The notes under the pieces were generated by a model that did not search any database, was not told where the DNA came from, and saw only the letters and a list, made by a program, of their open reading frames with translations. The position numbers and the translations under genes are program-made. Shown here one piece after another: positions 1-64,000 of a DNA stretch of 64,000 nucleotides. This DNA is from Ophelia neglecta (lineage: Eukaryota). How positions within the stretch are numbered: position 1 is the first letter of the stretch; every line of letters starts with the position of its first letter. The DNA is taken from contig OZ260664.1 in NCBI GenBank assembly GCA_965285935.1, positions 4,092,001-4,156,000 of the forward strand, read 5' to 3'.

Positions 1-387
1 ATTTAATATTTTAGCAACCTCATCTAATTGGCCATACATAAAACAGAATCAACCGAAAGAACAAAAACTCCTGCACATTGATCCCAAAATAAGGCATTAT
101 AACATTGTTAGTTTTTACCCACATAATGTTTAATATGTGTATGTGTATAGAAAAATCATTGTTAAATCTCATGAAAATCGTGTTTATCACTGATAATAAT
201 TCAATGATTCGCAACACAACCAAAAATGTAGGTGAACTAATTTTAAGTGGATTTCATAAACACAAAAAACACCGATAGATGCTTTGGTTATAAATGGACA
301 TCGCTAGGATATTGTATTCAATCATAAGCCTTGAAATAGTCTGTGATTGAGCTAATGGTTCACCAGAGGAGTACATATACCGTTTTT

Positions 388-1497
388 CTATTTGTTATTT
401 CGCCCCAATGTTGCTTTGATACGTTTGAATGGATTTCTTTGAAGCGGCACTGACTCGTGAGTCACAAAGGAAGAGCTTGTAGAGAATCGCACAGTGAATG
501 TTTCCTTCATAACCCTACGGAATCTTCTTCCGAAGATAAGGTAAATGAAAAAGTTTATAGACGAGTTTATAACCATGAGTAACTGACTCACAACACTGAA
601 TTGTACGAGCCCCTCATCGAATCCTTTTGTAAATATTGCAGCTTTGGTCCTCCTTTCAATGACGGTGACTACTCTGATAAACAGTTCTGGAGTCTCGCAT
701 ATGATGAAAACCAGGACGATTATCACGAGGACTACAGTGGCATTGTTTTCATGGGTATGGGTGTAGTCGCTGTGTCGTCTCTTAGAGCAGCGAATGGCTT
801 GTACAAGCCGAGCGTTCATGTAAGACAACATCAGCAGTGGGAGGATATACAATAATACTATGTAAGAACCCTGTTGGTAAATGTCGTAATAAAGGGGATG
901 GTTGAACTGGGGGCTGATAATACTACGAGTGATAGTAATATTGGTGCAGGGATTGAACCATTCTACAATACAACTCTCAAAGTATCTGGGTAAGTTATAG
1001 AGGAACCCAAGAATATAGACACTTGCCGCTGCTATTTGCTTCGTGCGTTTGTTAAATAGTTGTAAAGCTTTAAATGGCTTACACACGTATATGTACCTAT
1101 CTATAGTCAACAGAACCATGGTCCAAATAGTGATGGTCTGACATGTCTTCAACATGGGAAACACCACTGGCTGCATCAAGATGTAGGTACGGTATACAGG
1201 GAGCAGGTACTTCAGAGGATATCGTAGAACAGCAACAAGCAAATACAATCCATCAGCCACAGCCAGCACCTGAAGAAGTAACAACGCTTCCCGTTTTTCC
1301 TTGTCTCGACGGAACACAATGATAGTCATGACGTTACCAAACAGACCCACCAGACACAGTAGGCCGATCAGGTAAAGTTCAACTATAAACTCCAAACTAA
1401 CTGATAGCTGTTTGTTTATATCCCCAGTTAGGTTTTCATGGTAACGAGGACACTGGGAAATGTTCACCACAGTTAAGCCACAACCCGCGTTAAACAT
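388..1497 (-). CDS. Class A (rhodopsin-like) GPCR, FMRFamide-receptor/Srw-like, paralog 1 (single coding exon, about 369 aa from the first ATG)
   Basis: Seven hydrophobic segments; GLFGN (TM1), LAVAD (TM2), TIDRY.YVCKPF (TM3), YNLPRYFE (TM4), ICETP (TM6), INSSINFFIY.IFGRRFR (TM7/H8). NFxxY in place of NPxxY and the lack of Cys3.25 are typical of FMRFaR-like receptors. The first ATG (1497, MFNAGCG) aligns with the paralog 2 start MPNTGCG; the ORF-track start at 1512 is a TTG. Confidence 0.93.
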   Translation of the reverse strand: MFNAGCGLTVVNISQCPRYHENLTGDINKQLSVSLEFIVELYLIGLLCLVGLFGNVMTIIVFRRDKEKREALLLLQVLAVADGLYLLVAVLRYPLKYLLPVYRTYILMQPVVFPMLKTCQTITIWTMVLLTIDRYIYVCKPFKALQLFNKRTKQIAAASVYILGFLYNLPRYFESCIVEWFNPCTNITITRSIISPQFNHPLYYDIYQQGSYIVLLYILPLLMLSYMNARLVQAIRCSKRRHSDYTHTHENNATVVLVIIVLVFIICETPELFIRVVTVIERRTKAAIFTKGFDEGLVQFSVVSQLLMVINSSINFFIYLIFGRRFRRVMKETFTVRFSTSSSFVTHESVPLQRNPFKRIKATLGRNNK

Positions 1498-1820
1498 GAT
1501 TACGATAATCAATATATTACTGTCTCTTTCCCTCTAATTGCACAAACATCAAACCGTTTTTTTTTTTGGGGGGGGGGGATAAATATCATTTTCTTTGAAG
1601 CATTGGCACATAGACACAAGCGTCAGTGGTTTCTATTAGCGATTCTATCAGCCGATAATCTGGCACCTTTGTTAATGCTGTATTTAATTGAGCCGGTCAC
1701 AATCGCCTTGGCTTGATGGGGGCTGGTCTATTAGTCTGTGAAGTGTAAGAACCCATTAATCACGTCGCTGTACTCATCTGGTCCTTTCACAGGTGTCAAT
1801 AGCATAACTAAACGTTCATT

Positions 1821-1845
1821 CTGAACGCGGACCAGTTAGAAAGAT
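1821..1845 (-). promoter_or_regulatory. Candidate 3' splice acceptor of a 5'-UTR intron of GPCR paralog 1
   Basis: Minus strand reads tttCTAACtggtccgcgtTCAG (branch point plus acceptor), about 320 nt upstream of the ATG. Similar acceptors lie upstream of paralogs 2 (27362) and 3 (58263). Confidence 0.4.
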
Positions 1846-2961
1846 CAATAATTTCAGAGCACTTACACTATGTTCATTCAAACGCACTTGTCTTCAGCTT
1901 GCCAGCACAGGTAACAGCATCCTGATATTACCAGCAACTAACTGCTTGTTGCCAAAGGCACATTTCCGTATATTTAGGCAAATGAATTGTGTAAATGGAA
2001 CTCCTAATGACGTTTCCTGGTATTTAATGGAATGTGAAAGGTACTCCCGAAGTAGGCTGTCGACACCTTGTCCTAAAAGAAAAACCGATAATTAGATAAA
2101 GACCCAAAGGCGGCTTATTATATCGTCACGTGTACTTAACGTCACCGAAAATAAATGATACCAGTCACGACTCAAAACGTATTAACGAGCAGAGTGACTT
2201 CACTTTTGTGGTTGATGATTTTGATATTTTGATTAAAACTGTACAAACCCTACTGAAACGGGCCCTGCAAACCATATCGACAGAACTTAAAATAGGTTCT
2301 AGGATATAATTAAGTCGTTATTCCTAATGAAATCGTTGAGATTGTGACCGTCGTTGTTTATTATAATACAAAGACACACCAGGTCATGTCAGGACACGCC
2401 TTGTCATGTTAGGTTTTCTTTGGAACTCAGGCCCCGATAAATCGATAGACAGCAAATGTGTCTACTATCGGTGTGTGTGTGTTCTGATTCTGAGTGATGT
2501 TATTCTTTAAGCTGGGCCTTCAGGTTTGACAGTTGTACTAATTGTTCCACTTCTACCATGAACTTTATAAACATTATATGGCATATAAGATTGATTTATT
2601 ATTCAACTACATTTTATTGACGATTCATGCATGGAACCTGTCTCCCACAATACATTAAAGACTATACTGACTACGATATCGCGAGAAATTTGCCACACCA
2701 AAACTGAGACAGTTACCATTAAACATACCTTAACGTACGATGTTTGAAAGTTTGTTTTCTGTCTCTATATACCCGTTACTAAGATATTTGTATATCGGTA
2801 CCAATGGTATTAATTATAATTCTATTCATCAAACTATAGATGAACGGTTTGGGGGATTGCATACCATGATAACATGTCTTTATGATGTGCGATCACCTTT
2901 TTATATAAATGATTGTTCACGGCTTTAGGAGTGATAAAATTTCCTCTTACTATCGCATTGA

Positions 2962-3015
2962 TAACTGTGCAATAATACATGATCTCTTTAACTGTGCAAT
3001 AATACATGATCTCTT
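2962..3015. repeat. Perfect 27-bp tandem duplication
   Basis: taactgtgcaataatacatgatctctt occurs twice in tandem. Confidence 0.9.
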
Positions 3016-4616
3016 TAATGCCCAATTTCGAAAATAAAATATCTACACCAGATCATGTAAATATTGAACGCTTATACGAAAACAGACCCACGGCTTAAAG
3101 CTATCTTGCAGAATATCCATACATTAACAACATTGAGTTCACTTACCACTTTAAATGATATCTGCTTGCAGACGCCGCAATATAATCCTAGTTTTCACAG
3201 GCAAAATTATCGCATGTTGGTCATTGATCTGGTAATGGAACAAACTGTTATCAAGTGAAACGGATAAGTAACACCCGATAGCACCTCTAATTTCCTGAAA
3301 TATCCGGAGGTGTTTGCTAGGATATTCCAGCACACGAACTTGACAGCACCAGCTTCTCATATTAATGACCACATTGCCCTCGACCATCTACTACTCAGTG
3401 CACAGCGCTGTACAGTGCATTCCATACGACCTATGCAAACTTCTCGCTGCCCAGTCTCATACAAAACCGGTGAGCCTGTACCGTTATAGGTTTTAAAGGG
3501 ACAGCGTCGTATTCGACGTGCCTTTTTGCCTGCATTAAGCAAGGCGATCAGGGAACACCCGTTTGTAAAAGCAAAGTGTGAAAGTCCAATTGTTATTTCA
3601 TTAATAGACTGATCAGAGTTTATTGTTAATTCTATGGGATAACGTTTTCGGCTACACACTTGAGATTTCTAGTCACTACGGTACCGCAGTAGTAATGCTA
3701 TTTATGAATGACAAATCTCTAAATGTATATCCAAATCATCCCCAATAAGAAAGATCGCTTCGCAATGATTCCCTAATTCTTCAACGAATCACGGTTACTA
3801 TATAACCCCTTGACCGAAACGGTATAAACCGGAAGTTTTTATATGCGGAAATAAAGAATTAAGCATATATACTTTGCCAGTTTAATGCAACGTATAAGTC
3901 GTAGAGACCGCCGGTTTGTTCGCTTATTTTTCAAGTGTTAGTGTTTACTACCGTAGACAGGAAGGTTTTAAAGTTTGGCGGTTTTCTTGAATTTCTCGAT
4001 AATGTCGACCTCGACTTTCCTGTTTGCATGTTCCCTACGTAGCTCTAATTTCCTTGGGAAATCACTCCCTTGCATTACTAGGTAACGGCATTTCTTGTTG
4101 AAAGTATATCGTGAACATGATTCGTGAAAAGAACTTGGTATCAGTATCTAAATCCCATTTCGGTGGATGCAAAGGAAAGGAAGTCGCTTCATGATACTAC
4201 CGACCATTTATTACACATAGTACGTTAACCCCTTACTCATATAATGCATCTGTTCAGCAAATTAACTGCACAGAGTGTACTCAGAAGCCCCAAAGTTGGG
4301 ACGGCATGTATAACTGGTATCGGTAGTGTGAGTTCAAAAATAGTTGGTTGGAGGTGCGTACACCGCACAGGTGATTGATGGGCTGTCAATGGTCCATCAG
4401 GTGGTTACTGATAAGCTCGGTAACAAAACACCACACAGACGGGTCCAGTGTGTAATGATTCAGAAATTCTGAAACCCTTAGGTGAATATAACAATGATTT
4501 TCGGGTGTCCTCGATGCATTTATTATAGTTCCATTCATGCATAGAGTGCAATTAACTTATGGCGTATAATAGCAATGTGTTTTTTAAGCGTACAGTGAAG
4601 CCAAGTAAACACAGTA

Positions 4617-4794
4617 CAGTTAAAGCTGTAAATTAAGACCACCTAAGGGACTGGAAAATGGTGGTCTGATTTCAAAGGTGGTCTGCTTAGAGAGGTAATT
4701 TGACATTGAAAGTATACAGAATGGTCATTATATAAGTGGTCTGAATGGACAGCTGGTCTGACTTTAGAGGTGGTCTTTAAGGTAGGTTTCATAG
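4617..4794 (-). mobile_element. MITE, pogo/Tc1-mariner type (CAGT-type termini, TA target site); copy A
   Basis: ta|cagttaaagctg...gtaggtttcatag|ta, with internal GGTGGTCT motifs; reverse-orientation homolog of 25276-25437. Confidence 0.75.
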
Positions 4795-5816
4795 TACAGC
4801 TTAAGGAGGATAAGTATATAACACCTAACGTTGGAGTGAATACCGGCATCTCAGTGAGAGTGTTTACTGGTGTCTCAGTTTGGTAATTTACACGAAGGCT
4901 GGTTATTGACCTGCACCTCACGTTGTAGTGTTTATCGGCATCTCAGTTGTTTACTGGATTACTGGAATGTTTAATGGTTTACATATCAGGAGTCGGGTGC
5001 TATTCAACTGACTGATTTTTTTTTATGATATGACTCGCATCACGAAAAACTGTAGACACTATTTCTGATTGCAGTGAGGGCTGTTCCAGAAATTGTCTTC
5101 AGAGGGGGGAGGGGCGACTTTCCTGTCCGGCGGGGTTGGAGGATGATAGAATATAAAAGCATGTACCGTACACTGGGTTTTATTTCAAATAGCGTGTCGA
5201 GGGCAGGCATTGGAGGGGGTGGGGGCGGTAGAGTAGTTCCAAATACATATCCGGGCGATCGGAAAGTCATCTTCCTATTGCATATTATATGCCTATTAAA
5301 TTTTTAACCACCATACAAAAAGGTTATCCCCCAAATACCTTTTTCTGCTTCAACTTTGACAAGAAGTTATTAGTGTAAACACGTAAATGGAAGTAAGAAT
5401 AGCACATAATTGTATGTAAACCCACGATTTACTACATGCATTTTTGTGATTTCTGACTAAGCCGTACAAAATCATGAATAACTCGACCTGTATGTTTGTT
5501 TTCGGAACTGTTTGCTTTGAAAGTAATAAATCTGCAGTCTTGTATTCTGATATGTCCGATTCAAAGTTAGAAGGTTAAATGCTGATAAAGATGTGAATTA
5601 TTTCTTTCTTTAATATATAGGGTATGTATATCTAAAATCACAGTTGACCTGACCTGGCCTAATTAGATTAATATAACAGGGTCTATTATAGTCCATTAAC
5701 TGATCAGATCGCTGACAGGTACTGATTGTACTAAGCGTGTACTATTGTATATACTTATAACATTATTATCATGCATTAATTCTTTTATGTTTTTGGAGCT
5801 CTCATAAAGTTGAGGA

Positions 5817-5825
5817 CAATAAACA

Positions 5826-5857
<32 letters not shown>
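5817..5857 (+). repeat. AATAAA followed by an (AATC)8 microsatellite; probable 3' tail of a non-LTR retroelement
   Basis: caataaacaaatcaatcaatcaatc...; simple-repeat tails after AATAAA are typical of CR1/L2 LINEs and their SINEs. Confidence 0.6.
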
Positions 5858-5858
<1 letters not shown>

Positions 5859-8776
5859 ATAACGTCAATATTACAGCAGACATGAGTCTTTGCATAGAAA
5901 TGTAACGAGCAAAGTTTGAAAGACTAAAATGTTCCGTTACATCTATTGGAACCACACTAAAACAGTGCAAAGTTCTACATCGAGTCTCTGCCGTGTATCA
6001 GCGAGACGCTACGTACATTTACCTACGACAATAAGCATAGCGCTATATGTTTACCGGCAAGCAAGTCGAAATGCGCCTATACAATTACATAGTGTGCATC
6101 ACTACCTGGAGACACGATAAAATAATACCTCAATTCCCGAATCGCTATCAATTGAACGGCCGTTCCCGAAGGTGGGAATATAACGGAAATTGTGTTATGG
6201 GTATTGTGGTTCTTTGGAAAAGCTTTGTTCGGGAGAGAGAGGGCGGGGTCTCAAAATTGCACAGGAAATCGAGTGTACTAAATACGGTGGCGATACCTGG
6301 TAGATAAAACAACAATCATTTTTGTTCTAATTTGACATTTGACCCGTATATGTTGAGATTAAACATATATCAATGAAAGCTGCCGACTTTTACACAATAC
6401 AAATTATATTATATTTTGTTAAGGTATATACGATCGTCTCTCTACTAGCATTGTATACAAACGATAGTAATTCGGGCCGAGTGAATGCATCGTTCTCGAA
6501 TAGTGCTTTTGGTTGCTGCCAGGTAGGTGTCAACAGAAGTTATAACCCGGCGTATGCCTTATCCACTTTTAATTCTAATTACACACCCGCACATACAAGC
6601 AAGGTAACGGCAGATACCATATCCTTCATATCCTTTAACACAATTGCAGTTACAAAACTTTCCCCGCTATGCACATGGTTATCCAATTTTTGTAAGAGCT
6701 TGCCTTTGAATAGTAATATCTCTTGATAATGTTTAAATATTAAATGTACAAAGTTCCAAATATAAAACAGAGAATGTAACCAAAAAGGAAAGAAGCGGTT
6801 ATTGACAAGGTTAGACACCGTTCCCAGGTTTAAATTTGACATACTGTTTTACATCTTCTGGTCACTCATCGCTTGTGGGAAAAAGGACACGATTGCAACA
6901 GTTTGCCTTACACGAACATGACTTTAACGCATGAGTAATACACCAAGAGCAAAATGACAGAGGGGCCATATTTTGAGGCTCATGAAGGAGAGTACGGAAT
7001 CAGCCGTTACCGTGCTCAGTGGTGTGGGGGTCAAGTACCACTTCATAAATGAAGAACTTATAAACATTATATGGTATACAGGAATTTATCAGGGTCGTTT
7101 TCTGATAGTACACCTTTCGAAAACACCACTACCAGATATATACCCACACCTGTTCAATTCCATGATGCTTCTAAAGACAAAATTACAAACGAGCTGGGCT
7201 TAAAACCAAATCGACATGTATTTTTAGTAAGAACATATGGTTTGGTTATTAAGAAATATCGTGCACATGTACACGCTCAATAGGATCAGTGCTTTCCGTT
7301 TCCAGGGCAAAAGATAATAGAATTTCAATATGTAAGCCATACAGTTACATGGTCATTTAAAGGCTGAATCAGTGAATCTGTCACTGACAATCCCCTGTTT
7401 ATACACAGGATGTAATAAGTTAAGTTTCTTTGAAACAGCTCGTTTTCATGAACTGTATCTGAGAGATCTCATGTAATACGTAGGTGGAAGTCTCTCTAGC
7501 TTTAACATTCACCTAATCTGGCACGTTCTAAGCTTCTCCTCTGGATTGGCTCTTACCTATAACGTGTTGTTCCGCGCCTCATGATCATTTTCTTTGAAAC
7601 ATCTTTTGTGCTAAATTGGCCAAATATCACAGAGAGAAATGTCGCAAGAGATAAAACGTACTGATATCGAGGCCTACAAAGAATTTAGTACATCCGGACT
7701 AAGTCTTATAATATCAACTGGGGAATTAAGGATGTTACATTCAGTTTTGTAGGAAGTCGGCCATTTGGCAAATTAAAGGTGAACTAGATATTGTTTTTGC
7801 TCAACACAAGGACTAATCAACAAAGAGGACATAACCAAACGTCTAAACACTATGATGCACATTAAGATTTATAAATATACGATGCCTTTAAATAGATGCA
7901 GTTTAAGTTTTAGTGTTATAAATTCAAGTGAAATAAATTAATTTTGCCACAATCTTCAGTGGTTATACATATACTACAACAGGAAATAATGCATGCGGGT
8001 ACAGAAAGAATGTATAAACCTATTTGAGAAAAGGTAATTGGGCTGAAGTTGCGATAAGGATGATATAGAAGCTCCAAAGAACTTGTATCTACCAGATAGA
8101 AAATTATCATGCATTAATAACTTTAAATATTTGGAAGTGCTAAGTGCACATACATTTAGAATTGAAGTTAATATATGTATCAAAGAATATAAATTTGTTT
8201 TTTTATATAAGAAATCATAGGAAAAAAGGACTAAGATCAAGCAAAAAAAAAAGCAAAAAAAGCATGAGTTACATAATTGATTCGAACTCCCAGCAGTTTA
8301 CACTTCAACAATGTATTGAAAGTAGACAAAGAAACATTAAAATAGAGGGCAACCCACCGGGTAGAATATTGAAACTTTAGGCAACGCATTTGGTTGCTCT
8401 AGCGCAGTTTTCGAGATATGGGGCCATTTTTACATATCACTAAGCACCGACTTATTTGTTCTTCTCTGAATTAGCATCATGTTAATATGTTTATTTGTTT
8501 TATACATTAGTATAAACATTAGTATTGCACAATAGAGAAATTATGTATCTAGCCCGAATTGTTTGGAAAAGTAAATCTCATCTATCGGAAGTGAATTTCA
8601 CAACAACCATAAGCGTTGTTTGCCAAATTTGGTGCTCTAGTCCACTTTGTAACTATAATGTAAGCATTTTCCGCTAACAAGCCAGTGTTTACATATTCCA
8701 TGCCGACCCTAGTCAATGCAAGCCCGACGGATGGCCCTCAGAGGGCCATTGTGAATACACATAATTTGAGGTGTAT

Positions 8777-9170
8777 GCCGACCTAAATCTGATTTCTTGA
8801 CAACATCAGTAATCGACGTTGTTTCAAGGTCAATCAACGTCTTCTACACGTTGGTTTTATGTCGATTATTTTGTAATATTCGAGCCGACCTTAATCTGAC
8901 GTTTTGACAACGTTAAATATCAACTTTGTTTCAACGGAGGTCAATCATCGTTGTCTATGGCCTAGGTTTAACTCTGTGTATCTACATGATCAAAGTAATA
9001 TTTCATAGGTTCCACAGGTTAGAATTAACACACACATTCAAATTTGTTTTTGGCAAGTCTCCCAGATAGCATAAAAGCATTGGCCGAACATTGGACTAAT
9101 GTCGGCAATATTCCACTGGCATATTAGCCCAATGTTAGGCCAATGGACAGTGCTACTGACGTTTGTGCAA
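8777..9170. mobile_element. Degenerate fragments of CMC/EnSpm-like elements abutting the element at 9178
   Basis: Two copies, about 107 bp apart, of gccgacct.aatctga...ttgacaac...ttgtttcaa.ggtcaatca (8777, 8884), plus a CCCAGATAGCA terminus at 9061 followed by ccaatgtt/aacattgg subterminal motifs. Confidence 0.45.
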
Positions 9171-9177
9171 GGGGCAT

Positions 9178-11464
9178 CCCAGCAAACAGGGAACGTTACC
9201 GTAACGTTCCCTTTAGGTGATATATTAATTACTTCATAACAAGTTATTCAGGAACGTTCTCATGACATTCCACGAACGTTTCGCATGGTCAAAACAGAAC
9301 TAGGTTGCATTTCCATTATCATATGTGTCATTGATTATAAAAAAAAACATTAATACAACATTTATAGTGGTATATGTTCCATATTAGTGAAATGACCCTT
9401 TAGGTAATATGTTGGTTAGTCCGTAACAAGTTATTTAAGAACGTTCTCATAACATTTCCTGAACGTTCCACCTATTCCAAACAGAACTATTTTAATTTCC
9501 ATTAGCATGTATCTTTGAATATAAAAACGAAACATTTAACCACATTTCAGAATGGTATATGTTCAATATTGGCAAAATGCCCATTAGATAATTAATGTAT
9601 TGTTAGTAACAAGTTATTTGAGAACGATCCCATACACACAAAATGACAAGTTACCGGTTGTCACACGCCCTAGACAAGTTTTTGACGAGTTTCTCAATCA
9701 ACACTACTCACGCGTCGTCAGAATGACTACCACTTATAACTTGTCGGAAGTCATTGTCACCGCCAGACGGCAACTCGTTCCTCCCAACCATGAGAGAACC
9801 GACAGCGCCACCTGGGAGACGTCATGCACGTCCAAGAAAATGTGAGTACACGATGTAGACCAAATCGATTAAAATCCCATGCCATCACTAACTAAAATGT
9901 GTGAATTCTAGTATAACCCATAACTACTATTACTTGTAGACAACAATATGCCATTCTGAGGCGGTAATAATGTACGCATAAAAATAAAATCCGGACATGT
10001 TTAGATGAAACAAATTTCCTCGTGTCAGATGGCAGAACGTGTTCATTTTATGTGTTAGGCGCGGCGGGTTTACATGAAAGTCTTTCCAATCCTCTTGCAT
10101 ACGGCATTCCCACCACTTTTTATACAGAAATCAAGAGATGGGACGTGATAACATTTTGATATGTATTCATTTGCGTGTGTTGACTGCACGTGTGCTAGAC
10201 ACTACTGTATCTGCCCCCCCCCCCCCTGCCCCACTACTTCCCCACCTCACCAATGTCTTTGTTTTACAAATATGTGCCGTAAGGGACCATGGTAACAATT
10301 GGCCAATGCATGATAGACATAATCTGACCCACAAAAGAATGGCCAAATTATATACCTGGTATGAATTAAGACAGTCTTAAACATGTGTGCATGCACTAAT
10401 ATCAAGATTGCAACATGCAGATACATGTATAGGCTTACACAGCCTGCCAACCCTGCTTAAGCTGTGCTCTGCATGGCTACGGGCAGCCGGTCCTTTTTAT
10501 GACATTGTAATGTCCCCAGTCCTGTGAATATCAATGTATTGTCCATTCAAAGTGTACCTGAGTTATAATGCATGTTATAATTAGATTTAAGTTGATTTAT
10601 TTTTTATGTTCAGTTAAGTAAACTTGTATACAAGTGTAAGGATATTTGTGTCAGTTTAAGTTAGCGATGTTAATTTTCCTGCAGTGTAGAACTTATATAT
10701 ACATGCGAATACAACATTCGGTAGTTTTAACTTGAAAACTGAGTGCTTTTTTTCATGAAATTTATGATTTTAAACCCATTCGAAATGTTTCGTCATTACA
10801 GTTATTGATTTATCTGTTTGACATTAAACTATGTTAATGATTTTCTTATTCCTTTTAGAAGCAGCTAGAAAAATAAAATAAAAAGGCTCCTCCAAAGAAG
10901 TGGAGGAGAAGATGCAAGAAACGTTGAAATTAGCTCCTCACCGAGAGAAAAAACGTCTAGTAAGTGTTTACAGTTATAATTTAATTATGGTATAGGCTGA
11001 TGCTTGCCAGCTCCCACCCAAAAGTTTACTATACTATATCTCACACTTTCTTTATATAAGAAACTTATCACTTTTTTACAATATAAGAACAAATCATCTA
11101 AATTTATTTTTCAAGACAAATGTCACATCTTTAGCTACATGGTACATATTTTCCTTTTCAGCAAAAGCTGGCCAAGTCAAAACCGAATGAAGAAAACAGG
11201 GCTAATGCAGTTGAATAAATGTAGTTTAACATTAATAAAAAATCATAATAAACCTGCTCATGTAGTTTTTGCTGTATTTTCTATACTAAATAAATGTTAT
11301 CAAATGGTTCCCTGAATGTTATGTAGTAACGTTAGGTGGGAACGTTCTTATAACCAATAGAAAACTTTCCATGGTAACGTTCTCCTAACGTTACTTAGTA
11401 ACGTTATTGTAGGTTACAGGTAACGTTCTTATAACGTTCTCATAACGTAACATTGTTTGCTGGG
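9178..11464 (+). mobile_element. Non-autonomous CMC/EnSpm(CACTA)-like DNA transposon, 2287 bp
   Basis: TIRs CCCAGCAAACA / TGTTTGCTGGG, 2-bp TSD (AT/AT), dense AACGTT subterminal repeats at both ends, about 2.3 copies of a ~185-bp internal repeat (9210-9630), no transposase ORF. Confidence 0.85.
10859..10959 (+). pseudogene. Relic exon inside the EnSpm-like element, resembling the C-terminal helix of a BEN/DUF4806-type accessory ORF
   Basis: Acceptor ttttcttattccttttAG and donor GTAAGT; translates AARKIK*KGSSKEVEEKMQETLKLAPHREKKRL with one stop. The family resemblance is from memory of EVE..I..WL..AP.R motifs, not from a search. Confidence 0.5.
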
Positions 11465-11525
11465 ATATGCATGCCAAGTTTACGTCTTTTTCGAGCAATA
11501 ATCAAAGTGACAAAAATTGGTAACA

Positions 11526-11590
11526 TTCGGAATAGCGGACCTACGGTATAGCGAACATTAGGTATAGGGAACTGCGGCGATAGCGGACTT
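11526..11590. repeat. Short ~16-bp degenerate tandem array (cggwatagcggac), probably a MITE remnant
   Basis: ttcggaatagcggacc / tacggtatagcgaaca / ttaggtatagggaac / tgcggcgatagcggac. Confidence 0.6.
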
Positions 11591-14500
11591 GAACCAATAT
11601 ACCATCTCTGCAGAGACAAAACTTAGAATGCACAGCAGGTCTGCCTGGAAAAAAGAAAACAATGTTAATGTATGTATTAGCTATTTGGAAACGGATCTAT
11701 ATTGATGTAGCAAAGAAATATACCTGATAAATTCACAAAGTATACGAGGTCAATGCGTATCGGAGTGGGCACTCTTGTTACAAATGAAAGGTTTACAATA
11801 AATATAACATTCGTTTCCGACACTACACTTCCATGACGTCAACCAAGGCAAAAATTGTGTTTTCTCATTATCAAAAAACATTATCAGAAACCTACTCCTG
11901 ATATGAGCATGCACCTTAGATCAAGGTGATTAGGTTGAACAGAGCTATTTTCTTCCGCCTGTGCGATGTTAATCATACGACCAAACAAACTGAAATGACA
12001 TCAAAAGCATCAGCGAATTACATTAACATTTGTGCATCAGCACCCTCCACTCTTTGTAGAAAGGAAATTAAAAGGCCGTGCATGTTGTTCCGGAAATTGA
12101 ATTAGTTTTTATTTCCAGTTACGAGGGAACGAACTTTTACTGCATCTGTAATTTCACTGTTCTTATTAATAAAAACTATCAAAAGGATGAAAACTATTTA
12201 AAAAAGGTTGGAAAAAGTCGAGGAGCTATTTAAAAAGGCAATGGGAGAGGAACAATGCAAATTATAGATCTGCTACGGTCTCAAAACGCTTAAGTTTATA
12301 GTTTAACTTTTTCCAGTGTTACTAAGTGGAGGGGCGAGGACCGAGTTGAGAAAAGGACAGGCAGGATGAAAATTTGCCCGCTTGCGCCAGGTAAATGCCG
12401 TGATCGGAATTTGTTGGTCGGAAATACTCGTTCCTTGCTATATAGTTATATCCAATGAGTATATTATGGCATTAAAAATTGAAAAGTGTTTTTTACCTAG
12501 TAAATATTTTTTCTTCGTAATGCATTTAATCACATATTTTCCTTGTCTCTTGTTTTTCATAACTCGCTCCTCGGCCGTTAGACCAGGTTAAATAGTCGCT
12601 CAATTTTATGTTTAAGGGGAATGTTTGTATATTTCTTCAGGACCTATGGGCAAAACATTGTATTTTCTCGACGAAACTATGGTGAAAAGCAAATACATCA
12701 AGGATCAAAGTAAATGTCAAGGAATTTGGCGGTTCAATAAGCTATATTCACTGTCACGCCATAAAAACCAGTTTGTGGCCACATATTTGAGACTCGACAA
12801 ATGCGCCTTCTAAGGTGCAACTTTACTACTAAAAACATTTTATTATATGACTTTTTTCTTTGTTATAATAAACAGTTGGTCAAGGACTATTAATTATATC
12901 ATGAACCATACACATTAAGGGGAATGGATTCATCATTCCGCTTGTTGGCTTTTAGTCATTGAAATAGTTGATTAAGGCATTAATTATGTCATTATTCTTC
13001 AGTTATCAATAAAGCCAGGGTTAGTACAAACGTTGTAGTATTCTTCGGCGATTTTGAATAATAATAATAATATTCAGGCTCGAATTTGCAGTTTTGATGC
13101 GTAAACAAATTCAATTATGCCCAGAAAAAGATAAAACGTCGGTATCTACAACAGCGTTTCAAGCCCGTAATACTTGTAGTCGTCTTTGGAGACCTACCTA
13201 CGATGATAATACCTATAATTCCGGGCTCAAAACGTTAATTGAGACCTGGATAAATATGAATCATATCTGTTGCAAGCTTAAAAGCCAAATTTGATTCTCA
13301 TTGAAAACTGTTTACTAAGAATTATAGCGGGTGATATATTTCCTTTTTATTCGTATTAGAAGTTTATTACCATTATAGGAGCAGCTGGGAACTGATGCAT
13401 ATGTGCCTATTGTTGCGTGTTCCTGATAATTTCTGCGCGTTGTTATATGATTTTTTCTGCCTGGTATACACTTCCAATTTGTGTGAGTCTTCATTCACTG
13501 GCCTAGTGTGACTTTTCTCCGGTTTCAATCTGGTCAAAAATTGCGTTTCCGTCCATTGCAATGATTTTAATGCTTCCCTGTGCCGTATAAGCGAGTGTTA
13601 ATCAAGTATCGAGCTACGTGTCTAATATTTAAGTTCCGTTTACGTCATATCGATTCTCGTTTAAGAAAATTCAAGTGCATGTGATTCCTTAATTTGGCTG
13701 ATAGTGTTTATGACAGCTGCAAATCTCAATACCGGTCGGTTCGGAATGGTAATACATACAGGTGCCTGTCTATAGCACTATGTCTGTAGTCTTTCCCACG
13801 CAGACCAAAGCGCTTCGCAATGGCATCACTTCAATTTATGGAACAACATCGAGAGAGACATTATATCGCACTTGACGATCTCATTTATTTATTGTGTTTG
13901 CAGTCAGAAATAGCTATCATTTCTACATCAATTCTTCCTCGCCAAGACAGAATTTTTTCGAATCATTTGCACTACTGCTGGTTACAACTAGATGTGTTCC
14001 CGGGTATACTGCTCAACTGTTTATTGTTACACATTTAGTCAAATGAGCAGTATGAGCAGTGCAGCAAGTAGCACTAGGTTGTTTAAACTCTACTGATGAG
14101 GATTAGCTTGGCAATCTGTAGTTTATCTTAAGAAAACTTGATGCATTCATTTACATATTTATTCGAACTTTCTTACAAAACATTCTGCTAGCTGGTACTG
14201 TATTTACAGTTTCTCGCGATATTTTGGTTGAATGATATTCTGGCAAAGCCAACTTTCCATAACAAATATTAAAATGATATACTGTCAAAAAAAAGGTTAA
14301 CGAAAATAAACTACTTACGAAATTTATCACACAGCAATTAGAAAGCAGATCACTACACGAAGAATATGCTAAATTTTAGTCTACTATATTAAAGAAAACA
14401 TTAAGGCAAAAGAAAGTAGGGGGTCACAAGCCTTTCGAAAGAGTTATGTTTTTCAATGTTGCAAGTAGTGTGAAATATGTTTTTTAATGTTGCATGTAGT

Positions 14501-15019
14501 GTGGAATTCGCACAATCTGTTTGCACTTGACTTAAACATGTGAGTGATGGATTAAATATACATTTTCCGTATTTAATACAGTATTTATTTTTGCAGTTAT
14601 AATAACAATCCTTTAAGACTTCAGAACCTTCCATTTAATGCAAAACATGAAAATCATGACTTACGAGTATTATTCTTCCTTAACCTTCAACTAATAACAG
14701 TACCGCAGTGTCTCAAAAATAATTGCATGATTACAATAAAATACGAATTTGCAACCTCTTCAGTTAAATGTACTGTTCATATCATATATACCGGGTTGTT
14801 GCTTTTTAAAGGTTCTGTACAGAATATGCCCTCCAAATACAAATTTACCAGGTAATCTCCCACAAGATGATTTACCCAAAAAGCTATGAATCTAGCTCTA
14901 GTAAAATCATAGAATAATATCAGGTTTCGTACACTCAGAAGAACTGTTCTCTTGACACGATCGATTACGTACATCTTTTACCGCAAAACATGACAATTCC
15001 CAGGCAGCACCATAGTCTT

Positions 15020-15064
15020 CTTGCAAGCTTGAATGCCAGAAGTCTCTTGCCCAAGCTTGACCTG
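15020..15064 (+). mobile_element. Tiny remnant of a CR1/L2 LINE ORF2 endonuclease N-terminus
   Basis: Translates LASLNARSLLPKLDL, matching the N(A/I)RSL.PK.D motif that starts CR1/L2 AP endonucleases; similarity does not visibly continue. Confidence 0.45.
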
Positions 15065-16387
15065 GTAGCAGAATTCTTTTTCATTCTTATACCACGTCTG
15101 ATAGATTTGCCTTTCATTGGGCTATATACTAATATTGATGATGCTATGACAAGGTGGCTCCTCCAAACATGTTCGTTTAAAAAATAGTGTCCCCTTGTTT
15201 GATGGGGAAATCCAGGTTATTATTTTGAACAGACACACAGCTTTTGTAAAATTCAGGAAATCTAGCATTGAACAGGACTTTAAACGCTATGAAATTTCGC
15301 TCAGTTTAAACAGGCGAAAGCTTCTTATATGTGATTTTGTGTTGAACGTAAATCTGTGAATGTATTATCATCAAATGAACTGATGCCAAGTAAATAGTTG
15401 TTAATATCTACACTTGTTTGGTTTTGACATTTTGTGATCCAATTTAATTATTTCAACTTTATAAATCCCTTTTGCACCTCTTCTTAAATCATTTATGTTT
15501 TGAACAAAATTGGCAGCGTGCAGAAGTGTATAACGGCACAGGGAAAGTACATTAAGTGTATTACAGCCGGGCTAGGCGAACAAAAACGGACGAGGGCCAC
15601 GGGTGATAGTCTCGTGATGGTTCGGAAGGAGGAATCCAATTAAAGAGTGCAGTATGTGCGTGGCTGGTGATTGAACCATTTACATAGGTTTGGTAGCCAG
15701 AAAGGTTATTCCCTGCTACAGCCATATTGTGAAGTACAGTCGAATAAGCAGAAGCACTTGATGAGAAAAGGCAAGTCTAACAGAAAAGTGGGCGTTTTCC
15801 ATGTTGAAAGGATGCAAAAAGGGTGACAACCATTTCATACTTGCAGTGTGGACTAATCATGCCAAACCAGAAGAAGCCTATCATTTACTTTTTTATGTCA
15901 TTCAAAAAATACAGATCAAGCGTGTTGACTACGTCTATGCTGCAGCATCCAAAGCAGAAAACAACTGAATTGAAGCACCCTTAATACAAGCACCAAACAA
16001 AGATTCTATTATAGCTACATAGTTTTGTTCATATCACGATCACACTGGCAGGGGTACTAGTGAAACAGTGATTGCTTAAAAACAGGAGGAAGAAGAAATT
16101 TGTGGGATTACTGTAGCAATATCAGACCATCGCCCGTCTCGGAGCAAGGGCCTCTCCATTGTATTAGGTGATTCTAATAGCTGTCTATTATAATGATTAA
16201 ATTTATATCGTCGAACAAAAGCCGCCCCCCCCCTCACACCCCGCCTGAAGGTTCCAGGAGGATACAACAACCTTCTGTTGATCTTGATCGGTTTCTGGGA
16301 ACGGTTAGTGTTAATCATCAAGAAGGATGCGCACGATATCTGGCGTAAACGGAACGGGACACCATGACAACATAATACCAGTCTTTT

Positions 16388-16454
16388 TTAACCCTGCCCT
16401 TACCCATTAATCCCAATCATTGTATTGGGCATTAATGGGTTAGAGTAGGGTTAA
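16388..16454. mobile_element. Miniature TTAA-flanked inverted-repeat element (piggyBac-like MITE) / hairpin
   Basis: TTAA-ccctgcccttacccattaatcccaat-cattgt-attgggcattaatgggttagagtaggg-TTAA: ~27-bp arms, CCC..GGG termini and a TTAA duplication. Confidence 0.7.
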
Positions 16455-19400
16455 CACTTTGTTCATATAAGTTGATATTAAGTATGCAGTTTCGATTCCC
16501 GTACACCTTGGGCCGTAGCAGTTTTGTACACTGGGTGCTCCCTCCGCCAATTATTAATATTGGTTGAAAATATTGGTCGTGCGTGTTCTTAGGTAAGAAA
16601 TATGCGTTTGTATTCTTGTATAGAGCAGTGCCTTTCTATGCTCTTTGCCGCTCTGATTTTTTGCTAATCGCATTAGCAAACAGAAGCCATTATTTCTGAT
16701 TAACACTTTGATCAAGAAGTACTGTGCTATTCAATAATTGAATTATGCTTTCCCAACCTTCACATGATCGCAGAACATCCAGTTAACATCATTATGCCGC
16801 TATCAAATTATTCAAGTCCAAGAGTGCTGGCAATGCTAGGATAGTATGCGGTGTAGTGTGTACATCTAGTGATGGGCGTGAGATGAAACACGCTCAAGAT
16901 TTATCAAGACATAAGTTTAGTTTGTGTATGAAAACAAATCGAATTGGCAGCAAGCTGAATCAAATATTTAGGTCAATATCAAACATACCTGTTGTATACC
17001 TGTAAACACACGGTATAATTCGCCTCTACAACAACGGGAGTGAATGGTTTACATTTCCTATCCGAAAAAAACGTTCTTGAAGCGGTGTTCATGCATTTGG
17101 CAGATAGCGATAAATGTAACAAGGTGGAAGCTAATATGGAAACAGGCAAGTTGTGTCTAGCCCATGGCTATTTGTGTTACTGAAGAAAGGGTTTTTTCCA
17201 GCTCACACGAATTTGTAATAAACATAACGACGATTTGTAGGTTATGCGTACGAGTGTACTTGAGTTCGTGTTCATCTTATATTTTTCACGAAGAGCGCTT
17301 CATTTATTTACCAGTTGCAAATGGCATGTATTTGTCACAATTAAAGTCAAGTATTGTTTTCGTGCTTTTATAAATGCAGGGACTTAAAAGATAGCGTGTA
17401 TTATGCTTATTATTTTCAGCTCTTAATGGACCTTTTGGATTAGTTTCTTTGCATTTATACACAATATCCATTAAATATCATTAGGAGAAAGAGTTGACAA
17501 TGCTTGCAGAACTTACCTTATATAACGCAGAAGTATGAATTCTTTTTCAGAATGTGCATTCAGGTTGTAAAAATTCGGGTGTGAATTTTTATTCATTTAT
17601 CTCTATTACGCTCCATTTATCCCGCTTTCAAACGTATCTAGTTTTATCGTCTGGTATCCTATTGTTACTTTGAATTTCTTACAGAGAAAGTAAGTTGCAG
17701 GAGGAGGGGCAGCTCATATTGACTATAACTGGGGACCGATAATGCATTTGTTGTTTATCACGGGTAATTGCTATCTAAGGATATTTATCAATCGTCGGGC
17801 AAGGTTGACTATGTGTACACGTCCCCCAATGTGTTGACCTCAATCCAACGTCTGGTATTTCTAATGTGACTGTACAAGTTCTTAAAAATCATCAAATGTT
17901 ATTCTACAGCCGCATGACAAATTACCTAATGATCAGTATCAAGACACACTTCATTATCGTATGAAAGCACAATGAGTTCATCCAACGTCAAGGCACACTG
18001 TCTTATCCTACGAGAACAGACAAAGTCCTATCTCTAGAAACAAAAACCCACCTGCCAACTTACCAATGTGAAAAAGAGGATTGCTATTAGAGAGAAATTT
18101 TATTTTATGGCACATTACATTGTCCAGTCTCTGGAAACTCCTAAAAGCCAATGCATCAGAAAATAATAGGCATGTAATGTGTGGGTCGCTGATAAGACTA
18201 TTGTTTTCCGAAAATCGCTTATTGTAACGGTTCAGTGTTCTCCAAAGCAGACAACAGTGATATCTTAAAAGCCCAGACATCTTGGATTAAGCTCCCATTT
18301 ATTACGAAAACAGATGTTAGACAGAGACGGACACAGATATACAATAGCAGCCCAGTCGTCAACACAAATACCAGAGCTATGCATCAACCACAGATCAGAA
18401 CATCTTTAGATATACAGGCCCCTGAGAATCCAAACTGCGTTGTCAATAACGGTCCGTCATCAACAATGCAGACCAGCGATGACTATAGAGCATAAGGCAG
18501 CAAAGCAGGGAAATATTATCTATAACGATCCAGTCCTCACAGATCAGCCCAACGTTTTTTAAAGAGGCACTTGTGTGCAGAGAGCAGCCCCCACTATGCC
18601 ATTCATCAATATTGCAGACCTACACCAGTAACATGGCTGAAATGCATTTCATGGCCTCGTATAACTCAAAAGAGGAAAAATGATGTTCCATACTGAAAAC
18701 TTGTGGTTTGATAAATGTTACGCCCAAAATACTTAATAAATATCCATGTATTGATGTCATTGTAGGATTTAACACGTCCATAGGTATTGTAAACCCCGGG
18801 AAATCATCTATTAATCTTTCAAAATTCATTTCGGTCATCACCATTATTTTGCCTACCTACCCCCGCTATTAATTAAGAGAAATGTATATAATTGTTAATA
18901 GTGAAAATTGTCCGAGAGAATTTAGACTATCAAAAGTAAAATTGTGATTACAATTATACTGCTCTTTCGTCTAGATTCGCTTATTATAATAACCTTTAGG
19001 GAAATTGAAAAATACAGCTTGTCTATATTGTGCTCGCTTCTCCCCCCCTCCCACCCCCACCCCCCTCCGTAAGATGTACAGACCCTTTAGATTAGAGCAA
19101 ATATATATCTTCGACATCTTACAATTTCTGCATTCCCGCCACCATTTTGAACGCTTATTGGACGTGTTTGCTTCCGCTATTGACGCACCCTGTTAGTTGT
19201 CATGTTCACAGTCCTTAACCTACGCGATAAGAGGAGTTTTTGTCTAGATGACAGGAGGCGATAGGAAGGCAGAAAATTGTGTAAAATAATATCTGGTTTA
19301 AACCGGCTGGGGAGGTCTGACTTTGCTTCTTTTTGGTGGTGATTGATATTTCTGTGTTAGAACTAATATTATGAACTGTCTCGCATTTTACGCCATTTAG

Positions 19401-22400
19401 CTCCCTTATTGCACCCTTAAACCAATCTAACAGTTATATTTTTCTTGCGATCCGTGACTTTCTTTCTGGACTAAAGATCAACGAGAGCCATGTAAAACTT
19501 AAAGTAGACGTGAATTTGGCGACATGTTCTGAAAAAAGCGTTAGGTCTAGACAATTACTCTACTTTATTACAGACGGTTTAATGGGGTATTTATTTCCCT
19601 TCTGCAAAAATTGTTTTGAGGTACTATATACGGCCTCAAAAGGATGACTTGGCAAATCCGTTGAAGAAAAGAGAGGGAGGTTGAACATGTTATGTATCAG
19701 GGCCACACACTACCAATTTTATATCGTTCAAAGGACCTTTAAGCTTCATAAATGAAGATTTTCAGGGAAAACCTGGAGTGGCTAACAGACAGAGTGGGTA
19801 GAAACAATACAGAATTACCAATTCATTCGGTAAAACGTCAGCGCAGGCCCAAAATAACCCTAATTACCTGCTCCCTGAAGTTAATAAGATTGGAACGAAA
19901 CTAATAAAAATATAGAAATTTATTTCACTTGAAATTATAAGTAGTAGATCTTACAAAGCTGAGCACAAAACGAACGAGCCAGTGGTTAACATACGACCGA
20001 AATGACGTATACCACAGTTAACTCTGTGGACACAGCTCCCTGTTAATTGTGAGACTTAAGATAAATATTTCCCGAATAACACAAGAGATATAGATTGAAT
20101 ATGGATTGATATTGTTATAACTTATTGGATTTATACTAAATGTAATAATTTCTTCAAAGGCGACACATTCAAGTTTCTTGGAAATATTAGCTACACCTGT
20201 CTATTCTTTTCGTTATAATTTAGTATGCAGGGACCTTTAACACTCTTTTTTGGTATTGCTTATTGAGACAAATTCATTTTTAGCCCCTACGTTTTGAGAA
20301 ATCTTAGACCATCATAGATTCTCCGACGGCATATTCCTTCTCTGTCTATGACTCTAACCCCAAGTGAATGCATCTGTTGGGCAGCTGAGTGCATTTACTT
20401 AAATTCTTAAGGATTAAATTACTTTGACTAGTTCCCGAACCAAACATTTTTTTAACATTAGAATAACAATAGACAACGTTTTTTTATTTTGGTTACAAAA
20501 CATTATCACGGAAGAGATGAAATAGTCTCCTCAAACAAGAGATTTTCATTTTGATAAAAGCAAGGTTGAACTTAGCGTCTGAATTTGGCTGTTGGAAACA
20601 GGTGCCTTTTAAGGTAGCATTGGGATGTTAATGTTTAATGGCAAATGGGCACAAAAAGGAGGATATGTGTGGACGGCAGTAATTGTGCCTCTATTCAAGC
20701 CATAAACGGCAAAGCATTGGTTTCAATTAGATTGTTATTTCCCAGGCACAATTTGCGTATATAGGAAGGAAATTGGTTAAGGAACACTATTCAGCGTTTG
20801 TTAGACACAAGTTTTTATGTATAGCCAGCTGTTGACAGTTTAAGCGTTCTTTTGAGTGATCAAATCTCCTAATCGAGGTGGGTATGGTTAAGTAAGCAAT
20901 TTGGCTGCGGCATTGTTTAACACCGAATTAATTCAAATATAAAACTTCCCTCAGTTGATAGGATTCAATGGGCCATTTAAATCAATTAAATTTTTTCATA
21001 TCCATATGCAAAACAGAGAGTGACTCTTCTAACAACTATCCGGTCACGGTGTCTTTAACTGAAATCCGGTTTCATGTAAGAAATGTGGTTGTTTTAAAGC
21101 CGTAGATAACATCTCCTAATGGCCGACCAATTCTACTTGCAATCGCTTACCCTTGTGGATTAAAACCCCCACACGCCCACCCGCTTCCCCTAAAACCGAC
21201 ACAGATTAATAATTTTACTTGGAGTTCCTCTTATAACTCTGTCTTGTATTCCTTGCTGGAGTTCTAATGTGTTAGATAACGATGTGTTACACTCGAGACT
21301 TTTAACATCAGGGAGAATAGAAATCTCTTCTCTGTTTATCAGGATCAGCACACTATCAAATGCACTATTCATAATAACCACCCACTTACACTTAAGAAAA
21401 TGACACTATTAATCAAAATAAAACAACAGTTGTCATTATTAACAATTGTTCTCAGCTGTCCATTGAAATTTGCCCTTTATCATAATTTGCTGGTCATTGA
21501 AGTTATGTAATGGCCTTCATTGCGGTGGGCGATTGCCTCATTCGGATGTTTACTTAATGGGAGTGGGTTGGTCCTTTGTCACCGAGTCCGGACCGGGTGG
21601 TACATAAATGCACAGTTTCAACTGTATGAGATTAGTTAAGGGGGGCTTGGCGGGCCTCGTTTTCATATTCTGGCCAGGCCTGCCACGTCGTATTCCTCTC
21701 CGCGGTCACTCCGGCCCCGGTTAGCATGGCATGCACTGTCAAATTACCCAGCCCGCCTCTCCCAGTTTTTTTATCATTGTTATGCTGCCGCTGACAGATA
21801 ATAGTCCTAGGCAGATGACTCTGGGTATACCGCACGCCATTATAGAAAAAACGGAGTATAAAATACTTATCCTATTCATGTAACCCCATTTCGGCCACTG
21901 TTCATATGCGTATAATCCTTTTATTTTTATTAGGATAAATGTTTAATGTGATGCGCCAAACAGTCTTCTGTTGACGATTAGTAAATTCTTAAGCTTCAAA
22001 AGCAGAAATAAGAGGAGCACATATAACCTCTATAGACACATTAGAAAGGAGTCCTCTTGATATTAAATGGCCCTATTCACTGCATTAGCCCCGTAATAAT
22101 GTCATTTTCATTTTGCACTTCTTATAATACCGATACCTCAATTCCGGTAGGCGCCATTGGATATGCGACTGGTAAGCCACTAAATGGCCATACATTTCAT
22201 AATACTGATCTGTCACACGATATACCACGCACTACCTTTGTACATAAGCGTAGGAACACAGCGATTTCCGTTTATACAATGAGACCAAAACTTTACCCCC
22301 ACAAAACAATGTCAGTACCTTCGAAGTTTAATATTCATTGCGATATGATATGACGTGTGGTATCTTCTGACTTTAACCTTGTCATTTTTCGCTTATATTT

Positions 22401-25275
22401 TATCTGCACAGGGACATATTTCAAACCCTGATGACGTAAATTCAAACTGAGGGACATGCGTAGGTGCCTTATTGATCCAGTATATTTGGCATGTTGATTT
22501 GGCATGTTGATTGAACACCACAACAGTTAGATCATCGCCACGCGCTCCTAGGCCAACTACGCCATATCTCCGTGACGGGTTCTCAAACCCCGCTTCGTTG
22601 CCCTATTAAGTGTTCTGTATAAGAGAACTATATGTATGTTGTGCACCGTCATAAAAATAATTTATGAGAACCATGACTAATAATCCTTCTCGCAAAAGCA
22701 TTGCCCTAGTTTTATAGCTTCCTAAATGGTGCATGAATTCATTTTATGGCCATGTCGCGATACGCATGGATTACGACCTAATATCAAACCATACTTAATA
22801 GGATGGAATGACAAGGCGCATATTTCCATACTGGAAGACGTTTAGTCGCAAGGATTCACAGGGTAAAAGCTAAGTATTTACAATTGGCTGTATTTATTGG
22901 TCTCCGTGTTATACATAAGCACCGCCTACGGTTAAACTCCTGACTGATGCTTCGAGTTAACAATTCGGGACTAGCGAAGACACAGACTACTTGAAAGTCA
23001 ATGCAATGCTTCGTATCGAGGCATGTCTGCTCACACGACTGTGTAATTAACCCCTGCTTACAAGACACATTGATAAGCCATTTTGATTGGCTGGAAGGCA
23101 TGCAATGCTTCAAATGAGACGTTCACTGTCATTTGCCCTAAACAGGAACCCATTTGCACCCGGTGAGGGGAATCAATTCAGTACTAATGACAATTTATAG
23201 GGATCATAGCATATTAGGACCTACTACTTTCAGATCATGAGACGAACGTGGGGAAATATGGATGTGAAGTTCAAAAGGGCAATACCCATCCATTTTATTG
23301 TTGTACTATATCATACGGACCATAAGATTTAATATTTTGCAGATGCACATACGATGTCAGACGCTAAACATAATATAACTGTTTCATTACCGTGGCATTT
23401 ACATTATCGTCCCATTTGTAAGGGCCACCATTAGATTATAGACAACAGCTCTCCCTAAAAAAAACTAGAATAATTTATAAACTTTTTTACAGTATTTCCT
23501 GTCCTAAGCCAAGGTAAACAAAACTGTGGACATTTTCAATGCCGTCGGCTTATCTGAACGGAAGTCATTGGGACCCCTAAGGGGTGCAATAATATGAAAA
23601 CAAGTTGGATACTGGGACATTTACAATTCATTGTTTCCAAATCTGTAAATTTTATGTAAGAGAGAATCCGATATCCAGGCACATAGATATCCAAATGTAT
23701 TACACTTATATATCAAATTGACAAACAGTTGATAGAATTTTGTACTTTGTAACAAAATGGTCATATCCAGTAGGCAAACTTTTGACTCTAGGTGAACTTG
23801 TTATCCAAGTGATATTTTTACCAAATTGTAGAAAGAAAAGCTTCGGTTCAGTGGACCTAGATTTTAAAGAAACGGGACCGATCAAGTGTACAAAAAATTA
23901 GAGTTGAAACCCGGCAGGCACGTTTTGGTTTCACTTGCCTGGAGTAGGGCGGAAAGGACAGGTTGCCACGACTTGATTTAACTTTGAGCCCTCAGTTGGT
24001 GGGGCGGAATGTAAGCACTAGCAGCGGAGGAAAATGTCATCTAACTGTCTACATACGTCCTCTAGTTCATATAACAACCAGTCTTGAGGCTCATGGGACC
24101 CAAAACACGCAGACTTTGGAATGCACCTATTGGTTAACCATTCCGGAACCAGTATTTACCGTTTTCTCCTTTGCGATAAAGCACGGTAATCGGCATTGTG
24201 AGGCATTGTATCGTCAATAAGCTGTTTCTACTGTGTACTCTCTCGGATATTCCAGTAAACAGTTTCAATATAACTTACTGAATGACAATTAACAAAGACA
24301 GTAAAACTGCTCAAATGAACATTGAAATTCACTTAAAGTCACGACATTTCTAGAATACGTCTTGCCTGCAGCTTGAGTTTGGCCTTGCGAACATAACAAT
24401 GACCATATGCGGAGCGTAGTTCACGGTATGTAGCTCGAGATACGACTGCCGTCTCAAAGATTCCAATGTTACTCTATACATAGACCCTGTAATTCAGCCA
24501 GTGACCCTCATACACCAAGTCAGGTTGAACAACACAGAATAGAGACCCGAGACTTAGACAAATATAGCAGACATATAATTGCACAAATTGTCATATAAGG
24601 ATATAACAGTATATATGATCGCGGTAATTTCAAGCGTATCGATATTTTCGAATGATGCAGACAGCAAATCGGTAAAGGGGAACAGCCAACAAGAATAACA
24701 CTTGAGTCATAACAATTTTGTGTCTGAGAGAATAACTTATGAACATTTAGCAGAAGTACTTGTGTTTCTCTGGCATTAGTTGTTCAGTTGCGTTTCAAAG
24801 GCAATAACATTATGATATTGACGCTGTTTAACCTGATATACTAATTTACAAACATAGAAAGTATATATAAGGCATCAATACCATGATCTTTTAAAATAAA
24901 ATTGATAGTCTTATAGCAAATGTAGGGTTAAGTCATAGTTACAAAAAGGAAAGGGAGTGGACACCCGGCAGACAAAGACACATCAATAGTCCATCAATCT
25001 AAAGCTGACAAACAGTAAATTTATTTGTTATGTAAATTACAGTTCATGAAAATATAATTTGACAAAATGCAGGTTCCGAAACAAATGTACGCTGAATTTT
25101 GTATTGTTTACATACTGAATTATTGCAATTAAGAAACAATACCGTTTCTCAGGACATCATTAAAGCTAAGAATGAGTGTATGTTGGGATTTATAACTACA
25201 TAACTAGACTCTTACATAATAACTGACAACAGATATAGATAAATATATATAAGACATCGGTGGTATATACTACTA

Positions 25276-25437
25276 CAGTAAAACCTGCCTTAAAGACCAC
25301 CTCTGTAATCAGACCACCTGTCAATTCAGACCACTAATAGGTGGACCATGATGTATACTTTGTCTAAACAGACCACCTCCAAAATCAAACCACAATTGTC
25401 CAGTCCCTTGGGTGGTTTTTATTCACAGGTTTCACTG
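25276..25437 (+). mobile_element. MITE, pogo/Tc1-mariner type; copy B
   Basis: ta|CAGTAAAACCTG...CAGGTTTCACTG|ta; internal repeated AGACCACC motifs; same family as 4617-4794. Confidence 0.85.
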
Positions 25438-26164
25438 TATAATAATATAAATTCAATAGTGACATGTTATTAAATCATACTGCAAACAAATATGTTGTAA
25501 ACCACACATTGCGCCACATCACGGCCAATCCTAAAACCATGTTTTAATTTAGAGGAATAATCTTACTTTTTACCCACATTGAAACATTTTTACAAATCAG
25601 CCAGACCACGTGAAACAATAGTAAACAAACAATTATATAAATCAACGAGTATGTATATATACACAAGCCTCTATTTTATTGGATATATTGGTCTCTAAGC
25701 TACTACTACAATCGCCTTAAAGTTGACGACTATAAGCAGAGAGCGTTAGCGTACCCTACAAAAAGTACTGTTGCAAATAAGACGTTAAGATATACCATAA
25801 GAAATAGAATACCACACACACGTGATATGTTTACAAAACATTGAGGCAGGTATCGCTAAACGTTTTATCTATTTATTCTTAATTTTAAAAGTTTTGCTTT
25901 TTACTTCTCGAGATTATAACGTATAGACTATCCCAGATTCATAAATATAATAAATAATAGGTTATAACAACAGGTTCCTATATAGTTCTCGTGGATAATA
26001 AATCCAATATAATATTAACATAATTCGAAAAAGAACAACACAATAAAGTATTCAATACCATGATCAAGTAATTCATCCTTCATGCATGACGGAAAGACAT
26101 TTGCGTGAAAAAGACGATGGTTGTTCCAATCATTCCTTCGAGTTGAATATTTTAAACCAAACTT

Positions 26165-27214
26165 CTACGTAAAGTGAGTGGTGCTTGTAGGGAACTGCAG
26201 AGTAAATGTTTCCTTCATAACTGTACGAAACATGCGTCCAAAGATTAAGTAAATAAAAAAGTTAATAGATGAGTTGATGACCATCAGTAACTGACTTATG
26301 ATATTTAATTTAAACTTTCCTTTACTGAACCCTGGTGTAAATATGGTGGATTGGGATTTTCTCTCAACGATTGTGGCTAGTCTTAGAAGGAGCTCAGGAG
26401 TCTCACAAATGATAAACACCAGAACGATGACTACTAACACGAGGGTGGCGTTGTTTTCACTGTATCCCGAACGAGTGGAACAATCACGGTGAAATCTTCG
26501 AGATTTTTTAATCGTTTGTACAAGGCAGACATTCATATAAGACAATATCGTCAGAGGTAAGATGTACAACAATAGTAAAGACGCCCCTTGTTGGTAGATA
26601 TCGTAATAGAGTGGATGGTTAAACTGAGGCCTGATGATACTACGGCTGATTGTCATATTGTCACAGGGATTGAACCATTCCACGATGCAGCTCTCAAAGA
26701 ACCTAGGGACGTTATACAGTATTCCTAATATAAAGACGCCCATCGCTGCTCCTTGCTTACTCCTCTTATCAAACAATATGGGCGCTTGGAGAGGCTTACA
26801 CAGGTAGATATACCTGTCGATAGTCACCAGTACCATGGTCCAAATCGTGATTGTCTGGCAGGTCTTCAACATGGGAAACACGACAGGCTGCATCAAGATG
26901 TAGTTACGGTACACAGGTAAGATATACTTGATTGGATATCTTAGAATTGCAGCGAGTAAATACAGACCATCAGCCACCGCTAGAGCCTGAAGTAGTAACA
27001 CTGCTTTTTGTCTGTCTTTATCCCTTCGTAGAACAGCGATTGTAACCAGATTCCCCAATATTCCCACCACACAAACCAGGCCGATCAAATAGAATTCTAC
27101 CAAGCGTTCCAAACTTATTGGCACAAGTCTTGTGGTAACTATGCTTATATTGTCATCGAAACGGGGACACACTGATATGTTTAAAACAGTCAAGCCGCAC
27201 CCCGTGTTAGGCAT
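26165..27214 (-). CDS. Class A GPCR, FMRFamide-receptor/Srw-like, paralog 2 (349 aa, single coding exon)
   Basis: Collinear with paralog 1: GILGN, LAVAD, TIDRY, YNVPRFFESC, ICETP, INSSINFFIY. Candidate 5'-UTR acceptor (ctaaac...ccctttCAG) at 27362. Confidence 0.93.
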   Translation of the reverse strand: MPNTGCGLTVLNISVCPRFDDNISIVTTRLVPISLERLVEFYLIGLVCVVGILGNLVTIAVLRRDKDRQKAVLLLQALAVADGLYLLAAILRYPIKYILPVYRNYILMQPVVFPMLKTCQTITIWTMVLVTIDRYIYLCKPLQAPILFDKRSKQGAAMGVFILGILYNVPRFFESCIVEWFNPCDNMTISRSIIRPQFNHPLYYDIYQQGASLLLLYILPLTILSYMNVCLVQTIKKSRRFHRDCSTRSGYSENNATLVLVVIVLVFIICETPELLLRLATIVERKSQSTIFTPGFSKGKFKLNIISQLLMVINSSINFFIYLIFGRMFRTVMKETFTLQFPTSTTHFT

Positions 27215-30089
27215 TTCGAAAGGTTGGATAGTGATTCAAATTGGTTAGTGTGTTAGCTATTGCAGCGGTGTGGCGAAAAAGGCTTCTGAAAATTCGCGTA
27301 TGCTTTGTCTTATGCCAGAATATTATTGAGTGTGGTGTCCATCAGCTGATATCTGTTTAATCTGAAAGGGAACACCCGTTTAGTTATTTTTTACTAGTCT
27401 TGATTTATTACCAATTGTGCACAAACAGTGCGTGTATGCAGAGCTTAACATGCTCTCCGAATTGAGTAGTATTCAGTTAATAATAATCATAAAAATAATA
27501 CTATTGACATTATTTAACTTTCCTCGTTAAAGAACTCGAGGGCGACATATAAAAAAGAAGGAAATTGTACTACATATAACCCCTTAATTGAAAATTTAAG
27601 TGTATGCGTACCTTCTGTTGTTTTCCAAGGCATAATTTGTGGTTCTAATCGAAGTATGCTTAGCGCGACAATATTTTCACCCGTTCATCTAGAACAGTTT
27701 ACGACAGCCTTCTTCGTTCCTGTAAAAAAGGTAGACCTTTTGTTACAGCACTGCATCACAAGGCAAATAAGTCAGGCAGACGATGGCGTATGCTGCTTAT
27801 AATAATAAACACATCGAAAAGGTTATTTAAAAAGGCAGTGCATTTTTTTTATGCTAATCGAGATGTGCAACATGAACATGATGACAACAGTTGGTTCCTG
27901 TAGATTAGTTAACATTCATTACCGGTTAAGTATAGTATTTCTCTCCCCGAAACATTTTCTCTTTTCGAGAAACTAGTTTTTAAGTGTTTATATCTCAAAC
28001 CTAAACAAGCATTCGGCAAACTCCTAAATTCTGGATTTATGCCACGTTCGTATGGCTAGATCCAAGCTGGGGGTCATAACCTATCGCGGAGAGTAAATAT
28101 ATAACACTGGCTTATCTCGCATGCAAAATAAATGCCTGACTTGTTGATTTATTGTGTTAGTGGTGGCCTTCCAATGATGGATCACCGGTTGCCTGCCTCG
28201 CACATCATTCTGGTCTAGTTCTCTACGGTCTTATGACCAAAACATAGCACGAGGCGGCTCCCGCTATAGCTCATTACTCAACTTTTCCTAAGCTTGGCAA
28301 TTTAAGACGACGCCCAGCTTTGTATTCAATGAAATGGTCTACACATACATGGCAGAAACAGCTACGTGTCGTAACACATACACAAGAAGTCCCATTTCAA
28401 CAGCAGGATAAGAAGCGGCAGACACTGGACGGCTATCCGAAAGTTAAGTACCATAAGTAACAGAAAACGCCACATTATATCGGGGCCACATCACCAGGGA
28501 CGTCAGCTACAAGGGACACCAATCCCAAGATTCCTTACAGAAAAACTGAGGTGTTATTGTTTTAACGTTGTGAAAACGAGTATCATCGTAAAGTCCAGAA
28601 TCATGCAATAATTGCACAACGTATTGCATCTATGTGCATTATGAGGACAACAACTTTTAATGGTGAACATGCATAATAGAAACAAAATCAAATACGCAGC
28701 CTCCCTTACCATATGCCAAATCACATACATTGCTGCTTTTCATACTAAGGTAGTTTTCCGAGGCAAATCCCATTTATATGAATAGGAATATAAAAGATTA
28801 TTTGATATAATAACCGATCTGAACTTAAGTTCGCACTGAAGAACAACCTTCAAAGACTCTTAAGGAAATGAAGTTTAGTGAAAATATGTTGGGGTGCAGA
28901 TGTTAACCGAAGATGCTTTTCATGTGCTATTGTCCTCCTCTCAATAGCATTATTTTCTTAACTGCCTCGAAAACCACGCATCCTTCGACCGACTGTTTGC
29001 TATGTGTACATCAGCTGGACTGAAATTGTTCTCTGAACAGGCGATGAGTCTGACGTTTTGTAGGGTGTGTGTGGGCGAAAACTTACCTCCCTAAATGGCA
29101 CGAAAAAAACTCACTGGAGACATGATAAGCGGAAGGGAAACGCGGTTCATTCAAATTTCTCTTTCAAGCCCCTGCCAAATACTGGCCTGTATATATCAGG
29201 ATATTTGAATTATGGTCGAACGGACGGGGATAAACGGCTTTTTTTGGGGCAATGACAGCATATTCCTGTTATAAATTCGCATCTCGGTCGTATACCAGAT
29301 ATTCATTTTCCAAGTTCCGCAGTGTTTGCATACCATGTGCCATTTTATTAATGCTTCTGATTTATGTCACACGTATGCAGACGGTGTAATAATATTGAGA
29401 CATCGAGATAAATTATTCTCTTAATTTCGTTTTTGTATGTTCCGATGAAACAATATAACTGCTGAAATTGCAAATACAGAAGGGTGTTGTTAGATTAGCG
29501 CGCCCCTGCTAGTTCCTTATTTTTTCGGGCAGGTTTCATTGATTATTTCGGATTTATGGTTTTGGTTGGTCTGTCGGATATCCACGGATCATCGTGAATT
29601 TGCACCTATCGAGTTAATCCTTGATTATTGCTTTTCAGTGGCAGCCGGTTTTAACTCGTTTGTTTCTAGGGTTTCATGTTTCAGAATATGTTTTTTCATC
29701 CGATAAGCCAACCGATAGAAGTGTGGGAATGTGGACTAATTTTTACTTTAGTATTTATGTCGCTGAATATGTATTTAGTTATAAAATACAGTTATTTTTA
29801 ATTACTTTAATAATTTGAAAATGATAGACGCTTGAGGTATAATATTTTGCCTGTAATCAATAAAATGATCGTTTACTAACAAATAGCAGTTAGTTATTTT
29901 AATCAATTCGTACTTCTATATGGTCTCGATGGGATTTTATATTTCAAATGAATTTTTACTTGGATAAAGACATAATCAATTAGTATTGAGGAACTGGGTA
30001 ATGATAATACAGTATGGTGGATGACAATAAACTTCAATCCACAGATGTACATAGGTAACTATATCAAGTTTAATAACCGCGTCGCTGGG

Positions 30090-30840
30090 GATACGGTTGT
30101 TCAGTTGGTAGACGAATTAAATCTTGTTGACATTTTTGAAACGCAGAACCATGATATGAAAGATTTACCTGAAGACATACATGGCCTACATACATGCTCG
30201 GAGGGTAATTTGACTACGGGGTGCTTGGTGCTGACGGTAAATGGAAAGAAATAATCAAACATGAACTTAAACTTGATAACAGAATTTTCTAATTTACTCA
30301 AGGTAAACGCGTCACGCATTAACCAAGAAAGTACAATAGCATAATCAGCTCTGAAATAACAACGTTGCATATTATTCTTGTCTCATTATTCATGCAACAC
30401 AAACCAACGATTGACTTATTTGGCTAAACAAACAACAGGGGATGTTGTTTGGTTTACAAGATTTATAGTTGAGAAAAAACTCTTCCAATTCAGTATTATA
30501 CCAACGTCTGACGTATCTTGACTATTATATAAGTGTGCTACAATTTTATGATTTCATTGATCGGTGGAATCGATAGAGGGGAAGACTAATTCATTGCGTT
30601 AGTCAACAAAGAGCTGCATGCCACAATAGAAAAGAAAATATGTCACGAACTCAATTGAATTCTATATCAGTCTCTAGAAGGGTAACTCTGTGTCAATCCG
30701 GCAAATCCCTGATAACCCATTCGTCATTTTGCTTACTGCCCGCGGAATCATACAGCAGAAACTCGTCACATATGGAATGTCAGGAAAAAAATCTGTCTGG
30801 AAGCAGAAATCCGAAATCAATTTACATTTGACGTCAATTC
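30090..30840 (+). mobile_element. Highly decayed L1/Tx1-like LINE ORF2 remnant
   Basis: VQLVDELNLVDIFETQNHDMK then, with a frameshift, RFT*R (compare endonuclease L.DIWR..NP..KRFTW). SISVSRRV...LLPAE at about 30660-30750 loosely resembles the RT segment F.ISRGVRQG...LF.L.AE. Confidence 0.5.
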
Positions 30841-31711
30841 CTATGAGGGAACTCAAGGGGCATCCTCCTTAAACAGCAGAGCATTAATGTGTTGCCTAAA
30901 AGCATATTGATCATTTCTCCATATACGACAGAACTTTGTTAATAAATATGACAATGAATGCAAAGAATATGACAGAAATATTTAGGCATGATCTCTTCAA
31001 GTTATTCATGCTTTTACAACCAATAACCTCTATCACAGTCGCAGCTAATATAGCAGAGCCATTATATCAAGACCAAATATATCCATACGAAAAATAGTGA
31101 AGGCGTTATGAACCTTTCATGCGAGCAGTTTTTGGTCATTACCAAAAAATTGCGATTGACTAACATTTAAAAAAACGCATATGGAGCTCGTGGTCTCATT
31201 CTCCGCGGCCTGCAGGTCGGTGTACACATCAATAGATGGTTCAGAAACAAACTAATAATTTGCGTTCAATATAGGTATAATATATATTCTTGGCTAAGGG
31301 ATGGTGTTTCATGTTTCAGAGTGCTTATTATTCGTGGTTCAACCGTATAAGACTCACCCACAGAATGGTCTGCGCTTACTTTCTCTAATCAAGCGTGTGA
31401 TCTCATGTCGAATTTGATCAGTACAGAAGTAGGTTTATGCCTGATCAATATTGCATGACATCCTGGCTCTTTGTGGGTTCAAACAATTACATGTTTATAC
31501 AAACGAGAGAAGCCTTTAGCGCCTAGTGGGATCCGGTTTTCACAGATTCATCTACCTGATAACAGTCCCATTATACATGCTAGTTTCTGTTATCTTAGAA
31601 ATGAGTGGGTGTTCGCCACTCACATTAAAAACTGATTTTGATATTGTTCGAGTACTCTGAATTCTTATTAGTGCGCTGAACATATTATCCGGAATTATAT
31701 GTCTATATCAA

Positions 31712-31760
31712 GAACAGAACTGAATGAACTGAACTTTTATTAAACAAATAAATACAAATA
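31712..31760 (-). repeat. Probable LINE 3' tail (AATAAA plus GTTCA-like repeats)
   Basis: Minus strand reads ttgtttAATAAAagttcagttcattcagttctgttc. Confidence 0.4.
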
Positions 31761-34629
31761 ATAACATGCATATATAAATCAACCATAATGTTATACAAAG
31801 ATAATTATTAATTAAATAAGTGTTCACAAAAGTGAAGTGTTTAGTTTGGTTTAAAGACCCCCACCATGAGGGCCACCTAAGAGGAACTCTCAGATTACTT
31901 CACCCGGTCAACACTGCATGATGTCGCGCACTGCAGACTTATATACCTGATTTCAATTTCAGTGATGAATGCAGGAATCGTTTTGTTTTATGACCTAGCT
32001 TGTCGCCTTATACCATAGGATGTGATCCCGGCTATTTGGCCTTGTAGGATACTTTGAAATACTATGCTGTAGGAAACGGTACAGGATCAGTTTTCGGATA
32101 TGCAACCAATAATGTGTATTCATTTTCTGGACAGATAATGTGGATGGAGGTCAATTATATTCATGGGAACGACTCTTCCAACACATTTGCTAGCGACTTA
32201 TTGACTTTGCTTGCAGTTTGTTATTGATAGAAGGCTCTTCCCTAAATCAACGCGATGCAGCTTCGTTAGAATTCTATCTGCCTAATCAATAATTAATGAT
32301 AATTCCTCTGTTTCAAAAAGAAAGTCGGTGGAGATACCTCCGCGTGTTTTTTTCCAAGAAATAGACAGAGCATGTTAATATTTCCAGTGCTCAGTCTAAA
32401 CTATGCAATATGATCCATTGCTTCCTGCAAGTCAACCAATATAAAAGTAGTCATATACCAGTTAAACGATTCTCGTGTTATTCTGTCTGCAACTTATTTA
32501 CCTAGAATGAAGGAGGGAACTGTTTGTATAGCGTATGTTGATTTAAAAAAAGTGTGGCTTTTGTGGGTGTACCCATTAATTAGGTACATGCTTGATAGCA
32601 CGATGAAAATGTACAATGCATAAGTCTAAAAAGACGTGATTACCTCATCAATTATGTTAATCAAATGTTTTTATCAATTAGACACCCATCAGGACTGAGC
32701 GTTTCCAGCTGGCCTCCGTTGATTTTTGTAAACGCACTAGCTGAGCTATGGAAGTTGATAAAAAGGATTCAATTATTTCTGGCCTACTATGAGACTAGAG
32801 AAACATTATAGCTTCAGTGTGTTTATTTTGCCAGCTCGCTGTTAATCGATAGTTCTCCACCAAGGATTTGCTTCCTCTGCTGTAAACTGTTCTGCGAGGG
32901 AAGATCCGTGCAATTTCCATTTATATATAGTACTGTAGATAATATTGTTTGGGAGGATGCAATGATTTGCCATAAACGAATTTTGCATTTGGAAACATTA
33001 AAATGCCACCTACAAATTCATCTTAAGATTGGAGTGGTCATTGATGCATTTCAGTAAAATTTGTCTAATAATCAAAATATATCAGTCACGGTTCGGCCCA
33101 TCCAATATGATATTGTCGGTGTGGGTTCTGTGTGTTATGATAGTGAAGTTGTAGTGCGGTGGCGATAGGGTAGGGGCACATTTAATCTCATGTTGTTAAA
33201 AAATACTTTGAATCCGTTAGTATGAAAACGATGGTATATAGCCCATATCGTGTTAATATTCGTACTAATCAAACCATCCCTCATCCTAGCCCCGCATTCA
33301 CCGGAAGTCAAACATATATATCATTTCATAGATCATAAATTGTTGAATGCTTAGGGGGTCCGTTGAAAGTATTCAGATTAACACTGAAGGTTAAATCATC
33401 AGATACAAGGCTGTTGGATCATGATATATAAACAAGCGGGTAGGGATACCTGTTCATACATTTCTGTCTACAACAAGAGAAATGCTGTAAATATTGTGAT
33501 ATATTCCTTAGTTACAGTAATTGTGCAGCTATCGGGATAACCGAAATCACCTGCAGCAGGCAGTACTCAACCCTAGTCCATGAGTCAAATAACCTTAAAA
33601 TGTAGCCAGCGATCATTGTGGGACAGGCTCTTTACTATGATTTTAGAAGGAAATTAAATGACAGAGTTGCATGGCTTCTATGTAGCGTTTCCGCCCATCA
33701 TGAGGTACGCCTGAATCACTTTTAAAGCCTCTTGTTAATCTGCCGTGCGCTATTTATGACAGGCCTCCAATTTGCTTCAATGTACTCTATACTGAAACGA
33801 CGGATACAATTTCATAGAAGCCAAATCTTTTAACGACCGTTCAATTTTTCCTACCACGTGCTGATCCAAACTTGATTCATGTAGTGCGCATTCATTTAGG
33901 GTAAATGCATTCATGCTTCAGAAATTCGGCCGACAGTTTCAATAGTTTGAATATACCTTAATGTTTTGATGAATATGATAAAAAATAATCCGTTAAATGC
34001 TATAAATATTTCTTTTAAAAATGACACTGAATATACATACTTTACTTTTTTGAGCAATCTGTATCGCATAATGATGGAGCAATAGAATAAGTCAGATATT
34101 TGATATATGCAAGTTATTTTATTTTAATCGTGATTTAATTTTATATTTTTATTTCTCAGAATTTTATTTTCTATTTGCTCAAAGCTAGATATACCTTTTT
34201 TGATATCATTAATGACATCTGTGTACGATGCGTTCAATAGTGTGTACAATAATCTTCACATGAATAGCAAAATAAGCGATATAAGTATGTGTTCGTATAT
34301 GTGTAATGTAAGATTCATATTTATTTTACTGTATTTTAAGCAATTTGTGCGAACCAGTTTTGGTGCTTAATCTAAACTGTCCTATGTATAACAGTAAAGT
34401 ATTGGGATGGATGGGAGTGGGTATCAAATCACTAATATAGTAGTTTATATTGCGCAAATGTAGCTTTCGCATCTCATTTATACAAAGCCAATGAAATCTA
34501 CTTGAAAGTGGGACAAAGAACACACTACCGGGAAATACCGTCTACTTAAGATATAGGTCATACACAGGCTCTAAGGGAAAGGAGGGAAAATAAAAGCATC
34601 AGTACATTACCTGTATATAACATACTTAC

Positions 34630-35056
34630 TTGTATGACAAGCTTGTTTGATACAGGTGTCCAGCAGCTTTCACTGACCAATCACGCTATGTCCATGACAC
34701 AAATTAGTCGTAGGACCTAGTTTCGTCAGGGATGTATTGTTGCTCCGTTAACAAATAAAGTTAATCCGAGGTTATTTAGCGTTTTATATTAAAGTCCAGT
34801 AAAAAGCTTCATCCTTGGTGCTGTCTTTTGCCAAAAACTGCTTATAGAACATTTAACTTTTAAATGAAGGATGTTCTTGTTCTATTAGACTGCAACGATG
34901 CTACATATCCTGGAATATATTAAGTGAATATCCAGAATGACTCGCTCGCCAGTACAAGAACACACGCTTGCGGGCAGCATCAAGTCGCCCACGCTAAGAA
35001 GCGCGCTGAGAGCGACTGGCTGGTTGAGGCAAGACCGCTTTATAGAGATTGACTCA
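34630..35056 (-). promoter_or_regulatory. Candidate core promoter and non-coding first exon (possibly of GPCR paralog 2)
   Basis: Minus strand: TATAAG (about 35043) with an Inr-like CAGTC about 25 nt downstream in a local CpG-rich patch, an AP-1 site TGACTCA at 35050, and donors GTAAGT (34629) and CAG|GTAATG (34610). Confidence 0.25.
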
Positions 35057-36590
35057 CAATTAAGCGTGGTTATAGGTAGGCTGTGAACACAAACTACTTA
35101 AATAAAACACGGCCTCTTATCACCGATTTAGTAGTCTATAGCAGAAAAAAAGAGACGATGTTCATTTCATGGAGTTACCAGCATCACCATATTGCAAAAA
35201 CAGCCTTATTAACTGCTCACAATAATAAGTTTACACAAACTGTGTATATTTGAAATACACGATATTTCATTCTAGTGTTATTGTCAACTTCTATAGTAGA
35301 AGTCATTTCAGAAAACAATTAGGTTCTACGTATAAGTGTTGTCAAGTTTAAACTGCTTTTGATTTCATTACAAGCTTATCACACAGTTAGGCAGCAAGGT
35401 TTTGATATTGTGTTCCTTCATCTGGCGGTTTAAAAAAGATGTTCGGTTGGTTTCCTCAATTAGGTCAATAGAGGCGGCTGTTCTCGAATAATCATTTTAT
35501 TTTGTTTGCCTAATATCCACACTACCGTCTTCTAACTTTATTTTAACTCCGAAATAAAATACTTAGCCTCATCATTTCAAGCCTTGCCCAGAACTGCATT
35601 TAGTCTTTATCTTATACACTGATGTCATATATTACCAGGATTCAGGTTTCAAGAATCTATACTGTGCGATAGACTCAAGACCAAGAATAGCCTCATTTGC
35701 TTCAACAAATATTAACATCCATTCATATATAAATAGACGATTTCTGCTATCATTCTGGCTATATATTAAGTCATCCCGAGTGAATGGACAAGCTCGAATA
35801 TACTATTATTATTGACAAAACGTGTAGCTTATTAGTTGCAAGCGGACTTAAAGGTTACAGTATTTCACGCCCAAACAACGCACCAGTCCTGTTCAGTCAA
35901 CTCTCGATTCAATTGGATACCAAGACTGACTCCAAGAAGAATGGATATTATATAAAATATGATCATAATTCCCAGCATTCATTCAGTTCTGTTCGAAGCG
36001 GGTGCGATTTTTTGGTGCGGACCGTTTGTGAGATGGTGATACCTGTGGTTGACGTTTGGTGGCGATAGTCAGGCAACATTGGCATATAAACAAAACATTT
36101 CGTGTCGAAAATCTGGCGAAGCGTAACTTATCAAAGAGTTTCGACAGAACTCTTTCGCCATCTGAAATTCGCGAAATTTACCGAAACTTCCTGATTTACA
36201 ACAGATATGTAGCCAATTTTGAAAGCTGACTGGCTACATTGAAGAAACTTAGAAATGCAGGTGTCCTTCTAATTATATGTGCCTTATTAGTTCTTTTAAA
36301 GAATAATAACATGGCAAAGTATAAAAAAGATCTAGCATTGACTTAAACTTAGTTTTCTTCCATAAAATGAGTCATTGATCAACACAGGAGCTGTAAAACG
36401 CCCTCCAAATAAAAGGAAGCTGATAGAGTAACAAGGCTTCTATGTGAGGTTTCCGGAAGTCTCAGGAAGTACGCCTCATTCACATTCTAAGTTCCAGGCT
36501 ATATCTACGTGCTCTTTTCATGCATCAAAATGACTGCTTTGTATTCATTTGACACGTGACGAATTCAATTTTATAGAAGCCACTAAATGG

Positions 36591-36630
36591 ACATCAAGGA
36601 CTGAAGTGTTCATGCTTCAGTCCTTGATGT
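36591..36630. repeat. Perfect 16-bp inverted repeat with an 8-nt loop
   Basis: acatcaaggactgaag-tgttcatg-cttcagtccttgatgt. Confidence 0.9.
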
Positions 36631-39600
36631 ATCAAATGAGTAGTCTGTGAGGGCTGTTTGTGAGACGGCAATGGCTGTAGATTGGTGGCGGTAGTCAGTC
36701 AACATTGATAGAATAACTGATGCAATTGGTGAAGCAAATTTCAACATATTTTCAACAACAGTATTCGCGACTTCATGTGGCCCGTTTCGCAGTGAAACGA
36801 TATCGCATGTCAATACATGTCTATGCCCGCCAGTTTAAAATAAAAGAGCATTGTGTGATTTTCTATTCTATTAAATTGCTGAGTAGCAAGTGACGGTGCT
36901 TTGGTTTATAACGATTTAAGAGACAGGCTTGCCTTACAATGACGTGTCAATGCACGAAAAAACAGCTAAACCCTATCAAAACCACCAATGATTAAATTAG
37001 CAGCCATATTTTGGATTAAACAAAATATCAACGGATACAATACAAAAGCCATACACGGGCTGAACGACATTATTGTTAACATTCAGAAAAATTCCAGATG
37101 TATTCGGCCACATATATTTGATTTTGTTTGTCGTTCATCGCCTCTCGTTTACAGATTTTGGGTTAACAAATATCAATTGTATTGTACTAAACAGATTAAC
37201 CATTATATTAAATTCAACTTAGGTAGTCATGTCGACTATTAATAACAATTGATGTGCTCCAAAATTTTTAAGAGTGTGTGTGTGGGGGGGGGGGGGTTCG
37301 AATTTCCTTATGTGTACACAGGAATTAAAAACAAATGTATAATTGCATTGTAAGGCGAGGCTCTTTAATAGTGTTGCTTAGGCATCTGATAGGTTAGAAA
37401 GTTGGATTGACCCGCTTTAACTGTACTTGGTTATGAATATATCCTAGATCATGTTCTCACCCTTAGAGTTTGTACACTAATCTTTCCATGAATGACTAAA
37501 TAAATAAACTATACAATATAAATATTATTCTATGAAGTGCACGTATGAATCATAGGATCCAAACATATATGTTATGCCTTATTAGTGTATATGCTATACG
37601 ACATTAGTACACATGTTCGTACATATTAAATGCACATTATCGACCCAGCTTTATTCATCTGTAAACAAGACTTTTCCACGGACCGGATTTTCTTGCGATT
37701 ATTTTGAAATATCCACTCCTACGAAATGTACTGTGTGGCATTTCCATATATCGAGATATTTTTCTTGGTAATTTACTCTTTAATATGCGGAAGGCACAGC
37801 CTTGGTTCTAGCGTAGCTATTCGTGGCGATTTCCATGGTAATTCACTATCTAATTAAATGCCATAGGCACAGCTTTTGATCGAGCGTAGCTATAAGATGT
37901 ATTCACAAGAAAGTCATACAAATCTAGAATATGCTAATCTGGTAATGGACAGGAGAGCGTGTGCAACATCCCGCGCCACCAGTGTCACAACGTAAAGTGA
38001 ACAGACACCGTTGCAACTGTTACATTGTTTCCTTATCCATCCAGGCGGGAACCAGCATAGTGCAAGCGAGCAAATCCAGTTGAAAACCTAATGGTAATCG
38101 AAATACCACGTGCTATATTTGCAAATGATAAGATTTGGCATATGCTGTAATATGTTTGGCTGATAGTTCAAAGGCAATTGACAGTCACGCTATGTTTTCG
38201 ATTGCTGCTATTCTTACATTTATACAACTGCAAAATGTTTCCTTGGTTATTTTTCGTCTATAATAAACGTTGATATCAAAGACGTTTTTTTGTGTTAAGG
38301 ACGTGACCCGAATGATAAAGGGAATGAAATATGTGTCGTTCTTTATATATCCTATCGTAAAACCTTAATTTATATTTCTTTAGATACAATGCAACCACTC
38401 GTTTTCCGGTGAGTTATTAACTACAAAGGTAGCTCTGCTGAGGAAAACACTGAATGTACTACAACTCATCAGGAAATATAGCGAAAAAAGTCACAATATG
38501 TGTGCGATGACCAAAAGAAGGTTTAAACTCAGACCAAAATCTACCCTTATTGGATTACTATTGCCAAAATTATTTGTCCAAAATGGTTTAGAAAAAGAAA
38601 GATTCCAGCTTACTTATTTGTCAACAGCCATATACTTCATAGTTTATTAAGAGTGAGATAATGAATCGCTCAATTCCACATGAATATTGCCAAACAAGCG
38701 ATCAATTCGATAAAATTGTTGCCCGTGGCTCTACATGTCTCAGAAAAGAACCGACCAAGGACAAACATTTTATTAACTTATTGCTGCGAACCTAATATAT
38801 TTTAACCATATATCACAACATAATAAAACATTAGCCTCTTTCATAAATATCGTCCCGTTCCGCGAGTGGAGTTATGTGACTTAATTTTGAAGAAAAAAAG
38901 AATGGTTATTCATACGTTCCTGTCTTAAATTTAAATCCAAGTGAGGCGTAAGTCTGATATTTTCTGAAGCAATGAGTGTTTTTTTTTCTTTAGTTTGTGC
39001 TTAAATTTGGCTGATTTTCAAGTAAACTAACAAGGTTGGAGAGATCTTCATTCAGTTCAAAGATACGCTGTCACAGGTGCAAATGCATCCTGCTTAACTT
39101 TACATAGATTATTCCGATATCGGCGAACATTCCTGTGTATTTATATATAAACAACTTAATGCCTACCTGCCCTATTAATGACACTGTTTTGCGTAGGAAC
39201 CAGACATTTTAAATATCTAAATTTCATCATTGGGTGGCAGATCCGACAGTTTGAAGAGAATATATTTGTTTTCAATTTTCCCTTTATTGTTTGGGTAACG
39301 TTTATTGCTCCTAAATCAAAGTACATACCTCAATCAAGCAAAACTTGGGTTTCAAATCTTCAATTTTCTTACAAAGGGTGAGCCAAATTGAGAATGGTTA
39401 TGGTTCTTGCATCATGTTCACAGATTAGTATTTGGGTGTAGTTTATTTCGGTGTAGTATTTTTTTCGCTATAACATGTCTCATACATGTAATAACATGTT
39501 CATGTTTATCCAGAAACGAACTTAATATTAACAGATAAGGACATGATCTGCCTTGAATATGGACTGACCCATTGATAATAGTCTAATTATGTCTGTGTCA

Positions 39601-42600
39601 AATATCCGGGCAGAAAGCTAATCGCAGTTACATGCGTACATCATTTGCAACAAAGTTCCTCCAGGCGATGAATTATGAATGTACTGAAAACCAGTAGGCT
39701 TCGCGCGCTGTCCATTTTTCGAATAGGTCGTAATTATTTTAATTTGCTGGTTTATAAGACAACCATGCTAAATTATACTGATAATTCTAATTGAACGAAA
39801 TCGGAAATTGCCAATTTTATTTTCCACTGCACTGGAATTAGTATGCTACAACTCAACAGTAAAAGCGACAGAACTAAGCCGTCTTTAGGTTGTACTCTAA
39901 TCATGCGGCCAATTTAGTGTTAGTATTCACAAAGCGGGTAGTCTCGATCAGTCTGAGTTACCTGTTTTTTCTGCGCAATATAGGTCAAACCATGATCTTC
40001 TAACATTGAATAAATATGATTGGACCGCCTGAAAGAACACCATTTCTCATTAATTATGCCCTACGGTACTAATCATGTTCTATCCTTTTTCCGCAGTTCT
40101 AAATATAGTGTCAAATTTGTAAGTGGCCCCTCAGAGTAGACTGAAAAGTAGGTCAACGCTGCTTATTAACAGAAATGTCGTTCGCACCTGAACAGAAAGG
40201 CGTTTCTATGTGGGCCATGGCAATTATTACTGCGCACAACCAGGCTAACATGCCTGAAGAGAATTGTTTTCTTTAATAACACACCCAGATAACATTAGGC
40301 CATCGGCTTATATGATTTTATCCTTAGAATTTAGAGCAGAGAGACAGATTTATCCTTAAACACCCGGGTAAGCCAAGTTCTTACTTGTGATCATCAAAGG
40401 TGGCAATCTACTGGGTACGCCTAATTCGAGGTCTATGAAGCCAATGACTTGTTGGTTATGTGTCGAGTGAAGGGCCTGGATATGCAAATGTTTCATTTGC
40501 TACACATCTGAGATTTAATTATAACTCGATTGATTGATTGGTATTATATTAACCGTAGGTGACAGGGATCTTACATAACAAACATATGAATAAATATTAA
40601 TATCGTCCGCAGGATTAATTAACTATTATAGGTTATTGGCTTTTGATTTTTCAATGTGGAAGATCCGAAAAACATGTAGTTTGTATTGTTATGGGAAAAC
40701 CAATCCCATAGGACGCAAGGTGTAAGCTAGAGTATGGCCAATAGTGTCGACTGTTTATGCTTCAAATATTATACAAAACCACGGAAACGGTTTTGGGAAG
40801 AATAAAAGGGGTAGATGTCTTACGGCAAAAAGAGTTTTCGGGATATCCCTCATTATAAAAACTCTTATTTGACCTTGTTATATTGGACCTTTTTATATTA
40901 GCCTGATCGTATCAATATGTATTCGAGCAATGTTGGAAATAGGCATAATTGAAAGTTTGGTCGCTTCATATTTACTTTGCATAAATAAAGTCAATATAGC
41001 ATTTTTTTCTTTAAGAGACAAACTTGGTTAATTATCCACACGAGAGAAAAGTACTGTGTTCTTGTTATGTTTTATATAGTGGCTGATTCCCAGACAAACA
41101 TATATTTTTATAATTAACGTATTCAGCGTTTGTTTTATATTTTTTCTACAACTTCTATTTATTGATATACATATATTATCTCATGCTATACAGAAGCGGT
41201 TGATGTTTTAATGTGAGGGGGTCGAGTTCTAGACTGTAAGCGCACTAGAAGGTCTGATAATTAGGTAGGAGCAAATCCCTTCAAATTCCCGTACAGAAGA
41301 AGCTCCACCTGGAACTGAACTCTTAACTAGATTGGGAGACAGTGGATTTCGCGAATGACATGGGCATTATGCCCTCGTATGCCAATTTTGGTAATGAGCC
41401 TGGCTGCACCGTTTTGCATTCGGTAATGATGCAAATATTTCACTCAACAACGCGTTGCAGTAAATGAGGCGCGCAGCTATCTTACCCAGTTTTTGTTTTG
41501 CAGCATCCCCGGTTAGTGGTTTGCGGATGCGAGCAATATGTTACATGTAGTGTATTGATGGTTTCACAGTTGCCGAGACATGGGAGCATATTATTACAGA
41601 CTACAAACACGACAACAAGATTCCTGTTACGCTTTTCCTGAAGCTTCGCTTTTGCTACAGCAATTATTACAGATGAAGTGGCAACCTTGGATAGTTTATG
41701 CGCTAATAAAAACGTATGTGTGAACAAGGAGACAAAGCCAAATCAGTTATATAGATTATTCCGCTAATCAGTATGAAGTCACAAAATACTGCAGTTACTG
41801 GCTCGCACACTAACATATCAATTTATTAACATGTAAGTCATATGCTAAACAAACTTGTAGCCAGCAGTTTTCTATGATTCAGGACGGAACAAAAAAATGA
41901 AAACGAGTACCTTTGTCTGTTTTAACTGGTCACCACAGTTTTTTTTTTAAATATTACGAGGTGAGAATAAACTTACAAAGTGTACAGCCTTATGTCTTTA
42001 GCCCACATGAGCAACACTGGTGCGTGGGTTTTTAGACTCTTGATATAACTGGCGCAGATAGCTTTTATTTGATGTCTCAGAAGCTGGACAAAACGTCATC
42101 TCCAAATTTCCTCAGATATATTTAGGACTGAAAGGTCGCATTAGCATGTTCTAGAATGTTTGACCTTTCTTCCGAATACCGCCCAGTATCGGAGCTTTAA
42201 CATTTTTCTGGGGTGTCGTGTCTAATGGGGTTCTTAAATGCCCCAAAATACTAAAAATGCCCGTTTTAAATAATAGGGTTGAGTATAACCAGACAATAGT
42301 TGATTAATTTTCATTCGAGACATGTTTTGTCCCTACTGGAAACCTTTAAGTCTTTTCCCTGACCCAATAACTAGCTTACATTCACATGAATAAGAGAAAA
42401 TAGACATAACTTGACAATCTGAAGGCTTATGCAGTTTACATTACTAAAGTTTGAATTATAAGCGGAATTTCGTATGGGTTAATCTTAATCCATATGTAAA
42501 GTCCACATACTAAGTCAAAAGTTGCTATAAAAATATAGGCCAATTTGTCGCAACACCTTAGACAGATGTTAGTGAATAGATAGGCCATTAAACGGGCTAT

Positions 42601-45415
42601 CATATGGTTTTAGCTTTTACCTCTTAATATAATAGAAGTCACGTGTGTTATAAGATTATACTGCTTTTGTCCTTTAATACTTCAGCAATATTTGCTAAAG
42701 CGATTGTTTATTAGAAGGTGCTATACGTGATAGTCCCCCTGACACTGCCAAAAAGGTAAAATTATCCAATACATATGATAAAGTGTTATATACATATGTC
42801 TTCTTTAGAAACTTAAGTCTACAGTAAATTCTCCTAGTTCGGTTATAAAAGGGGGCCACACAATAAAATTGCTCATACTTTAGTCCATAAATGTAATTGC
42901 ACAACATTGTTCAATGTGTCCTTTCAATAAATGTGCCACTTAAATTAACGAAATGAAGCAATGATGCCGAAATAAATGAAATAAATTTTTACTTGTCTTT
43001 ATAACTCAAAATAGATGTTTTATAGTTCCCTGTGACTCTAAGCGGTAGTGACTCATAGCCACATCTGTCTCTAACATGGTAATAGTTATTGACCCTCTAA
43101 GGAGTCATTGGACAGACGCCCTTCCGACTTTTTCCGACTGCCAAAAAACGCCGCTTCCTAACTTTCAGTTGACTACATGATATTAGTTCTGCACAGACGG
43201 CCAGCATCTTTTGGTTGTTTGTGGCTATCCTTGCGTCACACCGTCCCCATAGTACAAATTAGATTAAGGTTCATAACTGCATTGAATGGAAGGTTTACTG
43301 GACTTATTAGCCAGACACAAATTCGGCACTCCTCTCTGCCAGGCTAATAGACTTACTGGCCAATGGTGGCCTAAAACGGTAACAGGTAGTATATCTGGTA
43401 GCTATTTTTACAATAGATAATGTCTTTATAAGGCACAAAGCATCCAATGGGAAATAATCTCCATGAAACAATTATCCGTGTAGCTATTTCTTTGTGCAAG
43501 TTTAGAGCAACCTCATGGAAACGGAAGTTCATACATTTTGTGTATCTTAATATGCCAAATTTTAATGTTTCTGGACAATAAACAAGCCAGGAGGTCAATG
43601 GTCCCAGAACCGGTCAGAGAATAACCTGTCGTGTTTATTTGTTTGAAGCGATATACATTGGTATTGTACAACTTGTTACTGATTGCTAGACAAAGTGGCG
43701 ATTCATTAAGACTTTTAATTAGTAATAGGCGTCTCTAGGGCATATTTTCATCTTTGTCCGAGGTGAACTGCTGAGAGTCGGGCGACTTTGGATTGATATT
43801 TGTTGGCATGCAGTTCATGGGTGCGGTTGATTTCAACCCAAATATAGGACTATTAGTTACTAATGATTGTGCAATATCTGCTAGGTATCGACTCTGATTT
43901 TCTTGCCACTTTCTTTTAAACAGATTATATAACAGGTGAACGAAGTTTTAGTTAATTGTATACCCACCCCTTATACCAGCACATCAGTCACCATATAAAT
44001 ATCAAATCATACACTCCTCAATAGACAGATTAACTTTAATCTGTTTAACTCAGCCATATTCCATATTCATTGACAGGACATATTGGAACACATTGAAGAT
44101 AGTTGTCCTTAACTGGTTTGCAAATGGCAAATTGTAACGCAAGTAAAGACACATTGATATACTGTCCAAGAAACAGATAATTATATTTAGTAGCATTCAC
44201 TTATGAGATATCCATAGGAGAAAATATTCCCCACCGTGGCCAAATATTGCCCTGAACTTGGTTATAAGTACATCATAGAGTCCGAGTTGAATTTTAAAGT
44301 TGAACGCTTTTATCGCAATTCGGTTGTATTTCCCTTTTCAGCAGGAACCTGAATTGAAACACTTCTTTCTATCATTTTAATGGACCCCGCATCATGAAAA
44401 CCAGGTTGATCATTAAAATATGTTCTAAAACAAACTCCAGACTAAATCCGATGTGATAACGGCAGAAAACATGACACTCTGAAATATTGTCAATGATTCG
44501 AAAGCATTTCTAAAGCACGTCTCATAATTCACGAATCATGCGCAGAGTATATTGCTTTCTGGATAACAATTATTAGATCAGTGCAGAGATGTTGTTTAAA
44601 GAAAGTTTAATGTTTGCTAGTAATAGGGCACGAATTTCAGATAAAAACGGACATTTTTCAAATTCAAAGATAAATACTCCATCAATCTTTTCAATATAAC
44701 CCTCACCTTAAGGACTTGTGGACTCCAAAAAGAGATTTCATCAGACTCGAGGAGACTCAAAATATGATCGATGACTCTCCTCTAGATTGCTCATATAAAG
44801 GTTCTAGTTGTCATTGTGTTAGTATCTAGTCAGTATAAGATTGCAATAGCTTTGGATCCTAAGGCTAGACCGATTTTATGGACTATTCTACCCAAGTTCA
44901 ACTATTAAATTTGTTGACATTGCGGAATATCTCATAGCACACAAGCTTTAAAGGCTTAAATCGGATATACGCAATTAATTTACAAGCCGATGACTCAGTA
45001 CATAATATGGCTCAGTTCAAGCTCTCAACTGGTTGACTTGGCATAATATTAAGAGAAAATTGTTATTTATGAGGCCATCTGATGAGAGACCGATGCCTAA
45101 ACAGTAATAAGACATTTTACTTACTTTATGTCCACAAATACACAATTAACGGCAATGTCCTGATTGTGTTTGTTCATTTACGTTCATTATACATCATCCT
45201 TCATTAAATGACACGGCTCTATTACACTGTTTCCATGTCAGCTGTATTGGCGCCTTGTAAAATCTCAACAAAGTTCGTTTGTTACGTTGAATGTTATAAT
45301 CATATCCGGGGCGAGGTTCCTTTCACGGAAAGCAAATTGATTGAAACTGAACTAGTCCATACATAAGAGGTTACACTAGGCAATATGGTGCTCGCTCTCG
45401 TTGTAAAAATACTCA

Positions 45416-45600
45416 ATGCTCAAAGCTCCCGGCGTGCGCTGTGTATTCATCGCAACAATGGATCGCGCAGTAAGTATGCCTATCAAAGATTGGGCAAAGC
45501 AAAGTCTGAGGCCCCGCGCTTTTGGAGCTCTCGGCTGCATTTATAACGGATTTGAAATAGATATCATCGTCCCTATTTTCAAAGATTGTTGCCAAAATTA
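45416..45600 (+). mobile_element. Possible pogo/Tigger DDE_1 transposase remnant
   Basis: PGVRCVFIATMDRAVSMPIKDW...CIYNGFEIDIIVP resembles P..T...QP.D..V..P.K..W...NI..GF...GI.P; weak and internally shortened. Confidence 0.3.
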
Positions 45601-46248
45601 CAAAACTAGAAACCTTTTTTTTCACTCTTACGAATGAGAATTAATGAGGCTGGGAGGTGTAAGATCTCAAGGGGCAAAGTTGCTCTTCCAAAATAACCTT
45701 TGAAAGTGGCCAAATAGGTTTAATACGAAAAATTACCTGCGGCGCCACTAAACCTCTTTCCTAAAACTGAGACGTATATATGCTTAGTGGGATGGGTGCT
45801 ACCGTGCGTTGTGACTTCAGACAGAACTAATGGAAGGTTATTGGTTGATGATATAACTTCGTCTGCCGGATGTTCACTCCCATTTTCATCGCCTTGAGCA
45901 CGGCCGTTATTACTCTAAGGGGCAATGTGTCACGCAAGTCACGGAGGCAACGTGTTTATTTGCCGCAGCTAATGCCCACTAACATCAGTTAACTAACAGC
46001 AATAAAAAAAGTCGTTTTTGGATATTCTAAGGGAGGAATGGTTTGCCTTAAAATATCAGTAAGAGTTTAAAAGAAAATGACAAAAGCGCTTAATATATTT
46101 CTTTGTTACAAAGATAATACTATTTCTGTGTCAATAATAAAAGGAAATTATATAATTATATTCTCGGGTAAATGGTACCATTGTAGATTCCTTTAAATAT
46201 ATGGGTAGTAAATAAAGGTTTTGCCCAGTACAGTATCAATGTGAAGCA

Positions 46249-46820
46249 TTATGTTAACGTATTTTTTTCTTGAATGGCTCTATTTTCATTGTTAATATCT
46301 ATTCGTTTGGTCCCATCTCGACATAGAAAAGGCAGCCCTCGACGGATATTATATAGTTTATAGAACAACTCAGTGTACAAATGATCACAATAAATCCACT
46401 CCCATCGGTGATACATCAGCTGAAATTTCATCTTTACAACTATAAACAGTAGGTGAAGTGAAAACAAAAGTATTAAAGCTATTGCCATAGCAGCCGCTGG
46501 TATGTCTAAAAGGAGCGGCGCACTACGGCCAAAATGTGACAAAAGAAAGGTTATACGACATGTGATAAACATGCAGACGTACAGAGTGTAAGTAACCACA
46601 GTATAGGGAAACATCCATTTCTTAATATCGTCACTAGAACATCTATTCCCCGTAAATAATCCACATAGAGTACCAGAAGTTACTCCAGTGAAAAATATTA
46701 TGACAAGAACTGGTGTCACAGAATGTGCTATTATAGAAGAAAGCGGAACGGTTATAATGAATATGAGAACAATAACAGTATGTAACACTCCAAATCCAGA
46801 AAACCAGTTCCTCTTAGTTC
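46249..46820 (-). CDS. Multi-pass membrane domain (about 4 TM helices), inferred C-terminus of the cGLR
   Basis: About 190 open codons with no in-frame ATG until roughly a third of the way in, overlapping the end of the NTase frame. Hydrophobic runs: VLHTVIVLIFIITVPLSSIIA, VTPVLVIIFFTGVTSGTLCGLF, MFPYTVVTYTLYVCMFITCRITFLL, LLLDIPAAAMAIALILLFSLHLLFIVV. AATAAA on the minus strand at 45960-45955. Confidence 0.7.
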
Positions 46821-46959
46821 ATGAGCCATCCTCCTCACATGAATTTGAAATTGCTCGGACTCTTTAAATACGGGGTCACCCACCAGCATGTAGCTAGTCA
46901 AGTATGGCAGGGGAGGAGATTCTCTTGTAACGTCTATTTGATACGTGTAATGCGCCATA

Positions 46960-47375
46960 CTGGCCCCTTCCAATATCGTGCTTGCCAGTGTGTTAGTATT
47001 CGCCCTTGTGCATTATTGTGCCCAATCTGTCGCAGGGTGAGTTGAAACAGTGTCTGCCCTAGCAACTTCTTCTACCCTATCTCTGTGTGGGTTGGTATTA
47101 GGGAAGGCAGCCTTTACAGCTTGTTCTACCCTATCTGTCTGTGGGTTGGTATTAGAGGTTTCAGCCCTCACATGTACATCTGCCCTATCCGGTGGCATGC
47201 TGGTATTAGGACTGTCGGCCTTCTCACTTTCCTCGGCCCTGCCCCCATGTTGGTTGATACTGGAGGTATGGATTCTCACACCCTCCATTGCACCCTCCGG
47301 CGGCGTGTTGGTATAGGAGGCGTCATCACTCACACTTGTCTCTGTCCTGTGTGCCTGTCTGTTAGTATCTGGTGT
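46960..47375 (-). repeat. Coding 54-bp (18-aa) degenerate tandem repeat, about 7.5 copies, inside cGLR exon 3
   Basis: The ggtatt-like anchor recurs at 47094, 47148, 47202, 47256, 47310 and 47364 (period 54). Example units: SPNTSMPPDRADVHVRAE / TSNTNPQTDRVEQAVKAA / FPNTNPHRDRVEEVARAD. Confidence 0.85.
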
Positions 47376-47663
47376 TCGGTCGATAGCTTGGAGAACATGT
47401 AGAGCATTTAGATGCCACCGTCCACCGTCCTCCATATCGCCGGCTTTGACTGCCTCTGCAAGGTGAATAACTGCCATCTTTAGGGGGTAGGATCCCATCG
47501 GTGCATCCTCTAGCGAATGGGTATTTGACACGAAACCAGACAGTATCTGAAATATGTACAATTTGCTTAGCTGTGAAGTACAGAATGTATAGTCTAATTC
47601 AAAGAATAGTTTCCTTGAAGAGGAAAATGAAGGGGTTAGTAAAACAAATATTGAAAGACAAAC

Positions 47664-48521
47664 CTTTAATGCTCTGTAAAGGCTTTTACTTTGCTCATCC
47701 AGCCGTTTCATGTATTCTCTCTCGGCAAAACACACTGATAACTTCCAGTAGCTGCCTGAGCAAACGACGTGGAATGTGTTTAAAACGCTGACCGAGTCCG
47801 GCACACGGAGCCACGAACCTTTATGGCGAAGACATGAGTCCATTGTATCCCTAGTGATTTGAAGGGCAAGGGAGAGATCCACTTTGACTACACCTGAATG
47901 AGGTTTGAGGTACATAGTCACCGCTGGGCCCTTTTGTTCAACTCAACAGGGGAGACCTTCCCCTCGACAGGTATTTGCATAACTTTGTACCTCATGCATG
48001 AAATACCTGAAAAGTTCGCCAGACATCAATGTATCATTGTGAAGGAATTGAGGTTCCCAGTCCTGCCGGCTCGCCACTGTGATGTCACAATAAGACTTTG
48101 GATTGTAGCCCCTTATGGTCGACCTGTACTCTGCTAGATGAACACTAAAAATGGTTGGAGATTGTGGCGTCAGAAAAACCAGGAAATCAAACTCGTCCGG
48201 CTCGTTTACCTTGGTTTCCTCGGCCACACTGCCCATAAGCTCCCTGTGGAGAGTGAACTGATCCCCTAGCTTTTGAAGGAGAGGGGCACGTAGGGCGTTT
48301 AGGAACTCGTCAACTACCCTCACCACCGCGGTCTGTACCTTTTGAAGTGTCTTGTTCACTACCGCTATAGATTTGTCACTCAGTGCCTGTATTGTTCGTT
48401 CCATCAGTGCGTGCCGACCTCTTTTAACAATGTAGATATCATTAACCGCCTTCTGTTGGCGGTCATAAAGGGGCCGGTACTCCTCTCTAGATACAAACAT
48501 TCCTGTTTCATCGAATGTGAT
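47664..48521 (-). CDS. cGLR exon 2: nucleotidyltransferase core (contains an in-frame TGA)
   Basis: ORFs 47943..48500 and 47013..47921 are in the same frame: ...GEGLPC*VEQKGPAVTMYL. G-S at 48233-48228, catalytic E/D at 48194-48186, third Asp at 47879-47877; donor AAG|GTTTGT at 47663. Confidence 0.85.
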
Positions 48522-49313
48522 CTGAAAGATGTTTTAAATTGTTCATTCTTATGGTAAATGTTTCTTAAAGCAGACAAACTGGAACAAGTGGATCATACAT
48601 GAGCATGACACGGGCAATCTTGGTGCTTAGCAATATTTGATGTACGTCCTATATTTAAAGGAACTGATTTGTTCCGTGGTTTACCTCAAATCAAAGACCA
48701 CGTTGACTATTGGTCTGAACAGATATCATAATCTATTTTTAAAATTATTTGCTACAATATTAATGAACATCTTTGATATGGGAATTGATATTTTTATATG
48801 GGCCTGTAGCTGGCGGCGTCTGAAGAATTCAGATCGAGTTGATTAATCGATATTCAGATCTAGACACCATTTTGCTTGGAAATGGTGCTAATATATCTTT
48901 GATCATATAAACTGCTTATCTTATTTTATTGAACAAATTACACATTGTAATATCCTATATTAGCATGTATTGATCTATGTTTTGAAAGCGATCATTTTAC
49001 TTTCATTCTAGACATTAGACCTTTCGCCTCGACATATGACACTGAACGTTATATTAGTGCTACTATTACTATCTTTATTATCATTATGGTTATCATGTCA
49101 TGGAATAGTCTACGTGACACAGATCAATTACTCTTGTGTACACAAAGTTGACACATTTACAGTTCTAACCAGGCTGTACATTAGCGTCGGCTCCCGCAGA
49201 CATATACATGAACCGGATGATATAACCTTAATGTACTATTATGATTTAGGCACATAATTAGCCAAATCAAGTGAACACCAAAACCGTGCTTTTATTAATA
49301 AAAAATTACTCAC

Positions 49314-49349
49314 CGGACTAGACAATAATATAGGCCGAGGGCAGCTCAT
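49314..49349 (-). CDS. cGLR coding exon 1 (MSCPRPILLSSP)
   Basis: ATG at 49349, 12 codons, donor CCG|GTGAGT; joins in phase 0 to acceptor atctttCAG|ATC at 48521, giving ...SSP|ITFDETGMFVSREE. Inr-like TCAGT at 49400-49396. Confidence 0.65.
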
Positions 49350-52300
49350 CAAGTAGGTCGTCAATTTCGGTTAAAACATCACCTTAGAGACACAAACTGA
49401 GTGGCGATAGTGCAATTATTTGACTGCATCATCTGATCGTTATAAATACACCACTTCCAGTTACAGTAGTGCAGTTCTGGCTCATATCCAAGGGGACTTT
49501 TTTTTGTCTAGCCGAGAGTTTGTAATATTAATAGGCTGTTAGACTTCATGTTGTTGATGTGTTTACTGAAAGCAAATTGTTTGGGACCTAGTCGCTCAAT
49601 AAATGTAGCAATAGGAAATCGACAACTCGTCGATTAATCCATTAGATGGTCAATTCCGAATCCATACAGAAACAATACAGAACTTTACATTACTTTCATT
49701 TTTAACTTCAAAGCCTGATATGCGGTTACAAAATTTCCTTTTGGTAGCTGCAGATATCGGGAGAAAACATTTAAGATCGCTTAGACAAATAACACTAATT
49801 GCATTGGGATTGTGAAGCCTGTGTAGCTGTTGAAGAAGAGCCACAGTTTTCTACTTTCTTTTAAACATTTCGCAGAACCTACCTTGCAAACATAATATCG
49901 TACTATTCCTTTTTTATTTTAATGTAAGAAAGTTACATATATGTGACACTTTCATTGCAAGAACATGGTATTGTAACCTTGCGAAAATGATTTGTGCTAT
50001 TGTCGAGGAATGGGTGTTTGATAATTAACATGAAATGTTTTTATATTCAATTCTACCCTTACATTTTGAATTGATGAATGATATAGAAAGTTTTGTGTTG
50101 TTTATTGATAAGACAGCGTTATCAAAAATTAACGTGATTAACCTGATATTAAAACGCGTGCATTTTTGACACTTTTCCCTGAAAGGGGGGGGGGGACTTC
50201 TTAGCTTGGAAGGGGAAACCTACCCATCTGCGGCAAATATGAACTCACGCTCCATAATCCACAGATAATTCTGAACCAGAAAATATGTTCAATCATCTTG
50301 GCCTCCTTCGTACAATTAAACGTGACCTGGCTCCTGAACTAGGGCCATCGTGTTCATTTCACGAGCGTCAGCCTCTCCCTTGACATTCTCTTCAGAAATG
50401 ACCTTTGGCAGAGATGCAGGAATCAAAATTACCCTGTAATTGCTTTGATTGTTTTGACATCTTTTCAACAAGTAAAAGATCAGTAGGTACCAAAAATGCA
50501 TAAATGTTAAAGGTTATCTTAGGGAAACTAGCTAGACACAGCTTTGACATACAGCTTTGTTTCACAGACACAGGCAAGCTGGAAAAGGCATTAATGCTTT
50601 TGCTATTGATTATTTTATCTGCTAACTATATGCCTGTATTAGGAGGAGGGGTTCCAACAAGATGACTGCGCCCATGACAAGAACCATAATGTCAACAAAC
50701 AAACCTTAACACGCTTTACAAGCAAGTATTCAGTGGCTAACAGGTTATGCTTACCTTAAGCAATGGGAGTAGCCGGAAGCAATGGGATTTCCTGGTGTGT
50801 GTTGACTTCAATTATTTCGTTAGGAATACCAATGGTTAATTGGTCTGTGGGAGAATCATGAACACTTTAAAATACGTGTTCTTTGATCGCATTGGCTAAG
50901 CTCAGGTTTCTATTTGATTGTTCCCTTTGTCATCAGTTGCTTTGACACCATTTTCCCCTTTTTCTGTAAAATAACAACTAGTTTGGCGGATGTATGAATT
51001 GACAAAACTCCCACATCAAACATTCAGCGCCATAATCATTGTATTTTTCACCATTTACGAATTAGATATTTTATTACCTGAAACCCTCCATTAGTTGATA
51101 ATCATTGTCAATCTGCTCTGGATATTTATGGATGGCACAAAATGTGGGCCACACTGGAATTTTTTACACAAATCAAGCATACATTTAATAGGGGATAGAC
51201 CAAAACAAAGGTTTCCTAATTACGTATGAGTGACAAGTTAATTAACATTTAAATTTTACAGCATTGGTTTGTGTAAAATTGCACCGACATGGCACCACAT
51301 CTACAAATTGTTAGTGGACGTCATGATACGTTTGTAATTGTGGCTAATGAAACCATGCCCACCCTAAAACGTGCATTTCCGGCAGACAAAGCCAAACCAT
51401 TAGTCGAGACCGTCCAAAGTAATTAGGAACCAGCAGCCAAATCAACCAGAAATCATTTGGAACCAGCAGCCAGTTGCTAATGCTTTTTTTGCTTCCTAGA
51501 ACTTCGCACGATGTTTATGTTAAGTGTCACTCCGACTTATCCTGACCTTCATTCCTGCTGATTGTTCTTTTTAATCAGTTCAGGTAATAGCAGGGAACTC
51601 CCTCATATTACATTATACTCATTTATGGCTACAGCGTTACCGATGTGGCGTAGAGAGTATGTTGGATGTTTGTTCTTTTAGGTGATACAACATAAGGGGG
51701 CTTTAAGTTCAAAATCCCGAAGGCATAAGCAACGCAGTTGCACGTTGTAAAGATAATAGCTAATACATCGTATTGGCGTAAAGGAAAGTAATTCATGCAA
51801 CACCACTTTCATTTTTGGGGGGAACGTGTGCAGTCAGTCAGTCCAGACAGTGGCCGAATAAGAATACAAAGTGAAATCCAGGTCGCGTTCAGGGAGTAAA
51901 CGCGTCTAATAAAAATTTTCTTTTGCGAGCAGTTAAACCAATTTAGGGGAATTATGTGATATTAAGGCATACCCTCAGGATCAATGCGCGGTGGACCGGT
52001 CAGAAACATAATGATTTTAGTAATTTCTAAAGATATTTGATGCTGAATTAGTTGGTAAGTCCGTTTATAATACAATATAATTATTATACATTAATTAATT
52101 AATGAAATTTTATATAATGAGAAATATCGTATGGTAACAATCAGGTTTACATTCTTATGTCGTTTCTTATGTAAGTCTTTTAAAATCAGTTCTAAACATG
52201 GTTTATACTCAAGTATACTTGGTGGCATAAAATATATTCTTAGTGCGGAAACAGGTTAAGGCTAGCTTTCGTAATGGGCCAATAGTTCGGTTTTTTGTTT

Positions 52301-53869
52301 AAGTCTCGTGAATGAAATGGGTATAATGATGAAATGCAGTTAATGGTAGGCAATAGAATAATCAAACAGAAAAATTATTGGAAATCACATACGGAAACTG
52401 AATTGATTTAGTAGATTGGAATTTCTCTAACTGCAAGCGTGGGAACCAATGTGTATGAGTGGGAGTGGCTGAGTCATTAAATTGGTCTTTGCCTAAGTGT
52501 TTGTTGTTGTTTTTTTGCAATTTTCAACTTTCGCATTGATGTAATGACCCTATGTAACGGAAAATTTTGTTAATGCAACAAAGATTAAGTAGCTTTGGTG
52601 CTGTTCCATGCTCTGCTGCAAAGTAATGCCGCCATGTTCAGAGGCTGTGTCTTCCTTGGTCATCCCATGTGAAAGAAGAAGTCAAAAAGTAGCATTGAGA
52701 ATCGTCTGCCGAATCCTGGCCAATTTCTTACAATTGACAATTGTCCAACGATTCTCAGGATTTTATCTTCAGATAATTGCAGATGGAAAGTCGCAAGACC
52801 CTCTTTTAATCAATGTTTGCGGTGAGGATAATTCTACTGAGACGAACAGAATAAATGCCACTACACTAGATAAACAACATTTTTACGAACAAGGAAAAAG
52901 CAAGTGACCGAGACGTTACTATTGCGTGATTATGTTGTTTTTTTGTTCGGCCGACAATCATATAACCGGTGACAACTCACTTTCAAATGCCATGTAAGAA
53001 AAATACATCCTAAGGGTTAATTTCATTCTCGTTAAAATGATAAAGGACCTAAGTATTAAGCGAGCACTATAGACTCTGTATTGTGTACCGAATAAATGGA
53101 TAATGTCCGATTAATTGACTCTGAGAGGGTCGGATTTACGCCCAACGCGTACAAGGAAAACTTTCGCTTTCCCCTAAATATTTCTGCTGTCCAATGCAGG
53201 TCACACTAAACATTCTTATGTTTGCAACTAAAAAGTGATGCCTAGTAATAAAAGAGACCTGCCAACAATTTAAGCGTCTTACATCTTGAGACATCACTAA
53301 TTCGTATCAGACAGAACCTATTACCCATGATGTCAGTATAAGAATATGGTAGAAAAATGTTTCCCAAACATAAGCGGATTTCAAAGAGTTGCTCTCATTT
53401 CTTCGACATTTACCCAAGCAAAGAACGGATCGTCTTGAATTGTGGCGCTAAACTGTACCATATTTAAGGCAAATTTAACGACAGCTGAGTCACGCTGCTA
53501 AAAAATGATATGATTATGATTATAAGATTATTCTTAAAGGATGTATGTTTACAATTACGACATAGACTAATATCTGAAGGATCCACGCTGGATAACGTCC
53601 GTGAGAGTTTATGCTATTTCATGGCTATGGCCATGCTTAATTAGCTTGTGTTTCTAGCTGTTAGGTTTATTGACATATTTGATTGTCATGTGTCTCGCCA
53701 TGGCATTACTTTAGATATAAAGGCAGCCAATAAATGTATGCCATGTTTATAAATATATTTACTGATTATTTTGATAAACGCGCAACTAAAAGCAACAGAA
53801 AAGTTCATAACATAACTTACTTTCCCAACAAGTTGCTTTAAGAAGAGAGAGCTCTATAAGGGTAAGTTT

Positions 53870-54310
53870 AGTGTCTACTCCCGGGGATGAGGAAGAAGTG
53901 TTTGTTTAATATCACAGTCCAACTCGTAAAAAAACCCGTCACACATTCAACAAAATGGTGTTTTTCTCCGTTAGTATTAAAGTGGGGAAGGACCCGACAC
54001 ATGCTTTAAGATTACATCTACTCCGGAGGAGGGAGTGTTTTGTTCTACGATCGCAGTCAAACACCGTGTGATCACCCGAGACACAACTTCTAAAATTAAA
54101 TGTACTCCGCAGAGGGGTATCTTGTTCTAGGATCACACTCCTTCTCTGGGTGAAAGCGTCGCTCATCTTTTTAAATGAAATCTATTCGGGAGGAGGGAGT
54201 TTCTTGTTTTATGATCACAATCACACTATGGGGGAGGGGGGACCCCACACACATTGCCCAAGGTTAAATCTACTCCAGTGTCTTTTATTTAGATTACACT
54301 CTGTCACACG
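53870..54310. repeat. Degenerate tandem repeat, ~80-90 bp unit, 4-5 copies
   Basis: tctactcc.gaggagggagt...ttgtt.ta.gatcaca recurs at about 53874, 54017, 54101, 54181 and 54269. Confidence 0.65.
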
Positions 54311-55661
54311 TCCTCAAATATTAAGCTGACTTTCTCTATTTATAATAGCCCTTACGGTGCTCCTGCCGATTGCCTAATCAGATTCGTATGCAATGGGTTC
54401 CCAAATGTCTACCCTGTGCATTTCAACGGAGAATAAGCCCTAATACGGAACCCACAATACGTCCAAGTCTGCAATTTATAGGGGCAAAATAATATTCCTC
54501 CCAAAGATTTTTCTCTGAACTGCGTCCCATGGGTTCTTTGAAGATGAAATATGATACACAACCATAGGATAAAACTATACTCATTTGGGCACGATAAACC
54601 GCTGTTGAGAAATGGGCAATACGCGGCAGGATTACGAGTCTGCCCGCGGGCCACATAGGGCTTGTATAGGAGTAAGCCCACTCGGATATTGCTGGATCTC
54701 GTTGTAGGGAATGCACTCAGCGAAACATGAAGCAACTACTGATATTAGTAAAACAGGCTAGTGGACCATTTAAAGAGTGTAATAAAAAGTCCCAACCAGT
54801 CCATTACAAAACATTCCAAGTAATGGGAGAAAGCTGCCATGCATAAATGATTATTAATGAAGCTTGGTAGCACATGCTTCCCTCGCCATACCGCACGGTT
54901 GGGCTTCTTACCTCGTTTTCTATCTACTTTATACAATGTTTTCTGGTGCTAACTGACAATACCGTTATCAGGGAATTTGACAATCTTTTGAAAGAGATGT
55001 GAAATGGAACTTTGGGTATGATACCTGTGGGCTTTTACAATTAAGTAATGAGTTCCAGCTTAAATGTTCAAATGCTGCATTCAATTTTTTTTTCTCACAA
55101 ATGCCGGCTTAAAACCACAGATGGTGTTATTTCAAGATTATGTCAAGTCGAAACACCAGACCGAGTAGCTGTCGGTAAGTAAGCCAAGGTCCTGACCTGA
55201 TCCGCAACCGTGCATAGTCCTCGAAACGCGTAGCGTAAAGGTTGCTTAATCGTGGCCTGGTTAAGCACCCTATACACTCTGCCCTTCTTCATGGGAGTAC
55301 GCATGCGTCACGTTCACCAGCATGCGTATAGGCTCGCAATGGCTGCGCATGGAGTCTGTCCGGTGGGCTAGACATCCAAGAGAATACCGTCTCTTTTCCT
55401 GCGGTGAAATCCAGGACAAGCTGCATTCTGTCAAAAAAGGAGCCACTCGGTGTAGCCTCAAATAAATAATATCGGAGTTTGTTTATCCTTAAAATGAAGA
55501 TACCACCCACTTGTCTATTTATAGTCACTGAAAAACCGATTTCCCTAATATGACGCCTTTGTCCAACGTTCTGCCAACCGATTTCCAAACGTTTCTGCCA
55601 ATGTCCGCTCGACGTTTTATGACGAGATTATGACGAGATTCACTGTAGCCTACGAGCTTAA

Positions 55662-55944
55662 TGTGCGAAAGTTTATGGAACTTTTTTTTATCTATTTATT
55701 GAACAACTAACCTTTTACCTTCCTTTACTAACACATTTTAGTCAGAAAAACATCTGACCCATCCACCTACCTAGAAGATTTTTTTTTTATAAAATAGAGC
55801 TCAATAACCGCTTACTTCTTACTATTATCCCCATGTAATTAAAAATAGACAGTACAATAAACGACTAACTATACCCAACTTAAGACACTAAATGACCCAG
55901 ATGGTGTCTATGTGTCGTTAAGCCCCAAAAATCCAAATCCAAGA
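55662..55944 (+). mobile_element. 5'-truncated non-LTR retroelement (LINE/SINE 3' end), copy 1
   Basis: 12-bp TSD ctacgagcttaa (55650-55661 / 55945-55956); ends gtgtcgttaagccccaaaaatccaaatcc; highly similar to 58713-58955. Confidence 0.85.
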
Positions 55945-56985
55945 CTACGAGCTTAAGTCCCCAAGATGTCCAAATTTACCGATTGGCTGACCGTCTCTAT
56001 GATCTTAGGTCAACGTACTGCCCTATGATTAAATAATGTTCTACCGACGTCCGTCCGACGCATTACAGACGCGATTCAGTGCCCACGTCTCGCCAACGTT
56101 TTAAGCCGTTTCCCCACGATTACGAAATGCCGAAAACCAAATTTGTTTAATAATTAATTGTTGGTGTTGTTTAAGCAACCGTGTATGTGCAGAGCTCAAC
56201 AATAATAACGACACGCCCCTCGGTTTACTGTGATTAATTTTCTGTGGTGCCTCGGGGTACAACGATACCGCCGGGCACGGGCGTACCCGGTCATAAGTAA
56301 CTGAACATACATGTATAAATTAGATAAGAGTATTCATTAAGCATGATTGTGAACGGTTTAATGATACTTTCTGTTCAATATGTTACATCATCTCTATATT
56401 ATCCATTATCCACTGCCTCCGTTTTTTAATGAAATCAAGTAAGCTAGATAAAGAAAATCTTAATCAAATTTTCCGAATTAAAGAGAAAATCTGTCCGTAC
56501 ATGATTTTCCAGCTTTTACTCTTTATAATACCGATTCATTTTTATCACATCATATGATATAACCTTCACCAGTTTTCAGATTATCATTGAACTATTCCCT
56601 GCTGAAGTGATGATTGTACCTTTTTAGTTTCAGAATACTAATAAGCAAAATAAATCGACTGATCAAAATTATATGTTCAGTTCATTTGACATTAGTTCTT
56701 ACTAAAAAGTTCACCTTATGTAGACATTATTCCAATTACTAATATAGAATTACAGACAGAATACACACTGCGTTATTTCATTGTGTAAATATTGTTATGC
56801 GAAGAATACATGTTAAACCATTAAGTTATGTGGTCATGTGGGGTTGGAGAATATTGAATACGTTTACAGCCCAGAACACTTTCTCCGGAATGCCGCCGGC
56901 AGCATGGTGTTCGTCATCCAATGTGGAACCTATTATTGACTGGATGAAGTTCCAGGACTTGGTCCACTTGTTTTTTAGTAACATA

Positions 56986-58072
56986 TTAGCTAAAAACCAT
57001 TGGTGTATCGTTTCTTTGGAGAGAGATTGGTTCACGGGCCACGTGGGTCAATGTGCTAGAGAACCTCACCGTGAATATTTCCTTCATAACATTACGGAAC
57101 CTGCGACCGAAGACATAGTAAATGAAGAAGTTAATTGAGTTTATCACCATAAGTAATTCACTGACAAGGTTGAATCTTACGAGTCCCTTGCTGAATTCCA
57201 GTGTAATTTGGGCGGCTTTGAAGTTCCTCTCCACAAATGCTGCCAGCCTCAGAATCAGTTCAGGCGTCTCACAGATAATAAATACCACGATGATTATAAC
57301 TAAGACAAGTGTGGCGTTGTTCTGGATGTACTGTGGGATTGTGGCGCCTGGAAGTCGGCGTCTTTTCGAGTAGTATATTGCTTGCACCAGGCGACCGTTC
57401 ATATACGATAATATGACGAGGGGCATAATATAAAGTAGTATCATATAAGCCCCCTGCTGGTAGATATCATAATAAAGTGGATGATTAAACTGGGGACTTG
57501 TTACACGGCTGCTGATAGTAGTATTGCTGCAGGGATTAAACCACTCTACAATACAACTATCAAAGTATCTGGGCACATTGTATACAGCACCGACGGAAAA
57601 CACGCTAATGGCTGCCCATTTTCTGGTAGCCCTTTTAAACGTTTGTAGTCCTTTGAAAGGCTTGCATACATAGACATTCCTGTCAACAGTTAGAAGTACA
57701 ACGGTCCAAATAGTGATTGTTTGGCAAGTCTTCAACAGGAGAAACACCACAGGCTGCATCACGACGTAGGCACTGTATACAGGTAAGAGGTATTTTAGAG
57801 GATACCGTAGGACAGCAACAAGCAAATACAATCCATCAGCCACCGCCAGGGTCTGAAGTAGTAACAAGGCCTGTCGTCGTTCCTTGTCGCGATGAAGAAC
57901 AACGAAGGTTACAGGCATTTCCAAATATCCCTATTATACACAAGACGCCTATTAGGTAAAGCTCTACTAAACGCTGTATATTAATTAAAGAATGAGTACA
58001 TATAATATATTGTTCTCCATGTGCTGTCAACATCGTTGGATACAATCTAGATAAGGAAGTATCTGTTGACAT
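56986..58072 (-). pseudogene. GPCR paralog 3, probable pseudogene
   Basis: TM1 (LVELYLIGVLCIIGIFGNA) is in ORF 57836..58078 and the rest is in ORF 56986..57924, because of a 1-nt insertion at about 57914 (gga aat gc[c]t gta acc). Also DRY>DRN (57676-57684), a one-codon deletion in INSSINF>INSINF (about 57137), and an N-terminus lacking the GCG..CP motif. Confidence 0.85.
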
Positions 58073-58712
58073 GAACAATCATTTACTTCGTATACATATT
58101 AGCGTGGAAAGCACACAACTAATATAAAGTGTATCGGTGTTTAACAGGAGACTTCCATAATTTATATAACATCCGTTACTTTCAATCAAATAACCAGTTG
58201 AAACCACTTGGTTTCAACTGTTCAATGTTCAGGGCTAGTATCATACCCCTCCTTCCCACTCTCTGCAGGTCGTTAGATAAAGAGGCTAATAAAGGAGTAA
58301 ACTATTGTTAATCCAATTCTCATTGCAGAATATGAGAGGATGAAAATGAAATATACTTTAGAAAATGATAATAACTAAACGGTCATTGTTTCTTTGCTAA
58401 ATTCTGTTCCATTTTTTTGCACCATCCTTTCGTAATTGAACTTGCTCATCCATTTAACGGTATATTTGTAAAATATCATTCTACTTGTTTTGCGGTTCAA
58501 GGACGAAACAACTTTTTATCCCTTAAAAATGGAATGTGGACGCCGAAGAATATACGACAGACATCATGTGCCGCGGTACAACAAAAAAAAAGTCTCTGCT
58601 CCCTAATTACGTGCCGGGATATGATATCAAAAAAGCTACAGATTGATTAGATAGTTAACTTCATGTATGTTAAAAATGGTATGCGAAAACTTTTCGTCTT
58701 CCTATACCACAC

Positions 58713-58955
58713 TATTTATTAAACAACTAACCTTTTATCTCCCTTTACTAACACTTTTTAGTCAGAAAAACATCTGACCCATCCACCTAGAAGACTTTTT
58801 ATAAAATAGAACTCAATAACCACTTACTTCTTACTATTATCCCCATGTAAATAGAAATAGACAATACAATTAGTGCTAAACTATACCCAACTTAAGACAC
58901 TAAATGACCCACATGGTGTCTATGTGTCGTTAAGCCCCAAAAATCCAAAATCCAA
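58713..58955 (+). mobile_element. 5'-truncated non-LTR retroelement, copy 2
   Basis: 13-bp TSD tcctataccacac (58700-58712 / 58956-58968); same family as 55662-55944. Confidence 0.85.
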
Positions 58956-59358
58956 TCCTATACCACACAAAATTCCGAAACAACGATATTACATCCAAAT
59001 TTCATTCTCTGGAATAACGGCTTATTCGGGCGGTTTTTTTCACAGTAATGACTTGTCATGAAGTGTTTTTATTAGATTTGAACTCTTTGTTTCATACCAT
59101 TTTCATAATGAGCCCGAGAGAACTGTATATAATGAGATTTCTTTTGTATGTTTTTATCATGTTTGTAATGCGCTCTACACCATGGCCGTATGACTGTATC
59201 CCTCTTACCTTATAGAGTCAAACACATTATTACCAGTAAACTTACGTACGAGTTTGTTGTAACAACGGAAGAAGATTACTTCCACATACCCATTTCCTCT
59301 CAAAAAAGTTCCATATCAGCTAATGTACCAGTGGCCAGCTAGTGGGCGACATTACCTG

Positions 59359-59481
59359 GGCGGCTTCTTAGAAAAAAAACAACGGATCGTACGAAAGACT
59401 TTTTATTTGTATTTTTACCGTACGACCGTTTGAAAATCGATACGATTATCCAGCGGTACGAATCCTTTGAGAAACTGGCCC
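59359..59481. mobile_element. Degenerate PIF/Harbinger-like MITE
   Basis: ctg|ggcggcttcttagaaa...tttgagaaactggccc|cag, with internal cgtacga inverted motifs and CWG-type flanks. Confidence 0.5.
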
Positions 59482-60683
59482 CAGGTATTGCTCTCAGCGG
59501 TCTGAAGATGGCTCTTGATTTGTTTGGTAACTTTATCTTGCTACCTATCAGGCTTAATAGTGTGTTTTTAGATTAAAGTTAAGAGTTCCTACTGAGTTTT
59601 GATATTCCAGATTACGTCCTCTCTTACTTAACATATTTTTATGAATATTAGTCGTAAACATCTTTCAGGCCTTCATTGCCTAGACAGTTTTTTTTTATAT
59701 TGTTCATGAGCTGAGTCCCTGCACTTGTACTACGGTTATATATAGATTTACAGGTAAATATTAAGAGAACCTGTACCCCACATGTGGTCCGGTCCTTGCT
59801 GTGTCGAGGTATATTTTGTTGAGGATATTTTTCTTGTTTCATGTACGTCATTTATTTCTATGATCGGATTATTATATAGTATCTCTTTATTTTTTCATGC
59901 CTGGAATAGATAAAAACTGAATTAAATTGAAAACATTCTGTTAAATATTGATAAGATTACTTCTCTGATTGAAATACTAACTGTTAGTTATTGCTTCAAT
60001 TGGTATTTCTAAATAACTGCAAATTTGATGAATCGTTTCCACTTTTTTCCACAAGTACCACAAAAGCTGACATGATATCCGTTCGTCTTCAATGGAATAG
60101 TTATATCTTCCAGGAATCCGGTTCTTCGTTTTGTGTTTACTCGGCACGATACAGCAACCGTTGGTGCCTACTTACGAGTCATGGGAAAGTCTGAAGCTTG
60201 CAGAGAACACCAGGTATAACAAATTTATTGCTACTGGTAGACACATACGCCCACCTGCTACACGACATCATACAATATACAAAGACAGTATGGTAGAATC
60301 CGGCGCTGTCTTGGTATGACAATTATGCGTGGGCGGAGTACGGGTATTTACGGGCAAAGTGGGAGTATTTGCAGATTTGCAGCGAAATAAACTTCACTTT
60401 CCATGGACGGTGGGTGGTGGGAGGGGGTGCATAGGTAATTTCCTGGTGGCGATGGGGGGGGGGATGAGCTTCGAGCATTAGTAAACTATATGGGGAGGTA
60501 AAATGTCAAAACCACGAGGGTGGGCCAGGGGGGGGGGGGGGCAGATGCCATATAGTCCGAAATGTGAGAATGGTGGGCTTTCGCCGCGCAGCTTATATAC
60601 AAAAGCAAGAATAAGGGGCAGCTCACTGAGAGAGGAGAATTACTAGTGGTTGGTCCTGAATATATAGAATAATCCGCTATAAG

Positions 60684-61008
60684 TTGTTGTTTGGCATTGT
60701 TTTACGTGACTTTCAACACTTATCTGGTCATATCTCCCCGGTGTCTACTTGTGACAGTGGGCCCAATGCCCTCTTTAGAGTGCTGCCTCACTGGAGTACC
60801 TGCCGTAGACACCAGACAGGGAACCCCACCCAGTCACATTATACTGACACCGGGTTGACCAGTCCTGATACTACCTCCGAAATACCGGGCGCCTGGCAGG
60901 GCAGCTATCAGTACCTATTTTTACGTCTTGGGTTTGACGCGATCGGGATTCGAACCCCGATCTACCACTTGCGAGGCGGACACCCTAACCACTCGGCCAC
61001 GCTTTGGT
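60684..61008 (-). mobile_element. Full-length tRNA-derived SINE with a Meta/MESC-type core
   Basis: Minus strand: A box TGGCCGAGTGG, B box GGTTCGAATCC, core GACTGGTCAACCCGGTGTCAGTATAATGTGACTGGGTGG...CAGTGAGGCAGCACT, tail gttgaaagtcacgtaaaacaatgccaaacaacaa; TSD tccgctata/tag (60673-60683 / 61009-61019). Confidence 0.9.
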
Positions 61009-62869
61009 TCCGCTATTAGAAGATGGCCTTACGTTTCTTATATTAACGAATATGAGATGACACGTGTACTAAATAAGCGCTTTTAAAATACTGTATATTC
61101 AAGCCTCCCTGTTGTAAACACAACTGGTCCAACGTCAAATCAATTAGTCCACACACAAGAATGATGTGCAATTTCAAAACCCTTTTACACACATGCATTC
61201 TTATATCAACGTTTTAAGAGTGGTAAAACTACGGGTTCTAAACCTTGTTCCAGGCAAGCCTGCTCACACCGCTTTACAGATTACCCGCTGTCCATCAAAC
61301 ACATTTGTTATAGTGAGGCTCGTCGGCATACCAGTTTCCCGCCAAGATGTTCATCCTACCACAATAGAGACCAAGCGGCGAATAAAAATAAAAATTGACC
61401 CCATTACCTTACGATTAAAATTTGTGACTCAAAGAGTCACTATATCGACCTGGTTGGTGTCTGGACAATCGAGCGGGCGCCAGTTCGAGCGGTGGCTATA
61501 CTGGTCGTTTCGAGCGGGGACATCGGACGTTTCGAGCGGGGCCAGATCTAGTTATTTATGATAGTAAGCAGTTCCAGTTATATGTGATACAGTGTACATG
61601 CGACTTTTCGAGTCTTTGGGAGCTCCCTGTGAAACAGACTGATTTGGAAATGAAACAACACTTACAGCGTAAATATGCACCTAACTCGTACAAGTTCGAA
61701 GAGAATAACTGTGAAAAATTAAGTAATTAAGTCACTGTATTTAGTACCATACCATAGTTAGCATACCGTGCTTATGAATAGAATTTTTCTGTATGAATAA
61801 AATGGTTTTTGATACAATTGGTCTGGTACGAATTTTTCTTCTGTGATCAATAAATAAAGTGAATTCGCTCCAAACGCTGAAAATTGCAAATACTTTGCGG
61901 ACAATTTCTCTACAAGTGCCAGGAGATGTTTTGGAGAATTCGTGATGTATTGTAGATACTATTACCCAGGGTACATTGATGAGATATTACACCGTACTAA
62001 AACTAATTGTTTAAAATGATATAAGTTGCGTCACCGAAAAAAGGTGTCTGCACTAATTAACTCCAATCAGACGGAGATAATGGCGGAAAATGTTGGTTAT
62101 TATGAGCTTATGTATCCTTATATTTAATAAAAGCTTTCCTTATATTAATAAATATAAGGTTAATTTGGCCACGAAGTGACCTGCATTAGTATACCAGCAA
62201 AATGTCCTGAATGAAGAACACTTTTTATCTAAAACATTGAACTAGACTGGGTAAACCTGTGTAATGTCCCCCGCCTTAAACCAACAGTTGTTCGGGTTAT
62301 TGAGTAATTCACAATATATACAGGTTCTGTTGCCAGGGCAACTAAACTATCTCCATTTTTTTTTAATTACAGCCCCACTCTTGAAGAGCTTTCGTCATCC
62401 CCAAGATACCCATGGAATCACTCTCATAGGGAGGCAAAGAACTAATTTCGCATCATCTTAATTATATATGCTGTCCAAATGCTACCAAACTAGCTTCACG
62501 AAGTAAAGCATAAAACCCTAGCAATGCAAGCTGATTGCTAGACAGGCTAGAGGAAATGGCTGATTCAACTTTCACCTCTAACATTTTATAAGATGCAATA
62601 ATGTAGTTACCTATAGATTCCAGGGTAGTTCTAAGTTTTAGCTAAGTCTGACTTGCTTTTCTATTTGTCTTGAAATGGACCCCAAACTCAAATTTGAGAA
62701 CTATATAAAATGCCAAAGATATACTTCCCATAGGCTTCCATTCCAGATCCAAGTGATCCAGCCATTACTACTTACTGAGATAACTTCCTTATACTACTGA
62801 TATATACTACTTGCAAATACTACTTCACATATTATATAATACTTTATCCTTATACTACTTTGTAAATGT

Positions 62870-63730
62870 ATATTATTTGGGGGCTCCCCTTTCCCCGAAT
62901 ATGACTATGATTATATGATTTGTTCTTCAAGCAGAGATCAAGGTCAAGTTTATAGTCCTCGAAAGATTCCCTCTATATGACTCACTATTAGTGTTCAATA
63001 CCTGTGTTATACATACCTTGCACCTTGTGTCCAATACATTTGTCATTTCTAGTTTGCACCATAAGGCTATACAGAGGCTTCGAGAACTCAGATTATATAA
63101 TCTGACCTTCCAACAGAGGTCAGGGTCAATTTCTACCCATCAAAGATTCCCTGTACCTGACTTTCTATTAGTGTTCAATATATTTCTCCTGCCTATCTTG
63201 CACCATTAAGCCATACTGATGCTTTGAACATTCTGATCACATGATACGATCTTCAAGCAGCGGGGAAGGTCAAGTTTACAGCCATCAAATATTCCCTCTA
63301 TATGGCTTCCTAGTAGTGTTCAATACTTGTGTTATGCATACCTTGCACCATTAACTCATACAGTGGCTTTGAAAATTTGGATCATATCATTGGACCACCA
63401 TGCAGAGGTCAAAATCAAGTTTACACCCGTCAAAGATTCCCTGTATATGACTTCCTAGCAATAAACTTTAAAACTTTGCACATCTTGCACCAAAATGCCA
63501 TACAGATGCTTTAAAATTCAGATTATATGATTTGACCTTTTAGCAGAGGTCAATGTCAAGTTCATCGTCATTAAAATATTCCCTATATAAGATTTGCTAT
63601 TAGTGTTCACTAAAAGTGTTATGCCTATCTTGCACCATTAAGGCATAAAGAGGCTTTGAAATTTCGGATCACATGATTCACTTTTATTATATTTAATTAT
63701 GTCCCCCTACTACGTATGGTGAACATAATT
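62870..63730. mobile_element. Helentron/HINE-like non-autonomous element with 5 tandem ~145-bp core repeats
   Basis: The unit tgacctt..agcagaggtcaaggtcaag...aaagattccct.tatatgac...ttagtgttcaata...cttgcaccat recurs at about 62962, 63142, 63287, 63432 and 63575; terminal ttatgtccccc...gaacataa hairpin; adjacent TAC-rich microsatellite at 62765-62860. Confidence 0.65.
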
Positions 63731-64000
63731 AACCAATTTACTGGGGAAAACGCTTTTTTTTTACGTCAGACAGGTGCCTTAAGCATTATCTCCCGACGTG
63801 GTATTTTCTTGAATAGGCTCCATGTGTTTAAATTACTTGTGACCGCCAGTTTGGATGTGTTCAGTACATTCTATCGTGCCTAAATAAATATGCCTAATAA
63901 ATTCAAATAGGGTGGCTCGCCACCTTGATAGAGATCATCATTTGTTTAATCAAAACGTAATGACTGAGATGAGTATGACAGGCTCCATCACAAAAAAAAT

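What the first reader, a model, noticed from the sequence alone, without database searches (positions are those of the whole stretch)
46249..49349. cGAS-like receptor (Mab-21 NTase) apparently fused to a C-terminal ~4-TM membrane domain
Seen: four ORF-track fragments plus a 36-nt first exon join into one ~730-aa reading path: NTase core, Mab-21 C-lobe, about 4 hydrophobic helices, then a short basic tail. The G-S loop and E-x-D...D triad (GSVAEETKVNEPDEFD; KVDLS) are intact. Established: cGLRs make cyclic-dinucleotide second messengers, and the membrane-anchored Mab-21 relatives I know well (MiD49/51, ITPRIP) carry an N-terminal anchor. Receptors and effectors of this pathway (STING, CBASS 2TM/4TM effectors) are separate multi-pass proteins. 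Inference: this may be an undescribed class of membrane-embedded cGLR, either a synthase-effector fusion or a synthase gated by a membrane sensor. I cannot confirm novelty without a search.
Basis: partly seen in the sequence, partly recalled or inferred. Interest (0 to 1): 0.85.

Follow-up and report, generated by a model that had tools for sequence, protein, structure and literature searches.

The report
Membrane-anchored cGAS-like enzyme, damaged copy
This locus is a damaged copy of a gene from a small invertebrate family in which a cGAS-like immune signalling enzyme is fused to a four-helix membrane domain. That architecture appears undescribed for this otherwise soluble sensor family.

Summary
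The pieces are real and lie on the minus strand. The assembled copy is broken in three places:
- an in-frame TGA (47943-47945) inside the enzyme domain;
- an in-frame TAA (47013-47015) in the linker;
- a frameshift at 46804/46805.

Contigs from public runs carry a 7-nt insertion at the frameshift site that restores the frame, so that lesion is allelic.

The fusion is genuine. Five intact paralogs in this genome carry the end of the Mab-21 C-lobe, a linker, a conserved juxtamembrane motif, about four TM helices and a W-E-W tail in one open exon. That exon follows an NTase exon after a conserved phase-0 intron. Full-length homologs exist in Lingula, Lineus and one single-ORF contig.

The NTase matches Pfam Mab-21 and cGAS structures. 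The G-S, E-x-D and D catalytic residues are invariant in 10 family sequences.

The TM domain has no Pfam family and no specific structural match; it looks like a generic four-helix bundle. Its conserved residues sit on the predicted cytosolic face.

Most likely these are membrane-tethered cGLRs that signal locally; that is inferred. I found no description of this architecture in the searchable literature. It is a new variant of a known kind.

The parts
49314..49349 (-). Putative 36-nt first coding exon: ATG followed by a GTGAGT donor. Unverified.
   Evidence: Read from the sequence. No RNA run holds the locus. At least one paralog (C7:6.80 Mb) has no early ATG in exon 1, so a short upstream coding exon is plausible for the family.
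47664..48521 (-). Exon 1: spine helix, NTase core and first part of the C-lobe. It starts after a TTTCAG acceptor (in-exon ATG at 48500) and ends ...L-K before a GT donor.
   Evidence: Pfam Mab-21 34.2 bits when read through one TGA. The exon end and phase are conserved in 5 paralog/ortholog loci.
48186..48233 (-). G-S loop and E-x-D catalytic motif.
   Evidence: The residues are invariant in 10 family sequences and align with the G-S...N-E-F-D motif of human cGAS.
47943..47945 (-). In-frame TGA stop inside the NTase domain. Paralogs have CGA (Arg) at this codon.
   Evidence: Its state on the other haplotype is unresolved: contigs of runs X1 and X3 end at 47944.
47862..47888 (-). Strand carrying the third catalytic Asp (V-K-V-D-L-S-L-A-L).
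   Evidence: The Asp is invariant in the family and aligns with the V-D-I-T-L-A-L strand of cGAS.
47547..47663 (-). Intron of 117 nt, GT..AG, phase 0. It is open in frame, which is why the mechanical ORF runs through it.
   Evidence: A GT donor directly follows the L-K codons at five paralog or ortholog loci.
47382..47546 (-). Start of exon 2: the remaining C-lobe helices (S-Y-P-L-K region).
   Evidence: Alignments. The homologous stretch matches Pfam Mab-21_C above cut-off in P0005 (26.7 bits) and just below it in P0017 (23.4 vs 24.1 bits).
47013..47381 (-). Thr/Asn/Pro- and acid-rich repeat linker. It holds a 54-nt tandem repeat at 47071-47189 and ends in the in-frame TAA at 47013-47015.
   Evidence: Similar in-frame linkers occur in the paralogs at C5:19.59 Mb and C7:6.80 Mb; the linker is reduced to a short remnant or absent in the others. 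The TAA stretch is identical in contigs of three runs.
46830..46901 (-). Juxtamembrane motif (L-T-S-Y ... D-P-x-F-K-E-S ... R-R), the best conserved block among the paralogs' exon 2.
   Evidence: In the model of the homolog P0005 it forms one long helix continuous with TM1.
46804..46805 (-). Frameshift site. The assembled haplotype lacks 7 nt that contigs of runs X1 and X3 carry.
   Evidence: table 4. With those 7 nt the frame is open from after the TAA to the end of the gene.
46738..46809 (-). TM helix 1, with a conserved G..H-T at its cytosolic start.
   Evidence: AlphaFold model m256de01de94d, pLDDT 76. Coordinates, conservation.
46642..46716 (-). TM helix 2.
46531..46608 (-). TM helix 3.
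46432..46518 (-). TM helix 4, with a conserved His.
46378..46410 (-). Conserved H-R-W-E-W-x-[FY]-x-D motif just after TM4, on the predicted cytosolic side.
46249..46377 (-). Short basic C-terminal tail and the TAA stop at 46249-46251.

Best explanation
The locus is one member of a small gene family found so far in spiralian invertebrates: this genome, the brachiopod Lingula, the nemertean Lineus, and several unnamed assemblies.

Shown:
- The family encodes a catalytically competent cGAS-like nucleotidyltransferase (a cGLR-type Mab-21 enzyme) joined in one polypeptide to a C-terminal four-helix transmembrane domain.
- The copy in the window is a null or decaying allele. A CGA-to-TGA stop sits in the enzyme domain, a TAA sits in the linker, and the assembled haplotype has a 7-nt deletion that the other allele lacks.

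Inferred, for the intact members:
- There is no signal peptide, so the enzyme sits in the cytosol.
- TM1 to TM4 cross the membrane with both ends on the cytosolic side.
- The conserved juxtamembrane helix, the G..H-T start of TM1 and the W-E-W motif after TM4 form a module on the cytosolic face.
- The membrane domain acts mainly as a tether, and possibly as an oligomerisation module. It holds the sensor at a particular membrane, so that ligand sensing and second-messenger synthesis for STING (which this genome has) happen locally.
- This would resemble prenylated OAS1 p46 on endomembranes or lipid-bound cGAS at the plasma membrane.
For: Architecture:
- The C-lobe end, linker, juxtamembrane motif, TM helices and W-E-W tail form one open frame in five paralogs.
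- Each follows an NTase exon after a conserved phase-0 GT intron.
- The same order holds in P0005 (717 aa, a single ORF on a 2381-nt contig), Lineus XP_064625109.1 and Lingula XP_013418578.1.
- It also holds on contigs from two unnamed assemblies.

Enzyme:
- Pfam Mab-21 scores 28-51 bits in the paralogs and 34.2 bits in the window.
- The family profile matches human cGAS at E 1.9e-18, with the catalytic residues aligned.
- The P0005 model matches cGAS structures at Foldseek E 5e-13, TM-score 0.61-0.70.
- G-S, E-x-D and D are invariant in 10 sequences.

Membrane domain:
- The model has four helices, pLDDT 76.
- Lys/Arg residues cluster before TM1, in the TM2-TM3 loop and after TM4 (sequence).
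- N-x-T sequons and Cys pairs lie in the TM3-TM4 loop of paralogs and homologs.
- The conserved positions lie mainly on the predicted cytosolic side.

Tether model:
- A repeat linker of 0 to about 110 residues lies between the enzyme and the membrane module.

Pathway:
- The genome has at least 79 Mab-21 matches and several STING ligand-binding-domain matches.

Lesions.
Against: - There is no RNA evidence for this locus or its paralogs.
- No enzymatic, localisation or ligand data exist.
- Conserved polar residues inside or at the edge of the membrane (His at the start of TM1, His in TM4, the W-E-W motif) suggest the TM domain does more than anchor.
- The full-length model is of low confidence (pLDDT 56), so the relative position of the domains is unknown.
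- The allelic state of the TGA is unresolved. If it is polymorphic, the TAA in the linker could yield a soluble enzyme rather than a null.
- Between the two closest paralogs the TM region shows dN/dS of about 0.8, which is weak constraint. Gene-conversion patches blur this estimate.
Confidence: 0.6

Rival explanations
1. The TM domain is an effector or a gate, not a passive anchor. Either the four-helix bundles assemble into a pore or channel controlled by the enzyme, or by its product. Or the bundle senses a membrane state (damage, fusion, lipid composition, an ion) and switches the synthase on. These are the reader's two ideas.
For: - Conserved polar residues at or in the membrane: H-T at the start of TM1, His in TM4, W-E-W after TM4.
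- The best structural look-alikes include the four-helix TM domains of pentameric ligand-gated channels, at Z 9-10.5.
- The juxtamembrane motif is the most conserved block of exon 2 among the paralogs.
Against: - Z of about 10 is within the noise for helical bundles, and designed soluble bundles score the same.
- Foldseek and the Atlas gave nothing.
- No cyclic-dinucleotide-binding domain is present.
- The predicted outward-facing loops are short in the window copy and variable across the family.
- A repeat linker of up to about 110 residues, probably flexible, separates the enzyme from the membrane module in some paralogs, which argues against tight allosteric coupling.
Confidence: 0.15
2. 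The family is a non-enzymatic membrane scaffold that merely has the Mab-21 fold, as MiD49/51 on mitochondria do. It would recruit partners rather than make a second messenger.
For: - Several Mab-21 relatives are scaffolds (general knowledge).
Against: - G-S, both acidic residues of E-x-D and the third Asp are invariant in all 10 family sequences. These span at least three phyla and several paralogs, and the residues align with the catalytic residues of cGAS.
- By profile, the nearest solved relatives are cGAS and cGLR1. MAB21L1 and MiD49/51 do not appear at E <= 0.01.
Confidence: 0.1
3. At this particular locus the TAA in the linker is not decay but a switch. On a haplotype with CGA instead of TGA, the gene would produce a soluble cGLR that has shed its membrane domain.
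For: - The TAA lies exactly between the complete Mab-21 domain and the membrane module.
- It appears in contigs of all three runs, with no variant.
- All 16 family-invariant NTase residues are retained.
- Contigs of two runs end at 47944, which is compatible with a SNP in the TGA codon.
Against: - The assembled haplotype has the TGA at residue 186 of the NTase, which truncates the enzyme.
- On the other allele the TM frame downstream of the TAA is still fully open. That fits a recent loss rather than an old soluble gene.
- There is no RNA evidence.
- All three runs come from one sample.
Confidence: 0.1
4. The fusion is an artefact: two neighbouring genes (an NTase and a small TM protein) merged by ORF reading or by automatic gene models.
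For: - Automatic gene models can merge neighbours.
- One database ORF (P0006) does run from the TM exon of one gene into the NTase exon of the next gene in a tandem array.
Against: - The boundary between the Mab-21 C-lobe and the TM domain lies inside a single exon and a single open frame in five paralogs and in many ORFs from other assemblies.
- P0005 is one ORF on one 2381-nt contig.
- No splicing is needed to join the C-lobe to the TM domain.
Confidence: 0.03

Closest known systems
cGAS-like receptors (cGLRs), including cGAS and insect or oyster cGLR1
   Same: - Mab-21 NTase domain and C-lobe.
- G-S, E-x-D and D catalytic residues that align with those of cGAS.
- cGAS fold in the model.
- A large cGLR expansion and STING genes in the same genome.
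   Different: Described cGLRs are soluble. Some carry ankyrin, TPR, death or extra cGLR domains (PMC9980059). This family adds a conserved juxtamembrane motif and a C-terminal four-helix TM domain that has no Pfam family. At word level it is so diverged that word-seeded protein searches found almost nothing.
MiD49/MiD51 (and ITPRIP/ITPRIPL, TMEM102), the membrane-associated Mab-21 relatives of vertebrates
   Same: A Mab-21 fold attached to a membrane.
   Different: From general knowledge, not tested here: MiD49/51 have a single N-terminal anchor and lack catalytic activity. The family here has a C-terminal four-pass domain and keeps every catalytic residue. MiD and MAB21L1 chains do not appear among the profile hits at E <= 0.01. 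I did not check the TMEM102 architecture.
OAS1 p46 (C-terminal prenylation) and cGAS N-terminal phosphoinositide binding
   Same: The functional analogy I favour: a nucleotidyltransferase-fold sensor placed on a membrane so that it senses and signals locally. This rests on general knowledge.
   Different: Those use a lipid modification or a lipid-binding tail, not an integral multi-pass domain. OAS1 belongs to a different NTase subfamily.
STING (4 TM + cyclic-dinucleotide-binding domain) and CBASS TM effectors
   Same: A four-helix membrane domain within the same signalling pathway.
   Different: In those proteins the membrane domain is fused to the receptor, not the synthase. No STING ligand-binding or SAVED domain is found in this gene. 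STING does not appear among the structural matches listed.

Membership tests
cGLR (active cGAS-like Mab-21 nucleotidyltransferase) | Pfam Mab-21 NTase domain (PF03281) above the curated cut-off | tested here: met
   Window read-through: 34.2 bits against 24.1, with one TGA inside. Paralogs: 27.9-50.9 bits. Full-length homologs: 25.8-39.8 bits. The separate window ORF pieces alone score below the cut-off.
cGLR (active cGAS-like Mab-21 nucleotidyltransferase) | cGAS-type bilobed fold | tested here: met
   Tested on the natural full-length homolog P0005, not on the window protein. Foldseek against cGAS structures gave E 5e-13 to 3e-11 and target-normalised TM-score 0.61-0.70. The family profile against human cGAS gave E 1.9e-18. 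The model is of modest confidence (pLDDT 56 overall, 70-85 in the core).
cGLR (active cGAS-like Mab-21 nucleotidyltransferase) | Complete active site: G-S loop, [E/D]-x-[E/D] and a third acidic residue | tested here: met
   Window 48186-48233 and 47862-47888. The residues are invariant in 10 family sequences and align with the cGAS catalytic residues.
cGLR (active cGAS-like Mab-21 nucleotidyltransferase) | Ligand-triggered synthesis of a nucleotide second messenger that activates STING | not testable with these tools
   Only context is available: the genome has STING ligand-binding-domain matches.
cGLR (active cGAS-like Mab-21 nucleotidyltransferase) | Intact coding sequence at this locus | tested here: not met
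   TGA at 47943-47945, TAA at 47013-47015, and a 7-nt deletion at 46804/5 on the assembled haplotype. The five paralogs are open.
MiD49/MiD51-type membrane Mab-21 scaffold | Single N-terminal TM anchor and loss of catalytic residues | tested here: not met
   No N-terminal hydrophobic segment in P0005, P0020 or P0030. The TM helices are C-terminal. The catalytic residues are invariant.
STING / CBASS TM effector | A cyclic-nucleotide-binding domain (STING LBD, SAVED) attached to the TM domain | tested here: not met
   No such Pfam match in the window pieces, the paralog exons or the full-length homologs.
Pentameric ligand-gated ion channel TM domain | Four-helix TM bundle preceded by an extracellular beta-sandwich ligand-binding domain, with a specific structural match | tested here: inconclusive
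   These are the top VIA-align rows (Z 9-10.5, rmsd 3.4-4.2 A over 120-128 residues), but they tie with designed soluble bundles and fall below the level that is meaningful for helical bundles. Foldseek found nothing. There is no extracellular domain.

The most novel reading that the evidence does not exclude
The four-helix domain with its conserved cytosolic-face module is a membrane-state sensor. It would detect, for example, viral fusion, pore formation, a lipid or an ion, and directly switch on cyclic-nucleotide synthesis. That would make this the first cGLR whose activating signal is read in the membrane rather than from cytosolic nucleic acid. A variant of the idea: the bundles assemble into a conduit that exports the product.
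Probability: 0.12. Interest if true: 0.9.

Novelty: new variant of a known kind. Interest (0 to 1): 0.6.

Why it matters
cGLRs are treated as soluble cytosolic pattern-recognition enzymes, with the membrane step of the pathway assigned to STING. A conserved family in which the synthase itself is an integral membrane protein, kept across at least brachiopods, nemerteans and this genome, would show that animals have also placed the sensing and synthesis step on a membrane.

This gives a testable question: which membrane is it, which ligand, and does local synthesis next to STING matter? It also shows that domain surveys based on named domains miss membrane fusions.

The window copy illustrates how quickly such immune paralogs decay, or segregate as null alleles, in a highly heterozygous invertebrate.

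Tried and rejected
- **Pfam on the separate window ORFs** gave only sub-threshold Mab-21 (12 bits). The domain scored above cut-off only on the paralog exons and on a read-through of the window copy.
- **Word-seeded protein searches** found almost nothing: P0005 residues 440-717, P0005 residues 100-470, and exon 1 of the C2 paralog. The family is too diverged for shared 5-mers.
- **TM-domain fold searches** gave no specific match: Foldseek PDB, ESM Atlas by shape and by features. VIA-align wide gave only generic four-helix bundles.
- **A combined alignment** of full-length proteins with exon-1 and exon-2 fragments misaligned the NTase fragments twice. I therefore folded P0005 with the 10-row alignment A5, which left the TM part of that model weak.
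- **Alternate haplotig.** A search of the assembly to read the other allele of the TGA codon found none.
- **Synteny with the GPCR** next to the homolog in L018: the receptors are unrelated.
- **dN/dS** between the two closest paralogs is blurred by gene conversion.
- **Supplements of the cGLR survey.** The Lingula accession was not found, but the files are cut, so this is inconclusive. The journal version is not held.
- **Joined proteins.** Exons were used by reference, and a natural full-length homolog stood in.
Full report
**What is in the window.**

The window is G000:C7:4092001-4156000 of a 762-Mb eukaryotic assembly. On the minus strand between 46249 and 48521 lie four mechanical ORFs:
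- 47943-48500 holds the G-S...E-x-D motif.
- 47013-47921 holds the V-D-L-S-L-A-L strand, the rest of the Mab-21 domain and a repeat-rich linker.
- 46752-46973 holds a motif L-T-S-Y...D-P-V-F-K-E-S.
- 46249-46788 is strongly hydrophobic.

The first three are in one frame. They are separated by:
- a TGA at 47943-47945;
- a 117-nt stretch (47547-47663) bounded by GT and AG, which is an intron;
- a TAA at 47013-47015.

The fourth piece is in another frame.

**The window copy is damaged, and one lesion is allelic.**

At the TGA, two paralogs read TGC CGA ATT where the window reads TGT TGA GTT. It is probably a nonsense mutation at a CpG, inside a conserved stretch of the NTase.

I laid the contigs of three public runs (one sample, coded X1-X3) on 46100-49500.
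- Contigs of X1 and X3 carry 7 extra bases behind 46804, plus nearby SNPs.
- With that allele applied, translation runs without a stop from just after the TAA through the juxtamembrane motif and all TM helices to the natural stop.
- The frameshift is therefore a 7-nt deletion on the assembled haplotype. It could also be an assembly slip.
- The TAA region (46979-47472) is identical in all three runs.
- The TGA could not be read. Contigs of two runs end at 47944, which would fit a SNP at 47945 but does not prove one.
- The assembly has no second haplotig.
- No RNA run holds the locus.

Apart from these lesions the copy keeps all 16 residues that are invariant in the family alignment. Inactivation is therefore recent, or still segregating. 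DNA identity to the nearest paralogs is only 67-69%, so this is an old paralog, not a fresh duplicate.

**The fusion is real.**

Searching the genome with the pieces found five further loci: C5:19.59 Mb, C5:19.61 Mb, C7:6.80 Mb, C2:105.69 Mb and C8:31.41 Mb.
- In each, an NTase exon ends ...L-K directly before a GT.
- A short intron follows, then one long open exon of 280-508 codons.
- That exon encodes, in order, the last C-lobe helices, a linker of variable length, the juxtamembrane motif, the hydrophobic helices, and an H-R-W-E-W-type motif with a short tail.
- The junction between the Mab-21 C-lobe and the membrane domain lies inside one exon and needs no splicing.

A profile of the five exon-2 sequences was run against 1.84 billion representative proteins and found only 35 relatives. 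Most are exon-sized ORFs from unannotated eukaryotic contigs.

Three are full-length proteins with an N-terminal Mab-21 domain and the C-terminal TM domain:
- P0005, 717 aa, one ORF on a 2381-nt contig of SRR19644540, probably a transcript;
- Lineus longissimus XP_064625109.1;
- Lingula anatina XP_013418578.1.

The two RefSeq entries are named 'uncharacterized protein'.

Where I fetched upstream sequence on contigs from other assemblies, an NTase-homologous stretch lay directly upstream on the same strand for several TM exons. One locus is a tandem pair (L020). For other TM exons in L020, L021 and L023, no upstream NTase was detected. At L017 the TM exon lies at the contig end, so it could not be checked.

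**The enzyme part is a cGAS-like, apparently active NTase.**

- Paralog exons score 27.9-50.9 bits on Pfam Mab-21 (cut-off 24.1).
- The window scores 34.2 bits when read through its TGA.
- A profile of ten family sequences matches human cGAS at E 1.9e-18 and insect cGLR1 at 2e-16. The G-S, E-F-D and V-D motifs align with the cGAS catalytic residues.
- MAB21L1 and MiD49/51 do not reach E 0.01 in that search.
- An AlphaFold model of P0005 has overall pLDDT 56 and a core of 70-85. It matches cGAS structures at Foldseek E 5e-13, target-normalised TM-score 0.61-0.70.
- G-S, E, D and the third D are invariant in all ten sequences.
- None of the three full-length proteins has an N-terminal hydrophobic segment. 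By inference, the enzyme is cytosolic.

**The membrane part.**

The window's own TM piece (46252-46815) was folded with a 32-row family alignment.
- The model has four long helices and two short C-terminal ones, pLDDT 76, pTM 0.64.
- Hydropathy finds about four segments in most family members.
- No Pfam family matches.
- Foldseek against the PDB and the ESM Atlas gave nothing.
- The exhaustive aligner gave Z 9-10.5 to TM domains of Cys-loop channels. It gave the same to designed soluble bundles, which is within the noise the tool states for helical bundles.
- I read it as a generic up-down four-helix bundle with no detectable known relative.

Topology:
- In the window piece, Lys/Arg residues cluster before TM1, in the TM2-TM3 loop and after TM4.
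- N-x-T sequons occur in the paralogs' TM3-TM4 loop, and paired cysteines in that loop of several paralogs and homologs.
- Both observations fit an N-in/C-in topology with that loop facing the lumen or the outside.

Conserved positions:
- They include G..H-T at the start of TM1, L-Y in the TM2-TM3 loop, a His in TM4 and W-E-W-x-F-x-D after TM4.
- Most of them lie on the predicted cytosolic side.
- The outward loops are short and variable.
- In the P0005 model the juxtamembrane motif and TM1 form one continuous helix.

**How it most likely works.**

Shown: a complete, conserved cGAS-type active site and an integral membrane domain sit in one polypeptide. The genome has a large Mab-21 expansion (at least 79 matches) and STING genes.

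Inferred: intact members are membrane-resident cGLRs. Their TM domain fixes them to a particular membrane and may bring copies together, so that sensing and second-messenger synthesis are local.

I prefer this to tight allosteric gating for three reasons:
- In three paralogs and in the window copy, a repeat linker separates the enzyme from the membrane module. It reaches about 110 residues and is probably disordered. It is reduced to a short remnant in one paralog and absent in the other two.
- No cyclic-nucleotide-binding domain is present.
- The outward-facing loops are minimal.

The conserved polar residues and the very conserved juxtamembrane motif remain unexplained by a plain anchor. They keep the sensor or gate reading alive at about 15%.

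**Known or new.**

- The cGLR survey (PMC9980059) reports that 87% of cGLRs have no appended domain and lists ankyrin, TPR, death-domain and multi-cGLR fusions. Its domain table is a list of CDD hits, which cannot see an unnamed TM domain.
- Its text uses 'transmembrane' only for STING.
- The eukaryotic CD-NTase evolution paper (PMC10732462), a 2024 review, a 2025 choanoflagellate preprint and a molluscan immunome paper likewise mention TM domains only for STING.
- I could not establish whether the Lingula protein is in the survey's list, because the held supplement files are cut.
- Vertebrate membrane-linked Mab-21 relatives (MiD49/51, ITPRIP-like, TMEM102; PMC2794190) differ in anchor position. 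For MiD, from general knowledge, they also lack catalysis.
I did not test it.

On this basis the family is a new variant of a known kind, and the window copy is a damaged member of it.

**Limits.**

- All read evidence comes from one sample, as contigs.
- There is no expression data.
Exons were used by reference, and the natural homolog P0005 stood in for the full-length fold.

Noticed in passing
window 388-1512 (-), 26165-27214 (-), 56986-57924 (-): Three paralogous, apparently intronless class-A GPCR ORFs (374, 349 and 312 aa) flank the locus. The third starts late and may be truncated. A GPCR also neighbours the homolog in L018, but it is unrelated (23% identity).
   Followed up: partly
window 47071-47189, and the paralog linkers in L007:511-1698 and L013:1474-3000: The linker between the C-lobe and the membrane module is built of degenerate T-N-T-P...acidic repeats (54-nt period in the window). 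It is long in three copies, reduced to a short remnant in the C5:19.61 Mb paralog, and absent in two. It looks like a rapidly changing tether.
   Followed up: partly
L020:816-5017 (contig of ENA assembly ERZ25069296): Two genes of the family lie in tandem. The database ORF P0006 (562 aa) runs from the TM exon of the first gene into the NTase exon of the second, whose E-x-D region looks degenerate.
   Followed up: partly
window 46100-49500: The contigs of the runs differ from the assembly at roughly 1-2% of positions and mix two haplotypes, with a very divergent stretch at 49326-49469. The locus is highly heterozygous.
   Followed up: partly
G000, e.g. C12:5.58-6.13 Mb, C8:17.14-17.18 Mb, C7:2.68-6.57 Mb: There are at least 79 Mab-21 matches, many in clusters and inside open frames of 500-1200 codons. 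STING ligand-binding-domain matches lie on C1 and C9. This is a large cGLR expansion with other architectures that I did not examine.
   Followed up: no
G000:C5:19592448-19594560 and C5:19612987-19614835: Two paralogs 20 kb apart are identical at the nucleotide level over the 40-codon juxtamembrane block but diverged elsewhere. This suggests gene conversion.
   Followed up: partly
window 60001-62000: A locally GC-richer stretch (0.44 against about 0.37) holds two plus-strand ORFs (60684-61019, 61166-61561) of unknown nature.
   Followed up: no
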